Below are positions 1 through 64,000 of a DNA stretch of 64,000 nt, piece by piece. The position numbers and the translations under genes were made by a program. Location of the stretch: positions 246,241,971-246,305,970 of the forward strand of contig NC_085843.1 of assembly GCF_035594765.1 (NCBI RefSeq), read 5' to 3'. The DNA is from Anolis carolinensis. Lineage: Eukaryota. The notes beneath the pieces were generated by a model, which saw nothing but the letters and a program-made list of their open reading frames with translations, did not search any database and was not told the DNA's origin. Each line of letters begins with the position of its first letter. Position 1 is the first letter of the stretch.

Positions 1-750
1 TGCGAGTGCAGCATTTTTCCGTATGAAGCAGAGAGTGTTCGATGACCGGGACATCCGTAGAGAGACCAAGGTGCTTGTTTATAAAGCCATTGTCCTCCCA
101 ACCCTGCTCTATGCCTGCGAAACGTGGACTGTGTACAGACGTCACACCAAACTCCTGGAGCGTTTCCATCAGCGTTGTCTCAGGAAAATCCTGCAAATCT
201 CTTGGGAAGACAGGCGGACAAATGTCAGCGTGCTTGAGGAAGCAAAGACCACCAGCATTGAAGCGATGCTCTTACGCCATCAACTCCGTTGGACTGGCCA
301 CGTTGTCCGAATGCCCGATCACCGTCTCCCAAAGCAGCTCCTCTACTCTGAACTCAAGAATGGGAAACGGAATGTTGGAGGGCAGGAAAAGAGATTTAAA
401 GATGGGCTCAAAGCCAACCTTAAAAACTGTGGCATAGACACTGAGAACTGGGAAGCCCTGGCCCTTGAGCGCTCTAATTGGAGGTCAGCTGTGACCAGCA
501 GTGCTGCGGAGTTTGAAGAGGCACGAACGGAGGGCTTAAGGGAGAAACGTGCCAAGAGGAAGGAGCGTCAAGCTAACCCCGACCGGGACCGCCTTCCACC
601 TGGAAACCGATGTCCTCACTGCGGGAGAATATGCGGGTCAAGAATCGGTCTCTTCAGTCACCTAAGAACACACGCCCAAGATACCAAGGTTGGAAGACCA
701 TCGTCCTCGAACGTCGAGGGATCGCCTTACCCATACCTACCCTATCTATT
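1..750 (+). mobile_element. RTE-clade (BovB/RTE-1-like) LINE, 3' part, running off the left edge
   Basis: ORF 23-793 has the RTE post-RT region (VYKAIVLPTLLYACETW, LRWTGHVVRM, RLPKQLLYSEL) and a C-terminal C2H2 finger (CPHCGRICGSRIGLFSHLRTH). A short simple-repeat tail lies at about 725-750. Closely similar to the copy at 42053-43067. Confidence 0.9.
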
Positions 751-905
751 CACAACCCCCATGGACAGTTCTTTTTTGCTTCTTTTCTTTTAACATCTGT
801 TAATAACTAAAAGTTAATAAAGATTATTTAATAAAAAAAAAAAAACTGAGGACATCATCTGCCTCCTGCATAATTTTGGATTTAAAGTGGATAGATGCTC
901 TAGTG

Positions 906-1324
906 CAGGCATGGGCAAACTTTTATCCCTTGGGGCCACACTGTGGGCTTGACCGAGACAGCCAGGCTGGGAGGGAGATGGCCTGTGAGAGGGTGGGGTC
1001 GGGAGGGGGCGGGGCAGGGCCCGTGTCATCCCCAGATTGTCCTCCTCGCATAAGGATGGGACTGCTCACCTCATCCTTGTGCCAGGAGTTAAACATGACA
1101 CGTGGCAACTGCCCCGATCCTCCTCTTCTGATCTTTGGGCTGCTCACACTGTCCTTATGCCAGGAGGAGGGCTCTCAGCTGATTCATGCCTTCCTCTCCT
1201 TTCTGCAAAAGGATGCAGCGGGCCACCATGTCCTTATGCTGAGATACAGGGAAAATGAGGAGGGCCTGAGTTAAGCACCCAGTGGGCCACATCTGGCCCC
1301 CGGGCCTTAGTTTACCCATGCCTG
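906..1324 (+). mobile_element. Non-autonomous hAT (Charlie-like) DNA transposon
   Basis: TIRs CAGGCATGGGCAAACT / AGTTTACCCATGCCTG; 8-bp TSD ctctagtg / ctctagtt with one mismatch. Confidence 0.85.
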
Positions 1325-1546
1325 CTCTAGTTTGATGAAGTTCTTTGGCATGATCTTCCCTGATACAGTGGTTATTGCTGAATTGGGACATCCAGCTTCA
1401 AAGGTTCGACTTATTAGCTTTCAGAAGCCTTTACCTTGATTTTATAATTTGTTTTCCAAAATCTGCTTTTAAGATTTACATTTGATAAGGGGCTTATCAG
1501 GTAGGCATTTGTCAATTCACTTAGCTATTACTCGTTTAATCTTTAT

Positions 1547-1627
1547 ACAGGGTGTTTGAAAAAAGAACTACCTAGTTTTAATGTGTTTTAACTTAAAACT
1601 AGGGAGTTCTTTTTCAAACATCAGGTA
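1547..1627. mobile_element. Tiny palindromic mariner-type MITE
   Basis: Inverted arms tgtttgaaaaaagaactacctagttttaa / ttaaaactagggagttctttttcaaaca, flanked by TA. Confidence 0.55.
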
Positions 1628-2282
1628 TAGTGGTGCATAGTTGCAGCCTTCTAGTGCATCTCATACTTTTCACAGCTGTGTATGTAACAAAGACTGTCTA
1701 CACAAGGGTTGATCACTACATCCTCCCAGCTATTTGGAAAGCCAAAGTCCTTACCCTTAGTTATCTGATGGGATCTGAAGTCCAAGAACATTAGAAGGTA
1801 CATCACTGCTCACTTGAGAAATACACAAAGTCAGTTTCAATTTTCTGTTCATATGAGTGGTAATGGGTGACCAGTACTGCAGCAGCAGGATGTTCCCACC
1901 TACACACACTAATTAAAATATATAGAGGATATGTAAAAAGGAGAACACAGAAAACCTTTTCCCCAATTAGAGTTCCCAGTCCACCTGAAGAGAACCACTG
2001 CATGTATGTTCAGTGGGTGGGATGGGGTGGGCTCCCCTATAGAGCCTGCCACTGTAATATCATCCTACACACCATGTGTTCCTGTGCAAGTCTTTTATAG
2101 CTGAATGCTCCACTTATAGCTGCATCTCTTGCTGAACGACGTTTTACTAACCTTTGATTATCACTTGTACTCACCAAAAATAGGAATGTCCAATTTTCCC
2201 ACTCATACATGGATGTTAAACAACTGATGGTACCAGATTTGTCACTTAAACAAGGAGCACAGTACTTACAGCAAGAACAAAC

Positions 2283-2392
2283 CTGTGAGTGATGAAGGGA
2301 ATGATGGCCCAGCAGCTTTTTCTATGGGCCGATTGTTTTCCCCAGGCAGTTTCCTGATATGGTGTGATTTAAGCAGTTCTTTGTAATGGTGC
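2283..2392 (-). CDS. NMNAT3: NMNAT3 coding exon 3 (isoform-specific linker region)
   Basis: Acceptor ttttaacacAG, donor CAG|GTTTGT. The 110 nt read (R)HHYKELLKSHHIRKLPGENNRPIEKAAGPSFPSSLT. Phase-2 entry matches the upstream exon, and it corresponds to the RHHHSKLL... segment of mammalian NMNAT3. Confidence 0.85.
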
Positions 2393-3715
2393 CTGTGTTA
2401 AAATAAAGAGCCCTGTGTAAGGTAATCCTCTCAGAGATACAGAAAGCGATTATCTTGCACTTTCAGTTTCTAAAACTCAATCGGCTTTTGTGTACTTCAG
2501 GGCTTAATTAGATGGCTGGAGAATTTGCCATATTAATTCAGTTCACTGAAAGATTTGTGGCAATAGTAGCTCACACACTTGCCCAATTTGAACATCTTCG
2601 ATTGAGCATTATTTCCTTTTTATGCTACTGTTACTTCTCTAGGAAAATCTAGGAGATTTGTATCTTTTGCTGGATCTCTGCTTCAGAAAATACAATAAAA
2701 TGTAATAAACATTTCATTAAAATTCATTACAATTAAAACCAGTATCAAAAAGTGAGAGGAGAAAACAAAAAGAGCCATTTGCTATTATTCAAAAGACTAC
2801 TTTAAGCATATTCAACAGAGCTGAACTTTTTTTCTTTTTTGAGAGAAAGACATCCAGATTACTTTTGAAAGTCATCAACTTTCAAAGAGGGACCGAATGC
2901 TATTTGTGAGTGCTGTTCAAAAAAAGTGCTAACCCAAAACTCCCCTTAATATGTGGAGCAGACACGCAAATCTTCATTTTTTTCATTCCCATGTTCAAGA
3001 ACAATTTCAGCTATCTTCTTCCCATTTTTATCATATTTTATGTGAAATGTCAAGCATTATTTGCATTTTAGGACTTAAAAACTCATTTCCACAAATATAA
3101 ATATGGTTTGCCTGAGCTAGGAAATGTATTTTTTATGCAGAACATATGCATTTCTTGCAAAAGGCATGGATCCTAATGCAAATATGTTGGTTTCCCGTCC
3201 CCTGCACAGGAGTCCATAGATTTATTCAACCTGTGTAAATATTAGATACACTATGTGAAAATTAGATAATGATCATGACACAGCAGAATTATATGTAGTT
3301 TTACTGCACATGAATTAATGTATTTTGTAAAATATATATTTTAGAAGAAAACTCATGTGCATTTTTGCATAAACGACTTTTTCTCATCAAGATCCCCAAG
3401 GGCAAAGATTCTCAGGCTGGTTTTCTTTTCTATAGCAGGATATTTCAATTGTTGGCACCCCTTCTTTTTTCTGAGTATTCTTCACATCTACATACATGTT
3501 TGGATCCAAGCAAGATCCTATTGAACAATTCAATACATGAAAGTCTGTGGAATCCCTTCTCTTGTTCCTGCTGAAGTAAAAGAGAGGCAAAATAGATGCA
3601 CAATGGTCAGAAGTAACTGCAGAATTACCTAAATTTTAGACACCAGTGACAAAGCCTGGTTAAGATGTTTTTAGAGAGCTCAAGGAATCCCTCAGTTCTG
3701 ACCTACTGTATATAT

Positions 3716-4163
3716 CAGGCATGGGGAAACTAAGGCCCGGGGGCTGGATCCGGCCCCCTGGGCGCTTACCTCAGACCCTCATTTTCCCTGTCTTCTCAGC
3801 ATAAGGACACGATAGCCCGCTGCATCCTTATGCAGAAAAGACAAGGGAGAAAGGCACGCAGCAACTGAGAGCCCCCAGAACACTCTTAGCCACTGCATGT
3901 CTTGCTCTCCTCCCAGCATAATGCCAAGAGGACAGCTCAAAGATTGGGGGTGGAGGATCGGGTAGAAGGATCGGGGCTGTTGCCGCATGTCTCATTTTCC
4001 TGTCAGCATAAGGCGAGCAGTCCCATGCTTATGCCAGGACAACCTTAGGATGACCCAGGCCCTGCCCCACCCCCGTCCTCTCACAGGCCCTCTCCTTCCC
4101 CGCCTGTCCCTCTTGGTCGGGACCACAATGCAGCCCCAAAACAAAAAAGTTTGCCCATGTCTG
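3716..4163 (-). mobile_element. Non-autonomous hAT element, same family as 906-1324 but inverted, nested in a Tc1/mariner-type element (about 3705-4562)
   Basis: TIRs CAGGCATGGGGAAACT / AGTTTGCCCATGTCTG; 8-bp TSD gtatatat / gtatatac. The interior resembles the reverse complement of 906-1324. Confidence 0.8.
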
Positions 4164-7100
4164 GTATATACTCATGTAAAGTGGCTCTCATGTCTACATC
4201 GAGGGCAGGTTTTGAGGCCAAAATTATGGATTTTGATATGCCCCGTGGATAAGTCGAGGTCGTTCCATAAAAAGGATCATTGCCAACTCATGGGAGCAGC
4301 CGCTTTTGGCCACCAGTGCTGTTTATCCATCTGGACATTCAAAAGGCCTGAAGCATCACCACAACAAGAGCATAGAGAGAGTTGGTACTTCTTTTAAGTT
4401 TCCCTGGGATAGACTAAGCTCCCTCCTTTCATCACTCAACTCAGTGAAAGGGATAGTTTCTTTTTTGATAAGAGTTAAGGTACTAACACTGACCTATGGG
4501 GAAGTCGACCAAGTTTTTTGGGATTTATATGTTGACGAAAATTTCTAGACTTATATAGGGTATTTCTTTAGAAGAAAGGTCCCTGGTGAAGTTGTTCTCC
4601 TCAAGCCAACCTGGGGGGAAAGCGGTGGAAATCTAGTATGTATACATGCTTCAGTTCAAAATGTATTGCATGGCTAAGCCCCTACATTGTAAGCATAAAC
4701 TAGTGTCCTAATTCTTCTCTACTTACTCTACCATTCAGGATGGTTGGCAGGTGGGGTGTTGGTGAAGGGAATAAGCAATGCAACTTTAAACTGAATCCAC
4801 TACTCTGGGGAGTTTCACATGATCATAGTTGTCAAGATCAGTAAGCAATTGCATTGCTGCTTCCTTTTAAATAAGCAGCAAGGAATGAGGATGATTCATT
4901 TAGGTGACTACAGAGGATGAGAGCAAGTGAGAGTCACGTCCTTCTTAATGGGTTCAGGCTTACAGCACATTAATAATGAAAACATGGTGGTTGCTTAAAA
5001 CGTTTTATGACAGAAAGGATTCCTTTCCCCACATAGGTCTCTATTTTAGGAAGTGCCAATCCATCTCCCCATCCTATATTCACTTAACTGAATGTAATAC
5101 CTCTTGAACTCTATAGGCTTATTTGTCAACACAAATGTAGTGTTAGCTAGCAACACAAATGTTAGCACTTCCCAAGCTATCACTGAAATGTATGTAGTTA
5201 ATGTCAGAGTCAATTCAAACTGAGATTCAAAGTGAACCAAAGACTAAACAAAAAAAGTACCAAGCTATATGCCATTTGTATGTTTATTTCAAAAAAATTC
5301 TTCCCTTGTTTTGATTATATTTTAGTCATATACGAGACTTGCAAATAGGAGTCACTGGTAAATCAGTTTGGCAGTACTGCAACAAGAACATCCAAACACT
5401 GTAGAAAATAAATATACCCAAAGGATCTTTTGTTGCAAAGAAGGGCAAGGCACCCACCAGCTGGTCAAAACAAAATATACATAACTTCCCTCTCCCACTT
5501 GCTATTTCCCAACACATTTTGCAAAAAAAGCGCCTTATTTAGAGGTTTTCCAGAGACAGGGTCACTAGTCATTTCTCATAGTTACAGAAATCCTAGAGGA
5601 TTAAGAAAAGCAGATTGTAACAACTGCACAGCAGAATCTGCTAAGCATTATTTGAATATCAGTTTTACAGGCCAGACAGAATGTATGTGTAAGCTGTCAG
5701 ACTGGGCACTGCAAAGCAAACAGGAAGATATACTCTTAGAGCTACAACAAGTAAGCATTTTGCTCTTGTGCTTTTTTTCTTCTGATTCCCAGAATTAACA
5801 GTTATTTTTGCTTGTCAGGAGTGTGGAATAGCATCAAGAGAGAAAGCCAAACAGAATCTAAATAAAGCAAGATGTTGTGTCACAAACAGAATGCCATCAG
5901 TGACAGAACTGAGTAGTTGTCAACATGGAATCTGGAGGGAGACCAGGGCTGTGCAATGCCTTCCAAAACAAATGTGCATGGGCTGAAGGGATGAGCTAGA
6001 TCTACCAGCTCTTGGATAGATAAAAAAGTGAAAGAGCTGTGAGCTTGCAAACTGTGCTGATGTCAAAAATGTAGTTTATCTTACACATACATATATGCAT
6101 GTGTCTGCCCAGAGAGAAAGATTTATTTTTACAGAGGTTTGTCCAACAGGCAGAAGAAGCTAGTCAAGAACTGATAAGAATTTCCGAAATAGTAATATGA
6201 ATGACACATGAAGGATGTCATCTAAGAATTTCCTTTGACAACGCTTTCAGCTAAACAAGGTGGGATGCATGTATTGTCTCATGCAGTGCTAATCAAATTA
6301 TTTGATACATATATCAGGACAAATGCGTACCTACATGCGGCATGACATTTTTTGCTCTTGTTCTCCTCCCCTACCCCCATCCCAGTGTTGGATTGCCCAT
6401 GCTACCTGGAAGACTGCAGAAGTTGTAAACAGCAACCAAAATGTCTCAATCCTATTGGCCTTGGAGTCATGAGTAGATTTCAAATGGCCTTTACTATCAT
6501 GTGCAATATTTTTCTACTCAAAACTAGATTGTGTTAGGAAAGAATTTGAACTTCATTGGTAAATATGTTAGGCAGACTGGCAAGGAGACCCTTGAAATAT
6601 CCCAGACCATAAAAATACCAAAATGCTGCAAGGAAGGGCAAGGCACTCACCAACTAGCCAAAACTAAACCTGCATAATCTAGCACAGTAACAAGCACAGA
6701 CCAGGGCCAATGTATTAATGTATTGCTGTTTGCATAGCAATGGAGCCAGATGACTCAAGCAAGCAAATCTCCCCAACAAGTACATAGGGCACTGGGAGGA
6801 AAGAGGAAAAACAATAGCACAAGATCATTTGTTGTCTTAACTTGCAGGAAAAGCTCTCCTTACTTGCCTTGTGTGTGTATGACACACACACTTACATCTA
6901 ATCTACATAGTTGTTTCATGAAATTTACAATGAGGAATATATTTGACACACACAGATGATACTACCTTCTCTTTGATCAAACAAGCTTTGACGCAAACTT
7001 CTAGTTTGCGGCCTGCCATGTTGTAGCAATGTGAAATGCATTTAGACATTCATTCTAAGATATTCTTGTTAACAATGACAATGCCAAGAAAAATGTCCTT

Positions 7101-8044
7101 AGATGAAACAAAAAAAGTGAAGACAAGATTTCTTAAGGACTTTAGACTGTTCAAGCTGCAGCCCTATAAAGTGCAGGGAGAATGGCATGAAGAATAGAAA
7201 ATAAATCTTATCATAGGAAAGTATAACGAGTCTTTCAGGAAGGAGGTGGAAGAAATGGAAGAGCAGAACAGACTTCTGCAAAGGTGGCTGAAGGACAGAG
7301 GCATGTTGAGAAGGGTCAAGGCTATGAATGGACAATAAGACAGGCAAGTATTGGATTCCGGACTTATCAACACAATCAATATGCTGCTGTATGCTAACCA
7401 ATCATTCCTGCTTGTAGCAGGAGCAGTTAAGCAAACCATAGATCTTTGGTAGGTGCTTTATCTACTGTGATATGTAAGCACAATAGGAAGGTGGTTCTTT
7501 GGACTATTTATCTAACAACAACCCAGAGAATTAATCCAGAATTTGTTAATACTGTACTTATTCTCTGGCTTGCTAAGGAAGAGATGAGACAAAGTCACTA
7601 TACTGTTTCATCCACACATCACAATACACTGCAGTGCTGAACTCTGGGAGACTTAGGGGCCATTTTTGCCCTCCCCTAAATCCCTATAGGCCACAAGAAC
7701 TATTCCCTATTGTAAAAGCTTAGGGGCATAATCACAAGGTACTGTTAGAAGCCTCTGGATGAACTCAATTGCTTATTTGAAGGCTACTGTAAGCAGGAGC
7801 AACATAATACATTGGCATATCCACCACAAGTGTAAGCTGTCTCAAATTCCTGTTTGTCATGACTCTGAAAGTGGCCGCCATTAATACAATACTTCAGACA
7901 AAATAATGGGTGACTGTAGCTTACTTGACACATTATTCGTATGTAAGGTATCCATGCACACAAAAGGTTAATAGGCTCATAGTTACTTGCACTGTTGGTT
8001 CACGCTACCTTTGCATATTCAATATAAAAACAGTATCAGCATTA

Positions 8045-8230
<186 letters not shown>

Positions 8231-9284
8231 TTAGTAAGGAAAGAGAACAATAAATAAAATCCACTGTTTTTAATCTGTTTTTGTAATAGTGATAAAGGAA
8301 AAACTGAAAACTGTGTAAACGGTAAAACCCATTGTTCCTTCTCCTCTGTGATTAAACTGTTGGAAGTTCTATTATTGAAGCCTTAACTCTATTAGACAGT
8401 AGTAAAAGGAAGAGTGGATAAGCATAAAATCTTCTGCAAATAGAAACATTTTTCATCTATAATGCATAGGATTAGACAGACGGAAGATAAGGTTAATGAA
8501 TTTTTAGTTCAAGTAACTGTACCAGAACAGCTTCAAGATAGCTCAGTTGATGAATGTTTTAATTGACCAATGTTTATTTCTTCGTATCCAATGCATACTG
8601 GTTAACAAGATTATCATGCCTTATCCTTATTCTAAAGTGCCAATATTATGTTTCTGCAAATGCTTCCTGCAATTCTCTTTAACAATACAAAACAAAACAC
8701 ATTACTACAAAAAGGGGAATAAATTGTTAATAAAAGGTTATTTAGCCCAAAACAAGAATGTTACACCAAAACATATTTATATGAACTTTTTACTAACAGG
8801 TCTTCTTCCATATGATTGAACATGTTAATTAAAATGTGAAAATAATATCTTATTTTTCAGTACTGTAATAAATGTAATGAAATCATTGAAACAGTAAGCT
8901 TTTCGAGCCAGGTCCTCAACACCACAGTTCAAGTTAGGAAAAGTCAATATCATATTTTCTTAGAAGTCATAAAATTCACGAATGTATAAACAGCAAAGGA
9001 GTACTGCAGGAAGACAAGCTTTCATCTATATGTTTGCGAAAGCTGCATGCCAAATGAAAATGTCTAGCTACATAAAGAACCTCAAATGTTTTCATGGATT
9101 AGTGTTGGCAATGATGTCAACCTAAAACCATTCAAAGTTGCAGTTGTTTATCATGAACATGTATGAAATGGCCTTAAATCACTCAATATTATCTACTGAA
9201 CGGCAACAGCTCTGCGAAATCTTTTCCAGCCTTGCTTTAACAAAGATTCAGAAGTCAACTTAGGATCTTACGAACACAACACCA

Positions 9285-9320
<36 letters not shown>

Positions 9321-11370
9321 TTAATTACTTATTAATCGCCCTCCATCCACGATGCTCTAGGCGATTTACAAGATAAAATTGTAAAAGATAAAAATACATA
9401 CATACAAATATTAATAAAATTAACATAGATTAAAAGCTCTAGTAAAGAGCCAGGTCTTGAGTGCTAGGGTAAAAGGCCCTAACTCATGCATGGCTCTCAT
9501 GTAGGGTGGCAAGGCATTCCATAAGGCAGGGGCAGAAATAGAAAAAGCTCTGCGCCTGGTCCTTTCCAGGTGCACTTCTCTAGGACCCGGTACATAAAGT
9601 AAGTCTCGTTGTGTGATGACTCATGGGCCTTGTAGTCCTGTTCCTAGTACTATTGTGGCAGACAAAGAGGAAAACATGGGATTTTCGCCGGTTCAGCCAG
9701 AGCCGGAGCCTCTCCACCTGGAGGATGTTGACGTTTGCCCTCAAGAATTCAGCCAAACAGGCCTTGGGCAGAACTCCCCCCCGTTTTCCCGGAGGGACAA
9801 TTATACGAAAGATAGAGGAGTCAGGGAGGCTAATCGCAGAAGCCTGAGAATCGCTGCCAAACAAATGGCTGATTAGGTCTGCTTCCCTTGGGAAATTCTA
9901 AGGAGTCATGCATCTGGACAGAGTTGGGTTTCGCTTCTCGTTCTCTAGGGAAAGAGTTCTGTTGGCGGGAAAACGAGACCCAATATAGGTGTTTGTTGCA
10001 AGGGAAACTTTGCGGAGTCAATTGATCAGCTTGAGCAGAGAGATCGTGTGTGGACTTCGTAATCCCTGTTCCCTGCTTCCCGGATCAAGTTTCAAGTCTT
10101 GTCTTGTCTCACGGTTTACCACGGACTTTGTTTCATGCTTCTAGTTTGCCTCGTTTTAAGTCTTGGATCAAGTCAAGTATCAAGTTTATTTCCAGCCTTG
10201 TTGTCAAGCTTCATTGGACTATAAAGACTTTGTTATTTCCCCACACTATTGCTTGGCAAGGTGTGTGTTTCGGTCAAGTGGATTACAACTTTGAACTCTA
10301 ATATCTTATATTGGACAATACATTTCTGGACTATATTTGGCCTTATCTGAAAGGTCTGCTTCTGAACTATATTCTTCACTTGTTTTTATTGATTTTATAT
10401 ATTTCTTTAATAAAGATATTAGATAGAGACTGGCCTCTGTGTAAGGTTATTGGTGCTCTGCAGCCTGGGTCCTGACACATTGGGATGGTCGTTGCGACCT
10501 CCGATGATGGGAGAAGGAGAGACGGTCCCTAAGGTACGATGGGCCCTGGCCGTAAAGAGTTTTAAAGGTCAGAACTAGCATCTTATATAGACCACGGTAA
10601 TCAGTTGGAAGCCAATGCAGATGCTGCAGCACTGGTGTTATGTGGCATTTCATGGGTGTTCTTGTGAGTAGCCTGGCTGCCGCATTCTGAACAATACGGA
10701 GCTTTCGGGTCGTGGACATCAGAAGGCCAACATACAGGGCAATAGTTGCAATAGTCCAGCCTAGACGTGACCATGTCATGGATGAGTGTTGCCAGTGCCT
10801 CATCAGATAGATAGGGTACCAGTGCCTCGCTTGTCGTAGGTGGAAAAAGGCCTGTTTGCTGGCAGCAGCGACTTGAGCTTCCATTGTCAGCTGCAAATCT
10901 AAAACGACACCCAGGCTCTTAACAGTAGGCGAAGGAGATAGGGCAGCACCATCGAAGGTGGGTAGCAAATGGGTCAGACCAGTCGAGCGGCCATGCCAGA
11001 GAATCTCGGTCTTCGCCGGGTTCACCTTCAGTCTACTAGCACGTAGCCGGTTCGACAGAGCCGCCAGACATAAGGTGAAATTGTCTGGTATTGACGTTGC
11101 TCCAGGCTCCAAGCGCAGAAAGAGTTGGGTGTCGTCCGCATATTGATAGCAGTCTAGGCCGAAACTCCGAACCAAACTAGCAAGGGGTCTAACGTAGATG
11201 TTGAAGAGAAGAGGGGAGAGAATTGCACCTTGGGGAACCCCACATAGGAGGGAAGATCTGTCAGAGACTTGATCCATATACTCCACGCATTGGCTCCGGT
11301 TTCGCAGAAATGAGTTGTACCAATTGAGGGCCTGACCGTGAACTCCGGACATGGCGAGACGGTGAATCAT
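9285..11370 (-). mobile_element. 5'-truncated L2-clade LINE interrupted by a solo LTR
   Basis: RT motifs GVPQGAILSPLLFNIY and YQYADDTQL, plus the L2 C-terminal VQNAAARLL...HITPVLQHLHWLP (ORF 10447-11370). The 3' UTR and a (CAT)n tail lie at about 9285-9611. Confidence 0.9.
9612..10477 (+). mobile_element. Solo LTR (Gypsy-type), 866 bp
   Basis: TG...CA ends (TGTGATGAC...CCTGACA); 5-bp TSD cgttg / cattg (a CpG-decay mismatch); AATAAA near the 3' end; homologous to 18916-19795. Confidence 0.9.
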
Positions 11371-11749
11371 GCATTCTACCTCTCAGTCTACAATACTGGG
11401 TACACAATATACAGCTATCAAGAATTCCCTCAGAATTCTACTAATAAATATACTTACTCAAGTAATGTATTGATATAATTTCTTCCAAAAAGGGCAAGGC
11501 AATTTCCAATTTCAAAACACAATAAACAACAAAGTATTACAGCTGTCTTGTTTTTGCATTATTTATTTACCATCAATTTAAGTTCTAGCTTTTTAAAGTT
11601 ATTTGTACATTTAAACCACCTTGGATGGTCCAAATGTTTCAAATAAATGTGTTTCATTACAAGTAAGGAATCACCTGTCTTTCCAGCAATAGTTCCAATA
11701 GTTCTGAATCTTGTACTGATAAAAATACTATCTTTCCATCCACTATAAA

Positions 11750-12093
11750 TACAGTTTGCGTACCTCCTTATCTGAAACACTTGGGACTAGAAGTGCTTTG
11801 TATTTCAGATTTTTTATTTTTGGATTTTGAAATATCCAGAACATTTGCACTTATATCTTGGAAATGGGACCCAAGCCTAAACCCGACATTTATTTATGTT
11901 ACATATTAACCTAATACACATAACAACAGCAGCAGCAGCCTGGAGATAGTTTTATACAATAATTTAAATAATTGTGTGTATGACCCAAGGTGTGTGTACC
12001 CCGAAAGCAAAGGTGTCATTATCAGCCACCCAAGTGGACAGCTTTGGATTTTGGAGTATTTTGTAATTCCGGATAATAGGTACTCAACCTGTA
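11750..12093. mobile_element. Old non-autonomous Tc1/Tigger-like element
   Basis: Degenerate TIRs cagtttgcgtacctccttatctgaa / ccggataataggtactcaacctg flanked by TA; a related copy lies at about 39700-40325. Confidence 0.55.
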
Positions 12094-13469
12094 AATAATT
12101 AAACTCTGCTATTCTGTGCTTTTCTCCCTCAAAGGTGACCCAGACTAGGAAAATAAAAGTGAAATATTAGAAAAGAAGGGGTTAGCTTCAAACTGCATAT
12201 GACCAGGTAAAGGAGCAAATATATGAGATCTGGCAACCTGACAAAGTGGAAGGGAAAACAAATCTTAGTGGCTATGCAGTAATTGCTACAACCTGTTTCA
12301 TTCCTGCAAATTGGAAAATGAAAATTATGTTGCTTTGTAAGACCCACAGATAATTAATAATCACATCTAAAAGCTATGACTTTTCCTTGCTGATCAAGAA
12401 GACTGAAATGCAAGAACCATTGCCTTTCATAACTGCAAATTTCACAACAGGTGTAGGATCCCGATCCAGTCATGATTTCAGCCCTACAATTTCACAATGG
12501 TTAGAGCTGCCTCATCAAACTGCTCTTATTAGGTGAGGGCATTATATGAAACACAGAACTCTTTTTGTTATATTTTAACTAACTGTAAATTAAAAATCCA
12601 GCAAAATATGTCCCAAAGAAGACAATGCCTAATGTGTTCCTTCCCGTGTGTATACATGCAACATTGCATGATAAATTAGCAATTTCCTTATCTGCCTGAA
12701 TTCTCTGAAATTTGCCAAAACACTCAGGGCTGACAGAGGCTCTTAAATATTACCCAGTATATTTTGGAAGCTGGGACAACCATATATAAACTAACCATGA
12801 CAGATGATTTTTCTAATCTATTTTTAGTAGGTCCCAGTAATGGGCACTCTAGGCTCTGCCGTAAAGTAATTTATGGCCCCACTTCAAATCTACACTTTAA
12901 TAGAAAGTGCAAACCCTTCTATTAAAGTGAAAAACTGAAGTGAGGCCATAACATTGCATCATGCTTATCACAGACCAATTACTCCAGGTCATACTGACTA
13001 CAATTACAGTTAGAAAGCAGTCTCCTGTTTTCAGTCTGGGGAGAGAAATAAAAATATTATTGAACGGTGTGCTGACTCTGCAGCATCTTGAAATATTAAA
13101 TTGGCCATCTTGAATCTGAAAAAATCTGGCCATTGTCTTTCATACTAAGATTATCTGATATTACAAAAACATTATCTCTATCATTCAATACATGAAAATT
13201 GGGACATAACAGCTAAATAACACCAGAGTCTGGTCAAGATATTAAACTGTATTAATGAGGAAGAACACATAAGCTAGAAGAAGCTGTAACAGTTTGCTCT
13301 TGCTTTAATCTACTGAGAAGGGAAATATTCTTCCTCTCTAATTTTTGAACTATGAACTCAGTGAACGATAGGAAGACACAGAAGAATACAGGGGAGAATT
13401 TTAAACTGTGAAAGTTTCCAAAAACTGACTTACTAACAAAAGGATATAAAGGAATCCTAGCCTTTCTAA

Positions 13470-13613
13470 GGACCCTTCCATACTGCCCCTACATCCTAGG
13501 ATCTGATCCCAGATTATCTGCTTATCCCAGGTTTTCGGGTTGTGGGTTAATCCAGTTTAAAGCAGATAAACTGGGATCAGATCCTGGGATGTAGGGACAG
13601 TGTGGAAGGGGCC
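13470..13613. mobile_element. PIF/Harbinger-like palindromic MITE
   Basis: TIRs GGACCCTTCCATACTG / CAGTGTGGAAGGGGCC with a TAA TSD. Related copies at 46858-47008, about 48988-49137 and about 60267-60397. Confidence 0.75.
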
Positions 13614-14126
13614 TAAGGAGGAGATCTAAAGACTGGGAGCAGCTATCAAGAATACCCTCTTCTTTGTTCTCACCAAATACGTCTGAGAAGGGTGGTGGGA
13701 CAGAAAGAAGGGCTTCTCCAGATGATCTTAAGAGTTGTAATGAGATCTTAAAGAGAGATCTGGTTCTTCAAATATACTCCAGCAACTAGTGAACTAGTTT
13801 TAATTTTGCAAATATACTCCTGGTCACTCCTCAAACCTGGGCTTTCAAGCTCAGAGTTGAATCTACAAGTATTCCAAAATTGAGTGTGAGTTTTAGGGGA
13901 AGCGTAAATCCACCAGACACATGCTAAATCTGTATTTCAATTGACCATGATTAAGTTTCTATTTCACCACTATCATCCAGTCCTTTAAAGCTACCAGGCA
14001 CCAGTTGAGCACAGGAACAGCTTCTTTGCAATTACGTGAAAATGAGTAATACAGCAGAATACCACCAGCATACTGGTAACAGCTGGCCCAAAAGATCTGG
14101 ACCATGTATCCCAGCCATTTCATGTA

Positions 14127-14419
14127 CAGGCAGTCCCCAAGTTACAAGCTTTGGATACCATAGGGAAGAGTTAACACCCATGTGGTGTTTCTTTTGCTCT
14201 CTGTGCCCCTGTTAAGATTTCACCTCACTTTCTGTCCATGTGATTACTGGATTTTGAAAAAAAATGGCTTGTTGTGGAGACACCTTTTCTCCATGGTAAC
14301 TCTTTCAGGAGCAGATTTCCCTTCTTAAGAATAGATTTCTCCAATTTCCTGTTGTCTCACCCCCATTCTTAACTATGAGTTGTTTGTAAGTTGGATTTTT
14401 GTAACTTGGGGTCTGCCTG
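14127..14419. mobile_element. Non-autonomous Tc1/mariner (Tigger-like) element
   Basis: TIRs CAGGCAGTCCCCAAGTTACAA / TTGTAACTTGGGGTCTGCCTG with a TA TSD. Confidence 0.8.
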
Positions 14420-15729
14420 TATATATTAAATAGCATAAGGGAAAAGAGAAAACCTGACGAACTCTGTGGTTCAGTGGTCAAGGATCTGAGCACCACCATC
14501 AGAGAGCACTCTGCACGAAAGAATGGAGCCACTGTGAAACAATAGATCAAAGTCCCATTCCAAAGAGGCAACTCAGAAGGATACAATGACTGATGTTAAT
14601 GAAAGCCTCTGAAAGGCCCAACAGAACTAACAGAGCCTCCCTTCCCCAGCCACTCCAGTTTTCTGTATAGGCTGTCCACCAAGCCAACTAAAGTTGTCTC
14701 CATTATCAGACCTTGTCCAGGAAGATATTCAATGAGGAAATATGACTGTGACTAAGCACATGACTGTGACTGAGCTGAATCATGCTTTATTTGTTTGTTT
14801 TGGCATGGACACACCACTGTTCAGCTCCCCCAGAGTCCTACAACAGATAAAAATAAATATAAAACAATAACTAGATTAAAAACGTTTTATAATTAAATGA
14901 CAAAACACGTGTTAAACGTAATTTATTTTCTGTATGCACAATACATTGAAAGATGGGGAATGTTGAAGATTTTAGATGTGATGGGAAATAGATGACATTT
15001 CTCAGTATTATATGGCTTTGCTTGGTTAATGAATAGAAAAATATATAATGAATTTATATATTTAGTTTATGTCTTACAACTTCCCCATAAGCTCCAGAGG
15101 TTTAAAGGAGACAGTGCTTCAGGGTTTAAGAAGAATTATCACAGATTACACTTTAACCTTTTCTTTAGATTACATGGAAATATCTTATCATGCAGTATTT
15201 AATTTTCTCAAGTTTCATTCTGTAATAAAAATCTAAGTTAAACTTATGCCAGCAACCACTGTGACATTAATTAAATCTGACACTAACGTGGCAGCTGGGA
15301 TCAGGCGGTTTCTTCTTATGGTTGCATAGTGGTTGCTTTAAATGTGATGCAAATCCCAAGCAATGGTGGTGGAAGAGGTTTTATTTAATAATATGCAACC
15401 TTCCTGTTGCTACTAGTTATCTAGATCTTAAAATGCATTCAACATCTGTTAATGGGGATTAAAGGGTAATTTCCAATGCAGCTGCTATCAGGATGATACC
15501 ACTGTGCTAGAAAAGATGACATAATTACTGGCAAGCAGGAGACAGCTGGCAAAGACTCTACAGATATCTAAGAAAGGATAGTTTTCAATAAGTATACACT
15601 AATTGAGAGGTGGTCAACAGTGAGATTTTGTGTTTGAGACAGCCAATGCAAACAAAAAGCAGCATGATGCTTGGAAAGGATGGTGCACAGAAGGCTTCTT
15701 AATAACTTAAAACCATGTAGGGTTTTAAA

Positions 15730-15965
15730 GGTCTAAACCAACACTTTGTACTTTGCCTGGAAACTAATTGGCAGCCAGTGGAGTGACTTTAGGATAGGTG
15801 TAATATGCTCACTCCTAGATGTTCCTGTACCCAATCTGGCAGATGTATTTTGAACCAACTGGAATTTCCAAACTTGGTACAAGAATAGCCCAATGTAAAG
15901 TGCATTACAGAAGCCCAACCTTAAGGTTACCAGCTTATGCACTGCCATTTTTAGGTCCTCCAATT
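15730..15965 (-). mobile_element. Old L2 LINE fragment
   Basis: Translation LQLVQN-like (FQLVQNTSARL...EHITPILKSLHWLPISFQAKYKVLV) matches the L2 ORF2 C-terminus. Confidence 0.75.
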
Positions 15966-17640
15966 ATAGGAGAGGTGCAGCTGACATATCAGCAGAAGCT
16001 GATACCAAGCTTTTATAGAAACTTAGGGTTCTACAGAACACAGATTGTGCACACAACTACAATTTATATTAAAACAGAATGTGCTTTCATTTGAGAAATG
16101 TTTGCCATAGTATTTAAACCCTTACATTAGAACAAACATTCCTTGGATGTCAGGTAAAAGAACAGCAAAATAAAGACAAGAAACAACAGAGCAGCATCAG
16201 CAAAAAGCAGTGTACAAGATACATGGTACTTCTGCTCAACCAATGTTAGCAGGGATACGTCTTATATTTGGCAGCTAAAGTAACATTTTTTTTCAGTTGA
16301 TATGGGGCAGTGATATGTTCTATCCAGGATTGGCTGGAAAACACTTCTAGCTTTGATTTACTTTCATTTTCATTTATTTGAGAATATTTTATTTTGCTGA
16401 TGGGGAAACTGCCCATGGTTAGCTTGGTGATATGGGGATACCTTTCCCCCTGATTTTTAAAAAATAGGCTCTGGTGCTATAGGATGCATATTCCCCATCT
16501 CTGTTCTAACCAGTCACATTTAGTCACATTGGTGGCTAAAGAGAATACAGCCAAGAAAGGAGATTGAAAACAGCTACACGTATTGTAGATATTTAGCCCT
16601 AAGTGACAGGCTTTTTAATCCCAATTTTTTTGACCTAGGCCTATTCCATCTTCCATTCTTCCCATTTTGGAATCCAAAACAGTCTCGAAAGGTATTGAAG
16701 GTAAAACACATAATTCATTTCTGACCATTTTGACACTGTAAAAAGCAATGCAAGATAATAACAGCACAGGGGAACACGAGGGTCTGAACACATTAGCACT
16801 AACAGATTGCAAAAAGATATTTGGCACCATCAGCGCAGTACTAAAAGGCACTTGTAGAACAAGAAATTGAATCACATGATAGAGAGGAAATCTAACCATG
16901 CATGACAAGGCATGAAAAGTTAAACAAGGTTTCCCATGAGTAATAATAAAATACAAAAGGGTGTATTATTTTCCTAGCTGCTCATTGGTCTACACTGCAT
17001 TAAGAAAGTGACTTTATAATACTTACAAACTGCAGGAGCAGAAGACAGAGACATTCATTTAATTTAAGGAGACAAGGTTGCTTAGGGAATAAAATCCTTT
17101 ACTTAAGAATGGCAAAAAGAGAAGAAAATAAAGGAATCTGTTTGAACTAAAAAATCGGTAGCAAAAATATTTGTTTAAATTTAATTGAAAAATTAATTTG
17201 TACTCAGTTGATTTAAAGAGGTGGTGGTACATTCAAGTGACCTATGCAGAAATCTATGTGTCTGCTTGTTTCCTTGCAGACAATGATACTGCACTTATAA
17301 AACCATTGTTGTTTTGGAACTTATGTTCAGATGAGTAAGGTATTCTGCATGAAAAAATGAAATGTTAACTTTTTTGGACTACAAGTTCCAAAATCCTACG
17401 CTCATTTTCCCTGGACTGTGAAGAAATTCAATAATTTCTTGAATAACTTTGATGCACAGTTATCCTGTTAGATCTAGACCATTCTGTAACATAAACCCCC
17501 AATAAAAACAGTTTAGAACTCTATCATGTTGAACTAGCATCTCAAATATCAATAAGACTGACATTCTGATGCTAGATTCATTTCCAGCACCAATATGTTT
17601 TCACTATAAGAGTAGTAAATGCACTGTTTGGAAGTGACAA

Positions 17641-17994
17641 CAGTAGATTCTCACTTATCCAACCTTCGGTCATCCAGCGTTCTGTATTTTCTGACTCAGT
17701 TTGTCTCCCACTCGGATCCACAGTTGTTTCTCCAGGCAAGCAAGGATCACAGATTTTTAAAAAATCTTCACAGGACTGAACTTTTTTCTGATTTAACTCC
17801 TGACAATGTTGTTACTGTAAGTTCATCTCATGCAATTCTATCTTTATTTGTAGTCAATGTTTTAGTAGTCAATGTTTTTGTAGTCAATGTTTTCAATACA
17901 TTGCAGTGTTTTGGTACTAAATTCATAAATACAATAATTACTACATAAAGCTACTGTGTGTATTGAACTGTTTTTTTCTGTCGATTTGTTGTAA

Positions 17995-18038
<44 letters not shown>

Positions 18039-18774
18039 CTTTATTTTTATACCCCGCCCCATCTCCCCGAAGGGACTTGGGGCGGCTTACATGGGGCCCT
18101 GTTGGATAAAACAATCAAATATCAAAACACAGCAATAAAACAGTTATCCAATAAAAACATCAATTACAGTAAAAACAATAGTTAAAATCAACATAAAACA
18201 TACAATATTAACACTGGAGACTAATTCATAGAACCCAGGCAAAGTACAACATGTGCCGAAATGGGCCGAAATGGAGAAGGTAATTTCACAGTTGAAATGG
18301 ACAAAGTGCAATATAGCATTGGCAACACCTCGAGAATGGGGCTATTCTAAAATGGGCAGATAGATCAATCCGACACCAAATTAAGTATCAAAGGCCTTTT
18401 GAAAGAGCCAGGTTTTTAAGCTCCTACGGAAGGAGAGGAGGGTAGGGGCCTGCCTGATCTCTCTAGGGAGTGAGTTCCAAAGCTGGGGGGCCACAGCGGA
18501 GAAGGCCCTCTCTCTCGTCCCCACCAACCGTGACTGCGAAGGTGGTGGGAGCAAGAGAAGGGCCTCCCCTGACAAGCGAAGAGAACGTGCGGGTTCGTAG
18601 GGGGGGATGCGGTTAGGAAATGATGTTTTGGTGCTTAATTTGTAAAATCATAACATAATTTTTAATAAAATAAAATTTTAATAGGCTTTTCCTTCATCCC
18701 TCCTTATTATCCAACATTTTTGCTTATCTAACATTCTGTCGGCTCGTTTATGTTGGATAAGCAAGACTCTACTG
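17641..18774. mobile_element. Non-autonomous Tc1/mariner element interrupted by an L2 3' end
   Basis: TIRs CAGTAGATTCTCACTTATCCAAC / GTTGGATAAGCAAGACTCTACTG. Collinear with the uninterrupted relative at 39789-40115. Confidence 0.8.
17996..18617 (-). mobile_element. 5'-truncated L2 LINE with (TTA)n tail
   Basis: ORF 18381-18575 reads RAFSAVAPQLWNSLPREIRQAPTLLSFRRSLKTWLF (L2 ORF2 end). The 3' UTR is shared with 29510-29690. (AAT)n tail at about 17996-18037. Confidence 0.85.
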
Positions 18775-18915
18775 TATTTGCAAACTGCTTGCAGACAATT
18801 GCTTATTTGCAATCATGGGCTTTCCCCAACAACAGAGGTTTAACTATATAATGTTACCCCTATAACTTAAAATAGGGTAATATTACACCTTTTGTGCTGT
18901 AACTCAATGCTTCTC

Positions 18916-19795
18916 TGTCAGGACCCAGGCTACAGAGCACCAATAACCATGCGCAGAGGCCAGATTCTATTTAATATCTTTATTAAAGGAATATATAAAG
19001 TCAATAAAAACAGGTGAAGAATATAGTTCAGAAGTAGACCTTTCAGGGAAGGTCAAATATAGTCCAGGAAATTAATGTCCAATATATGATATTAGAGTCC
19101 AAAGTTATAATCCAATAACCGAAACACACACTTTGCCTTGCAAAGTGTGGGGAAATGACAAGGTCCTTTAGTCCATAGAACTTGACAACGAGGCTGGAAA
19201 CAAACTAGATTCTTGGCAAAACAAGGCTTGATACGAGGCAACAAGAAGCAATAAGCAAGAACAGGGTCCGTGGCGAGGTCCGTGGAAACAAGGCAGGCTT
19301 GGAACTAGAACAAGGTCCGTGGCAAGGTCCTGGAAACAAGGAACTGGAGTAGCGTAGTCCACACCCGATCTCACTCCTGAAGCTGACGAATTGACTCCGC
19401 AAGGATCTCCTTGCGGGTAAACACCTATATAGGATCTTGTTTTCCCGCCAAGGAACACTTTCCCTGGGGAACAAGAAGTGAAACCCATACTATGTCCAGA
19501 TGCATGACTCCTTAAGATTTCCCAAGGAAAACAGGCTTAATCAGCTAATTGTCTGGCAGCGATTCTGGCGCTTCGGCGATTCGCCTCCCTAGCGCCTCTA
19601 TCTCGATTATAATTATCCCTACGAGAGAACGGGGGAGAATTCTGCCCAAGGCTTGTTTGGCTGGCTTCTGGAGGGCAAACATCCTGCAGGTGCAAGGGCT
19701 CCAATTCTGGCTGAAACGGTGGGAAACCAAAGTTTTCCTCTTCGTCTGCCACAATAGTACTGGGAACGGGACTACATGGCCCATGAGACATCACA
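18916..19795 (-). mobile_element. Solo LTR (Gypsy-type), 880 bp, same family as 9612-10477
   Basis: TG...CA ends; perfect 5-bp TSD ttctc at 18911-18915 and 19796-19800. Confidence 0.92.
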
Positions 19796-20289
19796 TTCTC
19801 AAGCTATCTGATCAGGGGAACCAGCAGGCCTTCCCCTCCATGTACCAAGGACTGGCACCTTATTTATGTCCATTGGCTAAAACTGTCTCCTCCTTTCCTT
19901 AAAACATGCTGCAGATTTCCAGCCAATGGTTTGTGGACAAACACTGATTCACAAGCCACCGCTTTCAAGTAGCATTGGTATAACTATAACTTTCAATTAC
20001 TTTTACAATTACGAGAGCGTGGCTCCACTAAATAGTGGATGAAGAATATCACATAGTTACAGTCTTGGTTCATACATTGCCTCAAGCTATATTATGGACG
20101 TTGAGGTGACACCTAACTGGAATGAAGAGGCATTTTAAATAGCAGAGGCTTGGGGCATATAGCATTAAGATAGGATTTCTTTTTTTAAAAACAACAAGAA
20201 CCTAGAACATTACTATTCTAGTTAGTTTGAGAACCAAGAAATTAAGAGTTACTGTCCAGTGCTGGGGCTCTACCAGTGTCAAGGGCTGA

Positions 20290-20670
20290 AGTTGGCATGT
20301 TTAGCCTGCAGAAGAGAAGGCTGAGAGGAGACATGATAGTCATGTACAAATACGTGAAGGGAAGTCATAGGGAGGAGGGAGCAAGCTTGTTTTCTGCTGC
20401 CCTGCAGACTAGGACACAGAACAATGGCTTCAAACTACAGGAAAGGAGATTCCACCTGAACATCAGGAAGAACTTCCTCACTGTGAGGGCTGTTCGACAG
20501 TGGAGCTCTCTCCCCCGGGCTGTGGTGGAGGCTCCTTCCTTGGAGGCTTTTAAGCAGAGGCTGGATGGCCATCTGTCAGGGGAGCTTTGAATGCGATTTC
20601 CTGCTTCTTGGCAGGGGGTTGGACTGGATGGCCCATGAGGTCTCTTCCAACTCTAATATTCTATGATTCT
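20290..20670 (+). mobile_element. CR1 LINE 3' end
   Basis: LGMFSL-type ORF2 end (GMFSLQKRRLRGDMI...RKNFLTVRAVRQW...EAFKQRLDGHL) and a TTCTATGATTCTA tail. Confidence 0.9.
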
Positions 20671-20689
20671 AAGTTTATCAAAGAAACAC

Positions 20690-21330
20690 AAGGTGAGCCA
20701 AGACCATATTTCCTTAAATGGAAAACTAAAGCCTTGAGTCTTTTTAAGGTCTGGCTAACAAAACAGACAGCCCACAGCTGGAGTAATATGTACAAATCAA
20801 GGTCAAGAGTCCAATTAATGCAGAAACTACTACAAAGCAAGAACAATCAGTAGCCAAGTTTGCAGTCCAAAAGTCAGATGCCAAGAGTTCACTCATCAGA
20901 GTTACTAAAGCAAGTCCAAAGGTACAAATAGAAATTCAAGTCCATAAATCAAGCCAAAAAGTAAATCCAGAGTTCAGATTCAAGGTTTCAAAATACAACA
21001 AGGTCAACAAGGTATAACGGGGTTATAGCAACAGCAGAGTGCAAATTAGGATTATAGGAACAAGATTAAGGTCCAGAATTCTAACTCAAGGTGTAACAGT
21101 GCCAAGGTCCAGGACAAGAGTTCGACATTATCTTCTACCAAAGACCCATCTCTTCCAGACCCCTTTTAATCCTGAGTTTCTCATTGCTGCTCAATTCAGC
21201 AAGCCTTCACAGATAATCCCCGAAGCCTGTGAAGTTTTTCTCGTAGAGAAGGTCAGATTAACCCCCTCCAAGCTCCCAGCAGCATCCAAGCCAGGCCTAA
21301 CGAACTGCTGGCTAGGACAGTAACCTAAAA
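20690..21330 (-). mobile_element. Probable degenerate solo LTR
   Basis: CAAG/GTCC-rich repetitive composition resembling the U5 side of the LTR at 18916-19795. I found no clear termini or TSD. Confidence 0.35.
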
Positions 21331-22819
21331 ACAAAAGCATCGATTACATTGAGAAAATATTTTGAATCTTGGAACTGGTAAATGTTATTAAAGTAAGTTT
21401 TAAAAGTAAGTTTCAAGGCCACTGAGGGCCCATCTACACAGCATTTAAAACACAGGAGTTCCTGAGTTAAAATGGGGGGGGGGGGGGGGGCTACATAACA
21501 CTAGCAGTAAATCCATACTGATTTGCAGCAACTGACAAAGCACATGGAGTAAAAATGTCCCGTTTTATCCTGATTCCGTCTGGAAAATGTGCATATTTGC
21601 ATCGCTGTATATCCCTGCACTCATGAAAAACACATTATTTCCTTCTTCCCCCCCCCCCCACCCCGGTGGAGAGTATTCCAGCACATGTCCACTTTTTAAA
21701 AGTCTGAAACAGTTGGTCAGCTGATTGTGCTGTGAAACGGACACATAGCTGATTTAAAAGAAGAATGAACGGGGAGCAATTAGAACTCTCTGAAACTCTT
21801 TATTTTAAACTTTATAATATTCAACAGAGCTTGAACAAACAATTGGTGAAAGAGAGAAATCCAACGGAATTTTTAAAAATTCCCTCCAATATATGCTGAA
21901 CCTCATATGTGCACATGCAAATTGGCTTGTATTTATATTAAGATAGTCACAGTCCAGTGCATAATGGAGTGATTTTTTTTTTAAACTTCAGATTTACCAA
22001 AGTCATGGTCCACAAGACTATAAATAAAAGAGTAGATAAATCATTTAGTTTGCTGTCATCACAAGGAGAGAGAAACATAAGAACTGTTTTGGATTGAGCA
22101 GAGAATAAAGCAGCACTCATGGAGAAATGGTAGAGAGATTGAAACGGAGAAAATCTCAAGGATCCTTTAAAAAGCAGATGAAAGACTGTCCCTCCATCCC
22201 AACTGCCACTGTTCTGATCTTAGGAGGAATGAAACAGCAGTGTCTGCTGGACTTAACCCCGTTCCTTGCTACCATATATTTACCTTTATGCCCTATCTTA
22301 TTTGGATTGTAAAGCCTGGGGGCAATTCAATGATTTGTAAGCTGCTCTGAGAGCCTTTGTGACTGAAGAGTGGGATATAAATACTCTACATAAATAAATA
22401 TGGATAATCTTGATCTTATTTTGTTACCAAGGAAGCACTTTCACTCAGTAGAATTTAAGAATGTCTTGTGTAAACAGCAGCAACCTGATGGTTCTGCTTC
22501 CTTGACTTCATACTTTACAATGTAAACTAAACCAGTTCTGCAAGACAACTTAACATAAAAATAGCTGTCCCAAACTGGCCCCTGGTCCTTTACTCATATA
22601 GATGGGATCTGATCACTCTGCTTAAGATCTGTTAGATATGAAACTAGGTAAATGGAATTAACATTCAGATTTATTTGTTACATGAACAGACAATGGTACT
22701 ACTGAAGATTTTCTCAGAAAAGCAAATAGCAGTTTCAGAGATTTTTTTTGTTGAATCCACTCAATTCCAAGAGTCCTCAAGTTTTCCCTATGTTTATGTG
22801 TATATGATGATGATGATGA

Positions 22820-23174
22820 TGATGCAATCCCAGGCAACAGCAGAATTGACAAGAAGCAACTGGAAAAACTTACACAATATAAGTATTTAAAGATTGAATT
22901 GCAAAAACTCTGGCACAAGCCAGTAAAGGGTGTCCCAGTGGTGATCAGCACACTGGGTGCAGTGCCTAAAGACCTTGGCCAGAGTAAAAACAATAGGCGT
23001 TGACAAAATTACCATGTGTCAGTTGCAAAAGGCCACTCTTCTACTGGGATCTGCACGCACTAATCGCCGATACATCACATAGTCCTAGACACTTGGGAAG
23101 TGTCCGACGTGTGATCCAATATAACAGCCAGCATAGTGATCTTGTTTGCTGTATACTAATCTTATTGTGCACGA

Positions 23175-23228
<54 letters not shown>
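22820..23228 (+). mobile_element. R4/Dong-like non-LTR retrotransposon 3' end with (TAA)n tail
   Basis: Translates AIPGNSRIDKKQLEKLTQYKYLKIELQKLWHKPVKGVPVVISTLGAVPKDL, a restriction-like endonuclease C-terminus, followed by (TAA)n at about 23175-23228. Confidence 0.75.
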
Positions 23229-23230
<2 letters not shown>

Positions 23231-24548
23231 AGCTCTACATTCAAACTTTTTTTTAAAAAGGTACTCCTTTGGAAAATGTCCTATTTTCCAAAAGATGTCA
23301 AAATGTCAAATACCCCCCCCCCTCCGAAATTGTCCATTATAACAGCACACCTTGTTTTTCTTTCAAAAGCAGCACTGCTTATTGCATTTTTTTATCGCAC
23401 CCAATAGACAAATGATTTGGAAGTTTTTCAGACAGTTCACAAATAAAGTTTTAATTCATAAGTTCTGTAAATGCAGTGAAATACAATATAAAATCTAACT
23501 AAAATTATAAAGGCACAGAACAAAACCAAAGAAAAATTCAAACAGTATCAGAAAGTAGGATTTCAAGAATCCCAAAATCACTAAGTTTTACAACCAAAGC
23601 AAGTAAAAAGGTTAGGATAAAAAGGTTTTCATAGGAGCTGGTGTGTATGTATGTGTGTAATTCTTGAAAAGATCTTAGAGACTGAAAAAAAACAACATTA
23701 TTCCCCAGTGAGTGTCATGCTGAACCATTATATGGGCCATCTTTCATTTCAACAGTTAAAGTAAATACCAATATTAGGAGTTTGGCTTGTCAGCAGTAAT
23801 TCATATAGCATTTGCTTCTGGTTTTCCTAACCTTTTCATAGATAGTATTCTAAATCTTAACTGTAAGCATCTTCATTGTTTTGGTGTCAGCCGTGTATTT
23901 GATATTTGCAATCTGCTGATTGCTCTGTTTCCTGATGCTTTCCAAGCATCCACAGGTAACGCTCTATCTGTCAACAATTCTGAGTCTCAGATTTTTAAAT
24001 GAATGTCTGCCCATCCCTATCTTGAATTTTTGCTGGTGCTGGAATGAACATGACCCAAAGAACTGTCTGGGTCATTAATTGTTCTGTCCATCTAAGCAGA
24101 ACATGAACACTACTGAAACACAGCTTTTCTGATGTTTTCTACCCACGTTGTTTTGCTGAAATGTGCTTTCAGATAAGACTTTTATTGCGCAAAATGTACC
24201 CCCATTCAATGAATTTTATTGGGAATGGGTCTAGAGGATGACAGCTTCACCTTGTAACAGTGTCATGCCCTCGTCACTTCTACCTTTATTTCTTGACACG
24301 CAAAGACACAGAGAAAAAGATGGAATAGCTACACAATATCCTTTTGATTGGACTCCTAGTGAAAGTGCACTGGAAAAAATTCATTGTTTTCCCATTTTTC
24401 TTGTTAAAACTGCAAATGGACTATCATTTCTTTAGATTAAATGGTAAGATCAATAAACAGATGTGACAATGCAATTTAACTTTTCCTCTCCCCGTAAAAA
24501 TGGGGCAAAGCTCTTTTCACTAAGTTTAAACTTGCAATTATCCCACTA

Positions 24549-24893
<345 letters not shown>

Positions 24894-25189
24894 TTAGGCC
24901 AGCGGTCTTTAGCAGCAACACCTTAATGGAAAAACAGCAACAATTAAAACAGTCTATCTAGCTAACATATTCCTAAAGTGCTTCTCATAACAAAACTCTG
25001 AAACACCAAGGAGTCCATTATTAGAACAACATGACAAGTCAGCAGAATGCATGTTGACTTTTCCCAATCTGAGAACACCCACATATTTTAGGCTAGCATT
25101 CTCATCTACCACAATCAGTGTCAGCAATTAAATTATTGTTTTTAAGTGGTTTGTTGTTTAATGGTGATTATAGTTTTGACAGAATGGTG

Positions 25190-25754
25190 GAATTATTGAG
25201 TTAGAAGGGGATTTATGTACCATTAGGTCAAACTCCCTGCTCAATGTAAGATCTTCACCCACAACATTCACAGTAGGGAGCTGTCCAGCATCTTTTTGGA
25301 GATATCCAAAGAAGGAGATCTCAACTCCTTTCTGGGTAACTGGTTCCATTGTTAAATTGTGTCCACTTGTAGTGTCAATACATTTCTTTGACTGTTTTGG
25401 TAGAAATCTACCCCCCTGTAACTTAAAACTATTAGACCTAGTTCTGCCCTCTGGAACAGCAGAGAACAAGGCTGTACCCTTCTCTTTCTGACAGCCCTTA
25501 AGGCAGGAATGTCAAACTCATTGTCTCTGAGTGTCATGGCAGCCTTATGGTTGCCTTCAAAGGGCCTTTTGTAATTGTAAAACTATAAATATAAGTATGT
25601 TGCCCTAGCACGAGCCACATAGAATGATGTGGAGGGCCTGCTCTGGCCTGCAGGCATTACGTTTGACATGCGTGCCTTAAGGTATTTAAAGAGTGCAGTC
25701 ATGTCACCCCCTTAATATTTTTTATACTGACCTTGAATCATCAGGTGGGTAATA

Positions 25755-25805
<51 letters not shown>

Positions 25806-26470
25806 CTTTTCTTCACCAACCTGAACATTCCCAGCTCCTTCATCCTCCCCTCATGTTTTGTTTTCTGGGTCTCTTATCAATCTCTTGCCCTTCTCTGAAC
25901 TCACTCCTATTTGTTTATATGCTTTTTAATTTGAGGTGCCTAGAACTGAACATAGTATTCTGAATGAGGTCCTACCATACTGGGATGATTAATTCCCTTG
26001 AATGGAAAACTATGCTTCTATTAAAGCAGGCTAAGATAGCATTTTCTTTGCTGCAGCCCCACTGCCAGCTCATATTCAATTTATGATCTGCTATAATCCC
26101 AAAGCACATTTCAGATGTGGGGGGTACTTGACCGTTGAGTCAAGTACCCCACACCCCTCCATCCCATACCTGTGCATATGGCCTCTGTGGCCTCAATGTC
26201 TCTGTTAAATTTTATATCATTTTCAGCCCAGTTGTCTAGTTTATCAAGCTCCTTTTGAATTCTGTTCCTATCTTCCAATGTGTCGGCTACCTCTTCCAGC
26301 TTTGTAAAATTTGCAAATTTGGTAAGAATTCCTCCTACCTCATAAGCTACATAACCAATCAAAATATTGAAGAAAGTTGGCCCCAGGACAAAACCCGCAG
26401 CACTCCAGACGTCATTCTAATTTGAAGCAACACCAGTAATGACAATTCTTGAAGCAGAGTTTTCCAATGA
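25190..26470 (-). mobile_element. Degenerate CR1 LINE, interrupted by a hAT MITE and an (AAT)n run
   Basis: Remnants such as KFANFTKL...LEDRNRIQKELDKLDNWAE and FSAVPEGRTRSNSFKLQ. Confidence 0.75.
25504..25674. mobile_element. Non-autonomous hAT MITE
   Basis: TIRs CAGGAATGTCAAAC / GTTTGACATGCGTG; perfect 8-bp TSD ccttaagg. Confidence 0.8.
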
Positions 26471-28082
26471 ATTATGGATCCATCTGATTGGGTTTCCATC
26501 TATTCCATATTTAGTCATAGTCCAGGTTTTATCTATTTATTAACAAATTCTTTTTACATTTTAATGTGTAAGCTGCTTTAGTACTCCTATGGCAAAAAAA
26601 AAACTGGGATAAAAACTAAATCAATAAAATACAAAAAAAATGTTCATGCTGAAATGTAGACTTTATTCAAATGAAAAACAGAGTTAGATTTTTAAAAAGT
26701 TCATAGACACAACTACATATAATTCACTTATTTCTGAACTGTGCAACCTACTACAGTTGCATAGCATCCTCAAGATGACTCATAATAGAGGACATCACAA
26801 AGTCAAACATTCTGTGCACAAGTAGCTTAGCAGAAAAAACATTTGTCTCCTTCTCCATCCCCATTCAGTATACTTATCCTGTGCACCAACACACAGCTTC
26901 TCTACCCATTGCTTCTCTATTACTAATGGGGATCTTTGCTTTCTTAATGAGACTTCAACTCTTACTAGTATGACTGTCTGTGCTGTTGGCACTCAGAAAG
27001 TGAGCTCAAAAGACTGGGGCAGCAGTTATATAGGATTAGTGGCTGCTAGCTCCAACCCTGAGCAAGTTAACAACTCAGAAGAGAGCAGATGGCCAAAACC
27101 AAACAAAAGCCTCCCCATAAGACTTTAAAAAACAGCAAAGGAGTCAAGGATGAGCCTAAAATCACGGCTCACCTTCTACTCTCTACTCAGAATCCTGTGG
27201 GTTTGCAGTTTTGTGAAGCACTAAAACTCTTTGGCTGGGAATTCTATGTACTCTTCCCTAAACTGCAAATCCCAGGATTCTATAGGCTGCTTCCACAGCA
27301 GTTAAAGTAGCATCATAAAGCTATCACTATGAGGTATAAATATGTCCTCTCTTCCATTCCTATCTGTTGTTCATGCCCCTCTCCAAAGTGGTCAATACTT
27401 CAAGTTCTTAAGCATACTTAGTCCACAGGTTTTTAGGGCTCCCCTGTCTCTGATTACTGTATATTCTCATATTTAAGTCATTTTAGTAAAAAAAATCAAC
27501 CCCCACCCCCAAACTGGATTGACTATCTACAGGTTGGGGTGAGTACTGTATTCATATATATATAAGGAATGATCCTTTCTTTGAGCAGAGTGGCAAAAGG
27601 CAAAACCTTAGTCTGTCCAGGAGAAGATGAAAGAAAACTGATCCACTCTACTCTATCTGCTGTGAATAACCACAAACAGTTATGCCTGCTGGAATTTTGT
27701 TAAGTTTATTGGCTTCCTTTGCTTCTTACATTAAATTTTTTCCTTACATGCCCTATTTTTTACTCTCAACTTAGCCATGGGACATATCAAAATCCACAAC
27801 TTGCCCACCAAATATGCCTCGACTTATACATGTAGTTGACTTATACATGAATATATACAGTAGTTATTTTTCTCTTTCTAAAGATTTTTTGTAATACGTA
27901 TGCAAGTCTTGGGGCTGACTCATCATTCTTTCTTGTATGTGTGGTGCCATTTTCGCTTCATAAATAATAGAACATACTCAGTCTAAAGATCAGAAATAGA
28001 AAGAATGATGGGTTGGGAAGAAATACATACTGCTTCTGTCTGTAAACATGGAGACATTATGGATATTATAAAGAAGACATCC

Positions 28083-28225
28083 ATAGAATTATGGAGTTGG
28101 AAGAGATCATAAGGGCCATCCAGTCCAACCCCCTGCCATGTAGGAAAAGCACAATCAAAACACCCCCAAGAGAGGGCCACCCAAGCCTATGTTTAAAAGC
28201 CTCCAAAGGAGCCTCCACCACCTTG
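28083..28225 (-). mobile_element. CR1 3' end fragment
   Basis: EAPLEAFKHRL plus a CR1 3' UTR like that at 20590-20670. Confidence 0.7.
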
Positions 28226-29509
28226 GGCAAGTCACAATCTCTCAGCCTTAGAGAGAGGCAATGCCGAAGACTCCTGAACATACCTTGCCATGGGTTATGT
28301 CAGGATTGTCATAATTTGGACCCAATAATAAAAACTTCAAGTGTTTTCTTTTTAATGCAATTGATTTCCTATAGTGGCCAATTTGCATTTTATTCTCACT
28401 GAGAAAATTCTGGTACAAAGTTGTAAACTAATGAAAGCCTAATTAAGAATACATGATTCCGTGAAGCTGCAGCTTTTACTGCAGCATCTGTAACAACAAA
28501 CACTGTGAATTAAGGATCATTAGGAAAGGTCCTGGGAACAACTTCACTTGCTTTAAGAAAAGGGAAGCATTAATCAAGTTAGCAACACTCTGCTAAGATG
28601 AAAATAGGAGTCAAAAGTCAATTTACACCTTTTTTTGTTTTTGTTTTAAATTCACAACACCCCAGAATAAAATTTGCCAACACTTCAGTCTCTCTCTCAA
28701 AAAATAGCTCACTGAATTTGTTCCCAAACAACTGCCTCTATTATGCAGGCAAGGTAATAATAACTCTCATGGAAAAGTGCTACAGCATAATAAGCGGGTC
28801 ACATAATATTTCTTCCATGGATTTGTTGGGAGGTTGACATCAGGGTTGCAAAGTGTCCCTAACTGTAAGAGATGTCCTTTATTTAAAGGTCAGACATCTA
28901 TTTATGTATGAGCAACCAAGAGGATACCCCATATTTCTAGGTATTGGTTGAACCCTCTGCCCTCAAATTACATGCTAAAAGTGAGTGTATGACAGGGAAG
29001 TTTGTTGTGAGTTTGGCTGGTATCCAATGTGAAGGAGCCTTAGGCAGACCTGGCTTCAAGGAAACCAGGTAGGGCTCAGAGGCTGTAAAGAGGGGCCACG
29101 GAGAGAACAGAATGTATCAAAAGACGGTTTTGCTTCTGTAGGATTCAGACAGGGTTTGAAATTGACATAGATAGGGATATGACTTGATAGAGACAGGGAT
29201 TGGAGCTGAAGCAAGGACTTTGGGTTAGAGAAGGAAGGGAGAACTTCCTATGGTTTGGAGTGGCATAAATAATATTTTATTAAATGTTAATGCATTTTAC
29301 TGTGTTTAATAAACATATTCTTGCTGCTGTTTGAAACCTGTCTATGGCTCTCTATCAAGTCCAAATTGGAGTCAGGCCATGCATGACAAAACTAAAGAAT
29401 CCATAAAACAGCACGGACACAAGCCCACATTTCCATTCCAGCAAGGAAATAATTGGGAGAATAAGGGCAGAGTTGGAGTTTTGGAACCAACCTAGGTAAA
29501 AGGATGTCA

Positions 29510-29690
29510 TAATAATAATAATAATAATAAAAACTTTATTTATACCCCGCCACCATCTCCCCAACGGGGACTCGGGGCGGCTTACATGGGGCCATGCCCA
29601 GAACAATACAATACAACAAAATATAATAGAACAACAATCATAGCACATTAAACAACACAATAAAAGAAAATATACATATACAAATATAAT
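29510..29690 (-). mobile_element. L2 3' end fragment with (TTA)n tail
   Basis: Near-identical to 18000-18100 (ataccccgcc...atctcccc...ggggcggcttacatggggcc). Confidence 0.75.
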
Positions 29691-30764
29691 CACTTTTTGC
29701 ACTTCTGACCAAGCAGCACATCCAAGTCAGTGGCAGTATTTTTTTCCTTCTGTGATGGTGGTGGGCTTACCATCAGTTTTCCAGAGGTTTGGCATTCATA
29801 TTAGATTTGAGAACTTGCAAGCACCTGGAACTCTTCATGAGAGGTCCTCCTCATGAAAATTGACACAGAATTTATGTAGGCTGTCTCACATGTCCCAACT
29901 AGATGAACTGAGTATTCTTGATATCTTGAAAACCTGACAACCTAATGGCACTATGTGTTGCTGTAGTTCTCTTTAAAACAATGGTTCTCAACCTGGGGTC
30001 CCCATATGTTTTTGGCCTTCAACTTCCAGAAATCCTAACAGTTGGTAAACTGGCTGGGATTTTTGGGAGTTGTAGGTAAAAAACATCCAGGAAAGAAATG
30101 TTTTGCAGTTCCTTACACAAGATGCGACATTGTATTTGCACTCATTCGTGGATTTCTTTTTAAATCTGAGATGTTTCAGAATAAAAAAATATTGTTCTCT
30201 TTTCCTCCTTTTTTAATTACAACGGCATCATGTTTGAACTATAAAGTATCAAAGAATGGCCCTTTGGCACCAAAAGGAGCAAATTTACTCTTCACCTACC
30301 TCAAGAGACCATTCCTCATTTTTTTCAAAAAGCTTTCAGAAGAACTCTAATTAATTTTTTAAAATCTCTACAAATTACTCCCAAACAGAATGGAACAGGC
30401 AGCAGTGACAACACCTAGCAAAACTCATAAAGCCCCAAGGAACCAGATTATGAGATCCCATTCTTCTTTAGAACAATCTAGAAGTGCACATGGTTTACAT
30501 TCTTTCTGTTGTTGACAAGGAGTGACAATCTTTTCATTTTTGCACACGGGCAACATTTGATTTTGACAGTATATCTTGAGGTGTGTCATCATGGATGAAA
30601 ACTTTTTGAATGGTTCCTAAGATATAGCTTTACTTCTCTGACCTGACCTGAAGTCAGTAAGAAGGGATATGAGTGTGAAGATCGATACAGCTATGTTGAC
30701 TAGACATTTCAGGGGATGATGGGTCCAAAAATTATGTAAGCAAGAGCCAGCATATGGATGTGAA

Positions 30765-31225
30765 AGAATCATAGTTGGAAGAGATCACAGTCTAGCCCCC
30801 ACCATGCAGGAACACACAATGAAACCACCCCTGAAAGATGGCAATTCAGCCTCTGCTTGAAAATCTCCAAAGAAGAAGACTCCATCACCCTCTGAGGCAG
30901 CATATTCTAGTCCCAAACAGCTCTTACCATCAGGACGTTCTTCGAAATGTTTAGGTGGAATCTCTTTCCCTACAGCTTGAATCCATTGCTCTGTATCCTA
31001 ATCTCCAAAGCAGCAGAAAACAAGCCTGACCCCTCCTTAATATGACATTCTTTCAAGTATATAAACATGGCTATCATGTCCTCTCTCAGACATCTTTTCG
31101 CCAAATTAAACATACTCAGCTCCCTAAGCTGCCTCTCATAGGCTTGACTTTCAAATCTTTAATCATTTTAGTCACCCTTCTCTGGATACGTTCCTGCTTG
31201 TTTTGAATATCATTCTTGTCCAATC
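30765..31225 (-). mobile_element. CR1 LINE 3' fragment
   Basis: Collinear with the CR1 at 47010-47700 and with the reverse complement of 20290-20670. Confidence 0.75.
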
Positions 31226-34200
31226 TCCTTTTTGTTCAGGCCAATTGGTGGAAGAAAACGAACTTCCTTGGGAAGCGTTCTTGGCACCTTCTGGTTTTCT
31301 CTCTTGGCCACATTTTAACACTGCAGCAAGATCTCTGTTTGAAGTGGGTTTCACCAATTTGTTTAATTACTTCTGTGTTCATCACTGAGAGTCTGGAAAG
31401 CAAGTTCAGGAGGATGCAATGAACAGATGGGACTGAAATCTCCCTCAGCCATTCCTCATAGGGCTTGGATTCCAGATCTTTGATCCCTTTGGTCATTTTT
31501 AAAGCAAAAAAGAAGGCTTCCATCACATTTTGATCTTGTTGGGGGAATGTGGATCAACAGACAAGGTGCCAGCGTTGGAAGGAAAGTTCTCTCACATCAC
31601 CAGAACCTCCCTCCCCACCATCACAAGCAATAAAGGCAAGTAAGATCACTGAACTACATTGACAAGCTTTTCAAACAAATATTATATCCCTAACTAGTTA
31701 TGTTTCAGATAAATGCTCTGCATTCATGTTGTCCTCCTATGCCAAAAAACAATTTGCTGTCAACCTGCTTGGAGACTGAGGCGACAAACCTGCTTTTAGC
31801 CTGTTCACAGAAAAGTTATCCTATTAAAAAGATATCCATTTCTGTCCATAAGTATTAACTTGAAAGATAGGTTTGAATTTCCATGACAGAGACTTCTAGT
31901 AAAATAGGGCTCTTCAGAATCTTTGATATAGCCCTCAGGAAATCTATTTTGAACAGATGCAAGTGCACACACACACACACACATGCTATTGTATTTTAAA
32001 TAAAGATGCCATAGTACATCATCTGATCAGAGGAAGATACACAGCTGTAAAGTTTATGGCTTCAAAGCAGTACTCTGCAAATACTTCATTCTTTTTGATA
32101 GTTGTAAAGCACTGACAATACACCTACCATGACAATGAAGACAAAAAGAAAAATATCCTCCTAAAAATAGACCACTTTGCTCAGTAAAGCTCATAAATTT
32201 AACTATCCATGTGGCTCCAGAAATCCCATGAAGAAATAACACATTCAAAACATACCTTACACATGCAGATTCTATTCTATTTACATGGCACATGCATTTC
32301 TTATCAAGGGAAGTCCCTATTTTGTCCTGAATCTGAAGGTCAAACTCGACGGAAGAGGAAAACCAGGCATATACATGGCTGCTCTGTTCATATATGAACC
32401 AAATAGACATTTTGATTGATAGTTCTTACACTCCAACCTTTTATCATGCAAGCTGTAGCAATCCAAAATAGTTACCATGATACAAAATACCATGTTAGGG
32501 AAAGGTGTATCTTTAATATGAAATGTACATGGATGAGAATGCAAAACACTGTAAATAAAACACATGTAACTATTTTAGCTACATATTTTCAAATATACAA
32601 AAATACATTTTTACAATAAATTGTGCAATGAGTATTCCTGGATCACTTATATTTCTATAGTGCATCAATAATAAATGATGTTACCAACGACCAAAGAAGG
32701 ATCTCCTGAAACAGCCAGTAATCGGAGACATTCATGATTAATTACAAGAATCTACAATAAAGTGCTGTGTCTGCATTTTAATTTATGAGCTCCTGGGTGT
32801 GCCGCAAAATTAGTAAAATGAAGGACAAAGTGCATACAGGTACCTTGTATTGAGTGACAGAGTGACCCTTGGAAGAATAATTTAATCTAAGCAATAAGCT
32901 GGCGGGCAGAGGAAAATGTGCTACTATATCTTTTATATGAAGAGTAATAAATTGGCATTTCAAAAAACCACTGGGATTCTTATATAATGGGATCATTCAA
33001 CATTAAATACTTTTCTTCACAGATCTCTTGCTAGCAGCTATCTTTTACTAGCAGCCTCTTTCAAAGTGGCACCTCTTGTGAACCCACAGCTCTTCCCAAT
33101 ACAGACAGCTACCTCAAGGTAGAATTGCCAAACCAAGAGGGCTCAGAATATATAGACTCTAATGGAGAACTCCCCAGAGCTATTACTGCGGAGCAGGTTG
33201 CTCAGCCCATTCAACAAAGAAGTCTGAATCCGTCTATCAGTTCCAAGGTTGTTCAAGGTTGATCCTCCTAACTGTTTCTGTCAGGGAAGGGATGGCAACA
33301 ATTTAAGGCCATTCAGAGATGCCAAAGTACTGATGCCGAAGCACTGACCCTTTCCCCTGCTAGTTCCACTTGGAGGGGTAGGTAGTATAGGGCTTTATAG
33401 GTCAAAACCAGCACTTTGAATTGTGCCCAGAAACAGTCTAGCAGCCAACAATGCAGTGGCTCGTTCCGTACAGCCAGCCCAGTTTAGTAATTTGGCTGCA
33501 ATGTTTTGGACCAGTTGAAGAAAATCCCAAACATCTTTTGAACCTTTTTATTATCACTTAAACAGACTAACCTGAGCAATGAATGGCAGAAAAGAGGAGC
33601 ATAGACAGTTGAAATGCAAAGCCTCAGAAAACTAAAACCAAACAAACCCTTGTTCTATAATAAACAAAATGTGCAGCTTCTTTTTATCACCTTCCCAGGT
33701 AGGCAACCTGACAACCTACAGATGCTTTGGACTACAACTCCCACACACCTTTGATATGCAGTGCAGGGTTGATAAGAATTACAGACTAAACCATCTTAGA
33801 ACGCCATGATGCCTGTCCCATAACATATAAGCAATGCAGTATGAACTATAAAACAATACAATACTAACGTCCTGAGTGAAATTTGATGTACCTTTAAGGC
33901 TCTGTAAAATCTATCGATTATTTTTCTCTTGCAAGATGTAGAATGTCTTTTAATAATAATATTTTAAAAATATTATTACTAAAATAATAGGATCATCTAT
34001 AAGTACACGGCCAAACACTCAAAGAATGCTATATTTTTACATAAATTCGAAATGCCCGAGATGCTTACAGAGATGTCAGCCCTCTCTGGAACAGTCTCTG
34101 ATATCCTTCACGTTCGCATCTCTCCAGACTCTATAATATGACACAAGTTGGTGTCTGCTATAGTTCACAGTTGAATAATTCACACACTCCCCTTGCATAA

Positions 34201-35796
34201 AAGCTCCAAGTGCAGCTTCTCACATTTTTCTCCAGCTGCACCAATTAGCTTTAAGAACACAATTTTCCAAAATAGTTTAATTTTAAGCAAGGTCAGAATA
34301 GAGGCATTAACCTGCAGCCAAAAGGGAGATCATCCTTCTGTGAACCCCGAAAGTATTAAGAAAATCCAATTTTTCCAGCCAAACAGTCTTGAAGATTTCT
34401 TGACCACACTCAAAACTAGCCATACACAACCTGTCACCTTCCACTCTGCAGCAACAATATAAAATGTGAAACTGAGATCGAGATGGGGAGTTAACTGTGT
34501 TTCCTTCCCATGGTGGGCACAGGGTTTTGTGAGTCATGGTCCAAATAAATAACTTTGTCCAGCTTTGCCCATCACAAAGTCTTTTCTTGTTGGAGACTAG
34601 CACCAGTTTTCAGAGGGAAGATCCTACCTAGCCATTTCTACCAGACTTCTGGATCACTTCTACTGATAGAACTGCTTTCTTCAGAATAATTGATGCAGTT
34701 TACTACCACTTTAGCTGTCATAGCTCAATGAGATTAAATCCAAGGTCTTTCTTCAATCAGAGACTAGGTGGACATTTATTTCATCCACCCAGGAAGCCTG
34801 TAAGTCATCATGAGGGCAATTGTACTATACTCATTTGTAAGCAACCCAACCCCACTGAGTAGGCAAACAACACGATCATTAGGCTGCAATTCTATAGTTC
34901 ATTACTTGGGATTGCACTGTCTGAAGTGGGTCTTAGTCTCAAACAAAAATATGCAATATGCTTGGATGATGCAATTCTAAGCATATTAACCTCCAGGTCC
35001 CAATGTACTTGGTGAAATTAATTTCCCAGAAAGTGCAGAGTAGGACTGCGTCCTCCATGAAATATATAAAGCAGATGATCACATTCAAAAGTTTCCAAAA
35101 TTCTAACCTTTTAAAAAAATTATCAAAGCCTCATTGCTAAAACAAGTGTTTTCACATATTTTACACTGATGACTTCATAATTAGCATTCTATACCTATAT
35201 GCAAATTGTGTGGTTGCCATCATAATTATTTGTGATTGCTTCTTCATGAACAACATGAATTAGCTGCATCTAATCTGTGAACTGCTAGTTCTAAAGCGAA
35301 CACCTGCAAAGAAATGGAAATGACTCTATGTGACATATTTACACAGTCTCTACAGCACAGAATGTCGGGTTTCAAGTGTCTCTTTATATTTTTAGCAGCG
35401 TAATACAGAGGCAATCAACATATTCATGCAGTGAAGTCACAATGGCGGTTTCGGCGCTGTGTTTGTGTTAAATAAAGATGTGGAAGAGGGCATGATTTCT
35501 GGCAAGCAGAAAATCACTTCTCATTTTGCTCTCTGCTATTTGGGGTGAGGGCCAAATGAGGAAAAAGAAATGTCTCTAGGAGGCAGCTCTGTATCATTTC
35601 AGGATACAAAAAAAGGTAATCTATCAGCCAAAGTCAGGCACAAAAGGAATGTGTTTAAAATTAAATAAATGAATTCACTTTCAGTACTAGAACTGAAAAC
35701 AGTTCACTGTTCTTTTACATAAAAGCTTACTCTTGGTTGACTCAAGATTTTTTTCCATTCCAGACAATTTCTTCAGGTGGAAACAACAACTTTGCC

Positions 35797-36016
35797 ATTG
35801 TCAAAGGCTTTCATGGCTGGAATCACTGGGTTGCTGTGAGTTTTTCGGGCTGTATAGACATGTTCCAGAAGTATTTTCTCCTGACATTTAACCCACATCT
35901 ATGGCAGGCACACTCACAACCTCTGAGGATACCTGTCATAGATGTGGGTGAAACATCAGGAGATAATGCTTCTGGAACATGGCCAATCAACCCGGAAAAC
36001 TCACAGCAGTCCAGTG
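35797..36016. mobile_element. Penelope-like element terminal (pseudo-LTR) inverted-repeat fragment containing a hammerhead motif
   Basis: Two inverted copies of the terminal sequence (catagatgtggg...tcaggaga...ttctggaacatggcc...cagc). The same sequence ends the GIY-YIG-bearing fragment at 44270-44957. Confidence 0.75.
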
Positions 36017-37649
36017 ACTTTGCTGCTGCTATTGTTAAACAGTTTGGAATCAAACCCCCCAAATATTGCAATCTACCTTCTGTCCAGCCCCAGCCTCAAC
36101 CACATACTGCCATTTTCCAGCTTGCAAAAGTTACTTTGTTGGACTTTAACTCCCAGAATCCCCTCACTGCCTCAACTTTTCTCAGGTCTGCACTTTATAG
36201 CTTTTATAGCCTTTAGAAAGAATTCAGTCTGTCATTCTTCTGGATAGATAAATACGAATAAAAATGTGTTTGACAACTGATAATACTTATCCTGAAGACT
36301 GCATATATTCACAGAAATGAATGACTAACATTGTTTAATTAGATGTAGTTATGATCCATTTCTATTGGCTTTCATTCCTACTAAAACCTTTGTCTCATGC
36401 TACATGCCACATTAACCACATTCATAAGCTTGTAGACACAAATGTTACAGTTCAGAAAAAAGCATTTTTCGCATCTCTTATGAAAGCATCGTATATTTGA
36501 AAGACATACTGAAAAATTAAAAAGATCACCAATCAAAGGCTTCACATCTATAGAATTAATCATATAAAACCATGTGCTGTACTGAATTCAAACAATATAT
36601 GAGTCACTCATATCAAACACACTTTACTAACTTTGACCATGAAAATAATAGACTTCTCAGCATGTGCCACCATAGGCAATAATAATAAACAGTCCAGGGG
36701 CTTTTCATGTTACACAATTACAACACTATGATTTTGCTTTAACTGCCGTGCTAATCCCCTATGAAATCCTTTGTAGTTTAGAGAATCATTAAGACTCTCT
36801 GGCTCGTAGGAATGCAAACTCTTATAAGGCAAGAGGTTATATTGATGATAGCAGTGCCAATATGATCTCTCACTTCAGATAGACTTTTGCCAGGCCAAAT
36901 GTGCCAAATAGCTACTGGGCAGCAATAGTGTATGTGTGTATGTGTATATTTGGAAGTGGAGAAACTGTTGAGGATCTCTCTTGAGTTGACTCTAAAGGAG
37001 CTAGGAATATGCAGAAGGGGGTGCTGAATAAACTCCTGCATGCCCTTTATGACAATCCAATCCAAAACTAAACAAAAGATAGTACTGGAACATGAAGCTC
37101 CCAGGTCAGAAGGCGCTCAATCAACTACTGAGGAAGAGCAGAAGACATGTATTAGCAGTAATGTGTCCAAGGATGTAACTGGGCTCAAACTCCTAAGCAG
37201 CTCAGATGTGAAAGGAAAGTCTGAAACTATACAACATACATAGCAGCAATATAAAATGTGGGAAACACTAATTAGGGAAAACAGGAAATTGTGTTCCATA
37301 CCTTGTCTTAAAAGAGTCATACCCATATTTGGTTGAAATGGACAAGAATAGGACATTTTCAAATGGATAATTATATAATGTTTTACTCTAAAATTAAAAT
37401 CATTTGTGGCGACGGGGGAGGAGATCAGAGAAGCATCTGGCTACATCCCTATAGTCAGAAGCAGGAGGATTACATCTGGGTCTCCTATGGGAGAGGGCTG
37501 CTGAAACCCAATTGTAGGTCCAGATGGGCTTTAGTCATTGCAGAAGGGAGAAAGGAATATCAACTTGCAGAACAACCAAAAGAAGACATATATGTACAAA
37601 TAAAACATGGACTTCCATCTGCATATGTCACTAACAGGAAGCCAACTTG

Positions 37650-38085
37650 TGTGTGTCTGTATCCATAGTTCACAGACCATTTAAAACGTACGTATTTGAC
37701 ACCGTGAATCGCAATGCTGTCTGGACCATCTTCTTGAAAATTGGATAACCTGATAAATTTGTGAATGTCCTGTGGCTCCTCCATGATGGCAACAGTCTTG
37801 GACAGCAACAGCTCCCAAAATGACCCATTTAAAGTGGGATCAAGTATCAAACAGGGATGTGTTATTGCCAACCCTATTTTCCATCTTCATAGCTATGATT
37901 CTAAACCTCGTTGATGGGAAACTTCCCAGAGATGTGGAAATCACCTATCGGACAGATATCAAGCTCTTTAACCTCAGCAGGCTGAAAGTTAAAACTAAAA
38001 TCACAACAACATCTGTTATAGAACTCCAATATGCTAATGATAATGTAGCCTGTGCTCATTCAGAGGAAAACCTACAAGCTAGTTG
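37650..38085 (+). mobile_element. Old RTE LINE reverse-transcriptase fragment
   Basis: PTLFSIFIAMIL...KLFNLSRLKVKTK...ELQYANDNVACAHSEENLQ, a decayed YADD region. Further RTE-like remnants at about 37000-37400. Confidence 0.75.
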
Positions 38086-38671
38086 GAAATACAACAGATT
38101 TTCTGATCACAGACATCTGTGGAAAGCCTCAATACAGAGCCATTCTTGAATTATCCAAATGAAGAAAGATGTTGTGAAAATACCACCTTTTATTGCTCTT
38201 TACCTGCTGTGATTTTCCCCCCTTCTACTCATGGACCTTATTATAAGTAGCAAGGAAACGAGGCTGCAGACGACCACATGTGGATAAAAAAAAAAACCCA
38301 TCCAACCACCCCAAGCATTCACAGTTTATTGCATGAGCCTAAAGCATACATTACGAGAATACAAAAACAGAACTAAATCTATATTTATCCTGTCGAGAAA
38401 ACTAAAGCAAGCAGTGGACAGGCATTTCAAAATGGAACATCATCACATTTCTGATTTGTCTCCTCTTTGCTACTGAGGTGCCATCATATTCAGGCCTTTT
38501 GAACAAACGGGAGAATTTCTGGATTTATAGATTTAAGATCCTAAGACACAAACACAATCTATTCTAGAGGATAAAGCCATCACCCACTGAAGAATGTTGA
38601 AAACATTGTTCTAAACTGCCACCTTGACTGCAGCTCAATTTCATCTTTACTGACTAAAGAAGGGGGAAGTT

Positions 38672-38815
38672 NNNNNNNNNNNNNNNNNNNNNNNNNNNNN
38701 NNNNNNNNNNNNNNNNNNNNNNNNNNNNNNNNNNNNNNNNNNNNNNNNNNNNNNNNNNNNNNNNNNNNNNNNNNNNNNNNNNNNNNNNNNNNNNNNNNNN
38801 NNNNNNNNNNNNNNN
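38672..38815. other. Assembly gap (144 N)
   Basis: Run of N next to a (TA)/(TG) microsatellite. Confidence 0.99.
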
Positions 38816-38886
38816 ATCCATATATACATGCACAAACGCATATACATTATGTGTGTGCATACATGTATATACACTTTATATATACA

Positions 38887-38918
<32 letters not shown>

Positions 38919-39788
38919 TACAGTTACAATATATACTGTAATCATTTACATATATTCGCTTTCACATCCTTAAACCCAGTGGTCTCTCAGCCTCCAGATG
39001 GCTTTCAAACAATCCAATCCAAAGCAGTGCTCACACAAAGCAGTGAAATGAAATAAAATAGTTTACTGTGTGCAATCTGACTGATGAGTTTCCATAAAGC
39101 TCTCTCGAATCTTATTTGCTGCGAGGGGCAAAGCAGGGCACATAATATGAGACCTTGCTGTCAACATCTCTCAGTAAAAATACTATTTTTTCGATGTTGG
39201 ACTTTCCACCAAAATGATACAGAGTTTACCTTTTGCTGCTTCTTTAAAAGATTTATTCCTTGATTTCCTAGGAAGTTTAATGTTATTTATCCCCAGCCCT
39301 TGGCCCTGCGTCTTCCCTTCCATAACCACAAAACTGGATTTTCTGCAGGATCAAACTAGTTCTTTTCTCCTTATTTTATCTTGCTGAAATACATCATACA
39401 CAGATTCAGACACTGCCAAAATCTGGCACAATAAACAAGCCATAAATTAGCACCTAGCAGATAACAACAGAGTGCAAATATTTCTATTTATTATTCTTTT
39501 TAAAAACTATGAATTCTCTCCTCTCTGGTTTTAGTGAGCCCCTAAGCCTCTCCACATGCTGCATAGAAAGAATGAAAAGGACACTGATTCAGCTGATAAC
39601 ATTATAGCAACATTAAATAAAACAAAGACAGCACAAAAAACAGGAGTATTTTAGATTGTCTGAAATATGTAAGTCACAGAAGTTGCATGTGCAATATGCG
39701 TTAGGTATCGTTTATCTGAAATGCTTGGGATCAAAAGTGTTTTGGATGTTGTTGTATTATTATTTTGGAAAACCTGTATTTGCATATA

Positions 39789-40115
39789 CAGTAAAGTCTC
39801 GCTTATCCAAGCTTCGCTTATCCAACGTTCTGTATTACCCAAAGCAGTCTGCCTTTAGTAGTTAATATTTTCAATACATCGCAATATTTTGGTGCTAAAT
39901 TGGTAAATACAGTAATTACTACATAATGTTACCGTGTATTGAACTGCTTTTATGTCAATTTGTTGTAAAACATGATGTTTTGGTGCTTAATTTGTAAAAT
40001 CATAATGTAATTTGACATTTAATAGGCTTTTCCTTAATCCCTCCTTATTATTCAACATTTTTGCTTATCCAATGTTCTGTCGGCCCGTTTATGTTGGATA
40101 AGCGAGACTCTACTG
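39789..40115. mobile_element. Non-autonomous Tc1/mariner element nested in an older Tigger-like element
   Basis: TIRs CAGTAAAGTCTCGCTTATCCAA / TTGGATAAGCGAGACTCTACTG with a TA TSD. Confidence 0.85.
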
Positions 40116-40677
40116 TATGTACAAAATGAGATATCATTGAGTTCCCAAATGAGTTGGGAAACATGACATTTGCTTCATTTACACCTTATACACACAACCC
40201 AATGATAATTTTATACAATATTTATAACAATCTTGTGCATGAAACTAAGTTTGTATAAACTTTCAGAAATTTTAGGTGCCACTTTCTCAGCCACCCAATT
40301 TTAGAAAAATAGTGTTCAACTTGTAATTATCATCTTCTGTTTGGTTTCTATTGTTAACTAAAAAAAAACCTCAACTTATTGATGCCTGGTCTACAACTTT
40401 GTTATCATAAGAACATCCACAAATTTGAACAACTACCAAGAAAACATGACATAATACTATTGTAGCATGGTATAAAACAGGATAATAGAAATTTATATGT
40501 CAAAAGCATATTACTAGGTTGGACTGGTACTAAGTATAAGCTGAATCTCAGCTCTATTTGAAAATCAAACCTGTCTATCTAGAAAACTACCTTTCCTAGG
40601 ACAAACTCTGTGGGACTTATATCCAAGTACACATCTATAAGTCTGAGAATATCATCCATGGATAATATAACAACAAT

Positions 40678-40713
<36 letters not shown>

Positions 40714-40983
40714 TATCCATCTCTCCTGATGAGAGAATAAATACAGGATGAGGAAAAGATGCCACCTGACATTTTTTTTCAAACATTTCACAGGTTTCTG
40801 GCTGTTCCTTTTAAATCGGGGTGGAAATCACACAGACTTCCATCTAACATTGGAATGTAGATCCCATTAGCCTTTGCTAATGATGAAGAATGCTGGGAGT
40901 TGTGGTCCAATAATATGTGGGCTACACCTAATCATCACCCTTATTTAACATACTGAACTCAAATGAAGCCTACCTGGTGAATA

Positions 40984-41289
40984 CAATGTTCCCTCACTTA
41001 TTGCTGGGGTTAGGTTCCAGGACCACCCGCAATAAGTGAAAATCCATGAAGTAGGGACACTATATTTATTTTAATATTTATACATTATTTTAGTATTTAT
41101 ACACTATTTTAAGTCTTTATCAACCAATTGTGTGTTGATAAATCGCCTCCTTCTCCTCCTGTTGCCACTTGGGCTCCTTTTCTCTCCCTTTAGCTTCTCC
41201 TGATTTATAATAGTCTTTTAGAGTTTATTGAAAAACCGTGAAACAGTGAATCTGCAAAAAGTGAACCGCGAAGTAGTGAGGGAACACTG
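40984..41289. mobile_element. Non-autonomous Tc1/mariner element
   Basis: TIRs CAATGTTCCCTCACT / AGTGAGGGAACACTG with a TA TSD. Confidence 0.75.
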
Positions 41290-41502
41290 TACACTGAAGT
41301 ACAGCTCCTATGATCTCATAATCTACCTTTATTATGGGATTGAGAACTATCATCCAAAATATCTAGGGAGCTAATATACAACACAGAATTATTTGTATGG
41401 CCATCTACACTGCCATGTAATGCAGCTTGAAACATTATATAGTCAGTGTAGATTCGTCTAATGCAGTTTAACTCTACTGAACTGCATATTATGAGTCTAC
41501 AC

Positions 41503-41635
41503 CAGGCATGGGCAAACTTGGGCCCTCCAGGTGTTTTGGACTTCAACCCCACAATTCCTAACAGTCTGCTGGCTGTTAGGAATTGTTGGAGTTGATATCC
41601 AAAACACCTGGAGGACCCAAGTTTGCCCATGCCTG
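41503..41635. mobile_element. Short palindromic hAT MITE
   Basis: TIRs CAGGCATGGGCAAACTT / AAGTTTGCCCATGCCTG; perfect 8-bp TSD gtctacac. A second copy lies at 51729-51859. Confidence 0.88.
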
Positions 41636-42052
41636 GTCTACACTGTCCATATAATGAAGTTTCAGATCGCATTATATGGCAGTATAGCTCCACCCTATGT
41701 TTATGCTCAGAAAAGTCATGCCAGTGAAAACTACCACAAAGTACGCAGCTGACTTCCAACCATTTAACATGTAAGACACTGAACTGGGGCCTAATCTGAG
41801 TTTCCAACGTATCCAATCCTAGTCTATCCTAGCTTTTATTTCAATCCTATCTCAGGATGCATAATTTAATTTATGTAGATGCCACCTTTCCCCCTATGGT
41901 TGGGATAAACAGCGGCTTACAAAAGAACCTTTAATAGAGATTGGAGCCCTCCGTGGCACAGCGTGTTAAAGTGCTGAGCTGCTGAACGTGTAGACTGAAA
42001 GGTCACAGGTTCAAATTCAGAGTGGAGTGAGCTCCCACTGTTAGTCCCAGCT

Positions 42053-43067
42053 GATGGTCTGAAAGGACCCTGTTGACCATTTCTGCTACCTTGGCAGCCA
42101 CCTCTCCACAAAAGTCAACATCGACACTGAAATACAACACCGCCTGAGCTCTGCGAGTGCAGCATTTTTCCAAATGAAGCAGAAAGTGTTGTCGAAGGCT
42201 TTCATGGCCGGGATTACAGGGTTGTTGTATGTCTTTCAGGCTGTGTGGCCATGTTCCAGAAATATTCTCTCCTGACGTTTCGCCATAGATGTGGGCGAAA
42301 CTTCAGGAGAGAATACTTCTGGAACATGGCCACACAGCCTGAAAGACATACAACAACCTGAAGCAGAGAGTGTTTGATGACCAGGACATCCGTAAAGATA
42401 CCAAGGTGCTTGTTTATAAAGCCATCGTCCTCCCAACCCTGCTCTATGCTATGCCTGCGAAATGTGGACGGTCTACAGACGTCACACTCAATGCGTTTCC
42501 ATCAGCGTTGCCTCAGTAAAATCCTGCAAATCTCTTGGGAAGACAGGCGGACAAATGTCAGTGTGCTGGAAGAAGCAAAGACCACCAGCATTGAAGCGAT
42601 GCTCCTATGCCATCAACTCCGCTGGACTGGACACGTTGTCCGAATGCCCAATCACCGTCTCCCAAAGCAGTTACTCTACTCCCAACTCAAGAACGGGAAA
42701 CGTAATGTTGGTGGGCAGGAAAAGGGATTTAAAAATGGACTTAAAGCCAACCTTAAAAACTGTGGCATAGACACTGAGAACTGGCAATCCCTGGCCCTTG
42801 AGCGCTCTAACTGGAGGTCAGCTGTGACCAGCAGTGTTGCGGAGTTCGAAGAGGCACGAATGGAGGGCTTAAGGGAGAAACATGCCAAGAGGAAGGAGCG
42901 TCAAGCCAACCCTGACTGGGACTGCCTCCCACCTGGAAACCGATATCCTCACTGTGGGAGAACATGCGGGTCAAGAATAGGTCTCCGTAGATGGCTATCT
43001 ACGGACACACACCCAAGACCCCACAACTGGAAGGCCATCGTCCTCGGCCTACACGGGAGCTAAAAGC
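42053..43067 (+). mobile_element. 5'-truncated RTE LINE, same family as 1-750, frameshifted
   Basis: Protein similarity to ORF 23-793; 11-bp TSD tagtcccagct at 42042-42052 and 43068-43078. Confidence 0.9.
42191..42358. mobile_element. Penelope-derived hairpin inserted in the RTE
   Basis: Near-perfect inverted repeat of about 65 bp; flanking 16-bp duplication tgaagcagaaagtgtt / tgaagcagagagtgtt. Confidence 0.8.
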
Positions 43068-43779
43068 TAGTCCCAGCTTCTGCCAACCTAGCAGTTCGAA
43101 AACATGCAAGTGTGAGTAGATCAATAGGTACCGCTCTGGCGGGAAGGTAACGGCGCTGCATGGTCACGCCTATGGCCACATGACCTTGGAGGCGTCTACG
43201 GACAACGACGGCTCTTCGGCTTAGAAATGGAGATGAGCACCAACCCCCAGAGTCAGACCCGACTAGACTTAATGCCAGGGGAAAACCTTTACCTAGAGAT
43301 TGTATCTATTATGGTGTAGTGGCTCGAGTATTGGAGACCTGGGTTTGAATTGCAGCCTCAGTCATGGAAACCCCATTGACTAATTTTGGGCAAGTCACAC
43401 TGTCTCAGCCTCAGAGGAAGGCAAAGACAAACCTGCTCTGAAAAAAACCTTGCCATGATTGGCTTGACATTAATTGGAAACTAATCAAAAGCACATAAAG
43501 CACAACCATCGAACTATTGTAAAACCCAGATCATTTCTAAACCCCAAATTGACAATAAATCTGTAAGAAACTATTTTAAAACTTTAGCACATGGTATCAC
43601 AATTACGTTCCCCCTTAAGAGTTCCAAATATCAGAGCCTGGATCTTTGCTTTAACTTTTCAAGACGGGTTTGAAACCTAGCATTGGTCTTTAACTGATCA
43701 TAACACTAGTAAAAACTCATAATACTCTGCACATGCTCAGAGGTACCCTTAGTGTTAAGTTTCTTCTCATACCAAACAT

Positions 43780-44110
43780 GCCTGCAGCCCGCTATGCTGG
43801 TTATATATCAGGTAACGTGTGTATGGCCCTACACGTGTACGCACTTATGACCCTTGGGATGAATTTCTCCTTCAGTCCGTCTTCCGCGATTCCGCCTCCA
43901 ATCGGCGAGGGCTGGACTTTCCCTTTTGGATTTGAAAGTATCTTCCCCCCCCCCCCCCCGAAGTAGCTCAAATGGACTCGTCCGCTGGAAAACAGACAGA
44001 CCCGTCCCTGGGAAGGAGCTTTTTACGGACGCAACCAATTCTGCAGGGGGTGATAATAATAGGCTGAGGCGGGGCTTGGAAAGGCAGCGTGTTAAATTTG
44101 GAAGCGTTGA
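43780..44110. promoter_or_regulatory. Candidate NMNAT3 promoter / small CpG-rich region
   Basis: Non-repeat CpG cluster in an otherwise CpG-depleted background: CCAAT at 43898 and 44035, GC box GAGGCGGGGC at 44066-44075, E-box CACGTG at 43832. It lies upstream of the first coding exon, which has an acceptor and so needs a 5' UTR exon. Confidence 0.55.
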
Positions 44111-44269
44111 TTTTCCTACTGCCTGCTTTTCTTTAAAAACAAATCTGCCTTAAAGGGAAAGAGCAGGTCCTAGCCTCATATACTGTATACAGAAAATTAT
44201 ATTCTTATTTTAAAAAGCAAACTTTACACTGAGACCCACTGGAGCGTTGCATCACACCAAAATACTGGT

Positions 44270-44957
44270 GAGTCAGGCTGTTTCCTGCCTGGGGGAGTCC
44301 TTTGTTGGGAGGTGTTAACTGGCCCTGATTGTTTCCTTTCTGGAATTCCCCTGTTTTTTGAGTTGTTAGAGTGGTCCAGCATTTCTCTGTGTTCTCAAAA
44401 AATATGCTGTGTCCAGGTTGGTCCATCAAGTGCTCTCCTATGTCTGACTTCTCTGATTGAATAGTCTGCAATGCCTTTCATCTTCTCTGATGCGTGTTTG
44501 GGCATTGGACCACTCTTACAACCACCATGTCAGTTTACACAGAGGAAACCATGAGAATGAACAAAATCTGGCTATAAATATTTTTAAAAACTCTAAAACC
44601 AGGACAGCAAATAAAGAACAACACTCTGAAAACATGGGAATTCCAGACATGAAACAATCAGGGCCAGCTAATCACCTCCCAAAAAAGGATTCCCCCAGGC
44701 AGGAAGCAGCCAGGCTTTGAAGCCGCAAGGCCATTCAATGCTAATCAAGGTGGCCAATTGCAACATTCACACTTCCCTCAAACAGACGAAGTTCTTTCTC
44801 TCACCCTGAACATTCCACAGATATATAAACCTTACTTGCCTAGTTTCTAACAGACCTCACAACATCGGAGGATGCCTGCCATAGTTGTGGGCGAAACGTC
44901 AGGAGAGAATGGTTCTGGAACATTGCCAAACAGCCCAGAATACTAACAGCAACCCAG
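44270..44957 (+). mobile_element. Penelope-like element fragment with inverted 5' segment
   Basis: Minus-strand GIY-YIG-region remnant (IQSEKSDIGEHLMDQPGHSIFFENTE) joined to an oppositely oriented 3' end with a TATA box and hammerhead motif. 44270-44400 is the inverted copy of about 44600-44715. Confidence 0.8.
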
Positions 44958-45138
44958 ATAGATAAGATAGATAGGTTTTTAAAAAGATTTCCATTCTTCT
45001 AATAGTGTGTCTAATGACTTATCCCATTTCTGATTTATAGCAGATCCTAGTTTTGTTGAAAAAAAAGTTTTGACTTGCCCAAGGTCATCCAGAGCAAGAA
45101 AGTGAACCCTGGTCTCCCAGTGTCCCAGGGTGCATCTA

Positions 45139-45465
45139 GTAAAGGTAAAGGTTTTCCCCTGTCATTAAGTCTAGTCGTGTCCAACTCTGGGGGTTGGTGC
45201 TCATCTCCATTTCTAAGCCGAAGAGCCGGCATATACACATATAAGGTAATGTGGCCATAGGCATGACTGCATGGAGCACTGTTACCTTCCTACTGGAGCG
45301 GTACCTATTGATCTACTCACATTTGCTTGTTTTCAAACTGCTAGGTTGGCAGAAGCTGGGGCTAACAGCAGGAGCTCACCCCGCTCCCTGGATTCGAACC
45401 ACCATCCTTTTGGTCAGCAAGTTCAGCAGCTCAGCAGTTTAACCCGCTGAGCCTTCGGGGGCTCT
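45139..45465 (-). mobile_element. Sauria SINE inserted into the TIR of a Harbinger-like MITE (about 45467-45681)
   Basis: Full SINE body with an (ACCTTT)n-type tail; 12-bp TSD agggtgcatcta at 45127-45138 and 45466-45477. Confidence 0.88.
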
Positions 45466-46857
45466 AGGGTGCATCTACACTGTTGAATTAATACAGTTTG
45501 ATAGCACTTTAAACTGCCATGGCTCAATGTGATGGGTCATGAGAGTTGTAGTTTTGCAAAGTCTTTAGCCTTCTCTGCCAAAGAGTGCTGGAGCCTCAGC
45601 AAACTACAACTCCCAGAGCATTGAGTCATCACATTTAAATTAGTGTCAAACTGCATTAATTCTGCAGTGTAGATGCACTCCTAAGGCATGTGTCACCAAT
45701 GCTTTAGGAGCAGACATATCTAGGAATAGTTGATGCCAAAAACACTAAAAGGAGGGCCTTGTGGTTTTACTCTCTGTGCAAAGTTTTACGTGTGGCTAGA
45801 AAGGCCTCTAACAGTTGACTTCCTATCATTCTTGACTATTCAGATCAAGTGAAGTCAGCTTAGCCATTAACTTCAGTGGATATATGCCTTTGTTTATGCT
45901 CATGTGCTTTCTCCCTCCCCGCTGAACTGTAAGAGACAGAACATCAATTTTAATTTCATTAATCTGCAATTACAGAGTGCAAAGAGGTGGTCTAATGTCA
46001 TCTTGGGGGAAAATTATAGTTTCCTGGTTGGCACCTAAACAAAACCTCCTCGTTTGTATAATGTCCATTTCCATTTAGATGACCTTTCATCCTAGTGCGG
46101 TTTTTTATTATTATTTTATTTTTTGTGGGTGAACTGGTCGTTTTTCAGAATACCTTATTACAGTCCCGACTACATTTCTGTCATAAATATGATTAATCTC
46201 AGACAGTAATTCAAACCGTCGTGCTTTGGGAGAACACACCAACAGAAAATTGAATAAAACGGAGATTTGCTCGACAAGAATCCTATAAATCAGCAACAAA
46301 CAACAAATTCTAATTGGGTCAGTATTACCTCTTTTGCCAGGAGTTTTGCCAGGAGTTTTAAGCTGCTGTTGTTACTGTTGTTTTAAGGATAGGCTTATTT
46401 GAAAAATAAGTAAAAATGAAATACTACTGTGTCGTACTGTACTTTAAAAAGTGCTAAATTATTACCATCACCATTATACCATCATTGGTGAGACTGGGGT
46501 TAGTGGGTAATAATTATTTTTATGGAGCCAGTCCTTTCAGGAACAGAATCAGACCAATATGTTCTGATGTGGATCTCACTGAAATAAAACTGAATTGCCA
46601 CTTATTCAGCCTTCTTTTCCACTTCTGTGGAATGAAAAGGTGTTTGGCAGATAGGTCCTCTGGCAATAAGATTTATTGTGTTTGCTTTAAAAAGGAAATT
46701 GCTGAGCTTTCTAATACAGGTCTCTTCCTGTTCCTTCCTGATTGGAATCGCTACTGGGATGGATGGTATTTCGGCTTCATCATTACCATGGACCTTGCTT
46801 TGCATTTCTTATTGGTTTAAGCTTCAGGGACCAAAAGTGCCAATGCAGCCTTTCTTA

Positions 46858-47008
46858 GGGCCCTTCCAGACCGGCCCTATATCCCCGGATCTGATCCCAG
46901 GTTTTCCATTTATCCCTGATTACTTGGCAATGTGAACTCATATAGTCCATTTTAAAACAGAAAACCTGGGATCGGATTTTGGGATATAGGACCTGTCTGG
47001 AAGGGTCC
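46858..47008. mobile_element. PIF/Harbinger-like MITE
   Basis: TIRs GGGCCCTTCCAGAC / GTCTGGAAGGGTCC with a TTA TSD. Confidence 0.78.
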
Positions 47009-47009
47009 T

Positions 47010-47700
47010 TAGAATCATAGAGATGGAAAAGATCACAAGGGTCTTCCAATCCAACCCTCATCATGTAGGAAAACACAATCAAAGCACCCCCGACAGATGG
47101 CCATCCAGCCTCTGCTTAAAAGCCTCCAGAAAAGGAGACTCAGAGATAGCATATTCCACTCCCAAACAGCTTTTACTGCCAGGAAGTTCTTCCAAATGTT
47201 TAAGTGTAACATTTTTCTATAATATGAAAGTATTGCTCCAGAGCAGCAGAAAACAAGCTTGCCCCCTCCTCAATATGACATTCTTTCAAGTATATAAACA
47301 TGGCTATCATGTCCCCGCTCAGCCTTCTTTTCTCCAAGCCAAACATACCCAGCTCCCTCAGCTCTTCCTCATGAGACTTGGCTTCCAAACCTTTGATCAT
47401 TTTGGACACATTCCAGCTTGTCAATTTTCTTTTTGAATTTTTGGTGCCCAGAACTGGACACAATATTATTCCACGTGAGGTCTGACCAAAGCAGAATAGA
47501 GTGGGACTGTGATGTTCCTCAATCTCAACACTATACTCCTATTGATGCAGCCTAGAATCACATTGTCTTTTTTATCTGCCGCATCACGTTGTTGAGTCAT
47601 GCTCAGCTTGTGGTCTATTAAGCTTCCCAGATCCGTTTCACATATACTGTTTTCATGCCAGGTGTCACCCATCCTATATCTGTGCTTATCATTTTAATTG
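47010..47700 (-). mobile_element. CR1 LINE 3' fragment
   Basis: DLGSLIDHKLSMTQQ...ILGCINRSI...VPLYSALVRPHVE and LRELGMFGLEKRRLSGDMIA; TTCTA-type tail at about 47010. Confidence 0.88.
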
Positions 47701-50637
47701 CCAATGTGTTGTTTCATGGTTGGGGGATATTACAATGCACACGGTCTTACTCTACTGTTGCCACCTTCTATTGCTATAGTGCAACAATAATTTGTAACAC
47801 AGTACCTTGATGGAGATACCATCTCAATAAGTAAGGTCAAAGGATACAGACTTGTAGCAGCACATTGAAATCCTTGGAGGAGGTGGAAAGCTCTGGACGT
47901 GGGGATATATATGTTCATGATTTTGTTTATGGTTCTGCTGATGAAGCAATTCAATTTATTATTCTGAATGATTTTCTTCAATCACTTCATATAAGTTATA
48001 ATGAGATACTGCTACTAAGAAATCGGAATTGGGATCCCAGCTTTTCTGGATATGAAAAAGACATTGTACCTAGGCATCTTACCTGGCCCTGGGTACAGAT
48101 CTAGAAGTTGCATATTTTCTGAGCATATTAGGGAAGCAAAATAAGTAATAAGCAAACATTAAGAGTTTAGAGGCTGTAAACCAAGTCAGGATCCCTCGGA
48201 GCCTTGAAAAGTTACTTTTTATGTACCAGAGCTCCCAGAGTTGCACAGAAGCATGTGGCCATGCTGGATGTGAATTCTGGGAGTTGTCATCCAAAAAGTT
48301 GAGATGGATCCACGTACCCTTGACTTGATTCTTTTCTCTCAAAAAGAAAACAAAAGATAGCTAGCTCTTCCATTAAACCGGTAAGAAGGAGAAATGCATA
48401 TTGCTTCTGCCGAAATAGAAGGAAATGAAAAGTGGAAACCCATTATCTAGACATTAGAAAGATTTTGAGCATCATTAAGTGCAGAAAGGAAAACGCACTG
48501 GGGTCAGAGTAATAATATTATTCTTTTATTTACAAGTGCATCTCAGATGCATGAAAACTGTTTTAATGTAATACAATTAAACATAAATTCATGCATTTTG
48601 TTTCTGGAAGCAGCTCACAGGCAACATCAGCTATTTTTGGCTGGCTGTTGAAGATCCCTGACATTTATAAAGATAAGTGGTAACACATCTAGAATCATGC
48701 AACAGCAGAAGGCCTCCACAATAGCAATCTTTCCTGGACATTACTGCAGGACCACTTTCTTGTTGGCTGGTGATGATGGGCATTGTAGTCTAGCACAAAC
48801 ACATTGATGAAGACTCATTAATGAGTGATGCGCATATCAGCACTTCTAGGAACCCTAACTCTCACAACATCTGCCTGGCTAGTAGCATCTGTCAAGAGTT
48901 GAATTGCCCTTGACCTGTAAAGAAAATGCAAACAAAAAAAAATTCAACAAATAATAACAACATCCAAACATATAGTAGAGAGATAAAGACCCCTTTCACA
49001 CAGCTGAATAAAATCCCACATTATTGGCTTTGAACTGGAATATATGGCAGTGTGGACTCAGATAACCCAGTTCAAAGCTGATATTGTGGGATTTTCTGCC
49101 GGGATATTCTGGTTTATATGACTGTATGGAAGGGTCCAAAGTGAATACTAGAATTACTAGAAATCATATATGTCTCTACTCAGAAGTAAGACAGGGTGCA
49201 TTTACACTGTAGAATTGATGCAGTTTGACAACACTTTAACTGTCATGGTTCAGTGCTGTGAAATCCTGAGATTTGCCACTTGCTGAGGCACCAGCACTCT
49301 TTGGCAGAGAAAACTAACCAACTTTTAAAACTACAACTCCCATGATTTCATAGCATTGAGCAATGCAGTTTAATTGGTGCCAAACAGCATTAATGGACAG
49401 TTTTGATGCACACTGAGTGTGTCTGGTCAAAGGGGCTTACTGCCAGAGAAGTACAGTAGGTACATATTGCTTCTAAATGACTTCAAAGGGAAAAAACTAA
49501 CTTACCACAAGGGCAAACTAATCAGTAATATTTATTATCAGATAATAATCATAAAATAATAGTGTCCTGGAGTTCTACAGAAGAATAAAAATGTTTTAAC
49601 CTGGTGTAAAAGTATGTTTTAAATGGCTATACCATGACTTTCTAAAATTCAAGGTGGCTTATAAAAAAATTAAAGCAATAACCCCAGACATTTTATCTGC
49701 ATGATGAATATAAATGTAGCCTCCCACACAAAACAGAATGAGCTATCATAAGTTGTAACAGTAGTAGGAAGATCTCGATAAAATTCTCCATTCCAAAGCC
49801 CTGAGGATTTGGTGAGTTTTGCACCTCCGCTCGAAGGTTAAAAGAGAAGAGTAACAATAAGCTTCATGGGTTTATTTCATAGATAATTATGGTGAAGGCT
49901 TCTCGCTTCAGATTCTAGCACTTCATACCCCACAGACAGATGGAGAGTGGAAGCCCAAACTATGTGGAAATGGCCTGTTTCTCTTTGGGGAGGAGGAAAA
50001 AAACTGAGCAACTAATGTAATCATTCCCCAAACTGGTGTTAAAACACAAAGCTATTGCTATGATATGCATAATCATATCCCACTATATATGACCTTAATA
50101 GGAGTGGTTTCCAAAATAAAGAAATTATAGCTATTCCTCCACATTTGCAGTTTTGACTATTGCAGTTTGATTCATCATGAATTTGAATTAAAAAATTCCC
50201 TCTAGGAATCTCTTTAGCTTTCTCTTCCAAACAGAGCTGATACCTCACTAAACTATAACCGTCATGAGTCCATAGCATTGAGTCAGGGCAGTTAGAGTGA
50301 TGTCAAAATGCATTAATTCTACAGTATAAATGCCCCCTAAGGGCATATCAAGGCAAATAATCCACAATATCTGCTTTGAACTAGATTATATGAGCTCACA
50401 CTGCCATACAATCCAGTTCAATGTAGATTTTATACAGCTGTGTGGAAGGGGCCTTAGTTTGCAAGAATTGAAGTAAGTTGAGGACAACGAAGGGAAATGG
50501 AAGAGAGAAGTTGCATTATTTTAAAATCCAGTGAAGAAGTAGACAACAGAATTAATTTATGGTATTAAATCTGTAAAGTTGGGGATATGAGGTTAGGGAA
50601 AAAATATAAACCTTCCTTGTTTGGTTTTTTCCAATAT

Positions 50638-50732
50638 ACCTCACAACCTCTGAGGATGCCTGCCATAGATGTGGGCAAAACATCAGGAGAGAATGCTTCT
50701 AGAACATGGCCTGAAGAACACACAACAACCCT
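50638..50732 (+). mobile_element. Penelope terminal fragment with decayed hammerhead
   Basis: cctcacaacctctgaggatgcctgccatagatgtgggcaaaacatcaggagagaatgcttctagaacatggcc matches the other PLE ends. Confidence 0.75.
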
Positions 50733-51728
50733 GAAAAAATATTATTTATTTTATGTTACAATGATTTTTTAATCATTAATACCTTTTGTATTCAAGGAGG
50801 GGATGTGCTTAAATTATTCCAAATTTTCATTTAAATTTACATTACACTACTACATAAAAAATTACCCAAATGCAGGTAAAAAAAATCACATCCATCTTTT
50901 ACCAATTTCTTCTTGCCACATTTGGCCCCAGTTACTTCACCCCACTTTTCCTTGCTACTTTCTTTTTATGTTGCCTCCTTCAAATTCTCTTTCATTTCCA
51001 CTAATTTTTCTATTTTTCTCCTCCTAGCTGTCCTTCTCCAATGCTCTATGCTCTCTTTCTATGATCTCTGTCTCTCTTGGATTCTCATTTTTTGTATAGT
51101 ACTCTGAAGAGTTTCTTTCTTCTTTATTTCCCTGGTGCCCTTCACCCATCTTCATAATTGTCTGGTTCTGTGTGAATCCTTTCCTCTGCTCTTTATCTGC
51201 ACACCTCTCCTTTCCCACTTCCATGTAATTCTTTGGCTCCCCACACCCATGTTATTGTCTGCATAGGAAGGCTTTTCTTTTCCATGTGCACCCTTGCACC
51301 ATGGGCTGCTTCTGCCTTCATCTCTCCAGTTATGATGTCCCTTGAGATCACTGATCACTGCATTAACTGCTGCCATAGAGTCACAAGATCAGTGGGAGGC
51401 AGTGGATGAGGAGTACAACATTGCAAATGAAAATGCTACCTTCTTCTGGAAAATGCCCTCAAAAACCACACTAAAAGCCAATCCATCAATGTCAAAAACA
51501 TGAGATCTTTCACAGTTTTAATACAGTTTTGGATTTCCTGGGTAGTATTTTAAAATTCATAGTAAACTTTCCAAACTAGGGAGGGGCACGAGAATGAAAG
51601 AAGCTGGTTAGGCAATTTTGCTAATAAACGTTCTGATTTCATATCAACAATAGGCCAATCATAGATCTTTTGGGGCCTTTGCTGATTATTAACTCTGCCT
51701 AGAAGTGGCCCTCATAGTGTCTCTATAC

Positions 51729-51859
51729 CAAACATGAGCAAACTTCAGCCCTCCAGGTGTTTTGGACTTCAACTCCCATAATTCCTAATGGTAAATTGGC
51801 TGGGATTTCTGGGTGTTGAAGTCCAAAACACCTGGAGGGCTGAAGTTTGTCCATACCTG
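51729..51859. mobile_element. Short hAT MITE
   Basis: Homologous to 41503-41635; TSD ctctatac / atctatac. Confidence 0.8.
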
Positions 51860-52049
51860 ATCTATACTGTAGGATTAACTAAGATCCCATCAACACAGCT
51901 GTATGATATCCACATTGAACTAGATTATATGGCAGTGTGCACCCAGATAACCCAGTACAAAGCCGATATTGTGGATTATCTGCCTTAATATTCTGGGTTA
52001 TATGGCTGTGTGGAAGAACTCTCAATTTGATGTCACTTTAACTGCTATA

Positions 52050-52372
52050 GGAGCCCCTCCGGTAGCGCAGTGGGTTAAACCACTCAGCTGCTGAACTTGC
52101 TGACCAGAAGGTCAGTGGTTCAAATCTGGGAAGTGGGGTGAGCTCCCGCTGTTAGCCCCAGCTTCTGCCAACCTAGCAGTTTGAAAACATGCAAATGTGA
52201 GTAGATTCAATAGGTACTGCTCCGGCGGTACGGTAATGGCGCTCCATGCAGTCATGTCTTGGAGATGTCTATGGACAATGCCGGCTCTTCAGCTTAGAAA
52301 TTGAGATGAGCACCAACCCTCAGAGTCAGACATGACTAGACTTAATGTCAGGGGAAAACCTTTACCTATACC
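52050..52372 (+). mobile_element. Sauria SINE
   Basis: tRNA-like head with A/B-box-like motifs, conserved body and acctttacctatacc tail; flanking duplication tttaactgctat / tttaactgccat. Confidence 0.88.
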
Positions 52373-53684
52373 TTTTAACTGCCATGGCTCAATGTTATGA
52401 AATCCCGAGAGTTGCAGTATTTGGCAGAGAAGGCAAAAGACCTTGTAAATTATACCCCCCCTTAATTTCACAACATTGAGCCATGGCAGTTAAAATGGTG
52501 TCAAACTAGATGCACTCTCTGAAACCCTTTAAATGTACCGTATGTTCTTTTCAAAAATGTTTTGTTTTGTTTGTGGTGGTGTGCCCTGGGATTTAATTTT
52601 TTTTAGAAAAGTCACTAAGTGAGAATAAAATATTTCTGTTGATACTGGGATTTGCCTCTGGATGTTTTGTGAAGAAAAGCAATGTCATTCATTTATTTAA
52701 AAAACAAACCCCTCAAGTTTTATAGCAACAAAAAGATTTCCTCCAATGGGAACATTTTCTTTCTCTGTTTTTCCCCTGCAGTTTCATTGTGAGCAAGGGT
52801 ATTCTATATTCTGGTTTATTTTCCTTCATGAAATGTATATTAACGTAATGAATATTAATTCAGTGATTCCAATCTCTAGATTTTTCTTTTTATATCCAGT
52901 CCCTGCCCCTGTATAACTTAAATGAATTAATTCTGTTGTTAATTACCATTCTGCACTGCTACCACTATGATTATTGGAAACTCTCTAGGGAAAATGCAAT
53001 GAAAAACATAAGGGGTCTGATGGGAATCTGCTAAAATTGGCTAATAATAACTGCAAAGGCTGTGGCTTAGCAAAGGCAATATCTATGCTGCAGAGTGGGA
53101 TAAGACTACAAATGGCAAACAAAAGACTGCCAATTATACAGTCTGTCTGGAGAATGCCAGGGCTCAGCAGCCTTGCCAGAAGTTTGGCATCTGTTTTGTG
53201 ATCATTCCCATTCAAAGTTCCTTTGAACTTCATGGAAAGTTGGGAATATAGAATTGCTGCAGTTTGTAGCTATGAATGTCTAAGATCTGTCAACGAATCA
53301 GCAAAGCTAGGCAAGGCAGTCTTTTGTGCTTCTGGCACTGTTCCTTGCCAATGAATATTTCTCGTATTGGGAAAGAATGAGCAAGACAGAAAAATATTCT
53401 GACACATTGCTTTAGGATGAAAGATCACTTGAAATATACGAAGACTCTGTAATGATATTTTTCAGTGCAGGTTGCGAAGGAGATCCAGGCGCAATTGAGC
53501 AAGCAGGTAGGATGTCCAGACAAAATATATAACAGGAGCCCTCTTCCTTTAATGGTTGTGCAAAAGGGAGGGTGTGTGTGTGTGTGACAAACAACACCTG
53601 CTGAAACTCACCTGCCAACCCTACAAGCAAATAGTAGCAATCCTATCAGGAGACTGAAATTCTTCAGGAGATCCAATATTCTTC

Positions 53685-54045
53685 TGTCATGGGACCAATT
53701 CCCAGGGCTGAATTTGCAAGCCCTGGATTTGGAGCCATAACATAAACAATCCTGAATGCCTCAGGAAAGCACCTGGCAGCAGAGCATGGGAACTCGGGGT
53801 TGAAAATCTAAACAATTATAATGAGTAGTTTGTGTGGGAATAGTAGAAATGTGAGACAGGGGGTGGGATTTGGTGATGATATTTACGTGTGGTGTTACGT
53901 TGCAACCAAGGTGATAAAATTGCTTGTATGTAAACATTATGTCATTCTCGACTTTTCCAAGTCGTGTGTTCTTCAATAAAGATCGGTTCTGATAGCAGCT
54001 GTCTTTGATCTGCGTTCATGCTGGTTGTTTGAAGTGAGCAGGACA
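53685..54045 (+). repeat. 5' LTR
   Basis: TGTCATGGG...CAGGACA; TATA-like GATAAAA at 53913-53919; Inr-like TCATTCT with its A at 53944; AATAAA at 53975-53980. Confidence 0.97.
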
Positions 54046-54048
54046 TTT

Positions 54049-54059
54049 AAGTCGAGAAT
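54049..54059 (+). promoter_or_regulatory. Self-priming primer-binding site
   Basis: AAGTCGAGAAT is the exact reverse complement of ATTCTCGACTT (53944-53954). There is no TGG tRNA-type PBS after the LTR. Confidence 0.8.
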
Positions 54060-54099
54060 CCCCATTCTCACCCTCCTGCGGAGCCGCAGTGAAGTGGAA

Positions 54100-57000
54100 A
54101 TGAGTGGAGGGGGCGATCAAAGCCCGAAAGGAGCAGAGGGGCCCTTGCCAGAGGCTCGGCCGCTGGGAGAGGAAACGCTACAAGATATCGCTTCCTCTAC
54201 CGGATACCCCAGACCGAACGGAATTACCCAGAGAATCCCCAGAGGAGGGAGATGTGTCTCAGCAGCTGCAGAGACCAGTTGGGGGTCTGGAGGGAGCATG
54301 CCGGAGACCGTGGCCCTACGGTTGTCTATCTTGGAGACCAACCTGTCCAGGCTGTCGGAGACCGTGGGAAGATTGGTGCCGCTGTTGGAGGAGAATCTCC
54401 AGAAGGAGCCCACTCGATACGGTGCCGAAAGAGAGCCGAGTAAGGACTCGGCTTGGGGCCAGAGGGGCCAGCGCGCATCGACGCAGAGCCCGGCGGCGGC
54501 AGGCGGTGACGGAGACGAGGAGTACTGGCAGGAGATGGAGTTCAGGGAAAGGATGGCGCGCGAGGAGGAGCGCCAGCGAGCCTTGGAGACTCTGAGACCG
54601 CCAACTCCAACAGTACTACCGACCCCCCGAATGGGTGTCGGGGTTGAAAGACCGCTGGGACCAGGGATCGGCTCCAGCGGGTTAATGGATGAAGGCGAGG
54701 AGGAGCCGGAGATCCCCGAAGATGGGGAGGATGCCCCGTACGGCGAAGGAGTGCGAAGTGCGGGGGCTACAGCAGGACCTGCATTCAAATGGGTGGAAGG
54801 GCCGACAGCAGCGGCGGAATCCCGAGGGCCGCGGGGAACGACCGCTGGGCTGGGACGCGGAGTGATCAAAGGGCCAGCTCAGGGGAACCTGATGCAACCC
54901 CTCCCCAGACTACCCATGCAAAGGCAGAGGGCTGCAGAATGGATGCCTAGGAGAGAGGAGCTCAAACTAGAATTCGGAGGGGAATCTTCCGAACTGAACT
55001 TTTTCCTCATTGGCATCAGAGGATACATGGAGGACAATGCACACACATTCCCCTCCGAAGGAAGCATGGTGCGGGCCATTGGTAATACTCTGAGGAGGGG
55101 AGCGGCCAGCTGGTATGTGCAACTACATGCCAGACGCGACCCGTGCTTGAGGTCAGTGCCCCAATTCCTCGCAGCACTGGAAAACCGATTTAGAGACCCG
55201 CTGGAGCAATTGAGGGCTCGAGACCAACTAAAAGGAATAAAGCAGAGGGATAAGACGGTACCCGAGTACGCAGAAGAATTCCTCCATCTCGCGGAAAGGG
55301 TACCAGAGTGGTCCGAAGTGACCAAAGTGGAAATATTCAAAGAGGGACTGCGCCCCGAGGTATTTAGTTGGGCGGCACACAGAGATGACCCAGAGACACT
55401 ATGGGGTTGGATTCAACTGGCAGGGCGCGTCGAATCCACCCTGTCCCAAGTAAAGCGCTTCCGGAGCGGCGGCGGCGGCGGCCAGCAGAGACCGGTGGCG
55501 AGGGGTCGGGGAGAAACGAGGAAGCAGGAGAAACCCGGAGGGAGGCCGGGAATCCCCTTCAAAGGAGACGACAACAGACCTAAACCGGGATGCTTTATAT
55601 GTGGGAAGACGGGCCATCGGGCGGCAGAATGTTGGGCCCGAAAGGGAGAACCGCCCAAAGCCTCAAAGCCCACGCCAGCAGCCGGGAGACGAGCGGAGGA
55701 GGAGGTGCGAGAATCTCCGGAGAGGCTGGTGAGTCAAGACAAACGCATGCTGGTGGTGCCGATCTGCTTGTCGGGGTTAGAGAATCGGGCTACCTGTAGA
55801 GCGTTCGTGGATTGTGGTTGCTCTAGGAACATTATAACTCCGGAATTAGCAGGGGCACTAAAGTACCAGCAGACGCTGCTTGACTCCCCAATTGCATTTT
55901 CGCAGCTAGATGGATCAGTTGCTGCTGGGGAAGTATCTACGAAAGAAATACAGGGGATCCCATGCAAAATTGGCAAATGGGAAGGAAGAATATCCTTTGT
56001 GATAGCCCCTATTGCCACATACAATATCATACTAGGGATTCCATGGCTTGAACAGGCAAACCCCGCAGTGGATTGGAGAGGAAAGAGCCTGGCATTTAAA
56101 GAGCAACAAACACAATGGGAGATAAGCAAAATAGCAGAGGAGGAGAGCGAGGAAGATGAAGGGGGGGAAATAGACCAAAAACTATTGCCCCCTGAATACA
56201 GGGACTTTGTGGATGTGTTCAATCAGAAAGAGGCAAGTAAATTACCTCCCAAAAGGAATATAGAAGTAGAAATCGAAATAACCCCAGGAGCAAACTTACC
56301 AAAACCAAAAGTGTATCCCATGTCTGTCCAGGAGAAGGAGGAATTGAGGAAATACATTGATAAGAATCTGGCGCGAGGCTTCATTAAGCCGTCCAGCTCC
56401 CCTTTGGGAGCCCCAGTGTTATTTAGGAGAAAGAAAGACAACTCTTTAAGACTGTGCATTGACTATCGAAATTTAAATGCAATTACTAAGGATAATAAAT
56501 ACCCTATGCCCTTAGTAAAGGATCTGATTACCGTGTTAAAGAAAGGAAGCATATTTACCAAACTTGATTTAATTGAAGCTTATCATAAATTAAGAATCAA
56601 ACCCGAGGATACTTGGAAAACTGCATTTTCCTGCGCATTCGGCCATTTTGAATATAAAATTTTGCCTTTTGGATTAAAAAATGGAGGCGCTTGTTTTATG
56701 CAGCTTATAAACGAAATCTTACATCCACTATTATATCGAGGAGTATTCATATTTTTGGATGATATCCTTATCGTAAGCGAGGACAAAGAGCAACACATTG
56801 AACTAGTCCGGGAAGTTTTGCAAAAACTGAGGGAAGCAAAACTGTATGCGAAACTCTCCAAATGTGAATTTAATAAAACGCAAATTGACTTTTTGGGGTA
56901 TCGAATATCTCCGGAGGGGTTAGCTATGGACCCATCCAAAGTGTCGGACGTAAGGGAATGGGGAGTGCCTCAAACCAGGAGACAATTGCAATCGTTCCTA

Positions 57001-58920
57001 GGATTTGCAAATTTTTATAGATCATTCATAAAAGGCTTTGCACAGATAACCGCACCCCTCACAGAACTTTTAAAAACAAAGGGGAAAGGGGAGACAGCGA
57101 AAGTGAAAGCCCCTGGCGCCAAGTTGAGCTGGACGCCAGAATGCCAAAAGGCTTTTGAAACCCTAAAAGAACGCTTTACAGGAGAACCTGTCCTAAAGCA
57201 CCCCGACATTCAAAGCCCTTTCATAATACATTGTGATGCTTCGGATTGTGCATACGGAGCAGTACTATTGCAAAAAGATCAAAATGGGAACTTAAAGCCT
57301 TGCGGATATTTATCTCGGAAATTCAGTGAAACTGAAAAATGTTGGCCCATATGGGAAAAGGAAGCATTAGCTATATTAAAAGCCTTGGAATGCTGGCGAC
57401 ACTTCCTCGAAGGGAGTGGAATCCCATTTGAAATTTGGTCTGATCATAAGAACCTCCAGTACTTACAGTCTCCTCGAAAATTATCCCCCAAACAAATTAG
57501 ATGGGCACAATATTTTAGCAGGTTCGATTTCCAATTAAAGTTTTTCCAAGGGAAACAGAATGTTTTGGCAGATGCTCTTTCACGCATGCCTCAGCACGAG
57601 GACATAACCACAGCAAAAGAGGGAACGTTATTTTCTGAAAGGCAATGGGGTTTAGCTGTCAGTACAAGAGCGCAGGCTCAAAGGGAGAGCATTGCTACTG
57701 TCAAATTTGAAGGAGAAGATAGTTGGGAAAAGGAACTGAGGCAGTCATATGAAGGAGATCAGTGGATCTTATCCAACGCGGGAAAAGGGGAGCAGAAGGG
57801 AGGATTTTGGTTTGTGAACAAGAAACTGTATATCCCAGCGATATTGAGGATTAAGATTTTGCATCGTTTTCATAATAACCAGAGCGCTGGTCATATGGGG
57901 ATTACAAAAACGACGAAGGCGATAGCAAAACACTGTTGGTGGCCAGGGATGAGAAAGGACATAAAAACTTATGTTATCCAATGCGATGATTGTGCCAAAA
58001 ATAAACTGAGAGGAGGGAAACCAATGGGACTATTACAAACGGTAGCAGAACCTACCAGGCCTTGGGAATGTGTAGCCATGGACTTCGTGGGAGAACTGCC
58101 TGTTAGCAGGGGGCATCGCTACATATGGACAGTATTAGACCTGTTCTCTAAGCAGGCCCACTTTATAGCACTGGCTAAACTACCATCGGCAGAGAAACTG
58201 GCTGAATTATACATAAACCACATTTACAAACTTCATGGATGTCCCAGTAGAGTGGTCAGTGATAGGGGTGTTCAATTTACAGCAAAATTCTGGGAAAAAT
58301 TCTTGGAAATGCTAGGAGCAGAAAGGAGCCTAAGTTCTGCTTTTCACCCCATGACAAACGGGGCGGTAGAACGTACTCAACAGACGCTGGGGCAGTTCCT
58401 TCGCATGTACTCTAATCTGAGACAAAATGATTGGTCTAAGTGGCTAGCCTTTGCTGAACTAGCTTTTAACTCTACCATACATTCCGCAACAAATAAAACC
58501 CCCTTTGAAGTAGTTTACGGGTATGAAATCCAGCCTCTGCCCCAATTGCCAAGGTGGGCAGAGGATGAAGAAACAGGGGCAGGGAAATGGAAAACCCAAA
58601 TGCTCGAATGTTGGAGTAAGGTGACTGCATCCTTGAAAGAAGCACACAAAAAGTATAAAACATTCGCAGACAGGAAAAGGGTGGAAGGCGATAAACTGGA
58701 GAAAGGGGACTTAGTGTGGTTAAGCACACAAAACATCAAATTGGGGCTACCTTCAAGGAAACTAGGCCCCAAATTTATTGGACCTTTCAGGATACAGGAT
58801 GTGATAAACGAAGTGACTTTCCAATTGTCCTTGCCAAAAAGTTTGGGGAAAATACATCCAGTATTCCATCGCAGTTTATTGAAAAAGTATATGGGTACTT
58901 TGGACAAAATGGATACCTAG
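54100..58920 (+). CDS. Gag-Pol polyprotein (1606 aa from the first ATG): capsid, CCHC knuckle, aspartic protease, RT, RNase H, integrase
   Basis: Gag: AASWY...LKGIKQ...EYAEEF...FKEGL and CFICGKTGHRAAEC. Protease: AFVDCGCS. RT: LRLCIDYRNLN, KLDL, LPFGL, FLDD. RNase H: CDAS, EKEALAI, SDHKNL, ADALSR. Integrase: HHCC, MDF/SDRG/VER and the GPF module. Domain order is that of Ty3/Gypsy. Confidence 0.97.
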   Translation: MSGGGDQSPKGAEGPLPEARPLGEETLQDIASSTGYPRPNGITQRIPRGGRCVSAAAETSWGSGGSMPETVALRLSILETNLSRLSETVGRLVPLLEENLQKEPTRYGAEREPSKDSAWGQRGQRASTQSPAAAGGDGDEEYWQEMEFRERMAREEERQRALETLRPPTPTVLPTPRMGVGVERPLGPGIGSSGLMDEGEEEPEIPEDGEDAPYGEGVRSAGATAGPAFKWVEGPTAAAESRGPRGTTAGLGRGVIKGPAQGNLMQPLPRLPMQRQRAAEWMPRREELKLEFGGESSELNFFLIGIRGYMEDNAHTFPSEGSMVRAIGNTLRRGAASWYVQLHARRDPCLRSVPQFLAALENRFRDPLEQLRARDQLKGIKQRDKTVPEYAEEFLHLAERVPEWSEVTKVEIFKEGLRPEVFSWAAHRDDPETLWGWIQLAGRVESTLSQVKRFRSGGGGGQQRPVARGRGETRKQEKPGGRPGIPFKGDDNRPKPGCFICGKTGHRAAECWARKGEPPKASKPTPAAGRRAEEEVRESPERLVSQDKRMLVVPICLSGLENRATCRAFVDCGCSRNIITPELAGALKYQQTLLDSPIAFSQLDGSVAAGEVSTKEIQGIPCKIGKWEGRISFVIAPIATYNIILGIPWLEQANPAVDWRGKSLAFKEQQTQWEISKIAEEESEEDEGGEIDQKLLPPEYRDFVDVFNQKEASKLPPKRNIEVEIEITPGANLPKPKVYPMSVQEKEELRKYIDKNLARGFIKPSSSPLGAPVLFRRKKDNSLRLCIDYRNLNAITKDNKYPMPLVKDLITVLKKGSIFTKLDLIEAYHKLRIKPEDTWKTAFSCAFGHFEYKILPFGLKNGGACFMQLINEILHPLLYRGVFIFLDDILIVSEDKEQHIELVREVLQKLREAKLYAKLSKCEFNKTQIDFLGYRISPEGLAMDPSKVSDVREWGVPQTRRQLQSFLGFANFYRSFIKGFAQITAPLTELLKTKGKGETAKVKAPGAKLSWTPECQKAFETLKERFTGEPVLKHPDIQSPFIIHCDASDCAYGAVLLQKDQNGNLKPCGYLSRKFSETEKCWPIWEKEALAILKALECWRHFLEGSGIPFEIWSDHKNLQYLQSPRKLSPKQIRWAQYFSRFDFQLKFFQGKQNVLADALSRMPQHEDITTAKEGTLFSERQWGLAVSTRAQAQRESIATVKFEGEDSWEKELRQSYEGDQWILSNAGKGEQKGGFWFVNKKLYIPAILRIKILHRFHNNQSAGHMGITKTTKAIAKHCWWPGMRKDIKTYVIQCDDCAKNKLRGGKPMGLLQTVAEPTRPWECVAMDFVGELPVSRGHRYIWTVLDLFSKQAHFIALAKLPSAEKLAELYINHIYKLHGCPSRVVSDRGVQFTAKFWEKFLEMLGAERSLSSAFHPMTNGAVERTQQTLGQFLRMYSNLRQNDWSKWLAFAELAFNSTIHSATNKTPFEVVYGYEIQPLPQLPRWAEDEETGAGKWKTQMLECWSKVTASLKEAHKKYKTFADRKRVEGDKLEKGDLVWLSTQNIKLGLPSRKLGPKFIGPFRIQDVINEVTFQLSLPKSLGKIHPVFHRSLLKKYMGTLDKMDT

Positions 58921-58965
58921 TGTTCTTGTTTGATTTATTTCAGAGTCGTGATAGAAGAAGCACGG

Positions 58966-58990
58966 AAGAGGAGGACGAAGAAAAGGGGGG
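58966..58990 (+). promoter_or_regulatory. Polypurine tract
   Basis: gaagaggaggacgaagaaaagggggg-type purine run ending 5 nt before the 3' LTR. Confidence 0.85.
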
Positions 58991-58995
58991 CGCCA

Positions 58996-59356
58996 TGTCA
59001 TGGGACCAATTCCCAGGGCTGAATTTGCAAGCCCTGGATTTGGAGCCATAACATAAACAATCCTGAATGCCTCAGGAAAGCACCTGGCAGCAGAGCATGG
59101 GAACTCGGGGTTGAAAATCTAAACAATTATAATGAGTAGTTTGTGTGGGAATAGTAGAAATGTGAGACAGGGGGTGGGATTTGGTGATGATATTTACGTG
59201 TGGTGTTACGTTGCAACCAAGGTGATAAAATTGCTTGTATGTAAACATTATGTCATTCTCGACTTTTCCAAGTCGTGTGTTCTTCAATAAAGATCGGTTC
59301 TGATAGCAGCTGTCTTTGATCTGCGTTCATGCTGGTTGTTTGAAGTGAGCAGGACA
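58996..59356 (+). repeat. 3' LTR
   Basis: 361 bp; no differences from the 5' LTR seen by eye, and the internal 71-aa antisense ORFs translate identically. Confidence 0.97.
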
Positions 59357-60521
59357 TTCTTCCAAAACTACTTTCCTCCAAATATATCAAAAAAAATGCT
59401 TTCAGAACTGCACACACTTTCACACTCTTTTTCTGGCAAACATTGCAGGTTCAACAGAGGTCAAATCAGCAGTATGAGCTACAAATACATGTTATGCACT
59501 GTTGTACATAAATGTTATCTTCCTATAAGTTGGTCTTAAGGTTTTGTTGGTATTCTTTAAATCTACATACAGTAGATATTATTGTTATGCATCCACGTTT
59601 CAAAATAATTCTATTTTAATATGACAATGACAAAACACCTTTGCAAAATTGACATTGTTCAAGACAGGGCATTTAAAACATTTCTACTTGGGACCCCTTT
59701 CCACTCAGGAAATATTTATGTGACCCCTGGATGTATAGGTATATAAAATTAGTATAAACATCAAAGATTTACTGATAACAAAACAGCATTTACAATGCTT
59801 GCTAAGCAGGCTGATTTTTCTTTTTGTGAAGTATAGTCAAAACATCTTCTGCAGAGTCCACTGTACAATTGATGTGTAGTAAATGTCTAAAAGCAGCCAC
59901 TAGGTGACAATCAGGTTTTTCTACTGTTGCCAAATTTTTGAGACCCAATATTGAACTAAGGTGGGCCCATTTGGGCTCTGGATCACAGTTTAAGAAGCAG
60001 CGGTCTAGGATATCCTTTTTTAATTTGGGCTTTATCCTATGCAGCTGCAACACATTGATACACTTTAGCTATCAATGTTCTCCTGGCATTTGTAATTGGA
60101 TGATATACTTGGAATTCTTTTCATGCATACAGTCACTGGAACTTCCTTGTGGAGAATTCTAAAGCACCCTCACCAAATTACAAATCCAGGACTCCACAGA
60201 ACAGATTGATGACAACTAGAGTAGAATCATACTGCTATAATTGTTCACTGTAGATACTCACTTAATACCCTTCTACACTGCCCTATGTCCCAAGATCTCA
60301 TCCCAGATTATCTGGCAGTGGAGACTCATATAATCCAGTTCAAAGCAGATAACCTGGGATCAGATCCTGGGATATAAGGATGGTGTAGAAGGGGCTTTAG
60401 TGACCTCTAGCTCAGTTCGATTACAATGAGCACTGTCCACAGCCAACATGGGGGAAAGCTTGTCATATACAACCTCATCAGATGGGGCGAATTTAGCATC
60501 CTAGGATGCTTTCACCCCATC

Positions 60522-61899
60522 TGTTGTCGACCGCGTTTTAGGGGATCGGGGCCCTTAAGGAGAGACCCGATCCGGTCCTGAGAGAACAGACCTTGGCGGA
60601 GCCAAAAGGAAAATACGAGCCGCATACAACCTGAAGCCGAAATGAAGAAGGTCCGCCAAAGTTGAAGGAAAATCCGCCAAGGAGTCTTTATTGAGCAATT
60701 CAGCTGAAGAGGACTCTAGTAGCGATCATTCGACTTACTAGAAGTCCCATACAATCAAAATAAAGCCATATTTATACAAAATTTCAGTCTGACAGCCCTT
60801 TGAATTTCCCGCCCTGCTTCCCCGCCCATCTGATCGTTGATAGGCTAGAAGGTTGAACGAGGCGGGCTTTCGTTTCCCGCCTCGCTCCGTTGGCCCAATA
60901 GGAAGCTGCCTTACGTCTCCACTCGGGCCAGTCAGGAGAGAGAAGGCGGGAGTTAGCGAAACAATGAGGTGATGGGGACAGGAACCAGAGGATTAAGTCC
61001 TGCTAGACTGATTTCTAAAGGGTGCTATTGTATTAATGGCAGCAATCAAGGATGTCCGGGTTTCTGTCACGTATACAGATTTTAGATATGCCTTGGGGTG
61101 TCAGAGATGGAAGCAAAGATGGGTGGTGATGAGCCATATTGACAGGCTCTGCAGGGCGCCTTCCTGAGGTGTCCTGGATATTTTTTTGGGTGAGCTATGA
61201 CAATGTTTGCCTTGGGGCGAATCTCCTTTAGGTCAACAACTCCGAATTCGGTGACTCAAGCCCTATATTGTCCATGCAATTTGAATTTGATTGGATTTAG
61301 CGGTGGCAGATTATCCTTTTGTTTTTGGGAAAGGAAGCCTGGGTCATAGGAAATGGGATAGGTTCTGGGGTTCATGTTGAGTTCAAAATATTTCCTATTT
61401 GATTTCATGATTTGACAATTATATGAAATAAAATGAAAAATAAAATAAAGTTGGAATATAACCCAGGCTGGGAAAAATACATATTTTCCGGGGATTCCAA
61501 AGAGTACAAATACATATAGGCAGATAGATAGATTTCATGGAAATAAGGGAGAATTCATAAAAGTGAGTTACATTTCATAAAGGGGAATCATGAATGATAT
61601 AAACAATTGAAAATATTTGATAAGAACGAAGTTCATAACATCTGGAGAACCCAGCATGGAAATTCATAAAAGTGGAGTTTTAGCATCATGATTTTACAAT
61701 TCATGAAGTTGTTATCTCTTGCCTCAGGCTAAAAGGTCAAACACCTTTTGTGCAGAGAGTTTTAATAAACCACAGTAAACTCCAGTAAAAAGTCTCAATC
61801 ACCTTCTACTATAAATATATGGAATATAGAACATAAAGTCTTGATTTTTGAACTATCTTTTACAAAGTCCTGGGGGGGGGGGTGGTCACCTCGATCACA
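60522..61899 (-). mobile_element. Long solo LTR (1378 bp), ERV class I-like
   Basis: On the minus strand it reads TGTGATCGAGG...CGACAACA. 4-bp TSD catc at 60518-60521 and 61900-61903; TATAAATA at 60769-60776 and AATAAA at about 60687-60692, both minus strand. Removing it restores a host hairpin. Confidence 0.75.
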
Positions 61900-63875
61900 C
61901 ATCTAATGGATGGAGCCTGACACTGGACATCACACAACGTTGTGTCACATCCGGCCCTGCCCACAACCACGGTGAAAGCTTCGCCTGACGCTTTCCCTCC
62001 AGCATGGGAGATTTCTCGTGTTGTGCTGGCTCCAATAGAACCAGCATGGGGCCTCTCCATGAGGGTGACACTTTCCCCATGTGATGGGGGAAAGCATTGC
62101 GTTGCCAAGAGGGAGCTGCGCACAGGATGACACGTTCACTCCACTGCTCCCTCTTTTCTTGCAGAAGCCAGGCGAAGTGGGACGCTTTGCCTGGTCTTTC
62201 TGATAAGGTTGTTAGAGGTCTCTTGGATATATATGGTTGGTGACATGTAGACATACATGGTATATAATATTTTCTTTAGTCTATTAAATGTTTGCATCTC
62301 TTGAGCTAACGGCCATTCTAATACAGGAGTCTTTTCCTTCTGGATGCATCCCTCTGAACTTCCAGATGATCCATTCCCAGAAGGTGCCAAGAGAGCATCA
62401 AAAGTGATAGTATCAAAAGTGCAAGAACCGTCCAGCGGAGGGAAAAACAGGCAAATATAGTACAGTACATGAGTGTTCTAAAACGTAGCCGCATTCAGCT
62501 CTACATCTAGTTTTATCACAGTTACTCTAAGTTTAATATGGAGGTTAATGGTTGGAATAGATTGTATTTAATCATTGAATAGTATGGACAAAGAAATCTT
62601 ACTAGTAGTTCAGAGCAAAGAGAACCATGAAAGGAACATTAATGGTAAAAATGACACCAAAAGAAAACAATAAACCCAGATGCCCAAACCCTTACTAAAA
62701 CTGTTGTCTTGCACTAATTCTGGAAGTGGTATAAAATTGCATCTAGCACAGCAGCCAATGGGTGTATAGGAGAAAAATGCCCCCTACCTTCTCTACAGTT
62801 GCTCATCCCTATTCTAAATAACATTGTAAATTAATTTGGAAAATGATTACTGGCCCAAGTCTAACAACTCTTTAAGTTATGGTGTCTCATGGTGTTTTTG
62901 TACTCACAGAATTGAATCTCACTTGTCATGACATATGTGTGGTGCTGACCTGATTTGTTGTTTTATTGTCTCAAACTGTATGATGCCATTAAAAATGGTT
63001 CTAAAATACAAATTCCAGAGGATATATAAATCTATTCTCTCTTCTTTCCCTTCTTTCCTCCTTTTTCTTTCTCTCTTTCTCAGAAATAAGACCGACCAGG
63101 TAAACTAAAGTTATTTGTGTGATTAAGCTGGATTCTCCCCATTTGGCAATAAAATATTTTAGACGCTAGGAGAATTTGATGGATGATGTGATAAACCTCA
63201 CCCAGAGTAACCTTGAAATATTGTTTTACATCATTTAATACACAGAATCCTACACAAAGTGGCAATTGGCTGAAGAAATCATCAAATCTCCCATCCATCT
63301 TTATTGCTTTACATTTAGGCCCAGATCCCTACTCACACACCAGATGGCAACTTCTGCAGAGCCTCAAAGAATCCTTTGCAGCATATGAAATGATAACTGC
63401 CTCTTGAGGACAAGGAAAATCAGGCTGCATATCCCTTCTAGCAGGTAACTTATTGCCAGTCACTAAATGGCTTGTCTGTGTGTAGCTAATTCGAAAGCTG
63501 ACAGTAGCATAGCAGCTAGCTTATGTTCAGCCTAATTATTTCTGTAGAGATCACTCTTGTAATGAACGCTTTAAGAAAAAGCATCCTGAAGAGCACTCTG
63601 CAGAAAAGTTATCGTCCTTTCCATTTGTTGATGCCTCAGGATCCAATGCTTTAGAAGATTCAAAGAATATTGGATAGTTTTGCAATGCAATCATATTTAG
63701 TTATATCCAGTTCAAATAATTAACTATGACTCAGGCCCATCCAAATCTCTTATATGAGACTGTCCAGGAACTGGGATCATTAGGAGGGACCCTCCCCTCA
63801 GAAGCATTGCTGGTGAAGAGGTGAGAAAGGGCCTTATTGGTGGCTGCCCCTAGATGCATCTACTACACTATAGAA

Positions 63876-64000
63876 CAGGCATGGGCAAACTTTTTTGCCT
63901 TGGGGCCGCATTGTGAACCCAGCCAAGAGGTCCAGGCCAGGCTGGGAGGGAGGGCATCCAGGCACATGCTCAGTGGGACATGCCTGGGAAGGAGAAGGTG
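63876..64000 (+). mobile_element. hAT element left end, same family as 906-1324, cut by the window edge
   Basis: CAGGCATGGGCAAACTTTTT...TTGGGGCCGCATTGTG matches the start of 906-1324. Confidence 0.8.

What the first reader, a model, noticed from the sequence alone, without database searches (positions are those of the whole stretch)
55729..58943. Hidden intron that removes all of pol: predicted spliced Gag mRNA with a new C-terminus encoded by PPT and U3
Seen: gag and pol are in one frame with no stop or frameshift, so some other mechanism must supply excess Gag. A consensus donor, CTG|GTGAGT (GT at 55729-55730, phase 0), sits exactly between the CCHC knuckle and the protease. A strong acceptor, tgttcttgtttgatttatttCAG| (AG at 58942-58943), sits 23 nt after the pol stop in the very short 3' spacer. 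Splicing out these 3215 nt joins ...ESPERL in frame to SRDRRSTEEEDEEKGGAMSWDQFPGLNLQALDLEP* (stop at 59049-59051, inside U3), giving a 578-aa Gag. The PPT doubles as an acidic coding stretch. Known: Drosophila copia and Arabidopsis EVADE (both Ty1/copia) make Gag-only mRNA by splicing, while Tf1 degrades excess Pol products and PEG10 uses -1 frameshifting. Inference: a vertebrate Gypsy lineage that uses splicing and an LTR-encoded Gag tail, which would also explain the selected U3 frames in the solo LTRs. The spliced RNA keeps R, U5, PBS and PPT, so it could itself be retrotransposed as a gag-only non-autonomous element. I do not know of a description of this for the lineage but cannot check the literature here.
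Basis: partly seen in the sequence, partly recalled or inferred. Interest (0 to 1): 0.85.

Follow-up and report, generated by a model that had tools for sequence, protein, structure and literature searches.

The report
Pol-spanning intron makes Gag-only mRNA
A young, intact lizard (Anolis) Gypsy-type retrotransposon carries conserved splice signals that cut out its whole polymerase region, which would give a messenger RNA for capsid protein alone; this trick was known only from copia-type elements, and no RNA reads were available to me to prove the splice.

Summary
The element has 100% identical LTRs and a single gag-pol ORF. A CTG|GTGAGT donor sits after the zinc knuckle and a polypyrimidine-CAG acceptor sits 23 nt after the pol stop. 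The intron is 3215 nt and exon 2 is 35 codons ending in U3.

The core interpretation is well supported.
- About 160 RefSeq protein sequences of Anolis carolinensis, plus models in A. sagrei and three snakes, are Gag proteins that end in this kind of tail.
- All 13 models I mapped to DNA (12 Anolis, 1 corn snake) use the homologous GT..AG intron around pol.
- The donor is kept as NTG|GTRAGT, phase 0, in eight squamate lineages whose synonymous sites are saturated.
- The acceptor always abuts the PPT.
- Two fish relatives have neither signal.

The tail itself is not selected. It is 4-35 codons long and its substitutions show no third-codon-position excess. I saw no retrotransposed gag-only copy. 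I could not inspect RNA reads, so splicing rests on annotation and conservation.

I found no paper describing this for Ty3/Gypsy or for vertebrates. I rate it a new variant of the copia/EVADE strategy. Four other first-stage notes of this scan flagged the same feature on other copies in this genome.

The parts
53685..54047 (+). 5' LTR. It starts TGTCA, and AATAAA lies at 53975-53980. The two LTRs stay identical through 54047. If the LTR ends at ...GGACA (54045), the target-site duplication is TTCTTC.
54100..58920 (+). Single gag-pol ORF of 1606 codons plus TAG. It has no stop or frameshift between gag and pol.
54100..55728 (+). Exon 1 of the predicted Gag mRNA: 543 codons covering the capsid and the CCHC knuckle.
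55591..55632 (+). CCHC zinc knuckle (CFICGKTGHRAAEC).
55726..55734 (+). 5' splice site CTG|GTGAGT, phase 0. In the unspliced frame it reads Leu-Val-Ser.
55729..58943 (+). Predicted intron of 3215 nt. It holds PR, RT, RNase H and IN, the pol stop and the 23-nt spacer.
55807..55824 (+). Protease active-site motif VDCGCS. It lies inside the intron, so the spliced product has no protease.
58918..58920 (+). pol stop codon TAG.
58921..58943 (+). 3' splice site: a polypyrimidine tract followed by CAG. It fills the whole spacer between the pol stop and the purine-rich region.
58944..59051 (+). Exon 2 coding part: 35 codons plus TAA. It is read across the purine-rich region and PPT (58944-58995) and 53 nt of U3.
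58977..58995 (+). Polypurine tract GAAGAAAAGGGGGG plus GCGCCA, directly before the 3' LTR.
58996..59358 (+). 3' LTR. The tail stop at 59049-59051 is in U3. AATAAA at 59286-59291 would serve both the spliced and the unspliced RNA.

Best explanation
The window holds a very young, intact Ty3/Gypsy LTR retrotransposon of Anolis carolinensis with gag and pol fused in one frame.

Its full-length RNA serves as genome and as Gag-Pol mRNA. A fraction of that RNA is spliced by the host spliceosome from the donor just after the nucleocapsid zinc knuckle (55729) to an acceptor placed immediately 5' of the polypurine tract (58943). This removes protease, RT, RNase H and integrase.

The spliced RNA keeps the 5' leader, gag, the PPT and the 3' LTR with its poly(A) signal. 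It encodes Gag with a short incidental tail that ends at the first stop in U3. This supplies the excess of capsid protein over enzymes that other elements obtain by frameshifting, stop-codon readthrough or protein degradation.

The arrangement is ancestral to a clade of squamate (anole and snake) Gypsy elements.

Shown: the signals, their conservation, and their use in public gene models. Inferred: that the RNA is really spliced in vivo, and that its role is Gag supply.
For: 1. Public models use this intron. A search with exon 1 alone returned 20 near-full-length RefSeq models of A. carolinensis of 566-578 aa, 80-83% identical to the window's Gag, whose precomputed Pfam domains are Gag domains only. 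Shorter models carry the same tail. The cluster sizes sum to about 160 sequences.

2. The models map to full-length elements.
- L001 and L004-L009: donor CTG or TTG|GTGAGT, acceptor ...TTTGTTTCAG|, intron 3214-3215 nt, pol open in six of the seven.
- A 44%-identical family (L002, L010-L013): TTG|GTAAGT ... CCTTCCAG|, 3228 nt.
- A. sagrei (L003): TTG|GTGAGT ... CCCTTTCAG|.
- Corn snake (L017): ATG|GTGAGT ... GGGATAG|, 3524 nt.

3. Two unannotated snake-type elements have the same signals in the same places: Crotalus adamanteus L014 and a Logan contig L015.

4. The donor is constrained at nucleotide level. All eight lineages have NTG|GTRAGT in phase 0. The residue before the junction varies (Leu, Met, Val) but its codon always ends in TG. 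Serine is always AGT. Codon usage in five of these ORFs gives 6-15% for GTR-AGT at a Val-Ser. Between the deep lineages, conserved 4- and 6-fold residues share a codon only 20-30% of the time, so synonymous sites are saturated.

5. In every lineage the acceptor is a pyrimidine tract plus YAG that abuts the purine tract or the LTR.

6. Two fish relatives (38-40% polyprotein identity) have no such donor. In one (L020) the pol stop directly abuts the PPT, and in the other (L019) no pyrimidine-rich YAG acceptor follows the pol stop. They also lack the Val-Ser at the aligned site.

7. The intron-bearing elements form one clade with SH-aLRT 100.

8. Snake models, both RefSeq (C. tigris, Ahaetulla, Pantherophis) and a submitter's own annotation (C. 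adamanteus), end at the same ...DPM| donor. One Crotalus tigris model joins this donor to host MCAT exons.
Against: I could not see any RNA-seq read, cDNA or peptide. The evidence behind the RefSeq models is not visible here, and a gene predictor is itself attracted by strong splice signals.

No transcript-derived (Logan) Gag protein with the spliced tail turned up.

No genomic copy lacking exactly the intron was seen.

The T-rich stretch before a PPT also has a known role in plus-strand priming in retroviruses (my own knowledge).

One relative (L016) has its own gag stop and an overlapping pol frame, yet it keeps GTG|GTGAGT. The motif is therefore not strictly tied to a fused ORF.

The eight lineages are related, so their agreement is not eight independent trials.
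Confidence: 0.72

Rival explanations
1. Splicing is real, but its purpose is not Gag/Pol stoichiometry. Three variants are possible. The spliced RNA could be the translated pool while the unspliced RNA is kept for packaging, as proposed for BARE. The Gag-plus-tail product could be a regulator or inhibitor, like Cer1 CERV or a dominant-negative Gag. Or the splice could be a host-imposed or neutral side reaction that lowers the amount of genomic RNA.
For: Cer1, a Ty3/Gypsy element of C. elegans with one GAG-POL frame, makes a spliced 2.4 kb mRNA. It encodes a new protein sharing GAG N-terminal peptides, not Gag itself. BARE is reported to use distinct RNA pools (abstract listed). The relative L016 keeps the donor although gag has its own stop. 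The window's element also has an in-frame alternative acceptor inside pol at 57594.
Against: The product is the complete capsid-nucleocapsid with only a short unselected tail, so it is Gag rather than a new protein. A neutral or host-imposed splice would not keep donor and acceptor across lineages with saturated synonymous sites. A fused ORF with no other evident means of making excess Gag is the setting in which copia and EVADE use this device.
Confidence: 0.16
2. There is no meaningful splicing. GTGAGT is kept because Val-Ser is needed at the nucleocapsid-protease boundary. The T-rich spacer is kept as a plus-strand-priming element next to the PPT. The public Gag-only models are then prediction artefacts drawn to these signals.
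For: Val-Ser is conserved at that site in all clade members. T-rich boxes 5' of the PPT are known in retroviruses (my own knowledge). No RNA evidence could be inspected. No Logan-derived spliced Gag and no processed copies were found. The full-length 1606-aa products appear only in UniRef entries, not in RefSeq. That could reflect filtering of pol-containing models rather than biology.
Against: Protein constraint does not explain two things. Serine is always AGT, one of six codons. The preceding codon always ends in TG while its amino acid changes. A priming box does not need a YAG exactly at its 3' end in all eight lineages. The one fish relative whose PPT I could read (L020) has no such box before it. 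Annotations from different pipelines and five species agree on the donor. A predictor has no reason to break an intact 1606-codon ORF without intron evidence (my inference).
Confidence: 0.12

Closest known systems
Drosophila copia (Ty1/copia): 2-kb spliced RNA
   Same: It has one gag-pol frame. A long (~3 kb) intron removes pol sequence, so an abundant subgenomic mRNA supplies the capsid protein (Yoshioka et al. 1990, as cited in PMC5580714).
   Different: It belongs to a different superfamily (IN before RT) and a different host phylum. From my memory, the copia product retains the protease, whereas here the protease lies in the intron. Here the acceptor is pushed to the extreme 3' end, against the PPT, so the ORF closes in the LTR.
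Arabidopsis EVADE and other plant Ty1/copia elements (shGAG mRNA)
   Same: Splicing produces a dedicated Gag mRNA from a fused ORF. The donor and acceptor positions are conserved across families (PMC5580714). The same was seen in Tork and Retrofit lineages of cereals (PMC7765848).
   Different: In EVD the intron is centred on the protease, and splicing is coupled to premature termination and polyadenylation inside the element. Here the whole of pol is removed and the normal LTR poly(A) signal is used. That paper found no conserved splicing in Arabidopsis Ty3/Gypsy.
C. elegans Cer1 (Ty3/Gypsy)
   Same: It is an animal Ty3/Gypsy element with a single GAG-POL frame. Consensus splice sites must be skipped to make the genomic RNA, and the sites are conserved in related species (PMC3315495).
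   Different: The spliced 2.4 kb mRNA encodes a novel protein (CERV) that shares only parts of the GAG N-terminus. It is not a Gag supply.
S. pombe Tf1 and vertebrate sushi-ichi/PEG10
   Same: These are Ty3/Gypsy elements of the same broad group; the integrase here carries the Tf2-1-type SH3 domain. Tf1 also has a single gag-pol frame.
   Different: Neither uses splicing.
Simple retroviruses (env mRNA) and foamy viruses (pol mRNA)
   Same: Balanced, incomplete splicing of the genomic RNA sets the ratios of the products. The unspliced, intron-containing RNA must still be exported.
   Different: In retroviruses the donor lies in the leader and gag sits inside the intron, so splicing removes gag. 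Here gag is the retained exon and pol is the intron.

Membership tests
Ty3/Gypsy (Metaviridae) LTR retrotransposon | Two LTRs flanking an internal region, with a PPT next to the 3' LTR | tested here: met
   363-nt LTRs are 100% identical. GAAGAAAAGGGGGG lies before the 3' LTR. A TTCTTC duplication is possible.
Ty3/Gypsy (Metaviridae) LTR retrotransposon | Domain order gag (CA, CCHC), then PR, RT, RNase H, IN | tested here: met
   Pfam hits occur in that order: Ty3_capsid/Retrotrans_gag, zf-CCHC, gag-asp_proteas, RVT_1, RT_RNaseH, Integrase_H2C2, rve, SH3_Tf2-1.
Chromovirus (chromodomain-bearing Gypsy) | [quoted passage not shown] | tested here: not met
   There is no PF00385 hit in the window's polyprotein, which ends with the SH3 domain. 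The snake and fish relatives do carry PF00385, and the Anolis elements group with them in the tree. The element is therefore chromovirus-related by descent but not a member by this criterion.
Retroelements that make Gag from a spliced subgenomic mRNA (copia/EVADE strategy) | gag and pol in one frame with no recoding signal | tested here: met
   There are 1606 codons without a stop. The same holds in L001, L002, L014 and L015.
Retroelements that make Gag from a spliced subgenomic mRNA (copia/EVADE strategy) | Conserved donor after gag and acceptor downstream, so that the spliced ORF ends soon after gag | tested here: met
   This holds in eight squamate lineages. The tail is 4-35 codons.
Retroelements that make Gag from a spliced subgenomic mRNA (copia/EVADE strategy) | The spliced RNA is detected in cells | not testable with these tools
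   There is only indirect evidence: RefSeq and submitter gene models in five species use the intron. Their supporting reads cannot be seen here.
Retroelements that make Gag from a spliced subgenomic mRNA (copia/EVADE strategy) | The spliced RNA is translated into Gag that builds particles | not tested
   This needs ribosome profiling, proteomics or an expression experiment.

The most novel reading that the evidence does not exclude
A whole clade of squamate Gypsy elements has independently evolved retrovirus-style balanced splicing, with gag as exon and pol as intron. The resulting capped, polyadenylated Gag-only mRNA still carries leader, PBS region, PPT and LTR. It would then be the natural intermediate from which gag-only non-autonomous elements and domesticated capsid genes (PEG10/RTL/PNMA-like) are born.
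Probability: 0.15. Interest if true: 0.85.

Novelty: new variant of a known kind. Interest (0 to 1): 0.68.

Why it matters
How a retroelement with fused gag-pol makes more capsid than enzyme is a basic question of its biology.

Splicing as the answer has been shown for Ty1/copia elements of flies and plants. The Arabidopsis study explicitly found no counterpart in Ty3/Gypsy. Six full-text searches gave nothing for vertebrates.

If confirmed, this would be a convergent solution in the superfamily closest to retroviruses, in elements that look active today: identical LTRs, intact ORFs and many identical copies.

It also has a practical side. Roughly 160 'uncharacterized protein LOC...' and 'PEG10' entries in anole and snake RefSeq are then transposon Gag mRNAs rather than host genes. 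At least one host gene model (Crotalus tigris MCAT isoform X2) is a chimera made through this donor.

It raises testable questions. How does the unspliced RNA escape splicing and get exported? Does a gag-only mRNA ease the birth of domesticated capsid genes?

Tried and rejected
- Other copies in the window. I looked for other copies, or copies lacking the intron, by blastn of the element against the 64 kb. Only the element itself and its two LTRs matched.
- Intronless gag-only loci. All 13 loci that carry Gag-only models contain the intron.
- Transcript-derived proteins. No Logan-sourced protein has the spliced tail. The one Logan Gag I fetched (P0215, L016) turned out to have a natural gag stop and an overlapping pol frame. 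It is not a spliced cDNA.
- Gecko model. P0221 (L018) has a natural gag stop and an unrelated 5' intron, so it is not an example.
- Selection on the tail. This is rejected.
- Depletion of other donors. GTRAGT occurs once in each Anolis ORF. I expect about 2.3 by chance, by my own arithmetic, so this is not significant.
- Spacer conservation. The spacer is 19/23 identical between two Anolis families. That is not clearly above the roughly 71% identity at third codon positions of pol.
- Promoter/terminator scan. The tool is prokaryotic and irrelevant here.
- The two exons of the window's own model were never joined. Exon 1 and exon 2 were translated and searched separately by reference, and no search was made for the joined junction string. 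The 578-aa length is arithmetic.
- Mapping of public proteins. For the public loci, a script tested which GT..AG split of the locus reproduces the public protein. Nothing joined was saved or sent to a search.
- The careful tree did not finish in time. The quick IQ-TREE result is what I report.
Full report
**What is in the window**

A blastn of the element against the window and a direct alignment show two 363-nt LTRs, 53685-54047 and 58996-59358, that are 100% identical. Between them one frame is open from ATG 54100 to TAG 58918-58920, 1606 codons. Pfam places the following domains in order: Ty3 capsid/Retrotrans_gag, a CCHC knuckle, an aspartic protease, RT, RNase H, the integrase zinc and core domains, and a Tf2-1-type SH3 domain. 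No chromodomain is detected. The closest proteins are from Anolis carolinensis at 99% identity. The window has vertebrate composition: 40% G+C and a CpG observed/expected ratio of 0.32. This is a very young, apparently intact Ty3/Gypsy element of the green anole.

**The observation**

- The donor CTG|GTGAGT has its GT at 55729-55730 in phase 0. It lies 32 codons after the knuckle and 26 codons before the protease motif.
- The acceptor tgttcttgtttgatttatttCAG| ends at 58943, 23 nt after the pol stop, with no other AG in between.
- Exon 2 (58944-59051) reads SRDRRSTEEEDEEKGGAMSWDQFPGLNLQALDLEP and then a stop.
- The LTR begins at 58996, so the last 18 codons and the stop lie in U3.

Within the 5.7-kb element a simple consensus count finds only two donors with 8 of 9 matches, and three acceptors with at least 13 of 17 pyrimidines plus YAG. 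This is the only GTRAGT in the ORF. One copy alone cannot show function.

They were handled separately by reference, and 543 + 35 = 578 is arithmetic.

**Independent gene models**

A protein search with exon 1 alone returned 20 near-full-length RefSeq proteins of A. carolinensis of 566-578 aa whose precomputed Pfam domains are Gag domains only, plus shorter models with the same tail. The cluster sizes sum to about 160 sequences. Their C-termini read ...ESSEKL|NYDERRTEEEDEENEGAMSWSQIPGLNFQALNLTS and variants.

I fetched 13 loci for such models. In each, the public protein is reproduced only by removing a GT..AG intron that holds all of pol.

| Loci | Lineage | Donor | Acceptor | Intron |
|---|---|---|---|---|
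| L001, L004-L009 | Anolis, 81-83% Gag identity | CTG or TTG\|GTGAGT | ...TTTGTTTCAG\| | 3214-3215 nt |
| L002, L010-L013 | Anolis, 44% Gag identity | TTG\|GTAAGT | ...CCTTCCAG\| | 3228 nt |
| L003 | A. sagrei | TTG\|GTGAGT | ...CCCTTTCAG\| | 3191 nt |
| L017 | Pantherophis guttatus | ATG\|GTGAGT | ...GGGATAG\| | 3524 nt |

In six of the seven copies in the first row, and in all five of the second, pol inside the intron is an intact ORF.

Snake models also stop at the same ...DPM| donor. They come from Crotalus tigris and Ahaetulla prasina in RefSeq and from a submitter's own annotation of C. adamanteus. One C. tigris model joins that donor to exons of the host MCAT gene.

I cannot see the read support behind these models. 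That they rest on RNA-seq introns is my inference, not a result.

**Conservation**

Two unannotated snake-type elements carry the same signals at the same places: L014 from C. adamanteus and the Logan contig L015.

Across eight lineages the donor is NTG|GTRAGT in phase 0. The residue before the junction is Leu, Met or Val, but its codon always ends in TG. Valine is always GTR and serine is always AGT. From the codon usage of five of these ORFs, GTR-AGT has a probability of only 0.065-0.15 at a Val-Ser. Between the deep lineages, conserved 4- and 6-fold degenerate residues share the same codon only 20-30% of the time, so synonymous sites are saturated. This is constraint on nucleotides, not only on protein.

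The acceptor is always a pyrimidine tract plus YAG that directly abuts the purine tract or the LTR.

Two fish relatives (L019, L020; 38-40% polyprotein identity) have no comparable donor. They have no Val-Ser at the aligned site. In L020 the pol stop directly abuts the PPT, and in L019 no pyrimidine-rich YAG acceptor follows the pol stop.

In a quick maximum-likelihood tree of the pol region, all intron-bearing elements form one squamate clade (SH-aLRT 100). It is separate from the fish and amphibian elements, and L015 groups with a snake sequence. The intron is therefore a derived, conserved trait of a squamate Gypsy clade.

**What is not supported**

- The tail. It is 35, 23, 13, 5, 5 or 4 codons long in different lineages. 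Between the window and L001 its 21 substitutions fall 8/6/7 on the three codon positions. Gag shows 43/55/179 and pol 62/40/310. The tail peptide is thus not under coding selection. A purine-only PPT cannot contain a stop in any frame, and the ORF simply closes at the first stop in U3.
- Processed copies. No copy lacking exactly the intron was found in the window or among the fetched loci. The genome could not be scanned with these tools.
- A complication. One related contig (L016) has a natural gag stop with an overlapping pol frame and still keeps GTG|GTGAGT before the protease. The donor is therefore not strictly linked to a fused ORF.

**Mechanism**

Shown: the signals, their nucleotide-level conservation, their restriction to one clade, and their use in public models.

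Inferred: a share of the full-length RNA is spliced. The spliced RNA uses the ordinary LTR poly(A) signal (AATAAA at 59286-59291). Its stop codon lies in the last exon. It is translated into capsid-nucleocapsid without protease, supplying the Gag excess that a fused ORF cannot give. The unspliced RNA must partly escape splicing and be exported, as in retroviruses and in Cer1. How it does so is unknown.

The rivals are splicing for another purpose, and no real splicing with the signals kept for protein and priming reasons. I give them 0.16 and 0.12.

**Comparison with the literature**

Gag supply by splicing is documented for several elements.
- Drosophila copia and Arabidopsis EVADE with other Ty1/copia elements. 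The same paper reports no conserved splicing in Arabidopsis Ty3/Gypsy (PMC5580714).
- Barley BARE (PMC3735527, listed).
- Tork and Retrofit, which are copia lineages of cereals (PMC7765848).

Cer1 of C. elegans, a Ty3/Gypsy element with one GAG-POL frame, is spliced to encode a different protein (PMC3315495). A survey of vertebrate Metaviridae capsid genes that included the anole does not mention such an intron (PMC11011659). Six full-text searches found no description for vertebrate or Ty3/Gypsy elements. The library lacks most subscription journals, so a prior description cannot be excluded.

**Within this scan**

Four other first-stage notes flagged the same predicted intron on other copies in the same genome: s1-519611, s1-517347, s1-528322 and s1-519642. 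They are unchecked notes and not independent evidence.

**Verdict**

The core interpretation is supported by annotation and comparative evidence, and the selected-tail and gag-only-copy additions are not. It is a new variant of a known strategy. It is worth a direct RNA test, which public data should allow.

Noticed in passing
P0002 (UniProt R4GAB6_ANOCA, 713 aa; no DNA fetched): This Ensembl model is 90% identical to the window's Gag. It runs through the protease to ...KITEEE and then jumps to VGERGGAMSWGQFPELSLQ, that is, into the PPT/LTR. It is either an internally deleted gag-PR element, with the deletion between the acidic run after PR and the purine tract, or another splice.
   Followed up: no
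window 57572-57594: A second fair acceptor (atgctctttcacgcatgcctCAG|) lies inside the integrase region. From the 55729 donor it would be in frame (1866 nt) and would give a Gag-IN C-terminal fusion. It may be chance.
   Followed up: no
P0373, P0372 (Crotalus tigris) and P0044 (A. carolinensis): Some host-gene names sit on transposon Gag models. MCAT isoforms X1 and X2 begin with Gag up to the ...DPM| donor, and X2 continues into MCAT exons. 'Replication protein A 32 kDa subunit isoform X2' is a 565-aa Gag-plus-tail protein.
   Followed up: partly
window 55807-55824; also L001-L003 and L016: The protease active-site triplet is Asp-Cys-Gly (VDCGCS) in the Anolis elements and in L016. The snake and fish relatives have the usual Asp-Thr/Ser-Gly.
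   Followed up: no
L016:1440-1600 (Logan SRR28863755): This related element has its own gag stop and an overlapping pol frame, yet GTG|GTGAGT lies at the homologous place before the protease. The 3' end of the element is not on the contig.
   Followed up: partly
window 54046-54100 and 53913-54070: The leader after the 5' LTR (TTTAAGTCGAGAATCCCC...) shows no obvious tRNA-type primer binding site. Another first-stage note (s1-517388) proposes self-priming there. I did not evaluate it.
   Followed up: no
window 160-459 / 42493-42792; 31003-31139 / 47236-47372; 43185-43314 / 52258-52387; 18677-18787 / 40018-40128: Four other dispersed repeat pairs (85-92% identity) are unrelated to this element.
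   Followed up: no
L020:6431-6453 (Corythoichthys intestinalis): This fish relative has no donor in the NC-PR linker, but it has a perfect 17/17 pyrimidine tract plus CAG inside U3, just after the LTR start.
   Followed up: no
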